A DNA stretch of 64,000 nucleotides from a virus: IMG/VR virus record IMGVR_UViG_3300037572_000374, positions 14,506-78,505 of that record; one strand, written 5' to 3'. The notes beneath the pieces are model-generated. The model was not told the origin of the DNA. It saw only the letters and a program-made list of their open reading frames with translations, and ran no database searches. Positions 1 through 64,000 of the stretch are shown one piece after another (positions within the stretch are counted from its first letter, which is position 1; each line of letters begins with the position of its first letter). Made by a program: the position numbers and the translations under genes.

Positions 1-20
1 ACACAAAAACTAATAAAGAT

Positions 21-482
21 ATGACACTAAATGAGAAAAGAAAACTTTGGAGAGATGCTAACCCTGATAAGGTTAAAGCATCTAGAGATAAATGGAATCA
101 ATCTAACAAAGATAAGCTAGCAGGCTACAATAAGAAATGGAATGAGGATAATAAGGAAGCTAACAGAGCCATTAACTTAGAGAGACAGAGAGCCTACAGA
201 AAGACAAAGGTTGGTGTAGTTACTTGCATATATGGAGGTATGAAGGTTAGTAGTAAGAGAAGACAACACCCTGCACCAAACTTTTCTTCAAAAGAATTGA
301 GGGAGTGGATATTCTCTCAACCAAACTTTGAACAACTCTATACTGATTGGGTAGCTTCTGATTACAGCAGATGGATGAAACCTTCTTGTGACAGAATAGA
401 CAGTTCTCTACCCTACACATTTGATAATCTTCAGCTAATGACTTGGAGAGAGAATGACAAAAAAGAGAAGTCTAACCTATAA
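21..482 (+). CDS. HNH-like endonuclease family protein
   Basis: C-terminal PSCDRIDSSLPYTFDNLQLMTWREN resembles phage HNH-like nucleases; basic repetitive N-terminus. Confidence 0.5.
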   Translation: MTLNEKRKLWRDANPDKVKASRDKWNQSNKDKLAGYNKKWNEDNKEANRAINLERQRAYRKTKVGVVTCIYGGMKVSSKRRQHPAPNFSSKELREWIFSQPNFEQLYTDWVASDYSRWMKPSCDRIDSSLPYTFDNLQLMTWRENDKKEKSNL

Positions 483-646
483 AGATCACCTATTACTTTC
501 AACCATGCAACAGTTAATATCATAAAGTAATAGCATAATCACTAATGGACATAACCAAAAGTGAATAGAGATAGAGAGGACCTCTGAGGATTGAACACAG
601 GTAAATAAACAAGGAAAGGACCTTTGTTCAATCAAACATAGGTAAC

Positions 647-689
647 AAAAAAAAAGACCCTAGAGATTAATTACTTCTCTAGAGTCTTA
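647..689 (-). terminator. Rho-independent terminator of the leftward transcript
   Basis: Minus strand stem AAGACTCTAGAGA/TCTCTAGGGTCTT followed by a long T run. Confidence 0.75.
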
Positions 690-694
690 GTTTT

Positions 695-913
695 ATTAAG
701 TGAGGCTGTGCCTTAGGAGATCTCTTTTGAGATACAGAGCTGATACTCTTTCATCCTCCTCTCCTATCAGAGAGAGTTATTTTGTTACACAGTTATGAGA
801 AACTTCTTCTCGTCCTTTGCTCAAGTTCATTATCTTGTCCTATTATTATAGATGCTCTACTTTAAGCTAACCTCCGTCTGGAGACTTGGTAGTAATGTTA
901 CCCCAAGACCTTC
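695..913 (-). ncRNA. 3' half of candidate large structured ncRNA
   Basis: No credible ORF; 703-740 is an imperfect inverted repeat of 2828-2866; 823-831 pairs with 2792-2800; ends at a terminator. Confidence 0.5.
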
Positions 914-927
914 TATAAACAATTAAA

Positions 928-1095
928 TTAATCATTTCCGTTAGGGCAACACCAGCCGTTTACCTTTATAGTTTTACCATCACCATATTTTTCAATTATC
1001 TTAATTGCTTTTTTCATAGCTTTACCGTCTAACGGCTTACCGTCTGTTTGTGTAGGACACCCACACCACCCACATCTAAATAAGTTTGCATTCAT
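928..1095 (-). CDS. Cassette ORF, 55 aa, Cys-rich (CGWCGC...WCC), possible Zn-binding
   Basis: Translated by hand: MNANLFRCGWCGCPTQTDGKPLDG...VNGWCCPNGND*; below ORF track cutoff. Confidence 0.6.
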   Translation of the reverse strand: MNANLFRCGWCGCPTQTDGKPLDGKAMKKAIKIIEKYGDGKTIKVNGWCCPNGND

Positions 1096-1137
1096 AATTA
1101 TTAATTTAAAAGTTCATATACAATTCGTTGTAGGCAA

Positions 1138-1386
1138 TTAAAGCCTTTCCATTATTTCCGAAAGCCTATCACTATTATGCGGTTGGCAGTTATCATAAGC
1201 AAAGTCTTTTAAATCTTCTAAAGCTTTTAACTGTTCGCTTCGCCCCACAACATCGGTTAAAGTTAATTGCTCAGTTTTGTACTCGTTTAAATAAGCATCC
1301 ATTGCTTTATGTATTTCATCCCATTGCATAGGCGTTAATCTACCTATCATTGGGTGTAATTTTAAAATGTCTTGTTTGTTTTTCAT
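1138..1386 (-). CDS. Cassette ORF, hypothetical protein (start probably MKNKQD)
   Basis: ORF track 1138-1422; reads through an attC-like arm (LTLTDVVGRSEQL). Confidence 0.55.
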   Translation of the reverse strand: MKNKQDILKLHPMIGRLTPMQWDEIHKAMDAYLNEYKTEQLTLTDVVGRSEQLKALEDLKDFAYDNCQPHNSDRLSEIMERL

Positions 1387-1449
1387 TTTATGTTTATTTA
1401 ATTCTGTTAATATCCCACGCAACTAACCATATACTAATACGTTATAAAC
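1243..1449. repeat. attC-like hairpin site (long loop)
   Basis: CCCCACAAC..GTTAATTGC pairs with GCAACTAAC..GTTATAAAC. Confidence 0.5.
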
Positions 1450-1451
1450 AA

Positions 1452-1592
1452 TTAAAAATAACCGCTTTCGTGCAATCTAATATAAGCCTCGCAATTTGCA
1501 AGGTTGCTTTGGTACGCAACACTATCATCATCTGCATTTAATACTTGGTAAGTATCGTTCATAAGTAATTGTACTCTAAAATTTCGTTCCAT
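1452..1592 (-). CDS. Cassette ORF, 46 aa hypothetical
   Basis: Translated by hand: MERNFRVQLLMNDTYQVLNADDDSVAYQSNLANCEAYIRLHESGYF*. Confidence 0.6.
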   Translation of the reverse strand: MERNFRVQLLMNDTYQVLNADDDSVAYQSNLANCEAYIRLHESGYF

Positions 1593-1611
1593 AATTCATT
1601 TATTTTTAAAA

Positions 1612-1691
1612 GTTAATAACACCGCATATAATTCATTTGCAACTTGTCTGTGCGGTAAGGCAAACAAATCATATTCGTTTCCGTTATAAAC
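1612..1691. repeat. attC-like hairpin site
   Basis: AAC..CATATAATTCATTTGC pairs with GCAAACAAATCATATT..GTT. Confidence 0.65.
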
Positions 1692-1887
1692 AATTTAATA
1701 CTAAACTTTTACCTTTCAATATAGCATAGTCTTGTATCTGTGTCATAAAAAGCACAACTCCACTATTATTAGGTCTGTGCTTACTGTACATTAAAAGCAT
1801 ACCAAAAGAATTATTGTATTGTTCAATAGTTTTACTGCTTTTTAAACACTTGTAAATTTTGTCTAATTTTTTAAATTCTGTTTTCAT
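1684..1887 (-). CDS. Cassette ORF, 67 aa hypothetical
   Basis: ORF track; stop codon lies inside the TAAC core of the site. Confidence 0.6.
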   Translation of the reverse strand: MKTEFKKLDKIYKCLKSSKTIEQYNNSFGMLLMYSKHRPNNSGVVLFMTQIQDYAILKGKSLVLNCL

Positions 1888-1903
1888 ATTTCCGTATTAA
1901 AAA

Positions 1904-2002
1904 GTTAATAACAACGTATAAAATTAATACGCTATGATGGTCAGTACTTTAATTTAAACTTCTGTAATAGGCGTACTAACCTTATACCTATCAGTTGGTG
2001 AT
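1904..2002. repeat. attC-like hairpin site
   Basis: AAC..GTATAAAATTAATACGC pairs with GCGTACTAACCTTATAC..GTT. Confidence 0.7.
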
Positions 2003-2004
2003 AA

Positions 2005-2229
2005 TTAGGGCTTATCTCCTAAAAAAGAAAGTCCTTCAAACAACTCTACATATTTGCCAAATACGTTCTTAACTCCAAGTATATTAAATATAATAAGGCT
2101 TATAAGCATAGGTACATATAGCAAGGCTACTACAAACAAAACCCTAACTATAACCAACACCCTATATAAAATATTAAATAGTATTGTTTCTTTAAAAGGC
2201 TTGTCGTTTACTTTTAATTGTATTTTCAT
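2005..2229 (-). CDS. Cassette ORF, 74 aa membrane protein
   Basis: ORF track; long hydrophobic stretch; starts inside an attC-like loop. Confidence 0.55.
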   Translation of the reverse strand: MKIQLKVNDKPFKETILFNILYRVLVIVRVLFVVALLYVPMLISLIIFNILGVKNVFGKYVELFEGLSFLGDKP

Positions 2230-2288
2230 TTTTATAAAATTTAAGTTATTATTAATTTAACATTCCATATATGCGAAACGTTATATGC
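2150..2288. repeat. attC-like hairpin site
   Basis: AAC..TATATAAAATATTAAAT pairs with ATTTAACATTCCATATATG..GTT. Confidence 0.6.
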
Positions 2289-2424
2289 AATTAAACATTC
2301 GTTGTATATCTTCGTTTGGTACATCTTTCCAAAACATCTGTCTAAACATACAATAGTATTTATTTGTTTTCTCTTGTTTTTCTGTTGGCGTTAAGTTATT
2401 CCACCATATATTAAAGTTCTTCAT
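2281..2424 (-). CDS. Cassette ORF, 47 aa hypothetical
   Basis: Translated by hand: MKNFNIWWNNLTPTEKQEKTNKYYCMFRQMFWKDVPNEDIQRMFNCI*; stop inside TAAC core. Confidence 0.6.
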   Translation of the reverse strand: MKNFNIWWNNLTPTEKQEKTNKYYCMFRQMFWKDVPNEDIQRMFNCI

Positions 2425-2441
2425 CTCTCAAAGTATTAAAA

Positions 2442-2541
2442 GCATATAACAAAGGCTAAAATTAATAGCCTAAATACGCTTAGTTTTTTAATTGATTAGT
2501 TCATTACTTAGGCTACTAATCTTAGCCAAACCGTTAGGCAG
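2442..2541. repeat. attC-like hairpin site
   Basis: AAC-AAA-GGCTAAAATTAATAGCCTAAATA pairs with TACTTAGGCTACTAATCTTAGCC-AAACC-GTTAGGC (GTTRRRY). Confidence 0.75.
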
Positions 2542-2580
2542 AACATTAAAACGATTTGCCAACAATGTATATAAACAATT

Positions 2581-2875
2581 TCTCAAATGATTGGATCCTC
2601 TTTCAACCCATTTCACTCTTTTATTTAACTACATCCCTTAGGGATGTAAGCAATTGTCCTTAATGTATTGAAGTTTGTTAGTGGGATTGCAATGCCATCT
2701 TTGAATAGCTAGCCTATTATTTAACGTGACTTACACACGGTAGTATTACTATAGCTTGACAAGCCTATTAACATGTTACTTCAAAATTTTCAATGAACTT
2801 ATGTCTTGGTAGGCTAGTGAGAGACTTGCTCTGCTTCTTCGAGAACCTTTCCTAAAAAGGCTGCCTTCTTTCGAC
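2581..2875 (-). ncRNA. 5' half of candidate large structured ncRNA
   Basis: No credible ORF, starts just downstream of promoter 2880-2912, has local hairpins (ACATCCCTTAGGGATGT 2631-2647) and long-range complementarity to 703-839. Confidence 0.5.
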
Positions 2876-2879
2876 ATGA

Positions 2880-2912
2880 TAAAGATACTCTTATTTAAAC
2901 ATACGGGGCAAC
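2880..2912 (-). promoter_or_regulatory. Bacteroidota sigmaA-type promoter (TTG..GAGTATCTTTA)
   Basis: Copy of recurrent motif; matches -33 TTG / -7 TAnnTTT spacing. Confidence 0.75.
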
Positions 2913-2929
2913 AAAAAGTTTAATTATTT

Positions 2930-3175
2930 TTAATTATTTTTTTGAGGCAAAGTTAAAATTAACACTACCACCTTTACTAGTGTGGCTCCCATGATTGAAA
3001 AAGCTATATGTTTATTTGGCATATCTGCAAACTCTTTAAAGCCATACACAAGCATGCCATCCATTACTAACATAAGTATTAAAGGTAACATTGCAAATTC
3101 TTGAGGTAGTAATCTACCTATTCTCTGAGATACTAATGCTATCAAAAGCATCCCTACTATTAGTCCTATTATCAT
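2930..3175 (-). CDS. Small membrane protein (about 3 TM)
   Basis: Hydrophobic 81 aa ORF overlapping the upstream stop. Confidence 0.6.
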   Translation of the reverse strand: MIIGLIVGMLLIALVSQRIGRLLPQEFAMLPLILMLVMDGMLVYGFKEFADMPNKHIAFSIMGATLVKVVVLILTLPQKNN

Positions 3176-3846
3176 TTTTTTATTGCTATTGCGATTTGTG
3201 CAGCCATAATCCTGGCTCCTTGGTCATTATTGTGTACATGATCGTGATAGTTGTTTAAATTGATGCTACCATCTGCATTTAACATTGGGGTTCTTAAATC
3301 AATGATTTCAAACCCTGGTGTGCTGTCAAACATTTGACTTATGATCTCAGTCCTTGCTATGTGATTGCCATCACCATTGTCTGTTCTTGGTATCTCAGCA
3401 CAATAGAATACTTTGGATCCTTGAGCTAGCTTCTGTGTTATGATAAAAGATATTGTGTCAACTGATGTTTGTAAATCTCTATCATTCGTTCCAAACATGA
3501 TAACATAAATGTCAGCCAAAGGAATATCATCATACCTATCCATCAAGTTCTGAGAATTGGATCCACCTACAGCATCATGACCAAAGTTGTATTGGTCTGT
3601 TAATGATCCCACAAAGACAAATCTATTCTTTGCCTTGTGGTTGATATAATATCTCAGCTTTGAACTTCCGTGGCTGATGAATCTGCTATCTCCAATTGTC
3701 GATACAGTTTGAACTGGAGGGGGTGTTGGAATTATCTCAACCTCGTCAAACATTTTTTGTTCAGAATATAATTCTAACTGCTCATTGTCTTGACAACTTG
3801 TAAACAATACAAGTGCTACTAAAAAATTTCTTATACTACTTATCAT
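3172..3846 (-). CDS. SGNH/GDSL hydrolase, predicted lipoprotein
   Basis: IGDS, GGSNS, FGTND and DHVH blocks; lipobox LFTS-C; start moved to MISSIRN. Confidence 0.75.
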   Translation of the reverse strand: MISSIRNFLVALVLFTSCQDNEQLELYSEQKMFDEVEIIPTPPPVQTVSTIGDSRFISHGSSKLRYYINHKAKNRFVFVGSLTDQYNFGHDAVGGSNSQNLMDRYDDIPLADIYVIMFGTNDRDLQTSVDTISFIITQKLAQGSKVFYCAEIPRTDNGDGNHIARTEIISQMFDSTPGFEIIDLRTPMLNADGSINLNNYHDHVHNNDQGARIMAAQIAIAIKK

Positions 3847-4126
3847 AATAATTGATTTGGTTTTTATGTTGTTTTGCAATTGGAGTATTAAAGAGTGGTC
3901 CCACATTAACAATATTGTTATCCATTACATAATCAAATGCAGCTGGGCACCCCTCTATCTCCCAAACACGTCCAGTGCTGTCTTCAGTTACTACAAATAT
4001 GTTTACATCATACTGCTCTTGCATTATATCATACTCTATGTAGTAATCGTTACCTTCTATTTTAAATTCGTGCACAGCTCCTCTTAGCAAAGCATCTACC
4101 GATATTACTCCTTCACGCATTGTCAT
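3836..4126 (-). CDS. Hypothetical protein
   Basis: ORF track, operon-like overlaps. Confidence 0.55.
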   Translation of the reverse strand: MTMREGVISVDALLRGAVHEFKIEGNDYYIEYDIMQEQYDVNIFVVTEDSTGRVWEIEGCPAAFDYVMDNNIVNVGPLFNTPIAKQHKNQINYYDK

Positions 4127-4317
4127 TTTTTTATATTTTTTAAAATTTGTGTAATTGATAATGGCATTACATCTTCCATTGTTGGATTCTCATCCCATTC
4201 TACTATTGCATCCGCCGGGTATCCTTTCAGGATTCTTTCACACTCCTTGTCTTGGACAAAGTCTGTTACTGACGTATTGATAAGGTGTCTCTTACCGTTT
4301 ATGACTAGTACCTCCAT
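4123..4317 (-). CDS. Hypothetical protein
   Basis: ORF track, ATGA overlap. Confidence 0.55.
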   Translation of the reverse strand: MEVLVINGKRHLINTSVTDFVQDKECERILKGYPADAIVEWDENPTMEDVMPLSITQILKNIKK

Positions 4318-4459
4318 TAGATTATTGCTTTTAAGATTTTAATAGCTACCATTTGTTCTTCCTTAGTCATAGACATAAACTTTTCATTGAACTGTTCGTT
4401 GTCTACTAAGAACTGTGCTATCTTTTTATTCTGTTGTTTAGTTATAAATTTTTTCATAA

Positions 4460-4672
4460 TTAATATTTTAAATTTGTTCCAAATGTTTTGTTGAAGTCTT
4501 CACATCCTATCTGAATAGGTCTCTCCTCAACAATGTACTCTCCTTTTCTAAGAATCGTTTCATACCCATCGAACCAATCGTTAAGCTCCTTTTGCCATTG
4601 TGCCTTTTGCTGCTCAGTACTGAGACATGCTCTTACTTGTGTCAATTGTAATTGACTTAAAATTAAATCCAT
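4460..4672 (-). CDS. Hypothetical protein
   Basis: ORF track. Confidence 0.5.
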   Translation of the reverse strand: MDLILSQLQLTQVRACLSTEQQKAQWQKELNDWFDGYETILRKGEYIVEERPIQIGCEDFNKTFGTNLKY

Positions 4673-5070
4673 TTATCTTTTGTATTTTGTGTTATGATCT
4701 CTCCTTGGGTACTATAAAAAGTTTCTACAATTTGATTACCAGCATCTACAAATGCATACATTACATTTCCGCACGTACCATATAATGTTAAATCTTTTGT
4801 GTGTCCTAATATATTTTTCATATCTATAAATTGAATACTTCAGCAACTGTTAAGGCAACTACCCCTAGTACAATTATCTGCACTATGAAGATTACTGTTT
4901 GTTTGGTTTCAGCTTTCATTATGCTCTTGGTATAACTTGTTTGTTAGCAAAATGGTCTATCTTTAAACCATTGCTTAGTGTAACTGTGTACAAAGGTTTT
5001 GTACTTGTAATCTTCTTGTAATTAAAAATGTAATTTAATAATGCCCTCATAATATTTATTTTAATTTTGG

Positions 5071-5102
5071 TAAAGATACTCTATCTAGAAACATCTAGCA
5101 AC
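5071..5102 (-). promoter_or_regulatory. sigmaA-type promoter motif
   Basis: GTTGC..GAGTATCTTTA on minus strand. Confidence 0.7.
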
Positions 5103-5189
5103 TTTTATTTGATTTATTTTTAAAACTTATTTGAAAGGCTTCTAAGCGATCCAAATAAGTTTTTGATATATCTTATCGTTTAGCAAACA

Positions 5190-5399
5190 TTAAAGCTCTA
5201 TAAACAAGTCATATGGAGTCTGAGCAAAGTACATTGGCATCAGTCCTTTAAGGTCTATAACAAATCCATATCTCATGTTGATAAGAAAATCATTGTTAGT
5301 TAATTCTTCAACTAGGGCTTCTCCACAAGTTGGGTACTTTATTGCATATGCATTTAGTGCTTCAAGTACTTGAGGTTTCAATTTTTGTAATAAGTTCAT
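5190..5399 (-). CDS. Hypothetical protein (start MNLLQK)
   Basis: ORF track trimmed to the ATG downstream of the promoter motif. Confidence 0.55.
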   Translation of the reverse strand: MNLLQKLKPQVLEALNAYAIKYPTCGEALVEELTNNDFLINMRYGFVIDLKGLMPMYFAQTPYDLFIEL

Positions 5400-5414
5400 A
5401 ATTTCTATTTTTGG

Positions 5415-5446
5415 TAAAGATACTCTAAATGAAAACACTAGGCAAC
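5415..5446 (-). promoter_or_regulatory. sigmaA-type promoter motif
   Basis: GTTGC..GAGTATCTTTA on minus strand. Confidence 0.7.
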
Positions 5447-5529
5447 ATTTATCTTATTTATTTTCAATTATTTATTAATTTTCTCATTTTTTCTACTCTC
5501 CTGAGGACCACTTTTTAAAGGGTCTAACT

Positions 5530-5549
5530 TAACCTTCATATAATAGAAG
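5530..5549 (+). promoter_or_regulatory. Candidate phage RNAP promoter, copy 1
   Basis: TAACCTTCATATAATAGAAG, identical in four intergenic places. Confidence 0.65.
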
Positions 5550-5703
5550 AAATAAAAATAAGAAGAAAAAAAAACAGTTTTATTTAAAGGGGTTTTTACA
5601 AGGTATATTAAAGAGAAGAAGAGGGATAAAAAAAAACGCGATTTCAATAATGCGCGCTTGAGATAAATTCGCCGCTTAAAATATTCCTCTATTTCATAAA
5701 GAC

Positions 5704-5735
5704 AATAGAGGGATCCAATTACAGATCCCTCTATT
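5704..5735. terminator. Hairpin, probable bidirectional terminator
   Basis: AATAGAGGGATC-loop-GATCCCTCTATT perfect 12 bp stem. Confidence 0.65.
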
Positions 5736-5739
5736 TGAA

Positions 5740-6435
5740 TTATTTGTTAGTTCTTATTATATTTCTAATGTAAGAAATGTGACCTCCTATTAGCATTTGA
5801 ATGTCTTTAGTTGACTTCCCTGCATTGAAAAGAATCATGATTTGTTCTTTCTTGCTTTGCTTGGTATCAACTTCAACTGCTTTTTCTTGAGTAGGATTGT
5901 TAACTGTACCTGGCTTATCTCTTAATGTACAAATGAATCTCCAGTGAGAAGCTTTTTCAGTACAATTAACCCAAATTAATCTTGCGTGAGCTGTTCCTAA
6001 GAAGTCATTATCACCTCTTTGGTAAATTTCTCCAGTAATTAAGAAAGACATCTCTTGAGCTGACTCAATCCAAGTATCTTTTACTGTCAAATATCCTTTA
6101 GTTAATCCAAATCCTACTAATTTTTGAGATACATTAGCGATTTTTGCATCAAAATTCTCTTTAGCATCAGCTACCCAATCTAATTGGTTGGTGAATTTTC
6201 TATCTAATTGACCTTGGATACGTCTAATTGACTGATCTAAATCCTTAATTTGACGAGAATCTGTAGTTTCACCTCTCTTATCCCACAATAAATCTACTCT
6301 ATTCTGTAATTGTTTAGTGTGAAAATGAACAACTGCACCATAAAATCTCTCTCTTAATGCGATTGTACTAGAATTCATTGTTCTGTAAGCCTTGTTATAC
6401 TCATCTTTTGCTCTTTTTTCTGCTGCTTTTGACAT
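5740..6435 (-). CDS. Early protein with C-terminal helix-turn-helix
   Basis: KKEQIMILFNAGKSTKDIQMLIGGHISYIRNII is HTH-like; start moved to MSKAAEK after the promoter. Confidence 0.55.
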   Translation of the reverse strand: MSKAAEKRAKDEYNKAYRTMNSSTIALRERFYGAVVHFHTKQLQNRVDLLWDKRGETTDSRQIKDLDQSIRRIQGQLDRKFTNQLDWVADAKENFDAKIANVSQKLVGFGLTKGYLTVKDTWIESAQEMSFLITGEIYQRGDNDFLGTAHARLIWVNCTEKASHWRFICTLRDKPGTVNNPTQEKAVEVDTKQSKKEQIMILFNAGKSTKDIQMLIGGHISYIRNIIRTNK

Positions 6436-6476
6436 AATTTTGTTGTTTTTTTGTTTGATTGTCCTTATTGACATCA

Positions 6477-6509
6477 TAAAGATACTCTTTTTTAGATATA
6501 CAAAGCAAC
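6477..6509 (-). promoter_or_regulatory. sigmaA-type promoter motif
   Basis: GTTGCTTTGTAT..GAGTATCTTTA on minus strand. Confidence 0.7.
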
Positions 6510-6707
6510 TTTTTGCTAAAAAAAGTGCCCTTTTTTTTAAAATAATTTTAAAATACCTATAATTACACTCCCAAACAACCCACAAAGATCCTTTTTTTTT
6601 TAAAGCGAGGCAACTTTTTTGTTATTTTTTTTAGATAATCGTCTATTTTTCACAGTATTTAGCTATAATTTTGCCAACATTAACACCCTGATACTGAGAA
6701 TAATAGT

Positions 6708-6727
6708 TAACCTTCATATAATAGAAG
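6708..6727 (+). promoter_or_regulatory. Candidate phage RNAP promoter, copy 2 (late operon)
   Basis: TAACCTTCATATAATAGAAG, 67 bp before the first virion-module gene. Confidence 0.75.
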
Positions 6728-6793
6728 GAAAAGTCGTTCTGTTTTACTGTAACATATTTTTCTTTAATAGTATTAATTTAAAATAATAGAATT

Positions 6794-7243
6794 ATGAGCA
6801 AAAGTATAGTAGTATCAGAACAGGAATTAAAAGAAGTGAAGTATCATGACTTATTAGCTAAGTTTACTGAGCTTGGTATTCCTCAAGTTTGGAAGGCTGG
6901 AAAGAAAAAGGCTACAATGATTGAAAAGGCCATTGAAGAATTAAAGATTAAAAAATCTTTAGAAGCTAAAGGGTTAAGTGAAAAAGAAGTTGAAGTAGAA
7001 CTTGAAGCAATCAAAGAAAAGAAAGTTGAACTACAGCAGGCTGAAAAGCTTGAGGTAGCAATACAAGCAGAATTAGAAGAAAAGAAAGAAGTTAAGAAAG
7101 TAGTAGATGCAGATCTCTCGAGAGAAGTAATTGAAGCTAACTTAGTAAACATTAAGAAGCAGATGATACAATGTGTACCAGCTCACAGAATGATTCTTAT
7201 CAAGAAGAGAGATTTATTATTAGATCTTCTTTCTAAAATATAA
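6794..7243 (+). CDS. Hypothetical coiled-coil protein, virion module
   Basis: ORF track; position. Confidence 0.6.
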   Translation: MSKSIVVSEQELKEVKYHDLLAKFTELGIPQVWKAGKKKATMIEKAIEELKIKKSLEAKGLSEKEVEVELEAIKEKKVELQQAEKLEVAIQAELEEKKEVKKVVDADLSREVIEANLVNIKKQMIQCVPAHRMILIKKRDLLLDLLSKI

Positions 7244-7311
7244 TACATTGGGGAGGCCATGCATGTAAAAGCCCTGTCTCCCTTTTATGTATCTGCTTAA
7301 AAGACAAATAC

Positions 7312-8070
7312 ATGAAAAAGATAAAAGTATTACCAAGCATAAAGTTAAAGCATCTTGATAGTATATCTCAAGAGACTCCAGAGTATGCTACAATAATGAA
7401 AGAGGAGTTGGGTTTTAAAAATAATTGGTTCAAAAGAAAGTTTCACTTTATAAATAATTTCAAAACAGCTTTCTTGCTTGTTAATGAAATTAGAGGAATT
7501 GATCCAACAGAATTAACTTGGACAGAAGAGTGTCCAATTTTAAAGCCAGACAATATTGACTTCATTACGTTTCAAGCAATGATGGAATTACAAGCATTAT
7601 TAAATGGAGCTAAAGATGTAAAAGATATTACAGATCTAATTGCACAGTCAATTACAATTGCATGCTTCTCAGCTAATCATAAAGAGTTAGATTATGATAG
7701 TGAGGGTGAAGTATTTGAAAAATTTAAAAATAAAATACTTAACTATAAGTATGTCGACATGATGGGTCTTTACAATTGGATTGTAAAGAGTTTGACTCAA
7801 TCGGCAGATGATTGGAATCAAAGATTCTTTTCAGTTGAGGTTAAAGATGTAGATTATGATTTAGCTGGAGGACATAGAATGTTTCAGTTTAATGTAATCA
7901 TGACAATCAAAACAATATGTGAGGACTTCAATCTTCCATTTAAAGAAGCATGGCAGTTGAGTTATAATCTAGTACAGACAAACTCATATGCAAAAGCAAC
8001 ACAAGCACACATCCAAGATCAAATGAGAATTTTGAAAGAAGGAAAGATGAATGCTAAAAGAGGAAACTAA
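7312..8070 (+). CDS. Putative tail assembly chaperone-like protein
   Basis: Position and helical C-terminus only; function weakly supported. Confidence 0.35.
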   Translation: MKKIKVLPSIKLKHLDSISQETPEYATIMKEELGFKNNWFKRKFHFINNFKTAFLLVNEIRGIDPTELTWTEECPILKPDNIDFITFQAMMELQALLNGAKDVKDITDLIAQSITIACFSANHKELDYDSEGEVFEKFKNKILNYKYVDMMGLYNWIVKSLTQSADDWNQRFFSVEVKDVDYDLAGGHRMFQFNVIMTIKTICEDFNLPFKEAWQLSYNLVQTNSYAKATQAHIQDQMRILKEGKMNAKRGN

Positions 8071-8178
8071 ATTGGCAAGCAATATTACAGTCAGAAATAT
8101 ATTTCGCAAGTTATAAATTGGAGATATACGTCACGGACGAATTGGCTACTTGCTTGCTTTAATTTAAAAATAAACATC

Positions 8179-8631
8179 ATGGATGATAAGAAAAAAAAGA
8201 AAACTAGAATAGGTAGATTTTTACAATCGATCAATTTTAAGAAGGCTGCTGGTGTAGTTGGTAACTTGGTTACCGGAGACATTAAGGGAGCTTTGGATAT
8301 CATATCTGACAAGGATAATGGAATGACTGATGCTGAAAGAGATTTTGCATTAACAGTTATGAAATTAGATATCCAAGAAATGGAATCAGTTACTCAGAGA
8401 TGGGATTCAGATATGAAGTCTGATTCTTGGTTGAGTAAGAATGTAAGACCTATGAGTTTAGTTTTTCTAACAATATCAACTATGGTATTAATATATTTAG
8501 ATTTCTATCATGGAGTTGAATTAGATGTACCAGGAGAGTGGATTGAGTTACTCAAGTCATTATTGTTAGGAGTATACATTGCATACTTTGGTTCAAGAGG
8601 AGTTGAAAAATATAAATCAATAAGTAAATAA
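8179..8631 (+). CDS. Holin-like membrane protein (GTA 3TM holin-like)
   Basis: RWDSDMKSDSWLSKNVRP motif, TM segments, AYFGSRGVEK. Confidence 0.6.
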   Translation: MDDKKKKKTRIGRFLQSINFKKAAGVVGNLVTGDIKGALDIISDKDNGMTDAERDFALTVMKLDIQEMESVTQRWDSDMKSDSWLSKNVRPMSLVFLTISTMVLIYLDFYHGVELDVPGEWIELLKSLLLGVYIAYFGSRGVEKYKSISK

Positions 8632-8637
8632 AAAAAT

Positions 8638-9087
8638 ATGATAGCAGATATAACAATTGCTGCACAAGCAGTAGGAATTACTGCTGTTGTAACAAACAGT
8701 AGAGAAAAAATTGAAACTCAATTAAATCGAATTACTGGAATTGAAAATTTACCTTTAATGTTGGTCTCTTGGGATATGGAGTCAACTATTGCGTTTGATG
8801 ACAATGGCTTCCTAACTAACCCAGTTACAAATGTAGTTGCTTTATTAATGGATAAAGCAGAAGACACATCGAAAGATGAAGCAGAGGCAACAGCTGAAGC
8901 AATGGGATTATTATATCAAAGATTTTTAATTGAATTAAGAAAGCAATTGATACAATATCAAAAAGTGCAGGGTGCAGATATTCTTTCAGAGATATCTTAT
9001 ACCTTAGTGCCAAAGCATGGGCTTGGAAAGCATTCAGGGATCCTTGGAAGATTTACAATGCAATCTCAGATTGTAGATAACTGTTAA
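8638..9087 (+). CDS. Putative tail completion/terminator protein
   Basis: Size and position. Confidence 0.35.
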   Translation: MIADITIAAQAVGITAVVTNSREKIETQLNRITGIENLPLMLVSWDMESTIAFDDNGFLTNPVTNVVALLMDKAEDTSKDEAEATAEAMGLLYQRFLIELRKQLIQYQKVQGADILSEISYTLVPKHGLGKHSGILGRFTMQSQIVDNC

Positions 9088-9099
9088 AATTAAAAAGAT

Positions 9100-9543
9100 A
9101 TGAGTTTTGTTTCAATAGCAAAAGATTTCTTATTACTTGTGAAGGGAGAATTGGATCCTTACACAACACAGAAATCTGAAATTAAGGTGGCAAACTTTTT
9201 ATCAGTTTCAATCTTTACACCAGCACACGTACAATTTGCTGCTTATGGAAGAGGACCAGGAAAACAACCACCACTGGATCCATTAATTGAATGGGTTAGA
9301 AAAAAGGGAATTGTTACTGGAGAAAAGAATATTAGAGGTGCTGCATTTGCAATAGCCAAAAGTATTGGAAAGAAAGGAACAAAGAATTATGTATCCAATG
9401 CTCCCAATGTAATAGAGGAAGCATTAGAAAAGCATTTGCACTTCTATGCAAATAAGCTGAATGACAATCACATAAAGAAAACTATAGAAAAACTTGATAG
9501 TAAGTATAAGAGTGATCTTAAACAAATCAAAGTTAGTTTATAA
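9100..9543 (+). CDS. Putative neck/tail completion protein (HK97 gp10-like)
   Basis: GRGPGKQPP..LIEWV..KG..AFAIAKSIGKKGT motif typical of neck proteins. Confidence 0.55.
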   Translation: MSFVSIAKDFLLLVKGELDPYTTQKSEIKVANFLSVSIFTPAHVQFAAYGRGPGKQPPLDPLIEWVRKKGIVTGEKNIRGAAFAIAKSIGKKGTKNYVSNAPNVIEEALEKHLHFYANKLNDNHIKKTIEKLDSKYKSDLKQIKVSL

Positions 9544-9614
9544 AAAATAGCTAGTTGTAAATTAGAATTTACCCAGTCGAAGCAAAATCGAAATTAGCAA
9601 CAAAAAATAAAAAT

Positions 9615-9782
9615 ATGAAATCAGAAGGATTAGGAGATTCAATAGAGAAGTTCACTAAGGCTACTGGTATCAAAAAAGCAGTAGAAATGGTCTTGGGGAA
9701 AGATTGTGGATGTGAAGAAAGAAAAGAAATTTTGAATAAGAAGTTTCCATATAGAAATAAAAACGGAAACATAAAAAGATAG
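9615..9782 (+). CDS. Small conserved-type phage protein (GLGD...DCGCEERKE)
   Basis: Translated by hand, 55 aa, missed by the ORF track. Confidence 0.65.
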   Translation: MKSEGLGDSIEKFTKATGIKKAVEMVLGKDCGCEERKEILNKKFPYRNKNGNIKR

Positions 9783-9814
9783 GCTTAGGCCATGAATTTA
9801 AAAACAAAATAAAC

Positions 9815-10822
9815 ATGGCATTAACTATACAGACTGAAATCTTAGGTCAAGAGGCTACAAGTGCAAATACTTATTGTTACTTATATGAGCCTTTAAGAGT
9901 TGTAATTACTGAAAGTGATGCAACAGCAACAAAAATATTTATTGAATTAGAAATTTTAGAAACTTCTAATCACACTACTGTGGTTGAGAATTTAGTTAAC
10001 TATGGAGAGTATGATATTAATTCAGGACAATCTCTTTCTGTAGATTTAATGAAACTAGCTCAACAGCATCATGATGCAAGAGTATATAAATATTCTACAG
10101 TTAGTGAAATTACAGACAATACAATTGGATGGCACTCTGTGGTATCTAGATATGTATATAAGTTTAAAATAACTTCAGATATTACTACTACAGCAACCAA
10201 TGTTTTAAAGCAGCCAATTATTGGTGGAAGAGCTTTTCCAGACTTTGTAGCTACAGTAGATTCAACTCAAGATTTAACTGAGGGATATATAGAGAATGTT
10301 GATATGGTTGGTAGGTTTAAACTATTCCCATCATTCGCATGCTCTCTAGTTTCTCCAACACTTCAAGATTCAAGTCCAAGTATAACTTCTTTCACCTCTG
10401 GTGTAGGAGCTGATGTATGTGGAGGTTTTCTAATTTGGAAAAGTAGATTTGGAGGATGGATGTCTTGGGGATTCAAGCTGAAGGTAGAAACTCAAGCAAG
10501 ACAATACTCAGGAAACATTGAGGGTGGAATGTTTGATTCAACCTTAGATGTGGGAGGTAATCCTTACATAGGAGTTGACTATACTGGAATTACTACATCT
10601 TATGGAGTAAAGTTAAAAGAACTCAATTTAACGAGCGAAGAATTAAGAGCAGTGGCAGGCTTACAAGCCTCACCAGCTGTTTATTATATGAAAACTGCTA
10701 CAAGTTCATTAGAACTTATGAGAGTGTCTTCAGTTAGTGCACCAATAGATAACAAAGCTAATGGTGGAGACTTTTCTGTAACACTAAAAAGCATTTCTCA
10801 GTCATCACAAAAGACAAGATAA
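9815..10822 (+). CDS. Putative tail/baseplate structural protein
   Basis: Beta-rich, WKSRFGGW motif, position. Confidence 0.5.
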   Translation: MALTIQTEILGQEATSANTYCYLYEPLRVVITESDATATKIFIELEILETSNHTTVVENLVNYGEYDINSGQSLSVDLMKLAQQHHDARVYKYSTVSEITDNTIGWHSVVSRYVYKFKITSDITTTATNVLKQPIIGGRAFPDFVATVDSTQDLTEGYIENVDMVGRFKLFPSFACSLVSPTLQDSSPSITSFTSGVGADVCGGFLIWKSRFGGWMSWGFKLKVETQARQYSGNIEGGMFDSTLDVGGNPYIGVDYTGITTSYGVKLKELNLTSEELRAVAGLQASPAVYYMKTATSSLELMRVSSVSAPIDNKANGGDFSVTLKSISQSSQKTR

Positions 10823-10825
10823 AGA

Positions 10826-13657
10826 ATGGGAACGAGAATTGAAATATATAAAAATGAAGAGTGGCAAGCTCTTCAGCTGTCTAACAAGACTGCTATAAAG
10901 TACAATGCTGTTATAAACAAAATTGGAAAAGTTGCATCAAGGGAGATTAGTCACACCAATACTTTCGATCTCCCACCAACACATCAAAATATAAAGACAT
11001 TAGGATTGAACGTTTTCAATCCTTCTGATCTTGCAAAAGCAATGAATGCAAAATATGTCGCAAGATATTATGTAGAAGATAAACTTCTACAAAAAGGATT
11101 CATTGTAATTAATAATACAAATGGTGGATCAATTAAAGTAAATTTAATTGACGAAGCCTTAGATTTAACAACCAAGTGGGGATCAATGTCTTATCAAGAC
11201 TTACTAATGAGTGAGTCAATAGATATCCCAGCCGATTATGTAACAGCCATTGATGAGTTGAAAGCATACGACATGGACAAGACAGATGTGTTAGATCTAT
11301 TAAGTGAAGTAGGAACAAGAGGATATAATTTATGTTTGTTCCCTCACAACTTAAACATCATTGGAGATGATTTTCAAATCGACGACAATGGAGTAAGAGT
11401 TGACAATGCATTTAATCCATATCAGTCAAGACCAATTTTTAGTGCAAAGGCATTGTTTGATCTTGCAACTGAATCGTTTGGATATACTCCAACGTATGAT
11501 GACACAATAGATTGGGATGTAGTCGATAAGACTTTCATCGTCAATAATGGATTAGAGAAAAATGCAAAAGGAGAAAATGGAATACAGACTAAGGTTGGAG
11601 CTAACATAGCATTCAATGGACCTTACAATGTAGACTATGCAGGAGCTGAATCAAACTTCCATAGTGGATATACATTATTCAATTACCCATCAACAAGTTC
11701 ATTGAAACCAAATGACGTTGCAGGTTGGGTCAATCCAACATCGTTGGTATATTACAATTACTTTTTCGATGTTCCAAATTTGGATCCATGGATGAGTGAG
11801 AATTCAATATATGTACCAGATGTTGCAGCAGGAAATGTTGGAACAATAACTATGAGGGGTGTTTATGGAGAATCAGTTGGTACTGAGAATCAAATCGTTC
11901 ATATGATTTGGAAGAATGCCACTCCTGGAGGAAATATAATTACAAGTGAATCTACTACAATAGATGTTACACCAATGGCTTCAAATGCCATAGAGGTAGT
12001 TATAAATAAAACGTTATTTGATACTGTGCCAGCTGGAGCAGATTCTTTAATTGGAATCATGTTTTCATATGGAAGAAGTCAATTACAAGTTGGTCTGTCT
12101 CAGATTAGAAACATGACTGTAACTGAAACGTTTTTACCAGAAGGTGTAGTTGCTTTTGATGAGCAAGGACAATACTTACCTGATGAAGTAGATCTTAGAT
12201 ATGCAGCACCAAGTAAAAGTATTAAAGACATACTATCTGGTGTGATGCATAAAGAAGGAATCTTGATGAATGTCAATTCGTTTGACAAAACAATTAAGTT
12301 CTTTGCTTATGGAGAATATCAAACGCAAAAAGAAAGTGGAAACTATTATGACTGGTCAGATTATTTGATTAGAGACGGATCCTTTTTACACAATACAGAT
12401 TATGGAAAGAGTTTTGGTAGATCAAATGTCATAGGACTATCTTCTCCATATCCAGGAAATACATTTATCTACTCCTTAGAAAATCAAGGAGAGGATTCTA
12501 AATATAAAGAATCTGTAAATAATTTTGTATCTCAATTTAGTGATATAATAAATGTTCAAGAAATAAATAATTCACTAGTACCTTATTTTGAATACGAACA
12601 CAAGGGATTTGGATTGGTAGAACAAGAAGGAACTTTGGGTACATTAAGTCAACAAAGATTTAATGGAGTAACTCAAGGAAGTTTAGTAGGATTACCCAAG
12701 CTAGCAAATGTCAACTATGCAATACTTCCAAGTGGAGTTAGGCAGTGGTATGATCTTGTTGATAAGGCTGTTAGGGTGAATGCTAAATTTCTTCTACCAG
12801 TTGATGTTGTAAAGAACATTGATCTAAGTCAACCAGTATATGTTGAAGAATTAGGAGGGTTTTATATTATAGAGGAGATTGCAGAATATGTAAATGGTCA
12901 GCAACAAGTAACTGTTAAGTTGATAAAACTTATAGATAACTTGTTAGGAGATTATGATACTGGAGGAGCAATTGATATAGCTGCTGGAGTAACATTAGTT
13001 TCAACAGCTTATGCACCCAACAATCTTGTTGGACCATTTAATTATGGAGTGTACAATGTTGTGAATTTTGCAAACTATACTCCAATATCAGCAGAAATAT
13101 CTTATCAAAAGTTAACTGATAATATCGATAATGGAGGAGTAGCTACTGGCTCTCCATCTGTTGTAGACTTTACAGCTAATTTAGGATCACCTTATACAAA
13201 CATCAATATAAATCTTGCGGCATCAATACCAATTACAGCTGCAGAGGAAGGATGGTATGAAATTCAGGTGAGTGCTGATAATGCAGCAAGTGAAGCATTA
13301 TCTTCAAATATAGAATATGCTTATTTAGGTGATTCGTCGCCACCACCAGCTCCAAGTGTGAGTGTGTATGTGGATTTATTCCCTACAATTACACCAGCAA
13401 GTGGATCTGAGTATATGGTCTTTTCATACGATAATCATACAGCTCTACCAACAAGTTCAGTACTTACTTGGCAGAAGTGGGGTTATTTAACACAAGTTCC
13501 TTTAGGAATAGAAAGAACAACTACATTCCCAACGAATGTAAGTTCTGGAACACAGTTAGTAGACTTTATAGATGGAGCAGGGTTTTACCATGTAACTTTA
13601 ACAACCAATGAAGGAGAATCTGAAGAATTATTCATAGGAGGACATTTCATAACTTAA
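10826..13657 (+). CDS. Large tail tip/baseplate hub protein
   Basis: 943 aa; N-terminal SHTNTFDLPPT..N motif of Bacteroidota phage tail proteins; next to tape measure. Confidence 0.55.
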   Translation: MGTRIEIYKNEEWQALQLSNKTAIKYNAVINKIGKVASREISHTNTFDLPPTHQNIKTLGLNVFNPSDLAKAMNAKYVARYYVEDKLLQKGFIVINNTNGGSIKVNLIDEALDLTTKWGSMSYQDLLMSESIDIPADYVTAIDELKAYDMDKTDVLDLLSEVGTRGYNLCLFPHNLNIIGDDFQIDDNGVRVDNAFNPYQSRPIFSAKALFDLATESFGYTPTYDDTIDWDVVDKTFIVNNGLEKNAKGENGIQTKVGANIAFNGPYNVDYAGAESNFHSGYTLFNYPSTSSLKPNDVAGWVNPTSLVYYNYFFDVPNLDPWMSENSIYVPDVAAGNVGTITMRGVYGESVGTENQIVHMIWKNATPGGNIITSESTTIDVTPMASNAIEVVINKTLFDTVPAGADSLIGIMFSYGRSQLQVGLSQIRNMTVTETFLPEGVVAFDEQGQYLPDEVDLRYAAPSKSIKDILSGVMHKEGILMNVNSFDKTIKFFAYGEYQTQKESGNYYDWSDYLIRDGSFLHNTDYGKSFGRSNVIGLSSPYPGNTFIYSLENQGEDSKYKESVNNFVSQFSDIINVQEINNSLVPYFEYEHKGFGLVEQEGTLGTLSQQRFNGVTQGSLVGLPKLANVNYAILPSGVRQWYDLVDKAVRVNAKFLLPVDVVKNIDLSQPVYVEELGGFYIIEEIAEYVNGQQQVTVKLIKLIDNLLGDYDTGGAIDIAAGVTLVSTAYAPNNLVGPFNYGVYNVVNFANYTPISAEISYQKLTDNIDNGGVATGSPSVVDFTANLGSPYTNININLAASIPITAAEEGWYEIQVSADNAASEALSSNIEYAYLGDSSPPPAPSVSVYVDLFPTITPASGSEYMVFSYDNHTALPTSSVLTWQKWGYLTQVPLGIERTTTFPTNVSSGTQLVDFIDGAGFYHVTLTTNEGESEELFIGGHFIT

Positions 13658-13667
13658 AAAAAATGAC

Positions 13668-16319
13668 ATGGCAATAAATAAAAAGAACAGTATTCGTACT
13701 GACATATCAATCAACTCAAGTGGTGCTCAAGCAAGCATCACTAAGTTGTTTGATAAAATAAAGAGAGGACAATCGGACGTTTCGAAAGGAACGAAGAAAG
13801 CCACAACTGGCTTAGGAAAGATGGGATCCACAGCTGCCACTGCCGGAAAAAAGGGTGGTGCTGGAATGGGATTCTTATCAAAAGGATTGAAAGGAGCTAA
13901 GGCAGCAGTATTGTCTATGATCCCAGCATTGGGAGGATTGACTACAGCATTTGCAGCTACTGGAATTGGTGCAATTGTTATTGCAGCAGTAGCTTTAGGA
14001 GCAGCATTTATTGGTGCCATTAAAACTGGAGCAAAGTTTGGAAAAGCACTTAGTGCCTTAAAGGGTATCTCTGGTGCAACAAACGAAGAGATGTCAGCTT
14101 TGTCGACTCAGGCAAAAAACTTAGGAGCTAGTACTGCTTTTACAGCATCTGAAGTAGTTAAGCTACAAACAGAATTGGCAAAATTAGGTTTTGAGGCAGG
14201 GCAAATTCAACAAGCTACACCATCAATCTTAGACTTAGCAGCTTCTTTGGAAGTAGATTTAGCATCAGCAGCAGAATTCGCTGGATCGGTAGTTAGATCG
14301 TTTGGACTTGATGCATCAGAAACTCAAAGAGTAGTTGATGTAATGGCAGCATCTGCAACTGGATCTGCTCAATCATTTGGTTCATTAGTTGAGTCATTTA
14401 AACTAGCAGCACCAACAGCAAGAGCTTTGGGTGTGTCTGTAGAAGAGACTGGAGCACTATTAGGAGCATTAGCAAATAATGGTTTAAAGGGATCTATTGC
14501 AGGTACTGGTTTATCTAAAGTATTCATACAGTTAGCAAAAGAAGGATTAACTCTAGATCAAGGTTTAGATAAAGTAAGAAACTCTTCTGACAAACTAAAC
14601 ACAGCTATTGATTTAGTAGGTGTGATTGGATCCAAGTCATTATTGACATTGGCAGAATCAGGAGATGATATAGATCGACTGACTGGACAATTATTAGCAG
14701 CAGAAGGAGCTGCACAAGCATTAGCAGAAACAAAGTTAGACAACCTTAGTGGAGACGTAACTAAATTAGGATCTGCATGGGAAGGATTTATCTTAGGTAT
14801 CGAAGATGGAAGTGGAGCATTGAATTCACTTGCAAGAGGAGCAATTCAACTTCTAACTGGAGCGATTACTGGAATGACAGACCTATTTTTCTATTTAGGA
14901 TTTGCATGGGACGATGGATGGAATCAAATAAAGCTAAGAGCTGAGGGTGGAGCTAAATATATTTCAGGACAGTTTAGTCTTTTAGGAGGAGCTATTAAGC
15001 TATTTGCAAATGAGGCAATGTTAATGCTTTCTAAAATTCCTATCATAGGAGAAGCTATTGATGAATCAGCAGTAAGAGCTAATATCGATGCAGCCAAAGA
15101 ACAATTAATATCTGCAGCAGCACAAATTAGGCAAGCTCAAGCTAAACTTGATAAGGCGAATCTTAATGATGCAACCTTTATGGCTCGACTTATCGAAGCT
15201 AAAAAAGGTGAAGCAATAGCAATTCAAAAGGCTCAAGATCAAAAGGCAGCTGATAAAAAGATTGAGGAAGATCAAGAAGCCTTAATTAAGAGACAGGAAA
15301 AAGATGCTAAAACTTTAGCAGGTATTAAGGAGAAGATAGCAAAGCAAACTGCAGATCAAGAAGCAGTGACTGATGAAGAAAAGTTAGCACTGAAGAGAGA
15401 AAGACAGTTAGCAGAGCTAGATGATCTTTATATTTCGGCAGCAGAAAAGCAAGCAGTAGAGAAAGAGATAAACGATCTTTATGATGCTAAGAAGGCTGAA
15501 TTAGACGAAAAGAAAAAAGTCGAAAAGGAGGAAAAAGAAGCAGCAGCTGAAGCCTTACGTTTGGAAAAGCAATTAGAATTAGATGCTTTAGAATTAGAAA
15601 GATTATTACAGAACGATCAATTAACTTATGATGAGAGAGAGAGGCTACAATTAGATTATCTCGAAAAGAAAAGGTTACATGAAGTAAGTAATGAAAAGCT
15701 AACTAAGGAGCAAATTGAATTAATTGACAAGAAGGCTGAAAAAGCCAAGAAGAAAGTACAAGATGCAGAAGCAAAAGCTTCTAAGGATCTTCAAGATAAA
15801 GTAGTGAATGATGCTCTGAATGGAGCAGCTGAAGCATTTGGTATTGCACAAGAAGTTGCAGTAGCTAAAATGATTATGGCAGCACCTGAAGCAATTTCGG
15901 GATCATTTAAGAATGCAGCAATGGCATATGCACCACCAATGTCTCAGATAATGGGAGCGCTGGGAGCAGCTGGAGTTGTTGCACCAATAATAAAAGGACT
16001 AGGAGATATAAAGAAGGCTAGATTTGGAAAGAAAGGAAAATCATCAGGTGGTGGTGGTGGAGGTGGAAACATCTCAATGCCACAAGTTGGTGGAGGAGGA
16101 GACATGGCTGGAATAGCATCAAGTGCAATTTCAGATATAGCAGCAAATAATGCAGCTAGAGTAGGAGTAGATCCAAGTATTGGAGGAGCAGCTGGAGCAT
16201 CAGCAGCCAACAATGTAATGGGTGGTAGCTCAAACAATGTTACTTTCTCAGAAGGACAATATTCTGACTTCACAAATCAAATAGCATTCAGAGAATCGTT
16301 AACATCAATAGGAGGATAA
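13668..16319 (+). CDS. Tail tape measure protein
   Basis: TP901-type core (LGASTAFTASEV..LAKLGF; DNLSGDVTKLGSAWEG), Ala/Gly-rich, coiled coil. Confidence 0.9.
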   Translation: MAINKKNSIRTDISINSSGAQASITKLFDKIKRGQSDVSKGTKKATTGLGKMGSTAATAGKKGGAGMGFLSKGLKGAKAAVLSMIPALGGLTTAFAATGIGAIVIAAVALGAAFIGAIKTGAKFGKALSALKGISGATNEEMSALSTQAKNLGASTAFTASEVVKLQTELAKLGFEAGQIQQATPSILDLAASLEVDLASAAEFAGSVVRSFGLDASETQRVVDVMAASATGSAQSFGSLVESFKLAAPTARALGVSVEETGALLGALANNGLKGSIAGTGLSKVFIQLAKEGLTLDQGLDKVRNSSDKLNTAIDLVGVIGSKSLLTLAESGDDIDRLTGQLLAAEGAAQALAETKLDNLSGDVTKLGSAWEGFILGIEDGSGALNSLARGAIQLLTGAITGMTDLFFYLGFAWDDGWNQIKLRAEGGAKYISGQFSLLGGAIKLFANEAMLMLSKIPIIGEAIDESAVRANIDAAKEQLISAAAQIRQAQAKLDKANLNDATFMARLIEAKKGEAIAIQKAQDQKAADKKIEEDQEALIKRQEKDAKTLAGIKEKIAKQTADQEAVTDEEKLALKRERQLAELDDLYISAAEKQAVEKEINDLYDAKKAELDEKKKVEKEEKEAAAEALRLEKQLELDALELERLLQNDQLTYDERERLQLDYLEKKRLHEVSNEKLTKEQIELIDKKAEKAKKKVQDAEAKASKDLQDKVVNDALNGAAEAFGIAQEVAVAKMIMAAPEAISGSFKNAAMAYAPPMSQIMGALGAAGVVAPIIKGLGDIKKARFGKKGKSSGGGGGGGNISMPQVGGGGDMAGIASSAISDIAANNAARVGVDPSIGGAAGASAANNVMGGSSNNVTFSEGQYSDFTNQIAFRESLTSIGG

Positions 16320-16321
16320 TC

Positions 16322-17761
16322 ATGGATAAAGAAACAAAGCAAGTAATTAAAAATGCAGGTGGAGAAATTATCAAAGTCATAAAGATGCATGGTGAAGTTT
16401 TAGATGAGGTTACATTAGCTGATCTTAAAGGACAGACTGGAAAAGTTAGTAATTTTGATACACTTGTTGTAGAGATTGCTAGTCCAGGTGGTTCAGTATC
16501 TGAAGGTTTAGATATCATGGTATGGCTAGATAAGCTATCCCAAGAGGGAAAACAAATTGTAACAGTAGTAACTGCAAACAGTTACTCTATTGCATCATTG
16601 ATAATGTTAGTGGCTGATATAAAATTAATCAGCACACATGGAAAAGTAATGGTCCATAACCCGATGGTTCCATTGTTAGAATATGTGAATGCTAACGACT
16701 TACAACAATATATAGATAACTTGAGGCAACTTGAGAATACGATGTATGAATTGTATGAATTTTTTACAGGGTTAAAACAAGAGCAGATCAAAATGCTTAT
16801 GGATAAAGAGAGTTATCTAACACCACAAGAAGCAGTTGACTTAGGTTTTGCTGACATGGTGGTGGATATCAAACCAAAGTCATATGAAATGACTGCAAAT
16901 AATAAAAAACCAATAAATATGTCTAAGACACTAAACATCCTAAACAAAGTGATAGGAATGGTAAACAAGTCTGAGTTCATTAATCAAATTTATTCTGACC
17001 TCGAAGGAGGTGAGGTTGAGATCTTTCAAAGTGATGCTGCAACGTATCAAGTTGGAGATAGAACTTCAATGGAAGAAGGAGAAGTTGTTTTATCTGATGG
17101 TAGTAAATTAACTATCGTTGAGGGTAAAATTTCTGAGATTAGTAGATCAGCAGAAGGTGAAGTAGCTCCAGAAGCTGCTGAATTCAACGAAGGTGAAGCA
17201 CCTAAAGAAATCCTAACAGAGGAAATGGTAGAAGAAGAGGCTCCAGCAATGGAACAAGCTGACGAGATCATGGCTGAGGATGAAGTTATCGAAGAAGCAG
17301 CTCCTGCTGTAGAAGAGGTAGTTGAGGCTGCACCTAAATCAATCATCGAAACCAAAAAAGAAACTGTATCGACTAAAGAAATCATCAACGAAGAGGTTGA
17401 GATGAAAGAAGAAGAAATGGTAGCTGAAGAGGTTGAAATGAAAGAAGAAGAAATGATTGAGGAAGAAATGGCTCAAGATGGTTCTGAAGAAGCTCTAGAA
17501 GTAACTGAAGATCATATGGCTGACATGCATGCTACAATCGAAGCTTTGGAATCTAGAATTGCACAACTTGAAGATATGATCTTAGGTTATGATTCTAAAT
17601 TTGAAGCACTTTCTAAATTCGAAAACATTGCAACTGAAGCTATTGATACTTTAGCATCTAACACTGTTTCAAACTTTAAACCAGAAGCTAGAGTAGCAAC
17701 TACTCCAGTGAAGTCTAAAGGAAGTATATTTTCACAATTAAAAACAAAAAGAGGACTTTAA
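16322..17761 (+). CDS. ClpP-like head maturation protease fused to acidic scaffold
   Basis: IASPGGSV, YSIAS (Ser) and MVHNP (His); Glu-rich C-terminus; precedes capsid gene. Confidence 0.8.
   Translation: MDKETKQVIKNAGGEIIKVIKMHGEVLDEVTLADLKGQTGKVSNFDTLVVEIASPGGSVSEGLDIMVWLDKLSQEGKQIVTVVTANSYSIASLIMLVADIKLISTHGKVMVHNPMVPLLEYVNANDLQQYIDNLRQLENTMYELYEFFTGLKQEQIKMLMDKESYLTPQEAVDLGFADMVVDIKPKSYEMTANNKKPINMSKTLNILNKVIGMVNKSEFINQIYSDLEGGEVEIFQSDAATYQVGDRTSMEEGEVVLSDGSKLTIVEGKISEISRSAEGEVAPEAAEFNEGEAPKEILTEEMVEEEAPAMEQADEIMAEDEVIEEAAPAVEEVVEAAPKSIIETKKETVSTKEIINEEVEMKEEEMVAEEVEMKEEEMIEEEMAQDGSEEALEVTEDHMADMHATIEALESRIAQLEDMILGYDSKFEALSKFENIATEAIDTLASNTVSNFKPEARVATTPVKSKGSIFSQLKTKRGL
17390..17461 (+). 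repeat. 36-nt tandem duplication in scaffold region
   Basis: EEVEMKEEEMVA/EEVEMKEEEMIE. Confidence 0.7.
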
Positions 17762-17850
17762 TTAGATCCGATTAAAACCGGATCTCCTGATCCAAAATAA
17801 ACAATCGAGTAAAAGATTACTCAAAAATTTAATATTAAAAATAAAATAAA

Positions 17851-18837
17851 ATGGCATTTAACGTAGGACAAGCTCCAGCAGGAGTATTAGCAAAAGCATT
17901 AACTGGAAACATTTTCGTTGAGCAAAGTTTAGCTTACATGAACGAAGGAGACAAAGATGGATACAATGCTTACAAGCATGACATCAAGAACGTATTGAGA
18001 TCAAGAAGCGACAATCCAGCTTCAGTGGTAGCAAATACTTCTAAAAAACAAAACTATAAGAGAAGTTTGGCAGTAGTTGAGTCTTTTGAGACTTTCGACC
18101 CATCTGACTACTATACTCATTGGAAAGATTACCAACCAGCTGGAGAGTTTCAGTGGGAGGAATTACCAGTAGAAGTAAAGAATGTTCTTGAAGAATTATT
18201 CTTAGGAAACGCTGCTGAAGCAGTAGAAGATGAATTAACTAACGGAACTTCAGGTTTAGTTGGTGGACTTATCGCTCAGTTAGAGTCTAGCTCATTAACA
18301 TCTTTAGATGGTGCTGAAGCAACTCCAACTCAAAACGTAGATAACACTGCTATCGCTTTTAGAGCATCTGCAGGTTTAGCTGGAGACAGCGAAGGAGTAG
18401 CACTTACAACTTCTAACATCTTCCAAACTTTAGAGAAATTGATCAAGAATCAAACTAAAGCAATGAGAAAAAGAGCTGGTAGAAAATTCATGGTATCTCA
18501 CGGTACTGCTGACTTACTTAGAGAAGCTCAGAGATTAGAATTAAACTTCAAAGGAGTTGATACTACAGAAGAAGGAATCATGAGATATGCAGGTTACGAT
18601 ATTATCGAAAACCCAAGTTTCCCAGATGATACTATCTTATTCTGTTCAATGACTGGAGATATGAAAACTGATGCTATCCAATTAGGTACATCTATGTCTT
18701 CTGACTTCAACAACTTAGAAGTAAACAGAGTTTCTCCATTCGGAAGAACTTATGGAATGCTTTTAACTTTTGCTATCGATATTTTCGTAGTAAGACCAGA
18801 AGAAGTATGTTTCTATACTACTGCAACTATAGCTTAA
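17851..18837 (+). CDS. Major capsid protein
   Basis: 328 aa after protease/scaffold, highly expressed codon bias, followed by a hairpin. Confidence 0.7.
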   Translation: MAFNVGQAPAGVLAKALTGNIFVEQSLAYMNEGDKDGYNAYKHDIKNVLRSRSDNPASVVANTSKKQNYKRSLAVVESFETFDPSDYYTHWKDYQPAGEFQWEELPVEVKNVLEELFLGNAAEAVEDELTNGTSGLVGGLIAQLESSSLTSLDGAEATPTQNVDNTAIAFRASAGLAGDSEGVALTTSNIFQTLEKLIKNQTKAMRKRAGRKFMVSHGTADLLREAQRLELNFKGVDTTEEGIMRYAGYDIIENPSFPDDTILFCSMTGDMKTDAIQLGTSMSSDFNNLEVNRVSPFGRTYGMLLTFAIDIFVVRPEEVCFYTTATIA

Positions 18838-18935
18838 TTTTAATCAATTAGACTAAGTAATTTAATAATAAATATGGATCCCTATTCTTCATTGAGTAGG
18901 GATATCATATAATCTAATTTTAAAAATTAACAATT

Positions 18936-19505
18936 ATGGCAATATGTGATGGATTAATCGCAGCTGGTATCGCAAGAGATTGTGATACAGTAAATGCTGC
19001 AGTTGGTGTAGACAAGGATTTAATCTTGGTAAACTATGATGATTTCGATAAGACTTTATCATTGGCTACAAGAGAAGCTGACGACACTAACAACAATATA
19101 GGAGGATTATCAAACATCGAATTAAAACTAGATACAGTACAATATGTATTCGCTGGTACTGATTATTCAGTAATTCCAAACATTACTTCAGAAGTGAAGG
19201 ATGATGGAGATTCAATGTTTGTACACTCAATAGCTTTTACTGTTTACAGTAAGGCAGCTGCTGATAGAAAAACTCTTGAAGCTTTAGCTGGAGCTAGAGT
19301 AATAGCAATCGCTGTAGACCGTTCAACTGGTTTATACGAACTTTTTGGTGCAGACCAAGGATTGAAATTAAGTGGACTTGAAAGAGCTTACACTGGTTCT
19401 CAATCTTCAAACTTTTACACAGTAACAATAGCTACTCCAGACATCGCGGTTATTCGTGAGTCTAGTATGGGAGAATTAGCTGTAGGAATTAACACTGCAG
19501 TATAA
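18936..19505 (+). CDS. Major tail tube protein
   Basis: MAICD..C N-terminus and LFGADQGL motif typical of flavophage tail tube proteins. Confidence 0.6.
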   Translation: MAICDGLIAAGIARDCDTVNAAVGVDKDLILVNYDDFDKTLSLATREADDTNNNIGGLSNIELKLDTVQYVFAGTDYSVIPNITSEVKDDGDSMFVHSIAFTVYSKAAADRKTLEALAGARVIAIAVDRSTGLYELFGADQGLKLSGLERAYTGSQSSNFYTVTIATPDIAVIRESSMGELAVGINTAV

Positions 19506-19529
19506 TTACAGCTTAACAATAGTATTTGA

Positions 19530-19562
19530 AAAAAGCATAGGTTTACCTCTATGCTTTTTTTT
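19530..19562 (+). terminator. Rho-independent terminator
   Basis: AAAAAGCATAG..CTATGCTTTTTTT. Confidence 0.7.
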
Positions 19563-19733
19563 AATATTACAACTAAAACTTATTTTTAAGAGCTCTAATG
19601 CACTTAAAAAACTTTATCGATACAATACCTCGATATACACTTAACCTAGCTTAGGGCTTATTAGAATCGCAATCTAAAGGTTATCTAAAGAACAACACAC
19701 ATAAAACAATAACCTCTCAAACAGCAATACAAG

Positions 19734-20867
19734 ATGAGTAATAAGGTACAGAAAATAAAAAATCTTCGCACGTTGAAGGCTTTAAGAGGTCAATCTCTAA
19801 CAATTGATTTAGGAAAAGCATTCACTGGAACATTGACGGCTTGGATGAAAAGAAAGCCAACTGACTCCACATACAGATCCTTTACGATTGTAGATGGAAG
19901 ATATTTATTTCTTCCAAAAGAAAAGGCACAAGATTTATCAGCTACTGATTTGGTAGAGGGTAAGTGGTACTTTGACGTTAGACAACTTCCAGTTGGAAGT
20001 ACAGATCCTAACGACGAAGAAATAATTTATACTGGAACAATTGATTTCAGTAATCAAATTACAGATTCCAGTGGAATAGAAGTAGCTACAACTCCAGAAG
20101 TAGAAAGTGGAATGATAAATCTATCAAACACTTCCTCTGTATATGGAACAGTAGGGCAAGTAGTAAAAGCAAAAGAATTAATAAAAGATATTGCTGAAGT
20201 AAAAACAATTAAGGCAATGAGGGGAACCTCTTTGTCAATTGATTTAGGAAAAGATTGGAGTGGATATAAGTTAGAAGCATGGATGAAGAAGGATCCAAAT
20301 TCAGCTACCTACAGATCTTTTACAATAGTAGATGATAGATTTTTATTCTTACCAAAAGAAAAAACTCAAGATTATCATAATGCTGATACTGGAGTTCTTT
20401 TAGAGGACATTCAAGGCAAGTGGCATTTTGATGTAAGAGCAGTTCCAGATGCAGCAGTAAATGCTGATGATGAGCAAATTGTATTAAGAGGCGTAATATA
20501 CTTCGAAGAAAATATTACAGACTCAGTAGGAGTTGAGTTGGTATATGATCCAACGAACACAAACTTATTTATCGATAATGCAGATACACCATTGTCGTAC
20601 AATGGAGATGCAGGTAAGTTTCTTGTAGTAAACTCTACAGAGACTGCTATAGAATTTGCTACAATAGTACAAGATAAACATTATACACACGACCAAGGTA
20701 TACCTAGTCAAGTGTGGACTATAAATCATGGGTTAAATAAATACCCAACAGCAGTAGCTGTAGATACGGCAAAAAGCGTAGTTGTGGGTATGATTGACTA
20801 CATAGACTTAAACAATATAACAATAACATTTAATGCTTCTTTTAGTGGAGAGACTTACTTAAACTAA
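19734..20867 (+). CDS. Tail/baseplate adaptor with internally duplicated domain
   Basis: Two copies of a ~110 aa unit (RG.SL.IDLGK...W.FDVR...ITDS.G.E). Confidence 0.55.
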   Translation: MSNKVQKIKNLRTLKALRGQSLTIDLGKAFTGTLTAWMKRKPTDSTYRSFTIVDGRYLFLPKEKAQDLSATDLVEGKWYFDVRQLPVGSTDPNDEEIIYTGTIDFSNQITDSSGIEVATTPEVESGMINLSNTSSVYGTVGQVVKAKELIKDIAEVKTIKAMRGTSLSIDLGKDWSGYKLEAWMKKDPNSATYRSFTIVDDRFLFLPKEKTQDYHNADTGVLLEDIQGKWHFDVRAVPDAAVNADDEQIVLRGVIYFEENITDSVGVELVYDPTNTNLFIDNADTPLSYNGDAGKFLVVNSTETAIEFATIVQDKHYTHDQGIPSQVWTINHGLNKYPTAVAVDTAKSVVVGMIDYIDLNNITITFNASFSGETYLN

Positions 20868-20886
20868 TAAAATAAAATAAATAATT

Positions 20887-22800
20887 ATGGCAGTAATAAA
20901 ACACTTAGTAGATTTAGATTTATCAAAAAATCAATTACTAAACGCAGTTATTCAAAACTTAGCTGTAGCTCCAACTTCACCAAACGTAGGTCAAGTTTAT
21001 TATGATACCGTAGATGATACAGTATACACATGGAATGGCTCTAGTTGGTTAGACTTAGGAAATCAAGGAACTGGTGGTACAGATTTATCTTACACTCCAG
21101 CAACGAACCAAGGTACAGTAAATAATACCACAGGAACGAATGCAACTATTCCATTAGCAGATGGAACTAATGCTGGTCTTATGACTGCGTCAGAAAAAAC
21201 AATAGTTGGAAATCAAAGTGGAACAAACACAGGAGATAATGCAACTAACTCACAGTATAGTGGATTAGTAAGTAACGTTTCTACAAATTTAAGTGAAGGA
21301 ACAACTACAACTACAACTGTAGATGTAAACTCTTCTGATGGTACAAATGCAACTTTGGCTGCAGCATCTACAAGTAGAGCAGGTGTAATGTCATCAGCTA
21401 AATTTGATGAAGTAGAAGCAAACACAACTGCAATAGCAGGATTGGATACAAACACAGTAACTAACATTACTATTGTAGAAGCTCCAACTAATGTGTCTGT
21501 TCAATCTTCGGATGGTTCAAATGATACAATAGCCGCAGCAAATACAACAAATGCTGGGGTTATGACCAAAGCTATGTTTGATGAGCATACGGCAAACAAC
21601 AACAAAGTAAGTGATATCAATCATAACGTTAGTACTAACTTAGGAATAACTAAGAGTGCAACTACAAACATAATCACTTCAAGTGATGGTACGGATGCAA
21701 CTATAACTGCAGCTACTACATCGAATGCTGGTCTTATGACTAAAGCAATCTTTGACGAGCATACTGCAAACAACGCCAAAGTGTCTAACGTAGACGAAAC
21801 ATTAACTTCATTGGGTCTCAGTGCAAACATTCTTACATATACTGATGAGGATGGTACAGAAACTGACTTAGATTTATCTCTTTATTTAGATGACTCTAAC
21901 TTAGCTAGATTAACTAGTGGTTCTTTAAATAGTACAACTGGATTAGCAACTTTCACAAGAGATGATGCTTCTACTTTTACTATTGATATGTCTGCATTCT
22001 TAGATGCAATCACATTAAATAATACATTGACTTCAACTTCTACTACGGAAGGTTTAACTGCAGCTCAAGGTAAGGCTTTAAAAGACTTAATTGACACTAT
22101 CAATACTAACAATACAGGAACTAACACTGGTGACCAAGATTTAAGTGGACTTTTACTTAATACTTCAGATACCCTTACGGGAAATCTATTAGTTGATGGT
22201 GAAGTACATATTGGTACTGCAGATAACTTTATTAAAGTAGATAGTGGTACTGACCAATTACTCATTAATGCTGATAGTGGTATTAAGATAGAGAGTGATG
22301 ATGGAGTTAGCTTATCTATAACAGATGTTGTAGAAATAGCGGGTACTGGTGGAATTTCTGATGGAACTAATAGTTTTGGCTTTCCAGCTTCAAGTGGTAC
22401 AATAGCTTTAACAAGTGACTTTAGTGGAACTAACACTGGTGATGAAACTAGTGCCTCTCTTACGAATGAAGGTATAGCATTCTTAGCTTCTCAAGCAGAA
22501 GTTAATGCTGGAACAAATACAACTAAAATTGTAACTCCAAGTAGATTAAGAAGTACTTTAGGAATTACAGCTACACTTTCAACTACACTTACATATAGTG
22601 AATTGATAGGAGATGGTAGTGCTACTTCAATAGTAGTTACTCATGGTATAGGAAACCAATTCGTACAAGCGCAAGTGTATGAGGTTGCAGGAATGGATAA
22701 GGTAGAGTGTGAAATAGAATTAACTTCTACTACAACTACAACTTTCAAATTCAATGTAGCTCCAGCATCTAATGCCTTAAGGGTAGTAATAATAGGATAA
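20887..22800 (+). CDS. Tail fibre protein
   Basis: Thr/Ser/Asn-rich repeats (SSDGT.ATI.AA.T..AG.M). Confidence 0.7.
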
Positions 22801-22838
22801 GAAAATAAATCATATTATTATTTAAACAATAAGAAATT

Positions 22839-22870
22839 AATAGGGGTGACTTTGGTCGCTCCTATTTTTT
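22839..22870 (+). terminator. Rho-independent terminator
   Basis: AATAGGGGTGAC..GTCGCTCCTATT followed by T run. Confidence 0.7.
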
Positions 22871-22893
22871 ACAAAATAAAAAATAAAAATAAT

Positions 22894-25545
22894 ATGGCGA
22901 ATAAAAAAATATTAACAGATTTAAATATTGGTGGTGACGTTCAAGCTAATTCATTTGTTAAAGATGATGGAATAAGTTCTCAATTCTTAAAAGCAGATGG
23001 TAGTGTAGATTCAACAAGTTATTCTACTTTCGATGGTGCTTACTCTAGTTTAACGGGAGCGCCAAGTATCCCAACAAACACTAGTTTTGTAGATTTAACC
23101 ACTGCTCAAACAATAGCGGGAAATAAGACTTTTACGGACGATATATATTTTGATGTTTCAGACAACTCTATTGGAACAAATGCTGAGGACCTTTTACATT
23201 TCAATGGTGATAGTGGAATTAGATTCGATACTGGTGATGGAATTTCTTTAGAGATGACGGATGCAGTAGTTTTTGGTGGTGCACCAGCAATGTCTATTGG
23301 TAATGGAAATCTAGCTTTTGGAAATCTTAATGCAGATAGAACCTTTACTTTCCCAGACGCAAGTGGAACTATAGCTTTAACAAGTAACATTCCAACAGAT
23401 TTTGTATCAGGAAGTAATGGTGGAACTTTTGAGGATAATGTTACTTTTGAAGGTGATGTTAGATTGCATGAAGGTAGTAAAGTTATATTTGATAACGATG
23501 GTGATTCTTTTGCTAATATATTTTACGATGTAGATGGTACTGGTAAAATGATTTACAACTCAGTAGATGAACACCACTTTAAAAATGGTGATGATGGTCA
23601 ATATGATAATGTTAAAGCAAATTCATTTGTTAAAGATGGTGGAACAAGTTCTCAATTCTTAAAAGCAGATGGAACTACGGATTCAAATACATACCTTACA
23701 TCTAGTTCAACTCAAAGTAAATACTTAAGAAGTGATGCTGATGATACAACTACTGGTAGTATAACTGCTAAGAGATTTTATGTAGCTAATAATGAAAGTG
23801 CTAATAACTGGGGACTACAACTTAGAAATAATGCAGGTACAGCAGATAGTGGAATATATTTTAATGGTGATAGTTCAGAGCTTTATTTAAGAGATAGCTC
23901 TAATGCTATTGGCGCAAGAATTAGAAGTAATTCTACTAGTTATTTCAATGGCGGTAACGTTGGTATAGGAACAGATAGCCCTAGCGAGAAGTTAGAAGTA
24001 GATGGAAATATAAAATTAACAGGAAGCCTTAATGTAGGCGGGGATATTTATCCAAACGATGAGTCTGGTAATTTATCTATTTATGGTGGTAATGACAATA
24101 CTAATGATGCTCAAATATTATTACATGGAAATAGTAATCTTTGGGGTTCTTTGGAATTCAACTATGGTTATGATGCTGTAAATAGCTTCTTAAAGGTTAG
24201 CCAAGGTGCTACTGAACACTTACGTGTAACGAATGGTGGTAAAGTAGGTATAGGGACAGATAGCCCATCGTCACAGTTTGATGTGATAGGTGGTAATGAT
24301 TATGAAACTATGTCTTTAGGTAAAAGTTTAACGGACAATGGAGTAAAGAGGTCTGGTATATCATTTAAACATTACGATACAGATGAACAAAATGTAGCTA
24401 TGATTAATAGTTATATAGATTCTGGAATAAGTTATGTTTCTATTGGTGGTAGTGCCGCAGCTTTAAACTCTGTTGAGGTTGTTAGATTTTACACATCCTC
24501 TAACACGACTACTCTTAGTGGTACTGAGAGGATGAGAATTCAAAACAATGGTAGAGTAGGTATTGGTACAAATGCACCAACTCAAATGCTTCATGTAGAT
24601 GGAAACATTCTAGCTAATGAAGATGTGTTTTGTGATAATGTAGGAGTTGGTTCAACTGACGTAACATCCAATTTTAATTCATTTACAGTAGTTAAATTGA
24701 AAAGTGCTGGTAACAATGAGTTGATATTAGACCATACTGATGGTGGTGCTGGTTCCGACCTTGGATTAATTTCATTTGAAAGGAATGGAGACCATTTGGC
24801 TCACATAAGAGCAGCTCATCAAACAGCTACAGATGATGCTTTAATATCTTTTCACACTCAATCAACTGGTGGAAGTTTTAGTAACGCAGCTTCTAATGAG
24901 AGGATGAGAATTGATTCTACTGGAAACGTTGGAATAGGGGAAGATGACCCTTCATTTAAACTAGATATAGTTAGTGGGTCTAACAATGGTATTAAGATTT
25001 CTCAACAATCTAGTACAAACACTTGGAATGGTTTAGGAATGTTGAGCTATGTTTCTGAGGCGCAGGCAAATGCCTTGGCAGATTCTAGTTATATATTTAC
25101 AACAAACCCAAGTTCACAAACAGAAACAGCATTTTCTAAATTTGGTGGATTAGTTATTCAAGGAAGAGACGATGGAAACTCTAGTTTTGCTATTAGATTA
25201 GGAAGTGGAAGTGGACACTCTACACGTATGTTTATGAGCGCAACTGGTGTTACAACCTTTAGTAATACAGTTACTGCAACAAACTTTATATTATCTTCGG
25301 ATAGTAGACTTAAGGAAAATGTTGAAAAGGTTGACAACAAATCTATTGACGTAGATTGGAAGACTTTTGAAATGAAATCTGACAAGGGTCAAAAGAGATA
25401 TGGAGTAATAGCTCAAGAGTTAGAAGAGGCTCATCCAGAGTTTGTGAGAACAGATGATGAAGGAATGAAGTCTGTAGCTTATATAGACTTACTAATTGCT
25501 AAGATAGCTGAATTAGAAGCTAGATTAAAAAAAGCTGGTATATAA
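22894..25545 (+). CDS. Tail fibre with C-terminal intramolecular chaperone (peptidase S74)
   Basis: GNVGIGT..P repeats; SDSRLKEN...YGVIAQELE...LIAKIAELEARL. Confidence 0.85.
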   Translation: MANKKILTDLNIGGDVQANSFVKDDGISSQFLKADGSVDSTSYSTFDGAYSSLTGAPSIPTNTSFVDLTTAQTIAGNKTFTDDIYFDVSDNSIGTNAEDLLHFNGDSGIRFDTGDGISLEMTDAVVFGGAPAMSIGNGNLAFGNLNADRTFTFPDASGTIALTSNIPTDFVSGSNGGTFEDNVTFEGDVRLHEGSKVIFDNDGDSFANIFYDVDGTGKMIYNSVDEHHFKNGDDGQYDNVKANSFVKDGGTSSQFLKADGTTDSNTYLTSSSTQSKYLRSDADDTTTGSITAKRFYVANNESANNWGLQLRNNAGTADSGIYFNGDSSELYLRDSSNAIGARIRSNSTSYFNGGNVGIGTDSPSEKLEVDGNIKLTGSLNVGGDIYPNDESGNLSIYGGNDNTNDAQILLHGNSNLWGSLEFNYGYDAVNSFLKVSQGATEHLRVTNGGKVGIGTDSPSSQFDVIGGNDYETMSLGKSLTDNGVKRSGISFKHYDTDEQNVAMINSYIDSGISYVSIGGSAAALNSVEVVRFYTSSNTTTLSGTERMRIQNNGRVGIGTNAPTQMLHVDGNILANEDVFCDNVGVGSTDVTSNFNSFTVVKLKSAGNNELILDHTDGGAGSDLGLISFERNGDHLAHIRAAHQTATDDALISFHTQSTGGSFSNAASNERMRIDSTGNVGIGEDDPSFKLDIVSGSNNGIKISQQSSTNTWNGLGMLSYVSEAQANALADSSYIFTTNPSSQTETAFSKFGGLVIQGRDDGNSSFAIRLGSGSGHSTRMFMSATGVTTFSNTVTATNFILSSDSRLKENVEKVDNKSIDVDWKTFEMKSDKGQKRYGVIAQELEEAHPEFVRTDDEGMKSVAYIDLLIAKIAELEARLKKAGI

Positions 25546-26087
25546 TGGCAGTACCAGATACAACTACTTTTTCACTACAAGACGTAGTGAGTGAGATTAA
25601 TCCAACGACGGATGATTTGTTAGATTGTGTTTCAGATGCATCTTCTGGAAGCTATGATGGAACGTATTATACTAATCCAGCAACTAGCTTATTAGAATTT
25701 AGAAATTATGGAGCAAGTGCTGCGACAATAGTGGTAGCTGTTTCTGGAAATAATTTCTTAGTAAATGGAGCTACGGCTTTTCAAGGATTTCAAATAGAGT
25801 TTGAGTTTGTAAGTCAAACAGACAATCTTGATTTTGGTGGTACACCAGCAGTAGTAAAGAAGGGTGGAAGTACCGTTTCCGTAGGAGCTACCGATACTAT
25901 AAACACAGTTGGTGGTCCAGGCAATTTGTGGAATGCTGACCCTGGAGCTGGTAGTCCATTTACCGTTACTTTACCTCTTGGTGGTCAATCTACAATAGTT
26001 TGGGGAGTTAAAATTAATTCAACAACAGTAGACACTTTTCCAACTGGACAAGTAACTATGACAAGAGTGTATCAAGGTATAGATTAA
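25545..26087 (+). CDS. Tail fibre-associated protein
   Basis: Coupled to the fibre gene; SLLEFRNYG motif. Confidence 0.5.
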   Translation: MAVPDTTTFSLQDVVSEINPTTDDLLDCVSDASSGSYDGTYYTNPATSLLEFRNYGASAATIVVAVSGNNFLVNGATAFQGFQIEFEFVSQTDNLDFGGTPAVVKKGGSTVSVGATDTINTVGGPGNLWNADPGAGSPFTVTLPLGGQSTIVWGVKINSTTVDTFPTGQVTMTRVYQGID

Positions 26088-26179
26088 CAAACAACAAAAA
26101 ATAATAAATCTATATAACTCCTCTCTTAATTGAGGGGAGTATATATAATGACAAGCCGATAACAACTAACAATACAACA

Positions 26180-26869
26180 ATGAACGAGAAAAGCATATTT
26201 TCCATTTTGGAAACAATTGAAAATCCTTATTTAATTACATTGATCTTTCTCATCATCTCGCTTGCGGTGATATATAAAGAAGCAATTATTAAGAATGTAA
26301 TAGGTAAGTTTTTCAAAAAGAAAAAACCAGTACAAAAGATTCAAGATCTACTTCTGCATGATGTATTTGCTACATTAGAAAGAGCTACACATGAAGTTAA
26401 GATAATGAAATTTTATACGAACAAAAAGTACGACAAAGTTAAGTCTAAGATGTGTTATGATTTTACAAAAAGCAAATCAAGGACTTGTGCTATGCATATG
26501 AAAAATCTTGCAAGATATCCTAAAATGGAGACAATGTCTAATGCAGAGTTGAAAAACTTTATTATAGATGCTCAAAACAAGATGCATAAGGATTATGTAG
26601 ATAACACCAGAAATCTTTGGTTAGCGAAAGGAATATTGGAAGAAGATGTTGATCATGTGATACATCTATTTGAGACATTTAGATACGATGTAGTAAACTC
26701 TTTTGAACATAGAATAGAATCTATCTTTGGAAGTAGTTTTCATTCAACAAATTTTGACAAGACTTTAGCTGTTTTTAATATGTGGGCAATGGGAATAGAT
26801 TTACTACCTAGAGATATGCAAATAACTTTTGAAGGATTAAATGGTAAATTTAAGAACATCAAGTACTGA
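26180..26869 (+). CDS. N-terminally anchored membrane protein, possible lysis component
   Basis: One TM helix; directly upstream of endolysin. Confidence 0.4.
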   Translation: MNEKSIFSILETIENPYLITLIFLIISLAVIYKEAIIKNVIGKFFKKKKPVQKIQDLLLHDVFATLERATHEVKIMKFYTNKKYDKVKSKMCYDFTKSKSRTCAMHMKNLARYPKMETMSNAELKNFIIDAQNKMHKDYVDNTRNLWLAKGILEEDVDHVIHLFETFRYDVVNSFEHRIESIFGSSFHSTNFDKTLAVFNMWAMGIDLLPRDMQITFEGLNGKFKNIKY

Positions 26870-26889
26870 TTAACTAAAAACAAAAAATT

Positions 26890-27309
26890 ATGGAATTCAA
26901 ATTAAGTAGAAACTCAAAGAAGAATATTAAAGATATTGACAAACGATTAATCAAGTTAGTGAATAGAGTACTTAAAAAATCAGAAATTGATTTTGGCATA
27001 CCAAGCAATGGAGGAATGAGAACTGCACAACAGCAGAACAACTTATTTCATCAAAGACCTAAGGTGACACAAATAGATGGATTTAAAAGAACCTCATATC
27101 ATCAAACGGGAAAGGCTTTTGATATATTTGTTTATGACGAACATGGTGCATGTTGGGATTGTAAAGAAAAATATGTTTCATTAAGTATTTTATTTAAGGA
27201 AGAATTTGCAATAATGCAAAACGAATGTATCTTTGAAGAAGAAGAAGAATTACAATGGGGTGGTGATTGGATTAGATTTAAGGATCTTCCACACTTCCAA
27301 CTTGTTTAA
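26890..27309 (+). CDS. Endolysin, M15 L-Ala-D-Glu peptidase
   Basis: RTAQQQ, SYHQTGKAFD, WGGDW..KDLPHFQL. Confidence 0.85.
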   Translation: MEFKLSRNSKKNIKDIDKRLIKLVNRVLKKSEIDFGIPSNGGMRTAQQQNNLFHQRPKVTQIDGFKRTSYHQTGKAFDIFVYDEHGACWDCKEKYVSLSILFKEEFAIMQNECIFEEEEELQWGGDWIRFKDLPHFQLV

Positions 27310-27398
27310 TACAAGTAAAATAAATAATAAATAAACTAGCAACTCAAGTACAAGAGCTGCTAGTTTTTTTTATTTTTTGTAAAAAATTTCGTTTTAAT

Positions 27399-27431
27399 GT
27401 TGCTTCGTATATTTTAAAAGGAGTATCTTTA
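27399..27431 (+). promoter_or_regulatory. sigmaA-type promoter motif
   Basis: GTTGCTTCGTAT..GGAGTATCTTTA. Confidence 0.75.
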
Positions 27432-27446
27432 CCAAAAATTAATATT

Positions 27447-27602
27447 ATGAACATTATAGAATTAAAATTTGCAATTGAATTAACAAAGAAGATTGAGTCA
27501 AATGAAGTAACTTGTTTACAGGATGCTTTTGACTTTGGAAAAGGAAAGTCTTTGATCAATAGAAAATTTGTTAATCAAGTTTATACATTAAATCAAAAAT
27601 AA
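27447..27602 (+). CDS. Hypothetical protein, 51 aa
   Basis: Hand-called ORF directly after the promoter. Confidence 0.5.
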   Translation: MNIIELKFAIELTKKIESNEVTCLQDAFDFGKGKSLINRKFVNQVYTLNQK

Positions 27603-27640
27603 ACACCTCTAAGAGGTTTAAATAATTAAAACGATATATT

Positions 27641-27808
27641 ATGATAGAAGTAGTTAAACATGCCTTAGGACTTTGTGGAGAGCATTATCATCCTAACTTA
27701 TGGACTCTTTTGATTGGAGGATTTGGAATAGGAACAACTATTAAGTTTGCAATATCATATTGTAGATGTAAAATAAAGAGTATCTTTAACGAAAAAAATG
27801 AACTGTAA
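27641..27808 (+). CDS. Small membrane protein, 55 aa
   Basis: Hand-called: MIEVVKHALGLCGEHYHPNLWTLLIGG... Confidence 0.5.
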   Translation: MIEVVKHALGLCGEHYHPNLWTLLIGGFGIGTTIKFAISYCRCKIKSIFNEKNEL

Positions 27809-28301
27809 AAATTGTAACACAGAAAAGAATATAGTTAATAAACACTTTGGCTTATGTCAAGAGTGTAATAACGAACGATTACATGGATCTAAATATGGTA
27901 AGACATATACTATGTCCAAGAAAGAAATTAAACCTCTTAGAAGTCGTAAGAATAAGGCAAAGAAGAGTTTATTTAGTAACGTAGAAGCTACACCTAAAAA
28001 GAATATAAAGAGATTAGCTGAAGATGAAGCATTTTATCAAGAGTGTTTCGATCTATCTAATCACAAATGTGAGGAGTGTGGAGTACAATTACCTACAGAA
28101 TTTAGAAATGATGAAGGAAAGGTAAATGCAAGATGGAGATATAGTCATATAGTAGCTAAAAGCATAGCACCAGAGTTAAGACACGATACAAATAATATCA
28201 ATCATTTATGTCTTAAACATCATACACAATGGGATCATGGTGATAAGAAAAGTATGAAGATATATGATGGCAACAAAGGCCGTTTATCAAGGTACTTTTA
28301 G
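27798..28301 (+). CDS. Zn-finger/HNH-like nuclease
   Basis: CxxC pairs; SHIV...N..HLCLKHH. Confidence 0.6.
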   Translation: MNCKNCNTEKNIVNKHFGLCQECNNERLHGSKYGKTYTMSKKEIKPLRSRKNKAKKSLFSNVEATPKKNIKRLAEDEAFYQECFDLSNHKCEECGVQLPTEFRNDEGKVNARWRYSHIVAKSIAPELRHDTNNINHLCLKHHTQWDHGDKKSMKIYDGNKGRLSRYF

Positions 28302-28333
28302 GTCAATAGCTTATTGAGTATCAGAGGATTAGC

Positions 28334-28353
28334 TAACCTTCATATAATAGAAG
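28334..28353 (+). promoter_or_regulatory. Candidate phage RNAP promoter, copy 3
   Basis: TAACCTTCATATAATAGAAG upstream of the DNA metabolism region. Confidence 0.75.
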
Positions 28354-28417
28354 ACAAAGTAGTTTTGAAACAACGGTTATTTGAAAAGAAATTAATAATA
28401 AATAAAGTAAATATAAT

Positions 28418-29305
28418 ATGCAATCACCTTATAAGAAAGTAATAGTCTATGATTTAGAGACTGGTGGATTAAAACACGATCATAATGCAGTAACAGAAAT
28501 TGCTATGGTTGTAATTGATTTAGAAACTTTAAAGATAGAAGATAAGTTTTCATGTATCATAAAGCCAACCTTTGACTTAGAGAACCTAGAAGTAGATTCT
28601 ACAAAAGAAGCTAGAGCAATTTTCAAGTTAGTAGCTGAGAAGGATCCAGAAACAAAAGTAGCTTCTATAATGTATGGAGGGAAGAGGTTAACAATTAAGG
28701 ATCTTGAGTCAGTAGAAGCTGGTATACAAGAGATGGAGATGTTAATTGAAAGAAAGGGTACTCAGTTTGATTCAAAGCAAGTAGCTTTGTTAGAGAGTAG
28801 TGAGAAATATGGAAACATAGCTAAGTTATATTTTGATAAAACTTATAATCCACAAGCAATGAGTGTAACTCATATGTCAAAGGAGATGTTAATTAATGAA
28901 GGAATTGAACAAGATGAAGCAATTGATCTTATTACAGCTTTCATTGAGAAGTATACAATAGGAAATGCTAAGCCAATACTTGCAGGACACAATATAAAGA
29001 AGTTTGACAATCCATTCTTAGAGAAATTGTTAAGAAGAAAGGGTCATGACATTTATAAGTTGACAAATGACACTCAAATGATTGATACATTAGAGTGGGC
29101 TAGATTAAGATGGTTTGAATTACCAAGTTATTCTTTAGGAGTTTGTGCTAATGCATCAGGATTAACATTAAAAGAAGCTCATCGTGCAGAAAGTGACACA
29201 ATGGCCAATGCAGAATTCTTAATTGTAATGCTAAAAGGATTGAGATCTAATGGATCTAACTCTGAAGAAAAGTACGAACGTAGGAAGTTTAAATTTAATT
29301 TTTGA
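28418..29305 (+). CDS. DEDDh 3'-5' exonuclease (DnaQ/epsilon-like)
   Basis: YDLETGG, AGHNIKKFD, AHRAESD. Confidence 0.85.
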   Translation: MQSPYKKVIVYDLETGGLKHDHNAVTEIAMVVIDLETLKIEDKFSCIIKPTFDLENLEVDSTKEARAIFKLVAEKDPETKVASIMYGGKRLTIKDLESVEAGIQEMEMLIERKGTQFDSKQVALLESSEKYGNIAKLYFDKTYNPQAMSVTHMSKEMLINEGIEQDEAIDLITAFIEKYTIGNAKPILAGHNIKKFDNPFLEKLLRRKGHDIYKLTNDTQMIDTLEWARLRWFELPSYSLGVCANASGLTLKEAHRAESDTMANAEFLIVMLKGLRSNGSNSEEKYERRKFKFNF

Positions 29306-29337
29306 TATGAGAGACTATAAAAATAATTAAAATAATT

Positions 29338-29370
29338 GTTGCTTCGTATGTTTGTTTAACAGTATCTTTG
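29338..29370 (+). promoter_or_regulatory. sigmaA-type promoter motif
   Basis: GTTGCTTCGTAT..AGTATCTTTG. Confidence 0.75.
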
Positions 29371-29385
29371 TGGAAAGAAATAATT

Positions 29386-29556
29386 ATGACAGCAATTTAT
29401 CAAAATAAAGCGACAAAAGAAACTTACAAATTAGGAGGAGTGAGTGGAATCGAACAAGCATGGAATATGGCAAACTTTGTTTGCAATAGAAACAATTGGA
29501 ATATCGAAATGTTTCATACAGACGTAAGAGTATCTATAAAACAAGAAACAATTTAA
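29386..29556 (+). CDS. Hypothetical protein
   Basis: ORF track trimmed to ATG. Confidence 0.5.
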   Translation: MTAIYQNKATKETYKLGGVSGIEQAWNMANFVCNRNNWNIEMFHTDVRVSIKQETI

Positions 29557-29567
29557 AAAACAAAATT

Positions 29568-29738
29568 ATGATAGCAACAATTTTAATAGTATTTATGATG
29601 ACATTAAGAATAGGTATTCACCTTGCAAAGCATGGAGAGGAAATGGATACAAAGTTTAATTTCCCTCAACAAGTTTTATTTTTCTTATTATGGATGGGGA
29701 TGTTTTATGCAGCGGGTTTATTCGATAAATTTATTTAA
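29568..29738 (+). CDS. Small 2-TM protein
   Basis: ORF track trimmed; hydrophobic. Confidence 0.5.
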   Translation: MIATILIVFMMTLRIGIHLAKHGEEMDTKFNFPQQVLFFLLWMGMFYAAGLFDKFI

Positions 29739-29740
29739 TT

Positions 29741-29944
29741 ATGACAGCAAAAGAAAAAGCAAAAGAGTTAGTAGATATGTTTTGTTGGCATCAAAGCGAT
29801 GACTATCCAAATAGTGATGAAGATTATCACGCCAAACAATGTGCATTAATTTGTGTAGATGAGATATTAGATGCAGTTACTACTATAGCAGATAAGAAAT
29901 TTGAATTTTATACAGAAGTTAAACAAGAAATAAATAAATTATGA
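29741..29944 (+). CDS. Hypothetical phage protein (KEKAKELV..AKQCALI family)
   Basis: ORF track. Confidence 0.6.
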   Translation: MTAKEKAKELVDMFCWHQSDDYPNSDEDYHAKQCALICVDEILDAVTTIADKKFEFYTEVKQEINKL

Positions 29945-29998
29945 AAAACATTTTAGGAACACAGGAAATTTTAAATTAATCAAATAAAACAATAAATT

Positions 29999-30469
29999 AT
30001 GAGTAACGCAAAGTTTACTTCATCAAAAGTATTTGATGGATTCAGTACAGTATTCAGACAACATTCAGCTGGAGATACACACTGTAGATTCTTACATGGA
30101 TATGGTATATCTTTCAAAGTATATTTTGAAGGAGAATTAGATCATAGAAATTGGGTATGGGATTTTGGAGGAATGAAAAGAGCCAAAACCAAGATTGATG
30201 GAATGTCAGCTAAGCAGTGGATGGACTATATGTTCGACCACACACTTGTTATGGCAATAGATGATCCAGCTTTAGAAGACTTTAAAAAGTTAGATGATAA
30301 AGGACTTGTTCAATTAAGAATAATTCCAGCTACTGGAGCAGAGAAATTTGCAGAGTTCATTTACAATAAGTTAAATGACTTTGTAATTACAGAAACAGAA
30401 GGAAGAGTTCGTGTAACTAAAGTTGACTTTAGAGAGCATGCTAAGAACGAAGCTTCGTTTGGAGAGTAA
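29999..30469 (+). CDS. queD: 6-carboxy-5,6,7,8-tetrahydropterin synthase
   Basis: HCRFLHGY, DFG, FDHT, GAEKFA; next to queE. Confidence 0.85.
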   Translation: MSNAKFTSSKVFDGFSTVFRQHSAGDTHCRFLHGYGISFKVYFEGELDHRNWVWDFGGMKRAKTKIDGMSAKQWMDYMFDHTLVMAIDDPALEDFKKLDDKGLVQLRIIPATGAEKFAEFIYNKLNDFVITETEGRVRVTKVDFREHAKNEASFGE

Positions 30470-30494
30470 ATAACGTAAAATAAATTATAGTATT

Positions 30495-31349
30495 ATGAGT
30501 GAATTTAAAAAAGTGAATCTATCTAAGTTGATAGTTGCTGACAGAAAAGAGCCTAAAGCTCCTGAAGTAAAACAATTGAAGAGGATTAAAGATAAAGATA
30601 AAACTTTACCAATTGCTGAGATTTATACTGCAGTACAGTCAGAAGGAAGTAGAGCAGGAATGCCTACAGTAGTAATTAGAACGACTGGATGTACACATAG
30701 ATGTTATTTCGGTGAAGGAGGATGGTGTGATTCTTGGTACACAAGTATTCATCCAGACAAGGGAAGTTATAGTTTCAATGATATCATAAAAGCATATGAT
30801 GATAATCCACATATATCAGAAATGATGTTGACTGGAGGAAGTCCATCAATGCATAGTGCATTAGTAAATGAACTAACACACTTTGCAAATGAACGCAACA
30901 TTGTAATTACAATGGAAACAGAAGGTTCTCACTTCTTAGCAACTGATTATCCAATAGGATTATTAAGTATCAGTCCTAAGTTTAGTAATTCAGTACCAGT
31001 TTTAGGTGTAGAAACTCCTTTAGGTGCAATTACAGATGAGAGAATGATTAAGCAACACAATAAGTTGAGAATTAACACTCCAGCAATATTAGCTTCAATC
31101 GATTATCATACAGACTATCACATTAAACCAGTATGGGGTGGAAGTAATTATGAAGACTTGAAAGAGATTACTGACTATTTAGAAGAGTTAGGAGTTGAAG
31201 AGAGTAAAGTATACTTTATGCCAGCAGGAGATTCAAGAGAGTCATTACAAGTTTCATATCCTTTAGTATTTGATTGGGTAAGAGATAATGGATACAGAAT
31301 GACTTGGAGACCTCACATCATTGCATTTGAAGACCAAAGGGAAGTATAA
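30495..31349 (+). CDS. queE: 7-carboxy-7-deazaguanine synthase (radical SAM)
   Basis: EIYTAVQSEG, RTTGCTHRC..WCDS, LTGGSP, ETEG, SISPK. Confidence 0.9.
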   Translation: MSEFKKVNLSKLIVADRKEPKAPEVKQLKRIKDKDKTLPIAEIYTAVQSEGSRAGMPTVVIRTTGCTHRCYFGEGGWCDSWYTSIHPDKGSYSFNDIIKAYDDNPHISEMMLTGGSPSMHSALVNELTHFANERNIVITMETEGSHFLATDYPIGLLSISPKFSNSVPVLGVETPLGAITDERMIKQHNKLRINTPAILASIDYHTDYHIKPVWGGSNYEDLKEITDYLEELGVEESKVYFMPAGDSRESLQVSYPLVFDWVRDNGYRMTWRPHIIAFEDQREV

Positions 31350-31852
31350 TGAATATGAAATTAATATATGGATCAGATACAGGAAAGACTGAAGAGGTAT
31401 GTGAAATTGTCGAGAGAGAATTTGATCGTATTGATGAAGTAGTTGAAGTGTCTGAGATGGAAGGAGATGATTGGACTAGTCATGATTTTTATATGATTGG
31501 TCTTTCAACTTGGTACGATGGAGACTTAGTATCGGCTTGGGAAGATTACTTTGATGAATTTAAAACAAAAGATTTTAGAAATAAGACGTTTTGTTTATTT
31601 GGATTAGGAGATCAAGAGGGCTATGGAGAATATTTTATAGATGGAGTAGGAATGTTGGCTGAGGTTATTGTTGAGAATGGTGGAACAATTATTGGTAATT
31701 GGAGTACTGAAGGATATGATTACGAACAGAGCAAGGCTGAAATAAATAAAGAAATGTTTTATGGATTGGCTTTAGATGAAGACAATCAAGACGAACTATC
31801 TGAAGAGAGAATTTCTCAATGGATTATTCAACTACAAAAAGAATTAGAATAA
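31349..31852 (+). CDS. Long-chain flavodoxin
   Basis: YGSDTGKTE, STWYDG, FGLGDQ.GY, GLALDEDNQ. Confidence 0.9.
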   Translation: MNMKLIYGSDTGKTEEVCEIVEREFDRIDEVVEVSEMEGDDWTSHDFYMIGLSTWYDGDLVSAWEDYFDEFKTKDFRNKTFCLFGLGDQEGYGEYFIDGVGMLAEVIVENGGTIIGNWSTEGYDYEQSKAEINKEMFYGLALDEDNQDELSEERISQWIIQLQKELE

Positions 31853-31865
31853 AGCGAGAGATAAA

Positions 31866-31896
31866 GTTGCTAGATTGAAATAATTTAGTATCTTTA
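31866..31896 (+). promoter_or_regulatory. sigmaA-type promoter motif
   Basis: GTTGCT..AGTATCTTTA before folE. Confidence 0.65.
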
Positions 31897-31925
31897 TCAA
31901 AATTATAAACTAAAAACGTAAAATT

Positions 31926-32633
31926 ATGAGTAACAAAACATTCGTAGATAACTTAGAGCTAGCTGAGGCTGGTCATGCTAATGGTATATCTACACAATTA
32001 GAAATTGCAAGACAGACGTTTGGTCCTGAGGCTGAATTAACTGTAGAGCAAAAACAAGTGATCATCGACAATGCTGCAAAAGCATATGGAGATTTCTTAA
32101 CTGCTCTTGGAGTAGATTATAAGAATGATCCTAATTCAAATGACACTCCAAATAGAGTTGCAAAAGCATATGTGAACGACTTATGGGCAGGAAGATATAA
32201 TGCAATGAGTAAGATTACTGGATTTCCATCTGATGGATATGATGGTATTGTACAAGAGTCTCACATTCCAGTAGTGTCTATGTGTTCTCACCACCACCAA
32301 GCAATTGGAGGTTCTGTAAGTATTGCTTACATTGCATCTCTTGATGGTAAAGTAGTTGGACTTTCTAAATTAAATAGAATAGTTGAATTGTTTGGAAGAA
32401 GAGGTGCTATTCAAGAACAACTTACAGTTGCAATACATAATGCAGTAGATAAGATTTGTGAAGGTAATCAAGGAGTAGCTGTTAATATTTCTGCAACACA
32501 CAACTGTGTATCTTGTAGAGGAGTTAAACATCAGGGAGCTTCAATGCAAACTGCAAAGTTATCTGGATTCTTTAAGGATGATCCAGCAGCTAGAAACGAA
32601 TTTTATACTAACATTTCATTAAGCGCTAAATAA
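31926..32633 (+). CDS. folE: GTP cyclohydrolase I
   Basis: TPNRVAK, SMCSHH, VGLSKLNR, QEQLT, HNCVSCRG. Confidence 0.95.
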   Translation: MSNKTFVDNLELAEAGHANGISTQLEIARQTFGPEAELTVEQKQVIIDNAAKAYGDFLTALGVDYKNDPNSNDTPNRVAKAYVNDLWAGRYNAMSKITGFPSDGYDGIVQESHIPVVSMCSHHHQAIGGSVSIAYIASLDGKVVGLSKLNRIVELFGRRGAIQEQLTVAIHNAVDKICEGNQGVAVNISATHNCVSCRGVKHQGASMQTAKLSGFFKDDPAARNEFYTNISLSAK

Positions 32634-33200
32634 ATGAACTTAAATCAATACCAAAAGCAAGCCATAACGACTAAGATATATGCTGATGAAGCTGCTCTTA
32701 GTTATTTGGCCCTTGGTTTGGGAGGGGAGTCTTCTGAACTATTCGAAAAGATAAAAGAAAGTAGAAAGGAGATCACTACTTTAGAAGGTGATAAATTACA
32801 ATTACTTGCAAAAGAGATTGGTGATGTATATTGGTACTTGGCTGGATTGGCTCAAGAGACTGATCAGAAATTAGGTGATATCTATTTTGATTACTCTAAA
32901 GATTTGCCAGTAGATAGTAAATTTGATAATGTAGTTGACATGCTAGTTGTTGAAACTGGAGCAGTATTGGAAGTATTCAAGAAGGCTTTGAGAGATGATT
33001 ACACACTATTTGTTGATAAGAAATTAGTACCAGGTAAATTTATGAAGATGAATGTAGCGATTGCTAATTTGTTAACCATATGTGAATACCTAGCTAACTT
33101 CTTTGGAGTAGAAGTAAGTACAATCTTACAGCAAAATGTAGATAAGTTAGCATCAAGAGCTAAAAGAGGAACTTTAAGTGGATCAGGAGATGTTAGATAA
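32634..33200 (+). CDS. MazG-like NTP pyrophosphohydrolase
   Basis: LGLGGESSEL, KEIGDVYWY, NVDKLASR..RGTLSGSGD.R. Confidence 0.8.
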   Translation: MNLNQYQKQAITTKIYADEAALSYLALGLGGESSELFEKIKESRKEITTLEGDKLQLLAKEIGDVYWYLAGLAQETDQKLGDIYFDYSKDLPVDSKFDNVVDMLVVETGAVLEVFKKALRDDYTLFVDKKLVPGKFMKMNVAIANLLTICEYLANFFGVEVSTILQQNVDKLASRAKRGTLSGSGDVR

Positions 33201-33555
33201 GGTAATTAAAACAATAGGTGTGAAGACTTCGGTAGAAGGGTTTCATGCATTCGCTAAAGCAGTTGAAATGTTTGGACAAGATGTAGATTTTCTTGCAGTA
33301 AGACATAGACATAATTTTGGTGTAGAGATGGAGATTATTGTGAATCACAATGACAGAGATCAAGAGTTTATTCTTGTTCAGAGAAGAGTGCAAAAGTATT
33401 TATATGACAAATATGGTTTTCCAGCTGAGTTTGGAAACTTGAGTTGTGAAGCTATTGCTGAAGAATTAATGAATAAGTTTAATGCAATTGTTGTAAAGGT
33501 AGATGAAGATGGAGAAAACTTTGCAAGAATTAGAAAACAAAATTATTGTTCATGA
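33190..33555 (+). CDS. dpdL: QueD-like T-fold protein, probable CDG decarboxylase (DpdL-like)
   Basis: LAVRHRHNF fits the LxxxHRHxF signature as I recall it; SCEAIAE; cluster lacks queC. Confidence 0.65.
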   Translation: MLDKVIKTIGVKTSVEGFHAFAKAVEMFGQDVDFLAVRHRHNFGVEMEIIVNHNDRDQEFILVQRRVQKYLYDKYGFPAEFGNLSCEAIAEELMNKFNAIVVKVDEDGENFARIRKQNYCS

Positions 33556-34013
33556 GTAGAAGAGTAATATTTATTTCAGGAGAGATTTGTAGTGGAAAAG
33601 ATACTATGATTGAAAATACATATTCAGGAGTTCAATATCAACAGATTGATTTAGGACAGTTAGTTAGAGAGAAGTTTCAAACAACTGAAAGGATCTTTGA
33701 TAACAACTTAGAGGACTACTTTGAAGAAAGGATTAACGATATCATTAATGAGAATCAGCACATATATATTATCACTGGACTAAGACAACCTACATTGGCA
33801 AGAAAACTTGAGAAGCTATTTGATGTTGTAGAACACAAATACTTAGTTGTGCCAAGAGATATTTTAAAAGAGAGGTATCTTAACAGAGGAGATGAGAAAG
33901 ATGCTAAGATCTTATTTGAAGATGCAATTAAGGGAGATCAGTCTTTGGGTATGAAGGAATTGCAATACTATTTATTAACAGAAGTTGAATGTGACTTCAT
34001 AAAGAATTATTAA
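33552..34013 (+). CDS. P-loop nucleotide kinase-like protein
   Basis: ISGEICSGKDT Walker A, ITGLR, RYLNRG lid. Confidence 0.65.
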   Translation: MSRRVIFISGEICSGKDTMIENTYSGVQYQQIDLGQLVREKFQTTERIFDNNLEDYFEERINDIINENQHIYIITGLRQPTLARKLEKLFDVVEHKYLVVPRDILKERYLNRGDEKDAKILFEDAIKGDQSLGMKELQYYLLTEVECDFIKNY

Positions 34014-34014
34014 T

Positions 34015-34791
34015 ATGGACTTTTATGTAATACCACCTAACTCTCAGATGGAGTTAATGAAGAAAGGAGATAGATACTTTTGTTTATCTCAGATATATTT
34101 AAGGAATGCAGAATACAGAGCATTCTTTAAAGCAAGAGTAGCTGAAGGAGCATGGGTAACACTAGACAATGGAGCTGGTGATCATGAAACTGTAACAAAG
34201 GAACAAGTACTTGAGATAGCAAGAGAGTTGCAACCAAGTGAATTGATACCTTTAGACATACTATTCAATAGTAAAGAGACTTATAAAAATCTTTTATGGA
34301 CTATTGAAGAAATGAAAAAGGATCCATTGTTAAAAGACATTGAAGTATTTGCATGTCCACAAGGAGAAGATTTAGACTCATGGTTAGAGTTGTATGAAAC
34401 CTTATTGGGTATGCCAGAAGTAAATACAATTGGAATGAGTAAACTAGCAATACCATTTGTTATCTCTGGAGTTAAATTTGGAGATGTAGGAATTGCACAA
34501 GATAGAAACGATATGTTTAAGATCTTAAAGAATCAAGGTTTATTAGGTAAGCCTTTACATTTCTTAGGAGCTGGAGAAGCATGGGAGTTTGAATTATATA
34601 AAGGTGAGGAGTTTGTAAGATCAACAGATAGTTGTTTTACAGTTTGGTCAGGAATGAACGATCAGAAGTTTGGTACTGAAGAGTATACAAGAATCCCAAC
34701 ACCACATGATTACTTTGATAGAATCATGACAGAAGAACAAATACAATTGGCTTTACATAACATAGAGTATATGGCAAAAGTCACAAGTTAA
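34015..34791 (+). CDS. dpdA: TGT-fold DNA guanine transglycosylase-like protein (DpdA-like)
   Basis: TLDNGA, LHFLG and RSTDS motifs; last gene of the deazaguanine cluster. Confidence 0.6.
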   Translation: MDFYVIPPNSQMELMKKGDRYFCLSQIYLRNAEYRAFFKARVAEGAWVTLDNGAGDHETVTKEQVLEIARELQPSELIPLDILFNSKETYKNLLWTIEEMKKDPLLKDIEVFACPQGEDLDSWLELYETLLGMPEVNTIGMSKLAIPFVISGVKFGDVGIAQDRNDMFKILKNQGLLGKPLHFLGAGEAWEFELYKGEEFVRSTDSCFTVWSGMNDQKFGTEEYTRIPTPHDYFDRIMTEEQIQLALHNIEYMAKVTS

Positions 34792-34886
34792 TACTGTAAT
34801 TTACGTTACATAGATGGATTGGCCTCTACTTTAATTAGTAGGGGTTATTCCTAATTTTAAAAATAATTAATCTTTTTTTAATAAAA

Positions 34887-34919
34887 GTAGCTTCGTATAT
34901 TCTAAAAGGAGTATCTTTA
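34887..34919 (+). promoter_or_regulatory. sigmaA-type promoter motif
   Basis: GTAGCTTCGTAT..GGAGTATCTTTA. Confidence 0.65.
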
Positions 34920-34940
34920 TATCAAAGAAAAACATATATT

Positions 34941-35453
34941 ATGAAATTATCAAACAAAGATGCAAAAAAAGTTTACGGATTGACACAGTTTGTAGGTGGT
35001 GCGGGGTTAAGTACAGCAGGATATACTAGGGGTATTGGATGGGCTTATGTTTTTGATGTAAACGGTTATAAAGTTACTAAGAATGTTTATGATAGCGGAC
35101 ATGAGTCTTACTCTATAATTGGTAAGAATATACTTCAAAACATCTCTATGGAGGTTTTAGATATGTCTTTAGTAGAGGCTACTAACGAATCTTTAAGAGT
35201 TGAATTATTGTCTACCATTATGGATGCAGATTTAACAAGAGTTATAAAAGTAATGACAGATAATAAAGAAGGATTTACTTTTTTTATGGGTAATATAGAT
35301 AGTTCTAAAGACTTATCTTTTGCTAGTGTAGTTAAAGATTACTACTCTAAAAATTTTCATTTTCCAACTGACACAAACGCAATTATTAAGGTGATGGTAA
35401 AATATGGTTATGAGTTTACTACTATGGCAAACGCTAATAAATTAATAAGATAA
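34941..35453 (+). CDS. Hypothetical protein
   Basis: ORF track; no GATC, unlike its neighbours. Confidence 0.6.
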   Translation: MKLSNKDAKKVYGLTQFVGGAGLSTAGYTRGIGWAYVFDVNGYKVTKNVYDSGHESYSIIGKNILQNISMEVLDMSLVEATNESLRVELLSTIMDADLTRVIKVMTDNKEGFTFFMGNIDSSKDLSFASVVKDYYSKNFHFPTDTNAIIKVMVKYGYEFTTMANANKLIR

Positions 35454-35456
35454 TAT

Positions 35457-37010
35457 ATGAATAAGGAACAAAATAAATTATACAATTACTGTAAAGCAAT
35501 GCTTCTAGATTTTACGATCGAAGGAGAATTCTTGCTTATAGATGGTAATAAGTATATGATCTTAAATGATGAAATTAATCTTATAGATGAAGATGGAGAT
35601 TTTGAACCTGATTCAGTTTTTAAACTAACTGACGATGTAGATGGATTTGTATATGAATTTGGAGGAAGATTCTATACACAAAATAAAGAACAAGATTTAA
35701 CTTTAACTGAGTTAAATTATATTGGTAAAGCAAAAGAGAAATTACCAACAAAATCTTTTCTAGGAATAAGATCAGGATATGAACTTATGAATGGAATGGG
35801 ATTATATAAGTCATGGATATCAAAAGCAAAGTTCTTAGGAGCTGAGGCTTTAGGAATCTGTGAGAAGAATACTCTTGGTGGAGTGCTAAACTTTCAGAAC
35901 GAATGTAAGAATGCAAACATCAAGTCAATAATTGGAATGACTATTTCTGTTGAAGGATCCAAAACATATGATGTAAAATTATATGCAAAGAACTTTCAAG
36001 GATGGTTAAACTTATTGAAGTTCAATACTATAATTAATGTAGATTTGAATTTCAGTGTTCCAATTTCAACATTAGAAAATAACAAAGAAGGATTATTCAT
36101 TGTTGCAGATCCTAAAAGTATGGATTATCACAATGTTAATGAATTAGATGTAGACTTTTATCAATTAGATACTGTAAACTTTTTGAATGCAGATAGAGAT
36201 GAGAAGTACATCAATAATTTAGAGCTATTTATTACGAGCGATATTGAACCAATTAGTATTACAGATGCATTTTATTTAGAATCACAAGACTTTCAGACTA
36301 GAGAATCTTTGTGGACTATCAATAAAGCATTTGACGATAAGACTGACAATCAATATTTCAAGTCTAAGTCACAATATGCTGGTGAATTATTAACTATGTT
36401 TGATTCACAAGATAAGAGTTGGATTGAATTGTATAAAAGAGCAATAAGTAATGAGGTAGTGTTGGTTGAGAATTGTAACTTTAGTTATGATACAGATACA
36501 AGACACTTGCCAAGATATATAATGACTGAAGAAGAGTCTGAAAACTTTGATACAAATGAACTATTGTTCATGAATATAGTTAAGAAAGGATTTAAAGATA
36601 GAGAAGTTAAGGATGCAGAAAAATATGTAGCAAGATTAAAAAAAGAGATTGCTGTATTGAAGATGGGTGATGTAATAGATTACTTTTTAAGTCTTCATGA
36701 TATTATTAGATATGCAAAAAGCAAAAAGATGTTAACTGGAATTGGTCGAGGATCAGCTGGTGGAAGTTTAGTTGCTTATTTGATGGGAATTATTCAAGTG
36801 GATCCTTTAAGATTCGATTTATTATTTGAAAGATTTTTGAATAGTGGAAGGATGGGTAAATTTGAAGAAAGACCTTCTTACATTATTGAAGCAGATGGTG
36901 AAACTTTAGAATTTGAAGAGGGATCCTTAGTAAGAATAAAAAGAGATAGTAAAGAAACAGTTGTCTTTGTACATGAAGTTGTAGAAGGTGATGAAATAAT
37001 AAGATACTAA
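35457..37010 (+). CDS. dnaE: DNA polymerase III alpha, N-terminal part (PHP and start of palm)
   Basis: GIGRGSAGGSLVAYLMGI..DPL..LLFERFLN, then a ~50 aa non-DnaE tail. Confidence 0.9.
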   Translation: MNKEQNKLYNYCKAMLLDFTIEGEFLLIDGNKYMILNDEINLIDEDGDFEPDSVFKLTDDVDGFVYEFGGRFYTQNKEQDLTLTELNYIGKAKEKLPTKSFLGIRSGYELMNGMGLYKSWISKAKFLGAEALGICEKNTLGGVLNFQNECKNANIKSIIGMTISVEGSKTYDVKLYAKNFQGWLNLLKFNTIINVDLNFSVPISTLENNKEGLFIVADPKSMDYHNVNELDVDFYQLDTVNFLNADRDEKYINNLELFITSDIEPISITDAFYLESQDFQTRESLWTINKAFDDKTDNQYFKSKSQYAGELLTMFDSQDKSWIELYKRAISNEVVLVENCNFSYDTDTRHLPRYIMTEEESENFDTNELLFMNIVKKGFKDREVKDAEKYVARLKKEIAVLKMGDVIDYFLSLHDIIRYAKSKKMLTGIGRGSAGGSLVAYLMGIIQVDPLRFDLLFERFLNSGRMGKFEERPSYIIEADGETLEFEEGSLVRIKRDSKETVVFVHEVVEGDEIIRY

Positions 37011-37013
37011 AAT

Positions 37014-39035
37014 ATGAAAGTAACTAAGATAACACAAAACACCTCTATGAAGTTGGTAGATGGAACGCTTCCAGATATTGATACAGATTTTGCTGGTAGA
37101 AATAGAGCTGAGATTAAACAATACATGGAAGATAGATTTGGTCAAGAACAAGTGTGTTCAGTAGGATCTTATTCTACTATGAAATTGAAAGGCTTGGTAA
37201 AAGATTTTGCAAGAATATCTTCAGTTGACTTTAAAGAAGCTAATCTAATTACTTCAATAATTGATGCAGGAGATTTAACTATGTTAGATTTAATTAAAAG
37301 AGCTAGTAGTGAGCCAAGATTAAAGTCTTTCATTCAAAGGAACAGTGACATATTCTATATGTTGCCTACTTTGTTAGATCAGCCTAAGACACAATCAATT
37401 CATCCATGTGCTGTAATTATATTCCCAAGTGTAATGAGTGCATCAGAATGGGTGCCAACAAGGTTACAACAAGGATTAGTAGTTTCAGAATGGGGAGGTA
37501 ATGAAATGGATGATGCTGGATTCTTAAAGGATGATATTTTAGGTATTAAGCAATTAGATAAGTTTACAGATATCTTAGATCTCATAAAGATTAATGATAA
37601 AGAAGTACCTAACATATATGATCTACCACACGATCCAGAAGTATTCAGATACTTTGGTAATGGATGGAATGGAGATGTGTTTCAATTAGGATCCACTGGA
37701 CTTACAGAATATAGTAAAGCACTAAAGCCTCAAAGAATTGAAGATTTAATTGCTGCAACTGCTGTATATAGACCTGGACCAATGGAGAATCACTATCATG
37801 AGATTTATGTAAAGTGTAAGAATGAAGGTAGAGAGCCTAAATACTTATGGGGTACAGAAGAGATTGCAAAGGATACATTTGGACTTTTGATATATCAGGA
37901 ACAAGTAATGCAAGTGTTCCAATTAGTTGGAGGACTGAGTATGAAAGAAGCTGATGATGTTAGGAGAGCAATGGGTAAAAAGAAGTTATCTGCATTGTTA
38001 AAGTGGAAAGAGAAAGTAGCTCAGGGATTCTTAGATAAAGGAGCAACACAAGCTCAGTTTGATGAAGTGTGGGTAGCAGTAATGGAGTTTGCAAAGTATG
38101 GATTCAATAAGAGTCACTCTGCTGCATATGCTATGACTGGTTATGCTTCTCAATGGTTAAAAGTTCATTATCCAATTGAATATTGGACAGTGGCTTTAGA
38201 TTATGCAAATGAAGAAGATACTTTAAAGTATTTATCTGAAATTATGCAAGCCAAAGCAATTAGTGTGAAGGCTCCAGATATTAATCACTCAGCAATGAGT
38301 ATGATATCTGATCAAGAATCAAGTACAATCTTTTGGGGATTAGGATCCATCAAAGGTATTGGAGAAGATACAGCTAATCAAATTATTCAAGATAGAATTG
38401 AAAAAGGAGATTATAAGTCTTTTGCAGATTTTGTATTCAGACATAACTTCAAAGGTAGTAAAGTAAAGAAACAAACATATGAAGCACTAATTGCATCAGG
38501 ATGTTTTGATGATTTATACAATCTTGAAGGTAGAGAAGAAAGAAGACATCTGTTAATAAAGAGATATAGAAAGTATAAAAAAGTAAAGATAGCCAATCCT
38601 AAAAGAGATGTTTATACAATAGGACAGACAGATCAAAGATGGTGGTGGTCATTACAGCAAAAGAGATTAACTGGTTTAGCATTCTTAGACTATAAAGGAA
38701 TAGCAGAAGACTATGGAGTAGAATCTCAATTTGCTACATTAAGTGAAGTTAGTGGAAAGCAAGAGAAATCTATCTTTAGAAGTTTTGGTGGATACATAGT
38801 AGAAGCTAAAGTTGCAAGATCAGCTAAAGGTGAATATTGTAGAATAACAATAGAACATAATTACAAGTTATTTAAGATTATGGTTTGGTCAGAAGAGTTT
38901 GAAAACTTTAAGACTCAACTAAAAGGATCTGAAAAGAATCTGATAATATTTGAGGGTGAATTAAGATATGATGCCAAGTGGGCTAGAGCAAATCAGTTTA
39001 CAATCAAAGAAAATTCAAAATTAATTGTTCTCTAG
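37014..39035 (+). CDS. dnaE: DNA polymerase III alpha, C-terminal part
   Basis: LPDIDTDF, KDDILG, YRPGPM, YQEQVM, YGFNKSHSAAY. Confidence 0.9.
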   Translation: MKVTKITQNTSMKLVDGTLPDIDTDFAGRNRAEIKQYMEDRFGQEQVCSVGSYSTMKLKGLVKDFARISSVDFKEANLITSIIDAGDLTMLDLIKRASSEPRLKSFIQRNSDIFYMLPTLLDQPKTQSIHPCAVIIFPSVMSASEWVPTRLQQGLVVSEWGGNEMDDAGFLKDDILGIKQLDKFTDILDLIKINDKEVPNIYDLPHDPEVFRYFGNGWNGDVFQLGSTGLTEYSKALKPQRIEDLIAATAVYRPGPMENHYHEIYVKCKNEGREPKYLWGTEEIAKDTFGLLIYQEQVMQVFQLVGGLSMKEADDVRRAMGKKKLSALLKWKEKVAQGFLDKGATQAQFDEVWVAVMEFAKYGFNKSHSAAYAMTGYASQWLKVHYPIEYWTVALDYANEEDTLKYLSEIMQAKAISVKAPDINHSAMSMISDQESSTIFWGLGSIKGIGEDTANQIIQDRIEKGDYKSFADFVFRHNFKGSKVKKQTYEALIASGCFDDLYNLEGREERRHLLIKRYRKYKKVKIANPKRDVYTIGQTDQRWWWSLQQKRLTGLAFLDYKGIAEDYGVESQFATLSEVSGKQEKSIFRSFGGYIVEAKVARSAKGEYCRITIEHNYKLFKIMVWSEEFENFKTQLKGSEKNLIIFEGELRYDAKWARANQFTIKENSKLIVL

Positions 39036-39049
39036 AAAGAGCTTAGATT

Positions 39050-39078
39050 GGGCACCTGAGGGTGCCTTTTCTTTTTTA
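39050..39078 (+). terminator. Rho-independent terminator
   Basis: GGGCACC-TGAG-GGTGCCT followed by T run. Confidence 0.75.
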
Positions 39079-39101
39079 TTTTAAAAATAAATGAAATAAA
39101 T

Positions 39102-39134
39102 GTTGCTTCGTATATTTAATTAGGAGTATCTTTA
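39102..39134 (+). promoter_or_regulatory. sigmaA-type promoter motif
   Basis: GTTGCTTCGTAT..GGAGTATCTTTA. Confidence 0.75.
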
Positions 39135-39177
39135 TGGCAAGGAAAAAATATAATATATAAATTTAAAAATAAGTAAG

Positions 39178-39345
39178 ATGAAAACAGTTAAAAAAGTAAG
39201 AGTAAACACAAAATTAGTAAAGAGGTCATTTTTAAGATTGGATGGGGCTGATAAATTTGGAGTACTATTTGGAGTACTATTTTTATTACCATGTGTTTCA
39301 GCAGTAATGATTGATGTAATTCAGAATGGGTCTGGAATGTGGTAA
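39178..39345 (+). CDS. Small membrane protein, 55 aa
   Basis: Hand-called after the promoter; FGVLFGVLF tandem repeat. Confidence 0.5.
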   Translation: MKTVKKVRVNTKLVKRSFLRLDGADKFGVLFGVLFLLPCVSAVMIDVIQNGSGMW

Positions 39346-39346
39346 T

Positions 39347-39880
39347 ATGAAGTATACTATACACATTGGTGATAAACCTATCGTTTTAGAACATGATGAT
39401 TTAGATTCTTCTATTAATGTAGATGAGCTTACAAAGATTGATGTTGGAAATGTTTATGGAGATGCTGTAACTATATCAGCTGCTGTAAATAGAATTGGAC
39501 TGCTCAAAGCAGAAGTAGAAGCTTTGATGGCAACTACCAAGTTAGAATATAAGATATATGAAGGAGAGTATAAAGCCAAGTTAAGAAAGCAGGCTGCAAA
39601 CAACTCTGGATTCTATTTGGTGAGAGTAGATAACGAAGATGTCAGAGTAAAATTATCTGAGACTTCATTAAGTAGCTCATTTGAGATTGATCCTAAATGG
39701 ATTGAACTAAAGAAAGCATTCATTACTGCAGAGAAGAATTTCAATGCACTAAGTAGTTTGTATTGGGCTTGTCAAGATAAAAGTAGAAAATTAAATTCAT
39801 TAGTAAATGGAGTAACTCCAACTGAATTCGTTGAAGAGATGATTCAAGGAAAAGTTAATGGAATATTAATTACAAAATAA
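39347..39880 (+). CDS. Helical protein, possibly UvsY-like recombination mediator
   Basis: Coiled coil; sits before SSB/SbcD/RecA; weak assignment. Confidence 0.35.
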   Translation: MKYTIHIGDKPIVLEHDDLDSSINVDELTKIDVGNVYGDAVTISAAVNRIGLLKAEVEALMATTKLEYKIYEGEYKAKLRKQAANNSGFYLVRVDNEDVRVKLSETSLSSSFEIDPKWIELKKAFITAEKNFNALSSLYWACQDKSRKLNSLVNGVTPTEFVEEMIQGKVNGILITK

Positions 39881-39973
39881 AAGAAAAGAATGTACCCAAG
39901 GCATACATTCTGAAAACTAGAAGACCTTCAGTATTAATCGTGGCATAAGTAAGTCCACAAAAAACTATATATT

Positions 39974-40657
39974 ATGGGATTAGGATCAGTAAATGACAAC
40001 AAAAGATCAACATTTTTAACTATTGCAGGTGGGTACATCTGGGATAGAAAAGCTGACTCAAGTAATGCAAACTTTGCAACACAAGAGTTTAACAGAGCTG
40101 ATGGAACAGTAGGTGAAAGAGCAGGAGCTCGTTACGCAGACTTGACTGGATTAGTTACAAAAGTAGAATTTAGAACTCATCCACAGTACGGAGAGAACTT
40201 AAATGTTACAATCGAATCAGAAGGTGAGGCTTTTATCTTATCAATATCTACAAATAATAGATATTCACAAGATATGATGAAGTGTTTATTAGTTGCAGAT
40301 TTAAGACAACCGATTTATGTTAAGCCTTACGACTTTGTAGGGAATGACAAAAGAAGAGCAATGGGTATTTCATTCAGACAGAATGGAGAGAAGTTAACTC
40401 TTAGAGTGGAAGGAACTCCAACTCAAGACAGTGCTTGGTTCAAGACTGCAGGATCTAAGAATATCAAAAGATTCTTCGAAGATTTGAATGAGTGGTTTGT
40501 AAATGAGGTAACTGCTCAGGTAGTAGGAAATCTTGATGCTTTAAAGCCAGCACCAGTTGCAAAACCAAAACCAGTAGCTAAAGTAGCAGAAGCTGCTCCA
40601 GTTGCTAAAGTAGAAGAGGGAGATTTAGATTCTCAACTTGATGCTTTATTAGGATAA
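39974..40657 (+). CDS. Putative single-stranded DNA-binding protein
   Basis: Beta-rich core, Pro/Ala/Lys linker, acidic tail; replication context. Confidence 0.5.
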   Translation: MGLGSVNDNKRSTFLTIAGGYIWDRKADSSNANFATQEFNRADGTVGERAGARYADLTGLVTKVEFRTHPQYGENLNVTIESEGEAFILSISTNNRYSQDMMKCLLVADLRQPIYVKPYDFVGNDKRRAMGISFRQNGEKLTLRVEGTPTQDSAWFKTAGSKNIKRFFEDLNEWFVNEVTAQVVGNLDALKPAPVAKPKPVAKVAEAAPVAKVEEGDLDSQLDALLG

Positions 40658-40717
40658 TTATAATAAGGGGATTGTTAATTCAGTCCCCTATATTATTTAA
40701 CATTAAAATTATACACC

Positions 40718-40993
40718 ATGGAAAAAAGATACTACGTATTGAAAGCTGGTAATTTTAAGCAAGAAAAGAAGTCAGGTCTAAAAGATAAATGGACTGATGG
40801 AAGATGGGCTAGATTGCTAAGTGCTGGAGGAGCTAAGAAAAGCTTCACAGAAAACAGAGGAGAAGTTATTGTGCATGTTCAAGATGGAACTAAGATCCTA
40901 TATCAAAAAGGATGGGGATCAAAAGTAGATAAGGAGCAAGTATGGATAGCCGATTTCAAGAAAGATAAAGGAAGATTTTTTAAATTCAAATAA
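40718..40993 (+). CDS. Hypothetical basic protein
   Basis: ORF track. Confidence 0.55.
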   Translation: MEKRYYVLKAGNFKQEKKSGLKDKWTDGRWARLLSAGGAKKSFTENRGEVIVHVQDGTKILYQKGWGSKVDKEQVWIADFKKDKGRFFKFK

Positions 40994-42019
40994 ATGAAAG
41001 ATAAATTAGCAATAATATTTAATGATGCACATCTCAAGACTGGGAATGAGCAAGATGTAATACACTCTGTAAAGCATATGTTAAAGTATGCCAAGAAAGA
41101 AGGTATTGCTAATTTGATATTTGCTGGAGATTTATTTGATAGTAGATCGTTTCAAAGACAAAGTGTTTTACATGCTTTTGATGAAATATTAGATCTAATA
41201 AATAAAGCTGGATGCACTTTGTATATATTTCCAGGAAACCACGATAAGACAGTTTATGCTTCTTATGATAGTTTCTTAGATGTATACAGACATTATCCAA
41301 GTGTAGTTTTCAACAGAGAATTATCTGTTATCGAATTAGATGGAGTTACAATTACATTGTTGCCATTCTTTTCAGATGATATGTTGATTCCAATGTTGGA
41401 AGAAGCAAAGCCTACAGATGTGTTGATTAGCCATTTTGAAATGGCAGGATCTACTCACTTAGGAAAAGTTTCTGTAAAAAGTACAATTAATAAAAAACTT
41501 TTGAGTAAGTTTACCAAAACTTATTTAGGACATTATCACAATCATCATGAAATAAGTAAAGACATCGTTCATCTACCTTCATTAAGACAAAGTAACTTTG
41601 GTGAAGACGAGAACAAAGGATTTGCAGTATTGAATAAAGATTTGTCGTATGAACTAATTAAGGGTGATTTTAAGAGCTTTAAGAAAGTAACTATTGATAT
41701 TAATAAAACTACAGCAAAGCAATTAAAAGAATTGATTACAACTTATGAAAATAGCTCAAACACTATTCGTTTTGAATTTGTAGGAGATGAAAGTAAGTTA
41801 AAGGCTCTGGATAAGAGTTTGTTTAATGGATCCGGAATTGATGTGAAGATTAAGTATGATGTTAAGTATGACTATAAAGATGATCAACTAGCATTACCAA
41901 CTGTGATTGAACATTATGGAGAGGAGCAAGTTAAAGATGCTTTTAAGAGTTTTTGTAATGAAAAGGGATATGAATATCAAGAAGGTATTGTATTATTAAA
42001 TGAATATTTAAAGAGATAA
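40994..42019 (+). CDS. SbcD/Mre11-like nuclease
   Basis: DAH, AGDLFD, GNHD, LGHYH. Confidence 0.85.
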   Translation: MKDKLAIIFNDAHLKTGNEQDVIHSVKHMLKYAKKEGIANLIFAGDLFDSRSFQRQSVLHAFDEILDLINKAGCTLYIFPGNHDKTVYASYDSFLDVYRHYPSVVFNRELSVIELDGVTITLLPFFSDDMLIPMLEEAKPTDVLISHFEMAGSTHLGKVSVKSTINKKLLSKFTKTYLGHYHNHHEISKDIVHLPSLRQSNFGEDENKGFAVLNKDLSYELIKGDFKSFKKVTIDINKTTAKQLKELITTYENSSNTIRFEFVGDESKLKALDKSLFNGSGIDVKIKYDVKYDYKDDQLALPTVIEHYGEEQVKDAFKSFCNEKGYEYQEGIVLLNEYLKR

Positions 42020-42023
42020 ATAT

Positions 42024-42986
42024 ATGAGCAAAGGAATAAAAAATGCACTAGCTGCCTTAGAGAAAAGATTTGGAGAATCAGTTGTAATGAAAATGAATGA
42101 AGCAAACACTTCAATAGAAACATTTTCATCTGGAAGACCAAGTTTAGATTCTAAGTTGGGTGGTGGATATGGAGTAGGTAAGATCGTTGAGATTTATGCT
42201 GAATCGGGATGTGGAAAGACTGGACTAGCTTTAGAAGCAATTGCAAGTATGCAATCAAGTGGAGGAATTTGTGCAATCATTGATGCTGAGCATGCTTTGA
42301 ATACAGAGTACTGTGAACAAATTGGTGTTGATATTGATGCACTTTATATTTCACAACCTACTTATGGAGAGCAAGCATTTGAAGCTATTAGAGCATTAGT
42401 TAACACTGGTGAAGTAAATTTGATAGTAATAGATTCAGTTGCAGCTATGATTCCAAAAGCAGAATTAGAAGGTGAAAGTGGAGAAGCTAAAATTGCATTG
42501 CAGGCTAGAATGATGTCTCAAGGTATGAAGTTAATTACTGGAGCAGCATCTGATAACAAATGTACGATCATATTCATTAATCAATTGAGAAAAACTATTG
42601 CAATGTATGGACCAAGTGAAACCACAGCTGGTGGTAAGGCTTTAAAATTCTATGCAACACAAAGGTTAGAGATTAAGAATAGAGGACAGATCAAACAAGG
42701 AGATGAAACTATTGGATTCAAACAACAAATCAAAATAGTTAAGAATAAAGTTGCAGCACCATTTCAAGTGTATGCAGAAGATATCATATATGGAAAAGGA
42801 GTAGACAATACACAAGGTTTTGTTGATGCTTTAGTATATGAAGAAATACTTTTAAAGGCAGGAGCTTGGTATAAGTATGATGGAACTAATATTGCAAAAG
42901 GGATGAAAAATCTTAGAGCAGCATTAGAAGATAATCCTGATTTGCAGGATGAACTACAAAGCAAGTTAGATGCTTTAAGAAAATAA
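42024..42986 (+). CDS. recA: RecA recombinase
   Basis: AESGCGKT, IDAEHAL, VIDSVAAMIPKAE, QARMMSQ, GGKALKFYA. Confidence 0.95.
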   Translation: MSKGIKNALAALEKRFGESVVMKMNEANTSIETFSSGRPSLDSKLGGGYGVGKIVEIYAESGCGKTGLALEAIASMQSSGGICAIIDAEHALNTEYCEQIGVDIDALYISQPTYGEQAFEAIRALVNTGEVNLIVIDSVAAMIPKAELEGESGEAKIALQARMMSQGMKLITGAASDNKCTIIFINQLRKTIAMYGPSETTAGGKALKFYATQRLEIKNRGQIKQGDETIGFKQQIKIVKNKVAAPFQVYAEDIIYGKGVDNTQGFVDALVYEEILLKAGAWYKYDGTNIAKGMKNLRAALEDNPDLQDELQSKLDALRK

Positions 42987-43039
42987 GTATAAAGATCGGA
43001 CCCAGACGAACTGGGGATTAAAATTAAAATAGAGTAAAA

Positions 43040-43258
43040 ATGAAAAATTTAGTATTAGTATTAGTATTAGTGTTTACATTCGGATTAACATCATGTGAAC
43101 AAGACGTAATTGAATCTCCACAAAGTGAGTGTTCACAAATCAATGGATATTACGAAAACCTAACTGCAGGATTAACTCCTCAAGAGGCTTCGTTATATAT
43201 TCAAGAATGGCAAGATGCTTTGAATGCAGCAGGATGTCCAAGTTTGGATACAATATAA
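43040..43258 (+). CDS. Small lipoprotein
   Basis: Signal peptide with lipobox GLTS-C, then EQD. Confidence 0.65.
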   Translation: MKNLVLVLVLVFTFGLTSCEQDVIESPQSECSQINGYYENLTAGLTPQEASLYIQEWQDALNAAGCPSLDTI

Positions 43259-43335
43259 TTAAAAAGAATTGGGTGAGTCTTAGAGCTTAGGCATTTGATT
43301 GCTACACCCAACTAAGAGTACCAAAAAATATACAT

Positions 43336-45267
43336 ATGAGATTAGATAGAGCAGTAGTAAAAAACTTTTTAACTTATGAGAATCTGGATTATAACTTTTC
43401 CAGAAATCCTCTATTAGTACAAGGTAGAAATTTAACAGAAGAAGATCAGGAATCAAACGGATCCGGAAAGTCTGGTTTGTTTACAGCAATTGAGTTTTGT
43501 ATTACAGCTAGTAATTCTAGAGATGTAAGAGATAACGAATTAGTTATGTTTGGAGAGAAACAAGCAAATGCTGAATTGTATGCCTCATGTGATATTAGAA
43601 AAGAACAATTACATATAGCTTGGCTAATTAAAGTAAAAGGATCCAATGTACTAACACTTAAAAAGAAATCGTACGATGGAGAATGGGAAGAGATAAGTTT
43701 CTCAAATGTAAATGATGGTAAGAAGTATATCATGAATTGGTTTGATATTGAAAAAGAAGACCTATTCAACTATTACATTATTAACAAGAGTAGATTTAAA
43801 ACTTTCTTTAAAGCTAGTAATAAGGAAAAAGTAGAGTTGATAAACAGATTTAGTGATGCATCGATTATTGATGGACTAGATAAAGTTGACAATTCTGAGT
43901 TACAGTTAGAATATGATACTATCAAATCTAATATAGATAAAGTAGTTGGAAAGGTAGAATTCATTACTCAACAACTAACTCAAGAGGAAGAAGTAATTGA
44001 TGAGAGTCAATTAGTAAAAGACATTCAAGATAAGATCTCACAAGTAAATGACGATAAGTTAGATGTACAAGATGAGATTAAAGAGTTTGACCAAAAGAAG
44101 TCAGATGATGCTAAATTGTTAAAAGATGCTGAAGGTAAATTAGCAGCAATAGACGTTAAGGTATCTATGGCTCAAAAGGCATTTGATAATTACAAAACAC
44201 AATTAATAAGTACAACAGATCAAGAAGATCAAATTGACACATTGTCTACAAAGCAATTGAAGGTAGATAAGTTACTCAATGAATTAGATATAGAATTATC
44301 TGGATCCATTGAATGTCCTAAATGTTCTTATGAATTTGTATTAGATTCTAAACATGGATCCATTGAACAAGCTAAACAAAAACAGAGTCAAGCGTGTGAG
44401 ATAAGAAAAACTATTTCAAGTAAGATTGACCAGTTAGATGTTGAGATTTCAAATATACAATCTTCTAATAAAGAACAAGAAGATAAGAGACAGAAGTTAA
44501 GAGATGATCTAAACCAAGCTTCAACTCAATCTCAATCTTCATCAAGACAAGTACTAAGATATGAAAAACTTATTGCTGAGCACGATAAAGATATAGCAGA
44601 CTGTAATAATGATCTAAAACAATTTGATCTAGATATCAAGCAATTGAATATAGATATTAAGAATGTAGGATCCACAAAGCCAAACAATAAAGAAAACTTT
44701 GAAGAGCAGTTATCAAAACTCTCAACAGAGCAGAAGGATCTTGAAGAGGAGTTATCTACAAAAGGAGATGAGATCTATAAGAGGAATCAATGGGCCAATA
44801 ACTTTAAACAGTTTAGAGCTCATCTTGCAAACCAATCATTGGAAGCAATAGAATTTCACATGAATAGATATTTAGATGGAATGGATTCAGATTTGAAAGT
44901 TAAGATGGAAGGATTTAAACTTCTTGCAAATGGAACATTCAAAGATGAGATTACAGCTAAAATTATTAGAACAGTTGAAAGATCGTTCAGTAGCTTCTCA
45001 GGAGGTGAACAAGGAAGACTTTTATTTGCAGCAATACTTGCAAATAGACATATGTTAAATAGTACTCACAAATATGGTGGTTTAGATTTCTTATCTATTG
45101 ACGAAGTATTTGAAGGAGTAGATTCTTTAGGATTGAAAAAATTAGTAAAGAGTGCTAAACAATTAGATATTTCTGTTATGATTATTACTCACGTTACAGA
45201 TGAAGAAGTAAGTGATGATATATTATTAATTGAAAAAATAAATGGAATAAGTTATGTCAAAAAATAA
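43336..45267 (+). CDS. SbcC/Rad50-like ATPase
   Basis: NGSGKS, coiled coil with CPKC hook, FSGGE, IDEVF. Confidence 0.9.
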   Translation: MRLDRAVVKNFLTYENLDYNFSRNPLLVQGRNLTEEDQESNGSGKSGLFTAIEFCITASNSRDVRDNELVMFGEKQANAELYASCDIRKEQLHIAWLIKVKGSNVLTLKKKSYDGEWEEISFSNVNDGKKYIMNWFDIEKEDLFNYYIINKSRFKTFFKASNKEKVELINRFSDASIIDGLDKVDNSELQLEYDTIKSNIDKVVGKVEFITQQLTQEEEVIDESQLVKDIQDKISQVNDDKLDVQDEIKEFDQKKSDDAKLLKDAEGKLAAIDVKVSMAQKAFDNYKTQLISTTDQEDQIDTLSTKQLKVDKLLNELDIELSGSIECPKCSYEFVLDSKHGSIEQAKQKQSQACEIRKTISSKIDQLDVEISNIQSSNKEQEDKRQKLRDDLNQASTQSQSSSRQVLRYEKLIAEHDKDIADCNNDLKQFDLDIKQLNIDIKNVGSTKPNNKENFEEQLSKLSTEQKDLEEELSTKGDEIYKRNQWANNFKQFRAHLANQSLEAIEFHMNRYLDGMDSDLKVKMEGFKLLANGTFKDEITAKIIRTVERSFSSFSGGEQGRLLFAAILANRHMLNSTHKYGGLDFLSIDEVFEGVDSLGLKKLVKSAKQLDISVMIITHVTDEEVSDDILLIEKINGISYVKK

Positions 45268-45802
45268 AACTATATACATAGGAATAGATCCTGGAAAGCA
45301 AGGTTTCATAGCCATAATAAAGGACGAAGAGAACATCTTTTTCCCTATGCCATATGAAAGACTAGAAGGCAAGTCAGTATTCTGTGAGAAGTGTTTAAAA
45401 CCTCTTGTAGAAGAGATTAAAGACTTGTGTGAAGGATATGAGATTAAAGTAGGTATTGAGCAAGTAGGTGGTAGAGGAGGTTGGAGTGCAACAAATAACT
45501 TCAACTTTGGATACACAGCTGGATTGCAAAAACTTATGATGATTATGATTGATGCTGACATATTAATGGTTAGACCTGCAAAATGGCAATCAGTAATGAG
45601 AAAGGGCTACGACAACATAAAGAAAGCTAGCTCTACTGGAAAGACTATGGTTAATGATTCAAAAGCAATAGCAGAGTTTATTGCACTAACAGAATGGCCA
45701 GAGATAGACTTTAGGAAAAGTACAAGAGCTAGAAAGAATGATGACAATAAAATTGATGCATTTTTAATTGCTCAATATTTAAAAAGAATAGATGGAAAAT
45801 AG
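45254..45802 (+). CDS. RuvC-like Holliday junction resolvase
   Basis: IGIDPG, IEQV, P.KWQ, DAFLIA. Confidence 0.8.
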   Translation: MSKNKTIYIGIDPGKQGFIAIIKDEENIFFPMPYERLEGKSVFCEKCLKPLVEEIKDLCEGYEIKVGIEQVGGRGGWSATNNFNFGYTAGLQKLMMIMIDADILMVRPAKWQSVMRKGYDNIKKASSTGKTMVNDSKAIAEFIALTEWPEIDFRKSTRARKNDDNKIDAFLIAQYLKRIDGK

Positions 45803-47483
45803 AACATTCTATATCGACAAGGTCAATAAGACTATTAACTTAACTTTTGATTTCGATCACAGTATAGTTAATAGGATTAAGGCTTGTGATTATAATACTA
45901 GATTCAATCCAGAATTTAAACAATGGATCATTCCAATTACTGAATATTCTAAATCAAGAGCTTTGCAATTGATTAGAGATTTTGACTTTAAACAAGTTGA
46001 ACAGATAATAGAAGAAGATGTAGTAGTTGATTACAAACAGACTGAAGTTGATTATGCTTATTTAAGAGGACTATGTGACTCAAGAGGATTTACATATGAA
46101 CCAAGAGATTATCAAATTGAAGCATTAGGTTATGCATTAGAGAAAGGAAACATCATTAATGGAGATGATGTAGGACTTGGTAAGACATTTGAAAGTATAA
46201 TGTATGCTGAGACTACAAATTCATTTCCATGTTTAGTTGTTGTTCCTGCTTCTGTAAAATACAATTGGCAAGAAAAGTGGTTAGAGATTACTGGTAACAA
46301 AAGAAGTGTTGCAGTAATAGAATCTAAAGAAACTAAGAAAAGAGTAAATGATTGGAATGCAGATGTAGTAGTTATTAATTATGACATCATTGGTAAGAAG
46401 CAAGGAAAAGGAGCTACAGTTAAGTTTGCTGAATTAGCCGATACTGAATGGTCGATGATTATATTTGATGAAGCACATTTCTTAAAAGAGAAGACTTCTC
46501 AAAGAGCAAGGGCTGCTAAGAAGATTACACAAGGAGATATGAAGATCCAAATGTTAACTGGAACTGCTGTAATGAGTAGACCAGTTGAGCTTTGGAATTT
46601 ATTAGTTTTAGCTAAACAAGAAAAGAAGATAGCAAAAGACTGGATGCACTTCATAACTAGATACTGTGGTGGATATAGAGGTAAATTTGGATGGGTTACA
46701 GATGGAGCTACAAATACATTAGAACTGAATAGAAAGCTCAGAGAGGTGTGTTATATACGTAGAGAGAAGAGAGATGTACTCTCTGAATTACCTGATGTAA
46801 CAAAACAAGTTATTCAAATGCCAATTACAAATCTTGCAAAGATCAAAAGAGCTTTGACAGACTTCATAGCTTTTGTTAAAGAGACTAAAGGAGAAGAGAG
46901 TGCTGAGAAAGCTCAAGAGGCTGAACACTTAGTTGCTTTAGGAACTATGAGAAAATTAGCTATTGAAGGAAAGCTAAAAGCTGTTGATTTATATCTTAGG
47001 GATTGGAAACAAGCTGAGAAAGGTAAATTATTAATCTTTGGAATTCATAGAGAAGGACTTGATTATCTATCTGAAAAATTCAAAAGCAAATTAATTGCTG
47101 GTGGAATGAGCAGTAAGGTAAAACAAGAAACAGTTAAGGAGTGGGTAGAGAATGATAATATGTTTCTATTTGCAAATATGCAATCAGCAGGAACTGGAGT
47201 AGATGGATTACAACATGCATGTTCAAATATGCTAATTCTAGAACTACCTTGGAGACCGAGTGATTTAACTCAAGCAATTGGAAGATTGGATAGGAGTGGA
47301 CAGAAAGAACCAGTTACAGTTTCTTTTATGTTAAATGATGATACAATAGATAAAGAGATGTTTGAAATGATCTCAGATAAGGAGCTAGTAACTGAAGCAG
47401 TAAACAAAGGTGTTGATATTCGAAAGAATAAGTCAGGATTAAAGTCTGTGATGAGAAAGTTGTTAAAAAGGGGAAAAAAATAA
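45792..47483 (+). CDS. SNF2-family (HARP-like) helicase
   Basis: DDVGLGKT, FDEAH, LTGT, QAIGRLDRSGQ. Confidence 0.9.
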   Translation: MENRTFYIDKVNKTINLTFDFDHSIVNRIKACDYNTRFNPEFKQWIIPITEYSKSRALQLIRDFDFKQVEQIIEEDVVVDYKQTEVDYAYLRGLCDSRGFTYEPRDYQIEALGYALEKGNIINGDDVGLGKTFESIMYAETTNSFPCLVVVPASVKYNWQEKWLEITGNKRSVAVIESKETKKRVNDWNADVVVINYDIIGKKQGKGATVKFAELADTEWSMIIFDEAHFLKEKTSQRARAAKKITQGDMKIQMLTGTAVMSRPVELWNLLVLAKQEKKIAKDWMHFITRYCGGYRGKFGWVTDGATNTLELNRKLREVCYIRREKRDVLSELPDVTKQVIQMPITNLAKIKRALTDFIAFVKETKGEESAEKAQEAEHLVALGTMRKLAIEGKLKAVDLYLRDWKQAEKGKLLIFGIHREGLDYLSEKFKSKLIAGGMSSKVKQETVKEWVENDNMFLFANMQSAGTGVDGLQHACSNMLILELPWRPSDLTQAIGRLDRSGQKEPVTVSFMLNDDTIDKEMFEMISDKELVTEAVNKGVDIRKNKSGLKSVMRKLLKRGKK

Positions 47484-47504
47484 AAAATATTTTATTGCAT
47501 GAAT

Positions 47505-47532
47505 AGGAGCCTTAGGGCTCCTTTCTTTGTTT
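47505..47532 (+). terminator. Rho-independent terminator
   Basis: AGGAGCC-TTAG-GGCTCCT followed by T-rich tail. Confidence 0.7.
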
Positions 47533-47556
47533 TGTTAAAAAATAAATGAAATAAAT

Positions 47557-47589
47557 GTTGCTTTGAACTTTGGTTTAGGAGTATCTTTA
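47557..47589 (+). promoter_or_regulatory. sigmaA-type promoter motif
   Basis: GTTGCTTTG..GGAGTATCTTTA. Confidence 0.75.
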
Positions 47590-47619
47590 TCTCATCAAAC
47601 AAATAAAAAAATAGAAATT

Positions 47620-47982
47620 ATGTTATCAAACAACACTTTAGAAGTATTAGAACAAAAATTAGCTTACGTAAAATCTCAGTTAAAAACTGAAGGAAAGTAT
47701 TTAAATCCACAAGGGATGGTAATTATCAACAGAGAATTATCTTCTCTTAAAGGTAAGATTAATGAAGCTAAACTTAGACACTTTGTTGGAAAAACAACAA
47801 AAGGAGCTTTAGTTTACACAGCAGTTAATCCTTATGGATCTACATCAGCTGATAAAGTACTTTATATAGAGGGTCTTCCAAGTGGATGGGATGCTGCTGC
47901 ATTTGATCAAACAAGTGGAGCTGAACAAGAAGTTATGATTGATGGAGGTCAAGAGTGGTCAGAAACAATTATCTTCAACTAG
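47620..47982 (+). CDS. Hypothetical protein
   Basis: ORF track trimmed to the ATG after the promoter. Confidence 0.55.
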   Translation: MLSNNTLEVLEQKLAYVKSQLKTEGKYLNPQGMVIINRELSSLKGKINEAKLRHFVGKTTKGALVYTAVNPYGSTSADKVLYIEGLPSGWDAAAFDQTSGAEQEVMIDGGQEWSETIIFN

Positions 47983-48042
47983 AAAAATACAAAGAGGGAT
48001 ATGGACCACTCTCTAACTGGTCCTATTACGAATAAATACAAT

Positions 48043-48408
48043 ATGAGAATATTAACAATTTTATTATTTGTGATTTCATTAAGTTGTAAGTCACAAGAGC
48101 CACAAAAAGTTCATGCTACAGTTTACAATGCTGTACCAGAACAAACTAATTCAGATCCTGGTCACACAGCATTTATGTTTGAGTTAGATTTACAAAATCC
48201 TTACAAGCACAAAATTATTGCAGTGAGTAGAGATTTATTAAAAAAGTATCCTAAAGGAACCAAAGTACAAGTACAAGGTACTACCTATGATGGGATTTTT
48301 ATTGTAATGGATAAAATGAATAAGAGATATACAAATCGTATTGATCTGTTGATTAATCAAGAAATGCAGATTGGCAATTGGCCAGATGCAACAATAACTA
48401 AAATCTAG
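48043..48408 (+). CDS. 3D-domain (MltA-like) protein with signal peptide
   Basis: ATVYN..QT..P..TA, IAVSRDL, DKMNKR..RIDL; LSC lipobox. Confidence 0.7.
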   Translation: MRILTILLFVISLSCKSQEPQKVHATVYNAVPEQTNSDPGHTAFMFELDLQNPYKHKIIAVSRDLLKKYPKGTKVQVQGTTYDGIFIVMDKMNKRYTNRIDLLINQEMQIGNWPDATITKI

Positions 48409-48412
48409 TAAT

Positions 48413-48775
48413 ATGAAAAAGTTTATTTTAGCGATCGATTTTGATGGCACAATAGCAACAGATAGTTTTCCAGAAGTAGGAAAGCTAATCAAAGATGCAG
48501 ATAGAATTATACAAAAGCTGTATGAAGATGGTCATGACATAATCATTAACACATGCAGAACAGGAAAGTATGAAGGATTGGCTGAGTACTTCTTAAAGAA
48601 GAATGATATACCATATCATTACATCAATAGTAATTTACCAAGAGTGATTGAATTCTTTAAACAAGATTGTAGAAAGATTTCAGCAGACTATTATATAGAT
48701 AATAGAAGTATTGGTAGATTACCAAGTTGGACAGAAATTTATAAAATAATTAAAAAAGATAGCTTAGGCAAATAA
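48413..48775 (+). CDS. HAD-superfamily phosphatase-like protein
   Basis: IDFDGT, TCR, KISADYYIDNR. Confidence 0.75.
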   Translation: MKKFILAIDFDGTIATDSFPEVGKLIKDADRIIQKLYEDGHDIIINTCRTGKYEGLAEYFLKKNDIPYHYINSNLPRVIEFFKQDCRKISADYYIDNRSIGRLPSWTEIYKIIKKDSLGK

Positions 48776-48789
48776 TTTTAGTATCTTTA
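48758..48789 (+). promoter_or_regulatory. sigmaA-type promoter motif (degenerate)
   Basis: TAGCT..AGTATCTTTA. Confidence 0.5.
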
Positions 48790-48803
48790 CCAAAAATACA
48801 ATT

Positions 48804-49079
48804 ATGGCAGAAAGGTTTAATGTAAGTGAAAATAGGTTTGAATGTCTCAAACAGCTAATGGCAGATGCCAAGGCTGGGAGGAAGAAAATCTCAGCAAAGC
48901 AACACAGAGAGTTGTTGAACTTAAAGGCAGCTTATAATGGATTCTCCAAAGACTTCGATCTACAAACTACACTGAGAGTAATTTCTCACTTAGAAGATAT
49001 GAAGGCAGGAGAGGCAGCTACAAGTAGCGACTTAATTAGATTAGAGATATTAAAAGATAAAATCTTAGGACATGAATAA
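48804..49079 (+). CDS. Hypothetical protein
   Basis: ORF track. Confidence 0.55.
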   Translation: MAERFNVSENRFECLKQLMADAKAGRKKISAKQHRELLNLKAAYNGFSKDFDLQTTLRVISHLEDMKAGEAATSSDLIRLEILKDKILGHE

Positions 49080-49611
49080 GATTATAGCATACACAGATGG
49101 AAGTGCAGTAGTTAGAGGAGTGGCTAAGGGTAATGGAGGTTTTGGAACTTATTTTCCAGATCTGTATGGATCCAAAGCTGCCTTTAGTTTAGGTTTTAAA
49201 ACAACTAAGACTGGACGTATGGAAGTGTCTGCTTTATTCTATGCAATCAATGCTATCAAAAAAGATAGTGCAGTAGAACTTGTTATTTACAGTGATTCAG
49301 AATATGTAGTCAAATCCTTTACAGAGAATAGATTACAAAAGTGGATTGCTAATGGATGGAGAAATTCTGGTGGCAGTATTGCAAACATAGATTTATGGAA
49401 GCCAATTATACAAGCATTGGAGGATAGACCTTTGATGAAGCTAACAATGATTCATATTAGATCTCATCAAGTCGAAAAGGAGAAGGATCCATATAAGAAA
49501 AAACTTCTAATGAAGGATCCAAACATTATTGGAAACATGATGGCTGATCAATTAGCTGATTACAAGAGACACAAAAATTTATTAGATTCAGATAAAATAA
49601 GTATTAATTAA
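49072..49611 (+). CDS. Ribonuclease HI
   Basis: YTDGS, GRME, YSDSEYV, GW..NIDLW, GN.MADQLA. Confidence 0.9.
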   Translation: MNKIIAYTDGSAVVRGVAKGNGGFGTYFPDLYGSKAAFSLGFKTTKTGRMEVSALFYAINAIKKDSAVELVIYSDSEYVVKSFTENRLQKWIANGWRNSGGSIANIDLWKPIIQALEDRPLMKLTMIHIRSHQVEKEKDPYKKKLLMKDPNIIGNMMADQLADYKRHKNLLDSDKISIN

Positions 49612-49624
49612 TAAAACCAAAATT

Positions 49625-50029
49625 ATGAGTAAAAAATTCAACATTGATTGGCAAACATTTGACTTTGCAGTAATTGATATAGTTGGTGAATATGAGGGTA
49701 AGGGAATTACACAAATTGTAGGACTTTCTAGAGGAGGTTTACCATTAGCTGTAGCACTAAGTAATCAACTAAGAGTACCAATGGTACCAATCGTATGGCA
49801 AACCAGAGATGGAGCTGTAAGGGATATTGAGGGTTTAAACAAACTTGAAAATATAGAAACTACTTTATTTGTAGATGATATTTGTGATTCAGGATTAACT
49901 ATTGAACAAATAAGAGAAATTTATCCAGATTCAATTTGGTGTGCATTAGTAAATAAGAAACCTGGTTTTATAGATTATTCACCTCTTGAAGTAGATGGAG
50001 ATGAATGGATCGTGTTCCCTTGGGAATAA
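49625..50029 (+). CDS. Purine (xanthine-guanine-like) phosphoribosyltransferase
   Basis: GLSRGGL, FVDDICDSGLT PRPP loop, WIVFPWE. Confidence 0.85.
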   Translation: MSKKFNIDWQTFDFAVIDIVGEYEGKGITQIVGLSRGGLPLAVALSNQLRVPMVPIVWQTRDGAVRDIEGLNKLENIETTLFVDDICDSGLTIEQIREIYPDSIWCALVNKKPGFIDYSPLEVDGDEWIVFPWE

Positions 50030-50040
50030 TTAAAATAAAT

Positions 50041-50073
50041 GTAGCTTCGTATAATAGGAGTAGAGTATCTTTA
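50041..50073 (+). promoter_or_regulatory. sigmaA-type promoter motif
   Basis: GTAGCTTCGTAT..GAGTATCTTTA. Confidence 0.65.
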
Positions 50074-50112
50074 ACAAAATAAAATAATTAACTAATAAAA
50101 CAGACGAAGCAA

Positions 50113-51099
50113 ATGAACACAAAAAAAATGAACATCTTTAGAAAGAGAGTCTCTCTAAAGCCATATGAATATCCTGAGTTGGTAGAATATGTAGACGCCA
50201 TACGACATTCGTATTGGATCCATACAGAATTCAACTACACAAGTGACATACAAGATTTCAAGTCAAATCTTAGCACAGTGGAGCAGGATGCTATAAAAAA
50301 TACAATGCTTGCAATATCTCAAATAGAAGTAGCAGTTAAGAACTTCTGGGGAGACATCAATCAAAAGATGCCAAAACCTGAGATAGCAGCAGTAGGAATT
50401 ACATTTGCAGAAAGTGAAGTAAGGCATCATGATGCTTACTCACACTTGTTAGAGATCCTAGGACTGAATGAAGAGTTTGAAAAGTTAGGAGACAATCCAG
50501 TAATGATTGGAAGAATCAATTATTTAGATAGAGCACTAAAGAGAACTGATGATAGCGATAAGAGCTTCTCTGAGTCAATAGTTTTATTCTCTTTATTTAT
50601 AGAGCATGTATCTTTATTCTCTCAATTCTTAATTATTATGGCTTTTAATAAACATAAGAATGTTTTAAAAGGAATTTCTAATGTTGTAGAAGCAACATCT
50701 AAAGAAGAACAGATTCATGGAGATTTTGGAATTGATCTTATCAAGATTATTAGAGAAGAGAATCCAAGTTGGTTTGATGATGATCACAAAAGAATGGTAG
50801 CAAGAATATGCAGAAAGGCTTTCAAGCATGAGAGTAGATTAATTGATTGGATATTTGAGGGTGGTGAATTAGATTTCTTACCTAAAGATGTAATAAAGGA
50901 ATTCATTAAAAACAGATTCAATAATTCTTTAGAGAGTGTTGGAGTTGAAAAAATATTTGAAGTGGATCCAATATTATTAGAACAGACTGATTGGTTTGAT
51001 GATGAGATTATAGGAACCAAGCATGGAGATTTCTTTGTAAAGAGATCAATCAATTACAGCAAGAGAACAAAAAGTATAACAGAAGATGACTTATTTTAA
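50113..51099 (+). CDS. nrdB: Class I ribonucleotide reductase beta subunit
   Basis: ESEVRHHDAY, IEHVSLFSQF, KEEQIH, DFF. Confidence 0.9.
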   Translation: MNTKKMNIFRKRVSLKPYEYPELVEYVDAIRHSYWIHTEFNYTSDIQDFKSNLSTVEQDAIKNTMLAISQIEVAVKNFWGDINQKMPKPEIAAVGITFAESEVRHHDAYSHLLEILGLNEEFEKLGDNPVMIGRINYLDRALKRTDDSDKSFSESIVLFSLFIEHVSLFSQFLIIMAFNKHKNVLKGISNVVEATSKEEQIHGDFGIDLIKIIREENPSWFDDDHKRMVARICRKAFKHESRLIDWIFEGGELDFLPKDVIKEFIKNRFNNSLESVGVEKIFEVDPILLEQTDWFDDEIIGTKHGDFFVKRSINYSKRTKSITEDDLF

Positions 51100-51109
51100 A
51101 CATATATAA

Positions 51110-52798
51110 ATGAAAGAGAAAACAGAATTCAATTGGCTAACAGAGAATAGTCGTAAATTTTTAGGAGCAGGATACTTAACTGGAGATCAAACACCAGAAC
51201 AGAGAATTAGGGAGATAGCAGACAATGCTGAAAAGATTTTAGGGATCCCAGGATTCTCAGATAAGTTTTATGGATATATGTCAAAAGGATATTACTCTTT
51301 GTCATCACCAGTTTGGTCTAATTTTGGAAAGCAAAGAGGATTGCCAATTAGTTGTTTTGGATCCCACATAGCAGATCATATGGGTGATATATTATTCACT
51401 CAGTCAGAAGTAGGAATGATGTCAAAGCTAGGAGGAGGAACTTCTGGATACTTTGGTAACATTAGAGGAAGAGGAGTTGAGATTAAGAACAATGGTAATG
51501 CTTCAGGTTCGGTTCATATGATGCAATTATTTGAAAAGATGGTTGATGTTGTAAGTCAGGGCTCAGTAAGAAGAGGAAGATTCTCTCCATACTTACCAGT
51601 CGAGCACAAGGACATTTTAGAATTCTTAGCAATAGGAACTGAAGGTAATCCAATACAAGAACTGACTCATGGAGTAACAGTTGGGAATGAATGGATGGAA
51701 CAGATGATTGCTGGAGATAGAGAAAAGAGAAGTATTTGGGCTAAGATCTTACAAAGAAGAGGTGAGATTGGATATCCATACATATTGTTTAATGACAATG
51801 CAAATAATGGAACAGTTGATGCTTATAAGGATAGAGGTGATAAAATTCTTGCAAGTAACTTATGTACAGAGATAATGTTACCATCTAACGATGAGTGGTC
51901 ATTTGTATGTTGCTTATCTTCTATCAATGTAGTACACTATGATGAATGGAAAGATACTGATGCAGTTGAGACATTAACTTATTTCTTAGATGCTGTGATG
52001 GAAGAATTCATTACAAAGTTAGAAGTATATAAGGACTCAGATATAAGAGATGACAAATTGACATTCTTATTTATGGAGAAAGCATATACATTTGCAAAAG
52101 AGAATAGAGCTTTAGGATTAGGAGCTTTAGGATGGCATTCATTATTACAATCTAAGATGTTAGCATTTGATAGTGCTGAAGCATTTAATTTGAATAGTGA
52201 GATCTTCAAAGTGATTAAAGAGAAGTCTTATAAGGCATCTGAAGAGATGGCACAATTATTTGGAGAACCAAAAGTATTGAAAGGGTATGGAAGAAGAAAT
52301 ACAACGTTGAATGCAATAGCACCAACTACATCTTCTGCCTTTATATTGGGACAAGTATCTCAAGGTGTGGAGCCTATCTGGTCAAACATCTATGTAAAAG
52401 ATATTGCTAAGATAAAGACAACAATTAGAAATCCATTCTTGGAAAAATTATTACAAGAGAAGGGATTGAATACTTCTGACGTTTGGAGAAGCATTAGAGA
52501 TAATGATGGATCCGTTCAATTTATGAGTGAATTAACACAAGAAGAAAAGGATGTATTTAAAACATATTCAGAAATTGATCAACTAACGATAGTTTATCAA
52601 GCAGCAAATAGACAAGTCCATATCGATCAAGGACAGTCAATTAATATTATGGTACACCCAGATATGCCAATTAAAGATGTAAATAAAATTTACACTACAG
52701 CATGGGAGTTAGGCTTAAAGTCTATGTACTATCAACACAGTATGAATGCAGCTCAGAAATTTAAACAAAAGAAAGAGTGTGCTAGCTGTGAAGGTTAA
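51110..52798 (+). CDS. nrdA: Class I ribonucleotide reductase alpha subunit (no ATP cone)
   Basis: PISCF, SNLCTEI, AIAPTTSS, DQGQS, KSMYY, CASCEG. Confidence 0.95.
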   Translation: MKEKTEFNWLTENSRKFLGAGYLTGDQTPEQRIREIADNAEKILGIPGFSDKFYGYMSKGYYSLSSPVWSNFGKQRGLPISCFGSHIADHMGDILFTQSEVGMMSKLGGGTSGYFGNIRGRGVEIKNNGNASGSVHMMQLFEKMVDVVSQGSVRRGRFSPYLPVEHKDILEFLAIGTEGNPIQELTHGVTVGNEWMEQMIAGDREKRSIWAKILQRRGEIGYPYILFNDNANNGTVDAYKDRGDKILASNLCTEIMLPSNDEWSFVCCLSSINVVHYDEWKDTDAVETLTYFLDAVMEEFITKLEVYKDSDIRDDKLTFLFMEKAYTFAKENRALGLGALGWHSLLQSKMLAFDSAEAFNLNSEIFKVIKEKSYKASEEMAQLFGEPKVLKGYGRRNTTLNAIAPTTSSAFILGQVSQGVEPIWSNIYVKDIAKIKTTIRNPFLEKLLQEKGLNTSDVWRSIRDNDGSVQFMSELTQEEKDVFKTYSEIDQLTIVYQAANRQVHIDQGQSINIMVHPDMPIKDVNKIYTTAWELGLKSMYYQHSMNAAQKFKQKKECASCEG

Positions 52799-52813
52799 AC
52801 AAACACAAATAAC

Positions 52814-53191
52814 ATGAAAAATAAACTCAAGCCGTTAAGGCAAAGGAAACCAAAGGTAACTACTACCGTTAGAGACATGAGTAGATACATAAAGAACGAC
52901 ACAGGATTCACTGAAGATGATATCCTCGTTGTGATAAAATCTATGATTAAATTCATAAAAAGTAGGATGCTAAAAGGATTTGGTGTATCTTTACCAAAAT
53001 TAGGAATTTTTTATCCATTAATCAAACCAGCTCGAACAGTTATGAGTATGAATGGTGGTATAGGAAAGCCTACAAAAATGAAGATGTCAGATAGATGGCA
53101 AGCTAAATTCAAAACAAGTGAAACATTAGATAAGGAGATGGCTAAAAGAACGCCAACCGAACAAGAGGTGAGAAACCTTTATGAAAACTAA
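52814..53191 (+). CDS. HU/IHF-like DNA-binding protein
   Basis: VSLPKLGIF..PAR..KFKTS pattern. Confidence 0.65.
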   Translation: MKNKLKPLRQRKPKVTTTVRDMSRYIKNDTGFTEDDILVVIKSMIKFIKSRMLKGFGVSLPKLGIFYPLIKPARTVMSMNGGIGKPTKMKMSDRWQAKFKTSETLDKEMAKRTPTEQEVRNLYEN

Positions 53192-53202
53192 AAACCAAAA
53201 CT

Positions 53203-54765
53203 ATGAGTAAGTACACTGGAGAAAAATTAGACTACGTTGTAGCATTGCTAAAGAAGGATGAAGATCTTTCAATAGCAGGAGCTACCAAACAAATGTGTCA
53301 ACAGTTTGAGATCAAGTATAAGGACTCTGTTAGAAGAGCAATTAGTCGACATATTAAACAAATGAGAGACGATCAAGCATTGGTAGATTCAGAGTTATTT
53401 GAAACTGCTAAGAAGAAAGTCACTGAAGACAAACAAACTTTCTTAATTTCTTGGGCACAAAATGCAACACCGATTCATAAGAATTTTATGAAGAACATGA
53501 AAGCATATGCTGAAGAATTAGATGCTGGTATTCATATCATTGCAGGAAGATATTCTAATCCAACTTCTATCTTTACAGATAAAGATAAGGATTGGTGGTC
53601 TCCTGAAGTGGTACCTTATTTAGATGCTGCAAGACATAATTTACATAAGTACTTACAAGTGCTTAGTGATATTAAAATTCCACCAACTGGATCCACTCCT
53701 CTATCAGGATTGAATTCTGTTACTGGATTAGAGTCTTGTATCGTTGGTCATCCAAGACAACAAGTAAAGTCTTTACCAATTTTGGTAGGATATCCTCACA
53801 AGCTATTATTAAGTACTGGAGCTGCAACTGTGGCAAACTATACTGATAGCAAGTCAGGAAAGAAAGGTGAATTCCATCATAGCATTGGATTCGTTATTGT
53901 TGAATTGGATGGAGAGAACTTCCACATCAGGCAAGTAAGTGCTGATGATAATGGAAACTTCTATGATTTATACAAAAGAGTGAAGAATGGAATTGTACTT
54001 GACAATGTAGAAGGAGCAGAAGCTGCTGTACTTGGAGACATTCACATTGCTCACAATGATGAGAGAGCAACTGCTGTATCATTTAAGTTGTTAGATCAAA
54101 TGAAGCCTAAGTCTACAATGATTCATGACATTATTGATTGTGAAAGTATATCACATCATGAAGAGAATGATCCATTCAGACTTATGCAAAAGGAAGAGAA
54201 TGGGACTGGTGACTTGAAGAAGGAACTAGAACAAATGTTAGAATGGGTTAAGTTGAGATTGAAATACAATTTGGTAATTGTAAGATCCAATCATGACGAT
54301 TTCTTAGATAGATGGTTAAAGACTGTTGATTGGAGAAGAGCTCGTAACAAAAGAATGTTTTTATTTGGTGCTAATATTTTAGCAAACCAACCAGTAGCTC
54401 AAAGTAAGGGAGTGATATCCTTCTTACTAGAAGATGCATTTGGAGACCAAATTAAGACCTTAGGATTAGATGATTCATATAGAATATTAGGATGGGAACT
54501 TGGAGTACATGGTCACGTAGGTGCAAATGGATCCAGAGGTGGTCATAACCAATATAAGAATATGAATACAAAGATGATTACTGGACACACTCACTCTCCT
54601 AACAGAGGTGATGGACACATGACAGTAGGAACATTATCTGGATTAAGAGTAGGATATAATAAAGGAGCATCATCTTGGATGCATGCAAATGCTTTAATTT
54701 ATCCTGATGGCAAAGCTCAATTGATTTACATTGTTGGAGGAAAATATTGTAGAGATATGAAGTAA
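53203..54765 (+). CDS. Calcineurin-like metallophosphoesterase
   Basis: LGDIH, HDIID, SNHD, HGH, GHTHS. Confidence 0.7.
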   Translation: MSKYTGEKLDYVVALLKKDEDLSIAGATKQMCQQFEIKYKDSVRRAISRHIKQMRDDQALVDSELFETAKKKVTEDKQTFLISWAQNATPIHKNFMKNMKAYAEELDAGIHIIAGRYSNPTSIFTDKDKDWWSPEVVPYLDAARHNLHKYLQVLSDIKIPPTGSTPLSGLNSVTGLESCIVGHPRQQVKSLPILVGYPHKLLLSTGAATVANYTDSKSGKKGEFHHSIGFVIVELDGENFHIRQVSADDNGNFYDLYKRVKNGIVLDNVEGAEAAVLGDIHIAHNDERATAVSFKLLDQMKPKSTMIHDIIDCESISHHEENDPFRLMQKEENGTGDLKKELEQMLEWVKLRLKYNLVIVRSNHDDFLDRWLKTVDWRRARNKRMFLFGANILANQPVAQSKGVISFLLEDAFGDQIKTLGLDDSYRILGWELGVHGHVGANGSRGGHNQYKNMNTKMITGHTHSPNRGDGHMTVGTLSGLRVGYNKGASSWMHANALIYPDGKAQLIYIVGGKYCRDMK

Positions 54766-54791
54766 TTGTCAAATATTATTTTAAGAGTAAA

Positions 54792-54813
54792 GGGGCACCA
54801 TAACTGGTGCTCC
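54792..54813 (+). terminator. Hairpin, probable terminator
   Basis: GGGGCACCA-TAAC-TGGTGCTCC. Confidence 0.55.
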
Positions 54814-54844
54814 TAAACTTTTTTAAAAAAAATTTCGTTTTATT

Positions 54845-54876
54845 GTTGTCAGAACGATATAGGTAGAGTATCTTTA
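54845..54876 (+). promoter_or_regulatory. sigmaA-type promoter motif
   Basis: GTTGTC..GAGTATCTTTA only 4 nt before ATG (possibly leaderless). Confidence 0.65.
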
Positions 54877-54880
54877 TGTC

Positions 54881-55450
54881 ATGGAAATAAAATCTACAAA
54901 ATTATCAAACGGAGTAACATATGGAAATGTAAGTTTCAAATGTGAATTAGAAGACAGAGATAGAAACAACTGTTCAGTAAGATCTCTTGCAACAGCTTTT
55001 GAAGTACCTTACAAGAAAGCATTTGATGGTGCTGAAATGATTTGGGATAGACAAATAAATAAAGGAGCTAGTTGTTTTGGAGTACACAAAATGGCAAACA
55101 TGGGATGGTTATGGGATAAGCAAATAACTAAGATGGGACAGATTGTAAAGGATGAAGATGATAATGAAATGTTCTTAGGAGAAAAGAAGTTAGGAAAATG
55201 GTATCCAGTTGGAGGTGGTGAGAGAAAGTTTAGAAAGATGAGTACTGGAACGTTTTTTAAGACGTATAAGGAAGGAACTTTTATTGTTAGTGTAAGAGGT
55301 CATATGTTTACAGTAAAGGACGGAGAAGTGTTAGGAAACTATGAAGATGCTTTAATGTTGAAAAGACCAATCGATGTTGCATTTGCAGTTGGAAGTGTAG
55401 CTAACAGAGTAATCAAACCAAAAAGAATTAAAGGAAAAAGAGTTAGATAA
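54881..55450 (+). CDS. Hypothetical protein with papain-like Cys/His pattern
   Basis: NNCSVRSLA...RGHMFTVKDG. Confidence 0.5.
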   Translation: MEIKSTKLSNGVTYGNVSFKCELEDRDRNNCSVRSLATAFEVPYKKAFDGAEMIWDRQINKGASCFGVHKMANMGWLWDKQITKMGQIVKDEDDNEMFLGEKKLGKWYPVGGGERKFRKMSTGTFFKTYKEGTFIVSVRGHMFTVKDGEVLGNYEDALMLKRPIDVAFAVGSVANRVIKPKRIKGKRVR

Positions 55451-55830
55451 TGAACACAGAACAGAAACATAAGTTAGTAAAAAATTTATCAATCATAGGT
55501 TGTTTCGTTGCAGCCTTTGATTTAGATAAAGAAGAAACGTACAATCGCATTGTACAAATGATAGAGAAGGGTGAGGAAGTAATAACTTTCAAAGAATGGA
55601 CCAAGTATCCAACTAAAAGTTTGGGTTGCTTAGATCGTAAGTATTGGGCCAAAGGAGGAAGTGTAATGAGAAGAATGAGTTTAAAGACATTCTTAAAGGA
55701 TTACAAAACTGGATCATATTTAGTAACATTAGATAAAGAAATGATCTATGTGAACAATGGAATGATAGCATTTGGAAAAGATGTTTCATTAAGATCAGGA
55801 ATAGTTAAGGCAATAAAAATAACTAAATAA
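55450..55830 (+). CDS. Paralogue of the upstream gene lacking Cys/His
   Basis: RRMSLKTFLKDYKTGSYLV vs RKMSTGTFFKTYKEGTFIV. Confidence 0.5.
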   Translation: MNTEQKHKLVKNLSIIGCFVAAFDLDKEETYNRIVQMIEKGEEVITFKEWTKYPTKSLGCLDRKYWAKGGSVMRRMSLKTFLKDYKTGSYLVTLDKEMIYVNNGMIAFGKDVSLRSGIVKAIKITK

Positions 55831-55839
55831 ATATATAAG

Positions 55840-56124
55840 ATGGCAGACAAGAAAGTAGAAAGTGTACAAGAAGAAATATTATTTGAATTAATGGTATTGG
55901 CAAGTGAAGCACCAAAGGAGGATAGATTAATTAGCATTGCAACAATAGCTGCACTAACTCAATTCACTCCTGAGGTGACTGGGTACTTTATAGAAACAGC
56001 TCAGCAAATATTTGCTAAGGAAGGATATGATGCAATGATGAAAGTGTATTCAGAATTATTGTTTGCAAACCACAAAGAGGAGTTGGCTCTTGATTTGAAT
56101 GAACTATCAATAAAGCTATCATAA
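55840..56124 (+). CDS. Hypothetical protein
   Basis: ORF track. Confidence 0.55.
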   Translation: MADKKVESVQEEILFELMVLASEAPKEDRLISIATIAALTQFTPEVTGYFIETAQQIFAKEGYDAMMKVYSELLFANHKEELALDLNELSIKLS

Positions 56125-56495
56125 TGAAAGAAGACTATGCAAAAGTATCAATGATGCTTGATAAGGAATACACAGATGCACAATGTAGAAATTTAGTCAA
56201 CTGTATCATGAGTGAAAATATTGGCCCAGATGATGTTTGTAAAAGTCTTGTTGGGTTAGGAGTTAACTTGAATCTGTCTCATGAGTTAGTAGAGGAAAGT
56301 GAAATGGATGAAGATGGAGAGCTTGAGACTTTTGAGACAAGTGAGTTTCAGAACTTTGTTAATGAATCGATTGAGTCATTATTATACAATAAGGATACTA
56401 TGAGTTGGGTAAAGTTTTATAGGAAGACTTTATTACAATTTGAGAAATATGAACTATTACACATTTTAAAATTAGAAAAAACATGGAATATTTAG
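56124..56495 (+). CDS. Hypothetical acidic protein
   Basis: ORF track, TAATG coupling. Confidence 0.55.
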   Translation: MKEDYAKVSMMLDKEYTDAQCRNLVNCIMSENIGPDDVCKSLVGLGVNLNLSHELVEESEMDEDGELETFETSEFQNFVNESIESLLYNKDTMSWVKFYRKTLLQFEKYELLHILKLEKTWNI

Positions 56496-56621
56496 AATTT
56501 AAAGAATTTCTTTTAGCAGAAACGTTATGCGACTTTGTCAACTATAATGCGATAAAGGCATTAACAATTACAAAAAGAGGAGAGTATTTTGTATTATTTT
56601 ACAAAAAAGGATTAGATTAAA

Positions 56622-56654
56622 GTTGCTTTGTATGTTCCAAAAAGAGTATCTTTG
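56622..56654 (+). promoter_or_regulatory. sigmaA-type promoter motif
   Basis: GTTGCTTTGTAT..GAGTATCTTTG. Confidence 0.75.
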
Positions 56655-56675
56655 TGAAAAGATAAAACATATATT

Positions 56676-56921
56676 ATGAAAAATTTAATTATAAGTGTAG
56701 TATTAATTCTAGGAATATTTACAAGTTGTGAACAATTTGATGAGATAGATGAGTGTGGAACCATAACCAACTATGATTATGAATATAGTAACTTTGTTGA
56801 CCAATTTGGAAACCCAACAGATACTTATTACTATGTATGGTTAGATGGAAACAAACACAGAGTGAACTTTGCTACATTCAGTGAAGCAAGATTAGGAGAT
56901 GTAATTTGTATAGAATACTAA
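56676..56921 (+). CDS. Small lipoprotein
   Basis: Lipobox IFTS-C, then EQFDE. Confidence 0.65.
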   Translation: MKNLIISVVLILGIFTSCEQFDEIDECGTITNYDYEYSNFVDQFGNPTDTYYYVWLDGNKHRVNFATFSEARLGDVICIEY

Positions 56922-56926
56922 GATAA

Positions 56927-57670
56927 ATGACAATAAACATAACACAAATAAAAGACTTGTTGAATAGTAAACTAACTGTAGTACAGAGAGGTTTGCTAAT
57001 CACAATTCTTCTAGTAAAGGATACCAAGCCAGAATATACATTAGCCAAGTTGAAGTCAGAGATTAAGATAAAGGAATACTACCAAGATCTAATCACACTT
57101 CATGAAGCTGAGTATATAGTATGGAGTGGATATGCAGCTGCAAAAAGATCGTTGAATGAAAAAGATGATCCTAATGTAGCTGAAGTAATTATATTTATGA
57201 ATAAGTTGTATGGAAGAAATTTCAACCCTGATTCTAAATATGCAACAAAAGGACTCAGAGAAAGATTAACAGAACATTCAGTAGAAGATATCAAAGCTGT
57301 AGTAGCAAATAGATATGTAGAGTGGAAGGATGATGCAGTAATGGAAAAGCACTTGAATCCAACTACAATATTTAGACCTAGTAAGTTTGATAAATATATT
57401 GAAGAAGCCAAGAGAACGAATAAAGGAGAGTCTTTATTATTGGCTGACAAAATTAATCTAACACATGGGACAGAGATTGAATTCTCAATGAGTGAACACT
57501 TATTGGATAAAGATGTATATGCAATTAAAACATATGACTTAGACAAAACTGGAAACAGAACGACAAGTGGAATGTTTAGTAAAGTATATGGAAAAGACCT
57601 TAAAAAGATGTTAAAAGCTCAACAAGGAAAACAATCAAAGGAGAATGAGTTTATTTACCAAGAACAATAG
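56927..57670 (+). CDS. Replication initiator-like protein (conserved phage C-terminal domain)
   Basis: W.DDAVMEKHLNPTTIFRPSKFDKY; precedes helicase. Confidence 0.65.
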   Translation: MTINITQIKDLLNSKLTVVQRGLLITILLVKDTKPEYTLAKLKSEIKIKEYYQDLITLHEAEYIVWSGYAAAKRSLNEKDDPNVAEVIIFMNKLYGRNFNPDSKYATKGLRERLTEHSVEDIKAVVANRYVEWKDDAVMEKHLNPTTIFRPSKFDKYIEEAKRTNKGESLLLADKINLTHGTEIEFSMSEHLLDKDVYAIKTYDLDKTGNRTTSGMFSKVYGKDLKKMLKAQQGKQSKENEFIYQEQ

Positions 57671-57673
57671 GAT

Positions 57674-59563
57674 ATGATATTAGATAAAAAAGTAAGTTTC
57701 TTTAAGACTACCAAACACACTGATGTGCTAGGAAATTTTCCTATCAGTCAGGCCCTACAATATATTAAGGGAGGTAAGTTCAGAGAGAAGATTGACAAGG
57801 TGAGAGCTGGTCAAAAAGTATTTAAGACTCAGCTTCCAACTGTTGCAATGCATGGTATTTTTTCTCATGAGAGAAAGAAGGATCAATTTGTTGAAGCAAG
57901 TGGACTGATCATATTAGACATTGATGATGTAGATGTTGATAAGTTAGAAGAGATTAAACAAGAGATAATGGATGACTCCAACTCAGTAGTTGCTGTGATG
58001 GTTTCTCCTTCAGGTAATGGAATCAAAGTTTTGTATTACATTGAACCAGATTTAATCACTGCAGATAATTATAGACAGATTGGAAAGCAATTGGTACAAG
58101 ATTTTATGATCTATGGAGATGTAGATTATTTATCAGTAACAGATTGTTTGATTATGACTTACGATCCAAACATACTAATAAATGAATTGGCTGAGCCAGA
58201 TCAAATATTGGTAGAGGAGAAACAAGTAATTGTTGGAGAATTAGAACCTAAGGATCCAAACAGAAAAGTTTGGGATGATGCTGAAGAATTTTTTGAAACA
58301 GTACTTGCAAATAATATAGAAGAGAAGACAAATAATAACTTCCACTACATTCAAGTTGCAATATTGGATCTAAAGAAATTTGGATTTGAACATCCTAAAG
58401 AAGACTTAACTTTTGTAATAGATTTTGCTGAAGCATGCTTCAAGAGATCAGCTGACAATAAACAGCGATTCTTAGAAGTAGTTGAATTGAGTAAGTCTTA
58501 TCAACAAACTCAATGGCCTTATAAGTCAGAGAGAGAAGTTGTAGAAGAAGTTGAGAGTATTGATTACAGTCAATACCAAGATGATGAAGAGGGAGTGTCT
58601 CATATAGTAGACGAAGATGGAACAGAGATAGAGGTAGAAGAAAGTGGATTAATTAATTATGAAGGACTATTTGAAAATGTAGTTGAAGTAATTAAAGAAG
58701 GTGATAGAGTAGGATTCGAAACATCACACAAAGCATTTTCAGACATCTTTAGATTCAAAGGTTCGGGGATCCTAACTGTCACTGGTATTCCAGGACATGG
58801 TAAGACTGAATTTGTTGATAGCTGTATTCTTGATTTGGCTAGATTGCATGGACATGAAAGTATTGTGTGTGGATTTGAACAAACTCCTGAAGAGCACATT
58901 ATTAAATTATCAAGAAAGTTAATTGGAACTGATGTAACTTGTAAGACTTGGTTTAATGAAAACAATATGCCTACATTAACGAATGCATATAGATTCATTA
59001 CATCTAAGATTAAACATATTAACTCTGACAAGGTTGGAGGAGATGTGATTAAGATTCTAGAGATTGCAGCACAACAAGTAGCTGAGTCAAGAGCCAATGG
59101 AGGAGATCCAAAGTATCTTGTAATTGATCCATTCAACATGCTAAGCATTAAAGGTAAGTTTAATGGACATGAAAAGATTGAAGAAATCTTGAGAAGACTA
59201 ACACAATTTTCTCATCAGATGAAGATGATGGTTATTTTAGTAGCCCATCCATTTAAGATGAGAAAGGATGAAAAGACTGGAAACTATGAAGTACCAGATT
59301 TTTATTCTGTAAAGGGATCCTCAGCATTTTTTGAAATGTCTTATCATGGATTAGTCGTTTACAGATCACCAGGTCAAGTACTTGTAAGAGTATTGAAAGT
59401 TAAACAAAACAACTTAGGTAGAGCAGGAGCTGAGGTGTACTTTGATTATGAAAGAGCACCAGGTCGTTATATACCAAAAGATGAAGAAGGTAATGAACTT
59501 GGAGGAGATCACAGAAGTAAAGACTGGTTAACAGATGTATTAAAAAAAGAGAATAAATTATGA
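57674..59563 (+). CDS. Primase-helicase (BT4734/VirE-N-like primase plus SF4 helicase)
   Basis: LIILDIDD and SPSGNGIKV; TGIPGHGKT, VIDPFN, LVAHP.K, VKGS. Confidence 0.8.
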   Translation: MILDKKVSFFKTTKHTDVLGNFPISQALQYIKGGKFREKIDKVRAGQKVFKTQLPTVAMHGIFSHERKKDQFVEASGLIILDIDDVDVDKLEEIKQEIMDDSNSVVAVMVSPSGNGIKVLYYIEPDLITADNYRQIGKQLVQDFMIYGDVDYLSVTDCLIMTYDPNILINELAEPDQILVEEKQVIVGELEPKDPNRKVWDDAEEFFETVLANNIEEKTNNNFHYIQVAILDLKKFGFEHPKEDLTFVIDFAEACFKRSADNKQRFLEVVELSKSYQQTQWPYKSEREVVEEVESIDYSQYQDDEEGVSHIVDEDGTEIEVEESGLINYEGLFENVVEVIKEGDRVGFETSHKAFSDIFRFKGSGILTVTGIPGHGKTEFVDSCILDLARLHGHESIVCGFEQTPEEHIIKLSRKLIGTDVTCKTWFNENNMPTLTNAYRFITSKIKHINSDKVGGDVIKILEIAAQQVAESRANGGDPKYLVIDPFNMLSIKGKFNGHEKIEEILRRLTQFSHQMKMMVILVAHPFKMRKDEKTGNYEVPDFYSVKGSSAFFEMSYHGLVVYRSPGQVLVRVLKVKQNNLGRAGAEVYFDYERAPGRYIPKDEEGNELGGDHRSKDWLTDVLKKENKL

Positions 59564-59639
59564 AGAATAAAATAAGTGGCCATAGATTTGGCTTGATATT
59601 ATTAATGGGACTTTTGGGTCTTTTATTACTAGCAATATA

Positions 59640-60011
59640 ATGAATGATACAGATTTAATATATGACGAAGAGTCATCGGAAGAAAGAATGAAAGCAATTG
59701 GACAGAATGGTAACACTGGAGAGCATTATGCAAATATTGATGCAGTTCTTAGTAAAACATTTGACAAAGAGCCAACTTGGACACATACTATTACAAAGGG
59801 AGATCAAAGAACAATGAGCCAAGCGGTAAGTGGTTCGACAGCAATTGCAAATGAACAACAATTGCCTGATGCAAGAAAGCATCAAATCATTTCATTCATT
59901 AAGTCAGGAGTAAGATTATTTGGATACGTACTATTACCATTTGATATAGTAGCAGCAACAGTAATTTTATTCATGAGTGAAGTAATAGGAATTTTGGAAG
60001 AATTAGTTTAA
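59640..60011 (+). CDS. Hypothetical protein with C-terminal TM segments
   Basis: ORF track. Confidence 0.55.
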   Translation: MNDTDLIYDEESSEERMKAIGQNGNTGEHYANIDAVLSKTFDKEPTWTHTITKGDQRTMSQAVSGSTAIANEQQLPDARKHQIISFIKSGVRLFGYVLLPFDIVAATVILFMSEVIGILEELV

Positions 60012-60160
60012 AATAAATAAAAAAACACAATGGCATTAAATACACATCAAAGAAAAAGAAAAGGAATACATTCAAAGAATGCATCAAAAGGTCAGACTAA
60101 ATACAAACAAAAGTATAGAGGACAAGGTAAAAAATAATTAATCTAATAACATAGAATAAA

Positions 60161-60349
60161 ATGTCAAAAGTAGAATTAAGTACATACACACCAGAAGAAA
60201 TAATTGCAATCATGAATACAGAAGTTAATTTCGAAGAAGTGGTGGATGAACAATTAGTTGATGATCTAATTATGATAGCAGGATATACAGAAGAAGAGGC
60301 AAGAGCGGCTGCTAAAGATATCAAGAAAGAAGATCAAATTAAATTTTAA
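60161..60349 (+). CDS. Hypothetical acidic protein
   Basis: ORF track. Confidence 0.5.
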   Translation: MSKVELSTYTPEEIIAIMNTEVNFEEVVDEQLVDDLIMIAGYTEEEARAAAKDIKKEDQIKF

Positions 60350-60370
60350 TTAAAAATAAATTGGATTATC

Positions 60371-60402
60371 GTTGTGAGAACTATACAAAGAGAGTATCTT
60401 TA
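60371..60402 (+). promoter_or_regulatory. sigmaA-type promoter motif (drives the RNAP operon)
   Basis: GTTGTG..GAGTATCTTTA. Confidence 0.65.
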
Positions 60403-60442
60403 TGACATCAATAAATTATAAACCAATTTAAAAATTAAAATT

Positions 60443-60670
60443 ATGAAGTACACATCAACATTATCACAGATTGCAGAACAAGTTTTTACAGCAACAACAG
60501 TAGGTCAAGCCAAAAGTATTGTAACAAATCACATTGGAGACACAAAAATTAAAGATGCTGATAAGAATTTAATTATCAAGAATGTGAATGAATTGAAATC
60601 TTTAGTAAGAGTACAAACTTATTTATGTAACTCTTTATTGAAGTTTGAAGGATTAGGATTGAATTATTAA
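60443..60670 (+). CDS. Hypothetical protein
   Basis: ORF track. Confidence 0.6.
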   Translation: MKYTSTLSQIAEQVFTATTVGQAKSIVTNHIGDTKIKDADKNLIIKNVNELKSLVRVQTYLCNSLLKFEGLGLNY

Positions 60671-60872
60671 CATTTAAAACAAATATATGAAACAACAAAA
60701 AGAACAACCAGTGGAGGAAAAAGTAGAGCCAACAGAAATGGTTTTGCCTTTGGAATTAGCTCAAGCTCTATTGAATTATTTAGGTAGCAAACCTTATAGT
60801 GAAGTTGCAGGATTAGTTAATGGAATACAAGATTCAAAATTACAGTAGTATTAATATTAAAAAAGAAAAATT

Positions 60873-61313
60873 ATGATAGTAAAGATTGTTTTAACAACAG
60901 TAGTACTTGGAGCGTTTTTAGGTTTAGTAATAGACTTATACAAGCAGATTCAATTGAACAAAGTGGCTTATCTTAAAAATGATTTGTCAAATGATTATAC
61001 AAGATGGGAAGCAAGTGACCTTGCTATAGCAGCATTCGTTGGATTAGTTGCCTCAAAAGAAGTAAGATTGAGTGATGAATTCCAAGCTGTAATTTATGCA
61101 GTACTTAAAAGAAGTGAAAGAGCAGTTGATGAAAAGATTAGAAGAGTATCTACAATAGGTTCTGAAAAATCAGATGCATCAGTAGCTGACCAAGATGCAG
61201 CATTCTTAGTATTGAGTTATGAAAAGTCAGTAGCAAAGGATATGTTTGAATTAGACTTACAAGTGTCTGGAGCAAGCAACAAGCAGATTGAGACTCTAAT
61301 GTCTTACTTATAG
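60873..61313 (+). CDS. N-terminally anchored membrane protein
   Basis: ORF track, TM helix. Confidence 0.55.
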   Translation: MIVKIVLTTVVLGAFLGLVIDLYKQIQLNKVAYLKNDLSNDYTRWEASDLAIAAFVGLVASKEVRLSDEFQAVIYAVLKRSERAVDEKIRRVSTIGSEKSDASVADQDAAFLVLSYEKSVAKDMFELDLQVSGASNKQIETLMSYL

Positions 61314-61360
61314 TTTTAAACAACAACACAATTATTAATAACATTAATACCAACTGCCCG

Positions 61361-63715
61361 ATGGAGAATAATGAACAAAAAATGAAAGCCCAAGGTGTGG
61401 CTAAAGTCTACAAAGACATCCTTACCAAAGCTGGAAACAATAAGAGCGTTTCTTCAACTCAGGTTGGACAACAAATGTTATTTAATGAAGCCTTGAGGAT
61501 CTATCCTGAGGTATTGGATTGGATCGATAACAAGTGTGCCAACATGCACAGAACTAAAATAAAAGAGTACTTCTCAACTAAAGAAATTTTGGTTGAGAAG
61601 ATTACTCAAACTCTTTTATTCTTGTCAGGTCAGGTTCACTATGGAGAAGATCATGACAAAGGACTTCGTTCCAAGTCTCGACACAAGAGTGTGGCTGCAC
61701 TTTGCAAAAAAGTTATGCCAGAATTGGAGTGGGAGAATACGTATAGATTTGTAGAGATTGTTGTAGAAGCATCTCAATACTATACAAAATCATCAAAGCC
61801 TGCTCACAAAGGAGAGGCTTATAATGTTAAGATGAACTATGAGTCTACACTAAGCTGTCAGATACTAGAGAAACTTGCAGAGAAGGCTTTAAAGGCATTC
61901 TATCCAATGCCAACGACTGAGAAGCCATTGGACTGGAATATCAATGCAGAGAACAAAGCTGTAGGTGGATATGATGAAACTGTGGGTGGATATAAAACTC
62001 ATCAGTTTAAATTGATACGTCAAGATGAAAGGTTGGTAGATTATTCTAAGATATCTCAAGAGGTATTGGATTCAATCAACTACATACAGTCAACACCATG
62101 GATAGTTAATAAACCTATGTTAGAGGTTGTTGAGAGAGATTTGAAGATTCCAGTAAGAGAAGACTTTGTTAAATTAGAATATCCAGATCATACTGAATGT
62201 CAATATGAGATTGATCTTAAAGACGAAGAAGTAAAGAAGACTTTGGATAACAAGTTTATAGAAGAGTTGATCATTACAAGAAATCAATATCAAGATCAGA
62301 TTCAATTATATAGAGCTGAGGCTTCAGACTTTGAAAGTGAATTAGGAAAGTATAGAGCCATCAAACTAGCTTTGAAGATTGCAAATGATTATAAGGATGA
62401 GGAAGAAATTTACTTTCCACATTCGTTTGACTTTAGAGGTAGAGTTTATCCATTACCAATTGGATTAAGTCCTCAGGGTTCAGATGCAGTGAAGTCTTTA
62501 TTGTTGTATAAGAATGGTGAAGTACTTAATAGGAATGGTGCTGAGTGGGGATTTGCTTACTTGGCTTCATTATATGGAGAAGACAAATTGGACTTCTTAG
62601 ATCGTGTTGAAATGGGTATGAGTCTTATGGAAGCAGATTATAAACAAGCTGATGAGCCATATCAATTCCTAGCACATCAACTATTACTTAAAGAGGTAGT
62701 TGAAGATCCTTCAATAGAATTTAGAGGTAGAATACATTTAGATGCTTGTAATAGTGGATCACAATTCACTTCAGCAATTACTGGAGATCTTTCTGGATGC
62801 TTAGCAACAAATGTAATTCCTTCGTTTGAAGATAACAGACAAGTTAGAAAGGATGCTTACTTATTAGTAGCAGAGAGAGCTTTGGAGTTATGTAAGAAGA
62901 AAATATCTAAGGCTGGAGATAGAAAGACTAAACAGATGTTTGAATTCTTTTATGAATTACTAACTACCAATGGAAGAAAGATTTGTAAGGTGCCAGTAAT
63001 GGTTTCTAATTATGGTGGAACGATGGGAGGAAGAACTGAGATTCTTTGGAATATGTTTAGAGAGTTGAAGGTAGATAGAAAATGGATCACTAAGAAAGTT
63101 GCAGCACAGTTTAGTAAGTTGATAGGAGATTCAATTACTGGAACTCTTAAAGGTGGTAAGGCATTTGAAACTTATATTCACAAGATGAATAATTTAGTTG
63201 CTATGAATAATAGACACGTTGAATGGACTACAAGTGATGGGTTTAGAATTGTGCATGTTAAGAATAAAGAACTAAAACCTAAACAAGTAACAGTGATGCT
63301 TCCAGCATCAAGAAAATCTACTGTCATCATCAAGAGAAGATGGAGCGACAGTGTATCAGTTGCTAAGATGAAGTTGGCAATTAGTCCTAATTATATACAT
63401 TCATTAGATGCAGAGTTGCTTAGAAGAGTTGCTTTGAGAATGAAGGAGGAAGGAATTGTTGATTCAGATTGGATACATGATTCATTTGGATGTCATCCAA
63501 ACTATGTTGAGTTGATGTTAGACATAACGAAAGAGGAGTTTGGAGATTTAGTTATGAGGGATCCTTTGAGTGTACTTGATAGTGAATTGAGATCTCAGAT
63601 GATTATGAATGATAAGACCATAGATGGATTGTCTCAGTGTGACATTCCAAGATTGAACGAATTCGAGATGAAGGATATTGAAAAGGTATGGACTTCAGAT
63701 TGGTTCTTTAGTTAA
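61361..63715 (+). CDS. Single-subunit T7-like DNA-directed RNA polymerase
   Basis: FDFRGRVYP, PQGSD, motif A DACNSGSQ, motif B RKICKVPVMVSNYG, PNYIHSLDA, motif C IHDSFG. Confidence 0.95.
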   Translation: MENNEQKMKAQGVAKVYKDILTKAGNNKSVSSTQVGQQMLFNEALRIYPEVLDWIDNKCANMHRTKIKEYFSTKEILVEKITQTLLFLSGQVHYGEDHDKGLRSKSRHKSVAALCKKVMPELEWENTYRFVEIVVEASQYYTKSSKPAHKGEAYNVKMNYESTLSCQILEKLAEKALKAFYPMPTTEKPLDWNINAENKAVGGYDETVGGYKTHQFKLIRQDERLVDYSKISQEVLDSINYIQSTPWIVNKPMLEVVERDLKIPVREDFVKLEYPDHTECQYEIDLKDEEVKKTLDNKFIEELIITRNQYQDQIQLYRAEASDFESELGKYRAIKLALKIANDYKDEEEIYFPHSFDFRGRVYPLPIGLSPQGSDAVKSLLLYKNGEVLNRNGAEWGFAYLASLYGEDKLDFLDRVEMGMSLMEADYKQADEPYQFLAHQLLLKEVVEDPSIEFRGRIHLDACNSGSQFTSAITGDLSGCLATNVIPSFEDNRQVRKDAYLLVAERALELCKKKISKAGDRKTKQMFEFFYELLTTNGRKICKVPVMVSNYGGTMGGRTEILWNMFRELKVDRKWITKKVAAQFSKLIGDSITGTLKGGKAFETYIHKMNNLVAMNNRHVEWTTSDGFRIVHVKNKELKPKQVTVMLPASRKSTVIIKRRWSDSVSVAKMKLAISPNYIHSLDAELLRRVALRMKEEGIVDSDWIHDSFGCHPNYVELMLDITKEEFGDLVMRDPLSVLDSELRSQMIMNDKTIDGLSQCDIPRLNEFEMKDIEKVWTSDWFFS

Positions 63716-63755
63716 TATACAATATACGTTATCGGGCAGGTGACGTTTTAAAATT

Positions 63756-63790
63756 AGGCTCTACAGAAATGTAGGGTCTTTTTTTTGTTT
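63756..63790 (+). terminator. Rho-independent terminator
   Basis: AGGCTCTACA-GAAA-TGTAGGGTCT followed by T run. Confidence 0.75.
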
Positions 63791-63804
63791 TTTTTAAAAA
63801 AATA

Positions 63805-63835
63805 GTTGCTCATATATATTAAAAGAGTATCTTTA
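63805..63835 (+). promoter_or_regulatory. sigmaA-type promoter motif
   Basis: GTTGCT..GAGTATCTTTA. Confidence 0.65.
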
Positions 63836-63886
63836 TGACGCAGTAAGGATATCTAATTTTACTCTGTTAAGTATCAGAGGATTAGT

Positions 63887-63906
63887 TAACCTTCATATAA
63901 TAGAAG
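63887..63906 (+). promoter_or_regulatory. Candidate phage RNAP promoter, copy 4
   Basis: TAACCTTCATATAATAGAAG; about 50 bp near-identical to copy 3. Confidence 0.75.
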
Positions 63907-64000
63907 ATAAAGTCGTTTTGATAAAACAAATGACCGTTTATCAAATAGTTTTTTTATCTTAAAAATTCTTAGAGCAATATTGCTCGCACAATCCATTTAA

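Follow-up and report, generated by a model that had tools for sequence, protein, structure and literature searches.

Organization of the array

The window, the 64 kb stretch of phage DNA that was analysed, includes at 912–2580 a short array of six small co-oriented ORFs, with the minus strand as the gene strand (coordinates rechecked). The phage is virulent and marine, encodes a T7 RNAP, and carries the array in an accessory (hyperplastic) region with a G+C content of 26–31%. Its host is presumably a member of the Flavobacteriaceae. The ORFs and the joints between them (S0 to S7) are listed below in the order in which they are met on the gene strand. Scores given as R1 were obtained with a covariance model trained on 20 sites, all taken from contigs of other phages and none from the genome studied here.

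2880–2912 (minus), candidate promoter of the host-RNAP type; −33 box GTTGC at 2912–2908, −7 box GTATCTTTA at 2888–2880
2585–2879 (minus), non-coding leader between promoter and array; short hairpin near 2630–2650
2552–2577 (minus), S0, copy of the right arm only, TTTATATAC-ATT-GTTGG..., at the array start; right-arm profile 10.6 bits (2557–2575)
2439–2544 (minus), S1, complete; AAC 2535–2533, GTT 2450–2448; R1 68.8 bits, E 2e-13
2281–2424 (minus), ORF6, 47 aa; stop codon overlaps the TAAC of S2
2147–2291 (minus), S2, complete; AAC 2282–2280, GTT 2158–2156; R1 41.0 bits, E 6e-7
2005–2229 (minus), ORF5, 74 aa; hydrophobic, membrane-like
1901–2005 (minus), S3, complete; AAC 1996–1994, GTT 1912–1910; R1 57.8 bits
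1684–1887 (minus), ORF4, 67 aa; stop codon overlaps the TAAC of S4
1609–1694 (minus), S4, complete, short; AAC 1685–1683, GTT 1620–1618; R1 53.5 bits
1452–1592 (minus), ORF3, 46 aa; cassette common to viral contig L051
1240–1454 (minus), S5; left arm 1418–1454 with AAC 1443–1441, tentative right arm 1246–1271 with GTT 1251–1249
1138–1386 (minus), ORF2, 82 aa; N-terminal 45 codons within the S5 loop
1114–1140 (minus), S6, partial left arm, no right arm; AAC 1129–1127; left-arm profile 12.8 bits
928–1095 (minus), ORF1, 55 aa; cysteine-rich
912–930 (minus), S7, degenerate left-arm remnant AATTGTTTATAGA with no AAC, at the array end
647–686 (minus), terminator-like hairpin read from the sequence; 11 bp stem, then nine T on the minus strand

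None of the six ORFs had a family match in Pfam or PHROGs. Searches of GenBank phages with megablast and blastn returned only short matches to a site or a gene fragment, and protein searches found no close relatives of the flanking lipase-like gene and N-terminal similarity only for the flanking HNH-like gene. No Rfam family was found in the window or the region at either gathering or E-value thresholds. The leader contains no convincing ORF, has no Rfam match and has no homologue in related phages. The two non-coding flanks had been suggested to form the halves of a single RNA; this was rejected, as blastn gave no left–right complementarity and no homologue in relatives.

The bipartite promoter motif (GTTGC ... 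GTATCTTTA) occurs in about 35 copies in the 78.5 kb genome. The copy at 2880, from which a preliminary description of this DNA had the array transcribed, is a perfect member of this family, and no copy lies inside 914–2580. The promoter at 2880–2912 probably drives the whole array, and the hairpin at 647–686 is the likely end of the predicted transcript. A terminator consensus scan missed this hairpin because its loop is 9 nt long.

Two complete relatives of the phage, with primases 59–63% identical, contain neither the sites nor the array genes. Gene order is therefore not fixed among relatives, whereas a fixed order would have counted against the preliminary reading, and the array is not a feature of the lineage.

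Structure and conservation of the sites

The five hairpins described previously were examined with R1, which recovered four of them (S1 to S4, E-values 2e-13 to 6e-7). The fifth, at 1243–1449, corresponds to S5 and was borne out in part: its left arm is the best in the genome (25.6 bits), but its right arm is weak (7.7 bits). R1 picks a different partner for this left arm, and the minimum free energy fold of 1236–1460 leaves the S5 arms unpaired. The two partial arms noted at about 1113–1135 and 2555–2580 were both found again, as the S6 left arm and the S0 right-arm copy. The left-arm 13-mer occurs five times in the 1.7 kb of the array, all on one strand, out of 14 matches in the 64 kb.

All six ORFs in the earlier account are present, as are the stop codons overlapping TAAC at 1684 and 2281, but the hairpins do not lie wholly between the genes. 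The right arms of two sites fall within ORFs. The loop and right arm of S2 lie inside the 5′ part of ORF5, and the right arm of S5 is in frame within ORF2, where it encodes ...LTDV. ORF2 also has a 46 bp match to gp032 of Cellulophaga phage phi19:3, and looks like a chimera joined at the S5 right arm.

Each site reads ...YAAC, an unpaired spacer, a 16 bp stem, a variable loop and GTTR..., and the distance from AAC to GTT in phage sites ranges from 44 to 281 nt. AAC and GTT were invariant in 108 of 108 sites, and three G.T pairs of the stem were near-invariant in an alignment of 109 distinct sites. In the same 109 sites, 97.9% of cells were paired, compared with 82.9% in shuffles and 30–57% in slid controls, and double changes were found at 14 of 21 pairs. 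The covariation score was 0.379, a value reached by none of 500 shuffles, versus 0.107 in the shuffles. For the 16 bp stem alone, 13 pairs showed double changes and 98.5% of cells were paired. A compensatory variant of this kind is seen in the array itself, where GGCTAA/TTAGCC in the S1 stem replaces GTATAA/TTATAC. Tenacibaculum phage Gundel_1 and other contigs have sites that match the inner part of S3 at 78–87% identity, between unrelated flanks.

Stable folding of the array sites is confined to the minus strand, with RNA fold z-scores of −2.3 to −4.75. For S1 the values were −4.75 (RNA) on the minus strand and −0.45 (DNA) on the plus strand, and part of S1 scored as terminator-like in the consensus scan. 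No conserved bulged bases were seen; the near-invariant G.T pairs and the asymmetric spacer also favour the folding of one strand. The spacer asymmetry had been put at 2 nt, which is incorrect, as the two spacers are about 6–7 nt and 3 nt.

A reading of the left arm as a promoter, either ECF-like (AAC-N16-AGT) or of the Bacteroidota −33/−7 type, was rejected: the real repeated promoter of the phage is a different motif, and the arm runs antisense to the genes of bacterial arrays. A loose 14-base pattern gave many single matches in viral contigs that are probably spurious.

Cassette signature and exchange of units

Complementarity between the 12 nt after GTT and the 12 nt before the next AAC was used as the measure of a cassette signature. 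In phages, the mean was 8.62/12 across a cassette, 6.12/12 within a hairpin and 6.11/12 in random pairs, and 62% of across-cassette pairs reached at least 9/12 compared with 6% of random pairs. The corresponding bacterial values were 9.94/12, 6.30 and 6.08, with 89% reaching at least 9/12. The array in the window gave across-cassette values of 10/12, 10/12, 9/12, 9/12 and 7/12. The 9-mer matches across cassettes that had been quoted for this array are correct, and the signature is general in phages and bacteria. Together with the site architecture and the strong covariation, it upholds the description of the locus as an integron-like cassette array with attC-like sites.

Phage contigs L115 and L056 have one cassette in common that is 99.7% identical and runs exactly from AAC/G to AAC/G between unrelated flanks. 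About 5 nt are common to the two flanks at each junction, too little for homologous recombination. The two clean junctions hint at a crossover position that could be 1–3 nt within the spacer. Of 21 block ends lying no more than 40 nt from a site, 17 were at a left arm and 13 of them within 4 nt of its AAC. Exchange between phages at the level of the unit is demonstrated by these cases, and in the studied phage we infer recombination.

The ORF3 cassette is common to contig L051, with a block that is about 90% identical overall but is a mosaic of segments of 75–99% identity. The homology begins exactly at the AAC/G of S4 and stops exactly at the GTT of the S5 right arm, not at AAC. On the far side of this GTT, the sequence of L051 is that of the C-terminal part of a different gene of the studied phage genome. 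Either homologous recombination or an exchange involving the other strand could have left a boundary at the S5 GTT. One metagenome contig matched the window without a difference between 4500 and 2162, in S2, and beyond 2162 continued into unlike sequence. Comparison of metagenome contigs with window positions 1–4500 revealed no joints in the parts that the contigs cover, and contigs do not show rare variants or circles.

The repeats could instead be conserved patches that shuffle genes by ordinary homologous recombination, with no site-specific enzyme at work in the phage and with the attC appearance inherited from bacterial DNA acquired earlier. PeSL, which consist of a promoter plus a terminator and act through homologous recombination, set a precedent in T4-type phages (PMC2839356, PMC4122927), and the phage lacks a recombinase of its own. 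As AAC and GTT form the ends of the arms, a crossover at any point of an arm would seem to map to them, and the window/L051 comparison supplies both a boundary at a GTT inside ORF2 and the mosaic of identities. This explanation is nevertheless unlikely. The few nucleotides common to the L115 and L056 parents lie on the outer side of the junctions, and block ends are not spread over the 35 nt arm but gather close to AAC, at distances of up to about 4 nt. Nor does homologous recombination account for the complementarity of R′ with the R″ that follows, and the left arm is not the promoter of the phage.

Arrays in Flavobacteriaceae and the linked recombinase

Similar arrays were sought and were found in other phages and in Flavobacteriaceae chromosomes. 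Nearly all of 120 genome matches to the site were in Bacteroidota, and the site was present in 74 of the 81 Flavobacteriaceae genomes sampled and the recombinase described below in 64, consistent with the Bacteroidota-type system originally proposed. Such sites lie between hundreds of chromosomal cassettes, in arrays of up to about 40 kb with repeats of 110–129 nt that belong to one family and genes that are co-oriented.

The absence of an integrase near the phage array extends to the whole 78.5 kb phage, in which no match to the tyrosine recombinase family PF00589 was found. A linked tyrosine recombinase, which the preliminary description had proposed to look for, heads the host arrays. It is Xer-like, about 380–390 aa long and co-directional with the cassette genes, and at least 15 genomes have site and recombinase on one contig in a constant arrangement. 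One example is the gene at 1684978–1686147 in Formosa sp. A9. It scores 199–209 bits against TIGR02249, below the cut-off of 265, and does not contain the IntI-specific insertion, having 19 residues where VchIntIA has 62. The tyrosine recombinase gp036 that adjoins the array of phi19:3 was considered as a relative of the array-linked host recombinase and rejected (E 0.22). No attI-like site was identified; in the phage, the promoter at 2888 reads into the array.

Phage cassettes have the reverse polarity to bacterial ones: the site precedes its gene and shares its sense, a feature that the preliminary description does not mention. In the window, as in all 7 phage arrays, the folding strand is the one that carries the genes, whereas 35 of 36 bacterial arrays have their genes on the opposite strand. 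With their sense orientation and invariant G.U pairs, the phage sites would be suitable as RNA hairpins too. No cassette gene was common to phage and bacterial loci in the sample, and only the sites match, at 73–77% identity. Given the inverted ORFs and the lack of a common cassette gene, direct exchange between phage and host is unproven.

A second possibility is that the phage hairpins are kept mainly for a role in RNA, as processing sites, stabilisers or attenuators, and that mobility is a by-product. The mRNA of all seven phage arrays would carry a stable stem containing G.U pairs, the RNA fold z-scores are low and part of S1 is terminator-like. We regard this as very improbable, since the folding strand is antisense to the genes of 35 of 36 bacterial arrays, whose mRNA therefore cannot contain the structure. 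An RNA role also leaves the inverted repeats across genes and the exchange of units from AAC to AAC unexplained, related phages do without the elements and there is no Rfam match. Chance palindromes and low-complexity repeats, which short AT-rich motifs recurring in intergenic DNA of such low G+C content and the many single matches to the loose pattern might have suggested, are already refuted by E-values down to 2e-13 from a model built on other genomes, by covariation exceeding that of 500 of 500 shuffles and by the taxon-specific distribution of the genome matches.

Comparison with known systems

The textbook example of a gene-capture system is the integron of Proteobacteria. As in integron attC, the hairpin of the phage sites is imperfect: AAC/GTT boxes lie on the outside, and an unpaired spacer separates them from an inner stem that closes a variable loop. 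Further features in common with attC sites and integrase-less clusters (CALINs) are structure conserved over sequence, folding of one strand, R′ matching the next R″, unit exchange and no integrase nearby. Unlike in attC, the strand appears to be marked by three G.T pairs and the unequal spacers and not by extrahelical bulges, the folding strand carries the phage ORFs, and some sites extend into coding sequence. In contrast to a complete integron, the linked host recombinase has no IntI insertion and falls below the integron-integrase cut-off. Full-length matches to R1, the co-orientation of the array and the cassette signature place the sites in the window in the Bacteroidota family that this model defines.

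attC sites and CALINs have been reported previously, also in virulent phages (Cury 2016, bioRxiv 10.1101/030866, PMC4889954; IntegronFinder 2.0, PMC9024848; PMC9892861), and a census made with IntegronFinder found integrons to be almost absent from Bacteroidetes (PMC9024848). Qi et al. 2023 (PMC9892861) described two sites in Polaribacter phage P12002L and called them a CALIN; attC1 gave no verified IntI1 recombinants but attC2 did recombine (PMC9892861). We found that the attC1 primer sequence fits the R1 site family and that attC2 ends in the right arm of a site of this family. With R1, 9 sites were identified in Polaribacter phage P12002S/L.

The host arrays are comparable to the Vibrio superintegron and its VCRs, being tens of kb long with homogeneous 110–129 nt repeats, co-oriented genes and a recombinase at one end. 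They differ in belonging to another phylum, in having a recombinase of another subfamily and in the recombinase gene being co-directional with the cassette genes, and the phage array in the window is no more than a fragment of six cassettes. In CTX-phi type elements, a single-stranded DNA hairpin mimics a two-arm core site for the host Xer recombinase acting in trans. These elements integrate the whole phage genome at dif, whereas here many sites separate single genes. As with T4-type PeSL, the repeats flank small orphan genes in the hyperplastic region of a lytic phage and are associated with modular gene shuffling. Unlike PeSL, the joints of the array lack the phage promoter motif, and the repeat is common to host chromosomes and has the cassette-specific inverted-repeat signature.

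Proposed mechanism and implications

We consider it probable that the array consists of six mobile cassettes, which a host recombinase supplied in trans inserts, excises or swaps during infection. The joints are members of a site family that extends across Bacteroidota and has the build of integron attC, and they would be recombined as folded single strands. The unit exchanged would extend from the AAC/G of one site to the AAC/G of the next and contain the gene together with its R′ and R″ boxes and the interior of the site, and with such a unit each gene is bracketed by an inverted repeat of 10–12 nt. The host recombinase may act on the folded phage DNA to insert, excise or swap a cassette, and a single transcript, starting at the 2888 promoter and ending at the terminator near 650, would cover the array. 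The in-frame right arms in ORF2 and ORF5 could allow new pairings of the front half of one small protein with the back half of another. Of the eight joints, S0, S6 and S7 are partial, and the right arm of S5 is weak, so that the array may be a decaying fossil.

A broader proposal is made tentatively, at somewhat less than even odds: that lytic phages of Flavobacteriaceae actively use the Xer-type cassette machinery of their hosts, borrowing the recombinase in trans to swap accessory genes, and that in-frame sites build chimeric small proteins. Such use of host machinery by phages seems not to have been described in the literature searched, where no description of an integron-like system common to phage and host was found either.

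A site family with integron logic and a different type of recombinase is present in most of the Flavobacteriaceae genomes sampled and in their lytic phages, and phage and host seem to use one integron-like gene-swapping system. If the phage sites are active, they would explain the movement of orphan genes between unrelated marine phages, link the accessory gene pools of phage and host, and provide natural joints for swapping protein halves. If the reading of in-frame chimeras is true, this would be an integron-like exon-shuffling device in viruses.

Array and genomic context

The 98%-complete virus record of 78.5 kb, of which the window covers bases 14506–78505, encodes a split DNA polymerase, a primase-helicase and a T7-like RNA polymerase. 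The presence of an attC-like cassette array in this phage was confirmed. It consists of six small ORFs of 46–82 aa on the minus strand of the window (912–2580).

Features of the window
21–482, plus strand: EndoVII/HNH-like endonuclease gene between two arrays
483–912 and 2585–2879: long non-coding stretches flanking the array
686–647: hairpin of 11 bp, then nine T
2880–2912, 5079, 5423 and 6485, minus strand: examples of the promoter-like motif
35457–37010 and 37014–39035, plus strand: DNA polymerase as two adjacent ORFs
61361–63715, plus strand: single-subunit T7-like RNA polymerase, 784 aa

The promoter-like motif is bipartite (GTTGC, about 20 nt, then GTATCTTTA/G) and is found in approximately 35 copies across the genome, on both strands and mostly before genes. 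The copy at 2912–2880 faces the array and none lies within it, consistent with the proposal in the preliminary description that the array is transcribed from this putative promoter. The hairpin at 686–647 could end the transcript. The flanking non-coding stretches have been proposed to be halves of one structured RNA; blastn revealed neither complementarity between them nor a homologue elsewhere.

A second, shorter array is on the plus strand approximately 0.9–1.3 kb before the start of the window (G000:C1:13229–13641 in genome coordinates, L002:1490–1903 in locus coordinates). It includes a single match to the covariance model described below (E 0.009), a right arm in frame within a 134-aa ORF, where it encodes ...ITDV, and a 51-aa ORF with copies of the arm in inverted orientation on either side. 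Both arrays are directed towards the same central HNH/EndoVII-like gene. HNH genes were also found within or adjoining the arrays of phages P12002S, Gundel_1 and phi19:3.

Structure of the sites

At every joint a left arm, AATT-N5-YAAC-G-N5-7-GTATAWG-N2-4-AGTnCG, immediately follows the stop codon on its 3' side, and at most joints a right arm, GCnATTAATTTTATAC-NNT-GTTR, is found farther along; the two are inverted repeats with spacers of unequal size. Twenty left arms from this phage and three cultured phages (Polaribacter P12002S, Tenacibaculum Gundel_1 and Cellulophaga phi19:3) were aligned, and profiles of both arms were used to screen viral contigs collected with a loose pattern, many of which contained co-oriented arrays. 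A covariance model, R1, was then constructed from 20 sites in other contigs (21 pairs, 12 with compensatory changes). R1 recovered four of the hairpins initially described, at 2439–2544, 2147–2291, 1901–2005 and 1609–1694 (E 2e-13 to 6e-7). The fifth was matched weakly, its right arm, inside ORF2, scoring just 7.7 bits.

In an alignment of 109 distinct bacterial and window sites fitted to the model, a procedure that favours the structure, paired cells made up 97.9%, compared to 82.9% in shuffles and 30–57% in slid controls, and the covariation score of 0.379, versus 0.107, was reached by none of 500 shuffles. An independent MAFFT alignment agrees. Three G.T pairs are almost invariant across the 109 sites.

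For the window sites, only the minus strand folds well. In all seven phage arrays, including this one, the ORFs are on the folding strand, whereas in 35 of 36 bacterial arrays, as in canonical integrons, they are opposite to it. In phages the interior of a site therefore precedes its gene, and the stable hairpin is part of the mRNA; the hairpins may have an added role as RNA. Site length is also more variable in phages, with classes near 47, 65, 84, 120 and 187 nt, while nearly all bacterial sites are 110–129 nt.

Cassette signature and units of exchange

Complementarity was scored over 12 nt, from GTT onwards (R') and up to AAC (R''). In phage loci, R' and R'' of the same hairpin were no more complementary than random pairs (6.12/12, n=42, versus 6.11/12), while R' and the next downstream R'' scored 8.62/12, with at least 9/12 in 62% of cases versus 6% of random pairs. 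The corresponding bacterial values were 6.30, 6.08 and 9.94/12, with at least 9/12 in 89%. The matching of outer boxes across the cassette, first noticed in the window, where the five pairs scored 10, 10, 9, 9 and 7 of 12, is thus general.

Cassettes are also exchanged between phages as units. Viral contigs L115 and L056 share a segment with 99.7% identity that runs between consecutive AAC|G points and spans one site interior and one gene. Beyond both points they are unrelated, with only approximately 5 nt in common at each junction. In a census of blocks at least 93% identical, 21 block ends fell within 40 nt of a site; 17 of these were at the left arm, 13 of them within 4 nt of its AAC. The ORF3 cassette of the window is shared with viral contig L051, with limits of homology that coincide exactly with AAC|G in the site at 1609–1694 at the start and with GTT in the ORF2 right arm at the end. 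Past that GTT, the L051 sequence switches to the C-terminal part of another gene of this phage's own genome, indicating that chimeric genes form at the in-frame right arm. This second boundary is inconsistent with a single crossover point and provides the strongest evidence that some exchange is homologous or involves the other strand. Homologous recombination at these repeats may contribute. A contig of 2715 nt in metagenome run X3 shows full identity with the window from 4500 to 2162, a position in the right arm of the site at 2147–2291, before turning into 376 nt of unlike sequence. This arm may therefore be the breakpoint of a natural variant.

Related arrays and a linked recombinase in Bacteroidota

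The right-arm motif was found at 120 or more loci among 185,579 species genomes, and nearly all of those listed were Bacteroidota, mostly Flavobacteriaceae. Many of the bacterial loci include 5–10 complete sites per 8 kb, and two draft genomes contain at least 139 and at least 146 sites. R1 matched 74 of 81 Flavobacteriaceae genomes sampled (E ≤1e-6), bearing out the original assignment to a Bacteroidota-type system. Arrays were located in two complete chromosomes.

Host arrays
Formosa sp. A9 complete chromosome, 1,645,195 to 1,683,675
Pontimicrobium complete chromosome, 1,942,578 to 1,981,056

The linked tyrosine recombinase that was sought is at the R' end of both (378–390 aa), encoded on the other strand from the sites and hence co-directional with the cassette genes. 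Its top matches were archaeal XerA-type models, and it scored 199–209 bits against the integron-integrase model (cut-off 265). It has 19 residues where VchIntIA has 62, and so lacks the IntI-specific insertion. Full-length relatives were found in 64 of the 81 genomes, and at least 15 genomes have the recombinase and listed sites on one contig in the same geometry. Many copies, including those in Flavobacteriaceae genomes G036, G044, G054 and G057, are interrupted in frame by one or two stop codons, suggesting that the arrays are decaying. Blocks of cassette size (491–1227 bp, 97.5–100% identical) occur in a different order in two places (L184 and L247) on the Formosa sp. A9 chromosome, suggesting duplication or shuffling of cassettes inside the host.

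Comparison with known systems

No earlier description of this site family was found in the literature searched, and IntegronFinder 2.0 reported almost nothing for Bacteroidetes (PMC9024848). In Polaribacter phage P12002L, Qi et al. 2023 called a two-site CALIN (PMC9892861). The attC1 primer sequence clearly belongs to the family as a short member, and no IntI1 product from it was verified; attC2, which terminates in a right arm of the family, was recombined on the bottom strand only. The closest phage analogue is the T4-type PeSLs, which differ in using promoter-terminator repeats (PMC2839356, PMC4122927).

The array is part of a 15-kb hypervariable region of approximately 45 small ORFs (window about −8500 to 6700, genome 6.0–21.2 kb) between conserved blocks. 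A fixed gene order among related phages was the observation expected to count against cassettes; in two complete relatives there was no R1 match, no homologue of any gene of the array and almost none of the other genes in this region. The sites therefore follow the host taxon rather than phage ancestry. As noted from the outset, no integrase is nearby, and no tyrosine recombinase was found anywhere in the 78.5-kb record. The identity and structure of the sites, their cassette signature, the host system and the exchange of units between phages support the integron-like cassette reading of the array, and we infer that a host recombinase acts on the DNA of this phage.

What the first reader, a model, noticed from the sequence alone, without database searches (positions are those of the whole stretch)
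36820..37095. DnaE split at the catalytic palm and capped by non-splicing intein-like segments
Established: DnaE normally reads FERFLNPER.SMPDIDxDF contiguously. Seen: gene 1 ends FERFLNSGR plus MGKFEERPSYIIEADGETLEFEEGSLVRIKRDSKETVVFVHEVVEGDEIIRY; gene 2 starts MKVTKITQNTSMKLVDG plus TLPDIDTDF. The tail resembles the second half of an N-intein (VY.I...G..L..T.DH....R.G.....EL..GD.I) and the head resembles a C-intein start (MKV.KI). However, there is no nucleophilic Cys1, no TxxH and no terminal HN, and the cyanobacterial split site (Y/CFNKSH; here YGFNKSH) is intact. Inference: a domesticated half-Hint module acting as a non-covalent clasp that assembles a two-chain polymerase.
Basis: partly seen in the sequence, partly recalled or inferred. 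Interest (0 to 1): 0.75.

Follow-up and report, generated by a model that had tools for sequence, protein, structure and literature searches.

The report
Dead split-intein clasp in phage DnaE
This marine phage makes its replicative DNA polymerase as two separate proteins whose broken ends are the shrunken, chemically dead middle of a split intein, so the halves are most likely clipped together rather than spliced; this would be a natural, apparently undescribed fate for an intein.

Summary
dnaE is two genes (35457-37010 and 37014-39035), broken four residues before the catalytic PDIDxD strand. The break lies inside a roughly 69-aa insertion: a 52-aa tail, then TAA-AAT, then a 17-aa head.

The split is real. 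Cultured Cellulophaga phages have it in a different frame. In other relatives, homing-endonuclease genes or a 3-kb gene cassette separate the halves. Contigs from independent runs cross the stop without an indel.

The Hint reading is supported.
- Two AlphaFold models (insert pLDDT 83-97) have only Hint domains as top PDB matches. In the VIA search all 25 best of 48,161 chains were Hint domains (Z up to 8.8).
- A profile search found canonical split N-inteins (Cys1, TGNH) at exactly this DnaE site.
- The tail aligns end to end with residues 47-94 of such an N-intein (hhalign 95.7%, E 8.7e-9).

Block A, block B's Thr/His and blocks F/G are deleted or replaced, so splicing is implausible.

The caps are under purifying selection, and the tail is acidic while the head is basic, as in natural split inteins. 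Their role as a non-covalent clasp is inferred, not shown.

This scan has noted the same phenomenon in other phage genomes. I found no paper describing it. I class it as a new variant of split inteins / fractured genes.

The parts
35457..37010 (+). dnaE N-half gene (517 aa): PHP domain, first part of the palm (GRGSAGGS, FERFLN), then the tail
   Evidence: ORF and translation. Pfam PHP at residues 104-213 and DNA_pol3_alpha model positions 5-98 at residues 373-465.
36825..36851 (+). FERFLNSGR, the last host (extein) residues. The Arg corresponds to E. coli Pol III alpha R396, five residues before catalytic D401.
   Evidence: Profile positions 1-18 align to 2hnh_A residues 380-397. The D401/D403 numbering is from my own knowledge of Lamers et al. 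2006.
36852..37007 (+). Tail: 52-aa N-piece of the dead Hint remnant (M466-Y517). It is homologous to residues 47-94 of canonical N-inteins at this site. Block B TGEH is EEGS here.
   Evidence: hhalign probability 95.7%, E 8.7e-9. AF2 pLDDT 93-97. Net charge -7. dN/dS about 0.18 against L004.
37008..37013 (+). TAA stop plus AAT spacer. This is the gene break, at the canonical split-intein / endonuclease-insertion point of the Hint fold.
   Evidence: Sequence. The tail ends where canonical N-inteins end. Relatives carry GIY-YIG genes at this point. Independent contigs bridge it without an indel.
37014..37064 (+). Head: 17-aa C-piece of the remnant (MKVTKITQNTSMKLVDG). It forms one long beta-strand and matches the start of the C-intein. 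Blocks F and G are deleted.
   Evidence: Strand E93-107 of model 2, pLDDT about 96 over residues 91-100 and about 85 over residues 101-110. Comparison with the L084 C-intein MKISKIKKIKKI...VHN. Net charge +2.
37065..37091 (+). TLPDIDTDF: the first host residues of the C-half, carrying the two catalytic aspartates of the palm
   Evidence: Translation. Pfam DNA_pol3_alpha resumes at model position 100.
37014..39035 (+). dnaE C-half gene (673 aa): rest of the palm, the fingers and the HhH domain
   Evidence: Pfam DNA_pol3_alpha 100-260, DNA_pol3_finger and HHH_6.
38097..38117 (+). YGFNKSH, next to the cyanobacterial DnaE split-intein site. It is uninterrupted here.
   Evidence: Relatives L007 and L016 carry a cis mini-intein at YGFNK|SHS.

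Best explanation
The two dnaE genes are what remains of a 'fractured gene'. A split intein, originally travelling with a free-standing homing endonuclease, once sat between R396 and the catalytic D401/D403 strand (E. coli numbering).

In this lineage the intein lost its first roughly 46 residues (Cys1, block A) and the last roughly 35 residues of its C-piece (blocks F and G, with the terminal HN). The block B Thr and His were replaced. The endonuclease gene is gone from this phage.

What survives is 52 + 17 aa. These are the strands on either side of the canonical split point, which in real split inteins mediate fragment recognition.

Proposed mechanism:
1. The two chains are translated from adjacent cistrons, with only 3 nt between the stop and the next start.
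2. The acidic tail and the basic head zip into one small beta-domain with the shape of the Hint core.
3. This holds FERFLN..GR next to TLPDIDTDF, so the Pol-beta-like palm active site is rebuilt from two polypeptides.
4. No peptide bond is formed and the module is not excised.

Shown here: the split, its conservation, homology to inteins, the loss of catalytic motifs and purifying selection. Inferred: non-covalent association through the caps, and an active two-chain polymerase.
For: 1. The split is real and old.

2. The halves cannot be one translation product in relatives.
- The gap is 1-2 nt or an overlap in some.
- The gap holds GIY-YIG+NUMOD3 genes in L007, L012 and L016.
- It holds a PAPS-reductase-like gene in L013 and a DNA methylase in L032/L035.
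- It holds a 3-kb MazG/ThyX/deoxyribosyltransferase/HD cassette in L006.

3. Predicted fold.
- Model 1: insert pLDDT 83-93. Model 2, from an 80-sequence alignment: pLDDT 93-97.
- Foldseek top hits are all Hint domains for both models.
- In the VIA-align search of 48,161 chains, ranks 1-25 are all inteins, Hedgehog or BIL domains. Z is 8.8 for PI-PfuI and 8.6 for the Pho PolII mini-intein (rmsd 1.6 A over 58 residues).
- In endonuclease-bearing inteins the aligned range spans the endonuclease domain.

4. Sequence homology.
- A profile search of 1.84 billion representatives returned 215 clusters.
- These include DnaE N-halves that end in Pfam-recognised N-inteins at the same model position (about 99), with Cys1 and TGNH.
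- L084 is a complete canonical example: a 94-aa N-intein, a 361-aa ORF, and a 50-aa C-intein ending VHN|S.
- The tail-only profile against these N-inteins gives probability 95.7%, E 8.7e-9. It covers tail residues 5-51 against intein residues 47-94, ending within one residue of both C-termini.

5. An intermediate clade exists (L032/33/35/37/38/43). Its tail is 85-91 aa and starts with Cys directly after FLVPER. Its head is 32 aa and ends GGHA instead of HN.

6. Selection. Against L004, tail dN 0.25 / dS 1.41 and head dN 0.31 / dS 0.92. Tail identity is 0.53, within the range of the rest of the protein (0.43-0.74).

7. Charge. Tails carry net -1 to -9 and heads -1 to +5. This is the pattern that Dassa et al. 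2009 report for natural split inteins.
Against: - There is no experimental or multimer evidence that the caps bind each other or are needed for assembly. The large palm interface alone might be enough.
- Re-fused relatives (P0124, P0125) and other contiguous forms keep the insert although they need no clasp. The insert may therefore be kept for another structural reason, or simply because it cannot be deleted cleanly.
- Sequence similarity to inteins is invisible to Pfam, to pairwise BLASTP and to a tail-only search of PDB sequences. It appears only profile against profile.
- The fold evidence rests on predicted models.
Confidence: 0.7

Rival explanations
1. Inert scar. The caps are a leftover of a dead split intein with no role in assembly. 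The two halves associate through the normal intramolecular palm/PHP/thumb contacts, and the remnant persists only because a precise deletion is unlikely.
For: Contiguous and re-fused relatives keep the insert without needing a clasp. Other phage 'genes in pieces' function without any intein-derived part (Aeh1 NrdA split by mobE; from my own knowledge).
Against: The caps show purifying selection (dN/dS about 0.2-0.3) and a tightly constrained length. Of the listed clusters, 88 have tails of 50-69 residues. Acidic tail and basic head are conserved across the clade. The retained part is exactly the pair of strands that dock in real split inteins.
Confidence: 0.2
2. The module still joins or processes the chains by a non-canonical chemistry. 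Thr+1 of TLPDID would act as nucleophile, so the mature enzyme would be one chain.
For: Ser/Thr is always present at +1. Cys, Ser or Ala occur at one tail position in some sub-clades.
Against: The Ser/Thr at +1 is native to insert-less relatives as well. The regions holding blocks A, F and G are physically deleted, and block B is EEGS. Position 1 is Met here. The Cys of the sub-clades is Arg in the window's clade.
Confidence: 0.04
3. Artefact or recoding. The TAA is a sequencing error, or it is read through, so a single 1,192-aa protein carrying a loop insertion is made.
For: In this window the two ORFs happen to be in the same frame, separated only by TAA AAT. Contiguous natural forms with the insert exist.
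Against: Relatives have the halves in different frames, overlapping, or up to 3 kb apart. The 517-aa product is on record from two contigs. Contigs from other studies cross the stop unchanged.
Confidence: 0.02

Closest known systems
Fractured genes: naturally split inteins with a free-standing homing endonuclease between the halves (Dassa et al. 2009, PMC2677866; it includes three DnaE loci)
   Same: - Both are phage or environmental replication genes cut in two at a conserved site.
- The break lies at the endonuclease-insertion point of the Hint fold.
- The N-piece is acidic and the C-piece is basic.
- Relatives of this phage carry GIY-YIG genes in the gap, and L084 is a canonical member at this very DnaE site.
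   Different: About half of the Hint domain is deleted here and no splicing residue remains. The window has no endonuclease gene, only a 3-nt gap. The chains therefore cannot be ligated.
Cyanobacterial split DnaE intein (Ssp/Npu DnaE)
   Same: A DnaE made from two genes whose ends are pieces of a Hint domain that dock electrostatically.
   Different: The site differs (Y|CFNKSH in the fingers, which is intact here at 38097-38117). The cyanobacterial intein is full size and trans-splices. Its genes are unlinked, whereas here they are adjacent.
   Same: An essential enzyme is split by a mobile endonuclease gene and functions as a non-covalent complex.
   Different: Those splits carry no intein-derived docking module at the broken ends.
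Engineered splicing-dead split inteins used as affinity pairs (for example Npu DnaE C1A / N137A tags; intein affinity methods are reviewed in PMC9033041, seen only as a title and abstract)
   Same: Split-intein fragments without catalytic residues still bind each other tightly. This is the behaviour proposed here.
   Different: Those are laboratory constructs with a full-length Hint fold. This is a natural, roughly 69-aa minimal version.

Membership tests
Inteins / split inteins (Hint superfamily, protein-splicing) | Hint fold | tested here: met
   Only the central part of the fold is present, roughly intein residues 45-120. Both predicted models match Hint domains first, with Z up to 8.8. This is a prediction, not a solved structure.
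Inteins / split inteins (Hint superfamily, protein-splicing) | Sequence homology to bona fide inteins | tested here: met
   hhalign probability 95.7%, E 8.7e-9 against canonical N-inteins at the same DnaE site. The profile search retrieves Pfam-confirmed N-inteins. Pfam itself finds nothing on the insert.
Inteins / split inteins (Hint superfamily, protein-splicing) | N-terminal nucleophile (Cys/Ser/Thr at position 1, block A) | tested here: not met
   Met466 occupies the position aligned with Cys1 of the L032 clade. The first roughly 46 intein residues are absent relative to L084 and P0367.
Inteins / split inteins (Hint superfamily, protein-splicing) | Block B TxxH | tested here: not met
   TGEH/TGNH of the canonical N-inteins aligns with EEGS in the window.
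Inteins / split inteins (Hint superfamily, protein-splicing) | Blocks F and G with terminal His-Asn | tested here: not met
   The head is 17 aa and ends VDG. The canonical C-intein of L084 is 50 aa and ends VHN.
Inteins / split inteins (Hint superfamily, protein-splicing) | Ser/Thr/Cys at +1 of the C-extein | tested here: met
   Thr18 of the C-half (TLPDID). This is not diagnostic, because insert-less relatives also have Ser there.
Inteins / split inteins (Hint superfamily, protein-splicing) | Protein splicing activity | not testable with these tools
   It needs expression of both genes and analysis of the products.
Fractured genes (Dassa et al. 2009) | Free-standing homing endonuclease gene between the two intein halves | tested here: not met
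   The window has a 3-nt gap. The feature is met in relatives L007, L012 and L016 (GIY-YIG+NUMOD3). L084 has a 361-aa ORF there, with no significant family assignment.
Fractured genes (Dassa et al. 2009) | Break at the conserved endonuclease-insertion region of the intein (between motifs N4 and C2) | tested here: met
   The tail's last residue aligns within one residue of the C-terminus of canonical N-inteins. Structural matches to endonuclease-bearing inteins span the endonuclease domain.
C-family DNA polymerase (DnaE, Pol III alpha) | PHP, palm with GS motif and the PDxDxD aspartates, fingers, HhH | tested here: met
   All are present but distributed over two polypeptides.

The most novel reading that the evidence does not exclude
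The short, catalytically dead cap pair, with or without an endonuclease gene in the gap, may itself be a mobile element: a 'non-splicing intein'. It would still home into the R|S-LPDID site of naive phage dnaE genes. It would be tolerated because it re-assembles its host protein non-covalently instead of splicing itself out.

The hint for this is L026. It carries homologous, residue-less caps, yet its polymerase is sister to an insert-less DnaE (SH-aLRT 99). In addition, cap-bearing DnaEs cannot be forced into one clade (AU p 1e-77).
Probability: 0.25. Interest if true: 0.85.

Novelty: new variant of a known kind. Interest (0 to 1): 0.7.

Why it matters
**Intein evolution.** The intein life cycle is usually drawn as invasion, endonuclease decay, mini or split intein, then loss. 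These phages show another stable endpoint. A split intein that can no longer splice is trimmed to its docking core and kept for a long time. There are 215 clusters at 50% identity, most of them of the short form. The result is an essential replicative polymerase that is permanently two chains, with its active site built across the interface.

**Testability.** Cultured Cellulophaga phages (phiST, phi13:1, phi19:2) carry the same arrangement, so the idea can be tested directly.

**Practical use.** If the caps do bind, a natural 52 + 17 aa pair would define the minimal self-associating core of the Hint fold. It could serve as a small, orthogonal, non-covalent heterodimerisation tag.

Tried and rejected
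**Searches that gave nothing useful**
- phmmer of the joined 73-aa insert against PDB sequences gave only chance hits, bL21 and uL13 at E about 1.
- Pfam on the insert, on the contiguous P0244 and on other tails found no Hint family at E <= 10.
- A tail-only profile against PDB sequences put the P-type ATPase A-domain and AbrB on top (E 0.003-0.03), with an intein at E 1.3. I read this as a shared local pattern, R-x-G-K-E-x-V-x-V-x-E-L-x-x-G-D-x-I. The structure search gives CopA only Z 2.6.
- The anchored profile gave the Aes123 PolB1 intein E 0.013, which is marginal.
- BLASTP of the tail against the L084 N-intein gave E 4.4.
- The search for related loci with the single protein found nothing.

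**Discarded alignments**
- MAFFT alignments A2 and A3 misplaced the tails onto the heads and were discarded.

**Hypotheses considered and rejected**
- Read-through, frameshift or sequencing error. Frames and gaps differ among relatives.
- An RNA intron in the gap. The caps are conserved as protein and are translated in frame in contiguous relatives.

**Evidence that could not be used**
- The one metatranscriptome run (X24) covers only 37040-37400, at 90-95% likeness. It says nothing about expression of this phage.
- No supplementary files of Dassa et al. are held, so I could not check whether one of their three DnaE loci is at this site.
Full report
**What is in the window**

The stretch 35457-39035 holds two co-oriented ORFs of 517 and 673 aa, separated by TAA AAT. 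Pfam finds one DnaE spread over both.
- PHP and DNA_pol3_alpha model positions 5-98 are in the first ORF.
- Model positions 100-260, the finger domain and HHH_6 are in the second.

The first protein runs through FERFLNSGR and then has 52 extra residues. The second has 17 extra residues before TLPDIDTDF. A profile of the junction aligns FERFLN..R to E. coli Pol III alpha residues 388-396. The break is therefore four to five residues before the catalytic Asp401/Asp403 strand; that numbering is from my own knowledge. YGFNKSH is intact at 38097-38117.

**The split is real and conserved**

- The window is 73% identical in DNA to Cellulophaga phages phiST, phi19:2 and phi13:1 (genus Cbastvirus). Their records annotate two 'DNA polymerase III alpha subunit' CDS, with a 1-nt gap and therefore in different frames.
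- A word-indexed search of 5.8 billion proteins found 1,138 relatives of about 515 aa. The 120 listed all cover the tail completely.
- After the ERFLN motif, the tail segment is 60-61 residues long in 119 of 121 sequences. Its consensus is GRMGxxEDRPxYxxxxEDGxxIELxEGSLVRIxRxxKExVVFxHELxEGDEIIxY.
- In IMG/VR relatives the gap between the halves varies. It may be:
  - 1-3 nt, or an overlap;
  - a 69-79 aa ORF (L003, L005, L017, L040);
  - GIY-YIG+NUMOD3 endonuclease genes (L007, L012, L016);
  - a PAPS-reductase-like gene (L013);
  - an N6/N4 DNA methylase (L032, L035);
  - a 3-kb MazG / DUF6378 / ThyX / deoxyribosyltransferase / HD-nucleotidase cassette (L006, L011).
- Contigs from runs of other studies (X6, X7) cross 37008-37016 with substitutions only.

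Error, read-through and frameshifting are excluded as general explanations.

**The caps are one inserted domain**

Insert-less relatives (about 1,131 aa) read FERFLNEGR-IGGS-LPDIDTDF. A few full-length relatives (P0124, P0125, P0137, and later P0308, P0327, P0328, P0346, P0374) carry a contiguous insertion of 70-98 aa at the same place. I cut the N-terminal polymerase part before the insert and built a tree from it. P0124 and P0125 nest deep inside the split clade (SH-aLRT 97-99), so they are most simply secondary re-fusions.

**Fold**

The window's two ORFs are in frame, so I folded the read-through (TAA read as Gly) of the junction region.
- With 18 aligned sequences the insert had pLDDT 83-93.
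- With 80 diverse sequences it had pLDDT 93-97 and the same strand order.
- Foldseek against the PDB ranked only Hint domains at the top for both models: Hedgehog 1at0, and the TFIIB, RadA, CDC21 and PolB1 split inteins. E was 0.014-0.5 and probability about 1.0.
- VIA-align does not depend on Foldseek. Over 48,161 representative chains, its 25 best were all inteins, Hedgehog or BIL domains. Z was 8.8 for PI-PfuI, 8.6 for the Pho PolII mini-intein (rmsd 1.6 A over 58 residues) and 7.2 for gp41-1.
- The matched part is the middle of the Hint domain, roughly residues 45-120. In endonuclease-bearing inteins the aligned range runs across the endonuclease domain.

**Sequence homology: the decisive result**

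Single-sequence and Pfam searches saw nothing. A profile of anchored tails against 1.84 billion representatives gave 215 clusters at E <= 0.001.

Among these are DnaE N-halves whose DNA_pol3_alpha match stops at model position about 99 and is followed by a Pfam-recognised N-intein: P0329, P0353, P0359, P0367, P0381 and P0386. Most of these (P0329, P0353, P0359, P0367) read ...FLNPxR[KN]-C[LI]T...ELTGNH...DELKExDFLxT[FY]-stop.

Locus L084 is a complete canonical fractured dnaE at this site. It has:
- a 94-aa N-intein;
- a 361-aa intervening ORF;
- a 50-aa C-intein, MKISKIKKIKKI...ILVHN, followed by SPPDLDIDF.

I compared a tail-only profile, with no polymerase anchor, against these N-inteins. 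The result was probability 95.7%, E 8.7e-9. Tail residues 5-51 align with intein residues 47-94, ending within one residue of both C-termini, and TGEH lies opposite EEGS.

The gene break is the intein's own split point. The missing parts are exactly those that carry the chemistry.

**A graded series**

- Canonical forms have Cys1 + TxxH + HN.
- A GC-richer clade (L032/33/35/37/38/43) keeps an 85-91 aa tail that starts with Cys straight after FLVPER, and a 32-aa head that ends GGHA in place of HN. Block B is also lost there.
- The window's clade has 52 + 17 aa and no catalytic residue.

Among the 150 listed clusters:

| Form | Clusters |
|---|---|
| Short tails (50-69 residues after FLN) | 88 |
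| Canonical (Cys1 and TxxH) | 8 |
| Cys1 only | 7 |
| Contiguous | 6 |

Bona fide inteins also sit at other sites of these phage polymerases, so the family is heavily exposed to inteins.

**How it probably works**

Neither half can be active alone. The GS motif and PHP are on one chain. All three palm aspartates, the fingers and the HhH are on the other.

The retained strands are those that flank the split point and, in real split inteins, drive fragment association. Dassa et al. describe an acidic N-piece and a basic C-piece. Here tails carry net -1 to -9 and heads -1 to +5.

The caps evolve under purifying selection. Against L004, tail dN is 0.25 and dS 1.41, and head dN is 0.31 and dS 0.92. 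Tail identity is 0.53, against 0.43-0.74 elsewhere in the protein.

I therefore think the module docks the two chains right next to the catalytic strand, without ligation or excision. The close spacing of the cistrons may help by coupling their translation.

This step is inference. The main rival is that the remnant is an inert scar. The persistence of the insert in re-fused genes fits that rival as well.

**Evolution and mobility**

Cap-bearing polymerases are not one clade. Forcing them together costs 272.7 log-likelihood units (AU p 1e-77). The caveats are that the group was defined after the tree had been seen, and that one clade sits on a long branch. L026, whose caps are homologous and lack catalytic residues, is sister to an insert-less DnaE (SH-aLRT 99). 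Either the element entered this site repeatedly or it was lost precisely several times. Both belong to the homing cycle.

**Comparison with what is known**

The nearest described system is the 'fractured gene' of Dassa et al. 2009, which includes three DnaE loci with functional split inteins. I could not check whether one of them is at this site, because no supplement is held.

Four literature searches found no description of a natural, truncated, non-splicing split intein kept at a gene break. Subscription journals are not covered by those searches.

Earlier notes of this scan report the same phenomenon in other phage genomes. I re-derived the claim independently here.

Noticed in passing
L007:5872-8430 and L016:5728-8301 (C-halves of relatives): Canonical cis mini-inteins are inserted at YGFNK|SHS, three residues from the cyanobacterial DnaE split-intein site. 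The same loci also carry the dead caps and a GIY-YIG gene at the palm break.
   Followed up: partly
L019:3456-8463: This relative's DnaE is in three ORFs (811, 122 and 699 aa). A Pfam-detectable intein lies at the GRGS region of the N-part and another in the fingers. The dead-cap break is present as well.
   Followed up: partly
L006:3934-6979 and L011:1681-4723: A 3-kb nucleotide-metabolism cassette sits between the two dnaE halves: MazG, DUF6378, ThyX-like, nucleoside 2-deoxyribosyltransferase and an HD 5'-deoxynucleotidase.
   Followed up: partly
L013:5113-5997; L032:5014-5781; L035:5002-5781: Non-endonuclease cargo occupies the gap between the halves: a PAPS-reductase-like gene in L013, and an N6/N4 DNA methylase in L032 and L035. 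The break seems to act as a landing pad for accessory genes.
   Followed up: no
P0389 (254 aa): This is a family-A DNA polymerase fragment ending in an N-intein. The second half of that intein matches the DnaE tail profile (E 1.5e-5), so related split inteins occur in PolA genes too.
   Followed up: no
P0296, P0306, P0343 (2215, 1494 and 2916 aa): These large repeat proteins have 7-12 stretches each that match profile positions of about 21-60 of the tail. P0306 shows only faint jelly-roll/Ig-like Pfam hits; P0296 and P0343 were not scanned against Pfam. It is unexplained whether this is a shared beta-hairpin pattern or real kinship.
   Followed up: partly
window:36897-36941 against 37041-37088: The tail segment EFEEGSLVRIKRD resembles the head/extein segment KLVDGTLPDIDTD closely enough to mislead MAFFT (alignment A3). 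It is probably chance, but a local duplication was not excluded.
   Followed up: no
L084:5595-6680: The 361-aa ORF lies between the canonical intein halves. Its only Pfam hit is a faint one to DUF7487 (E 0.002). Its C-terminal part contains a ...VMGDYWHCN... stretch that I did not compare with any endonuclease family. It is possibly the Vsr-like homing endonuclease family of Dassa et al.; this was not tested.
   Followed up: no
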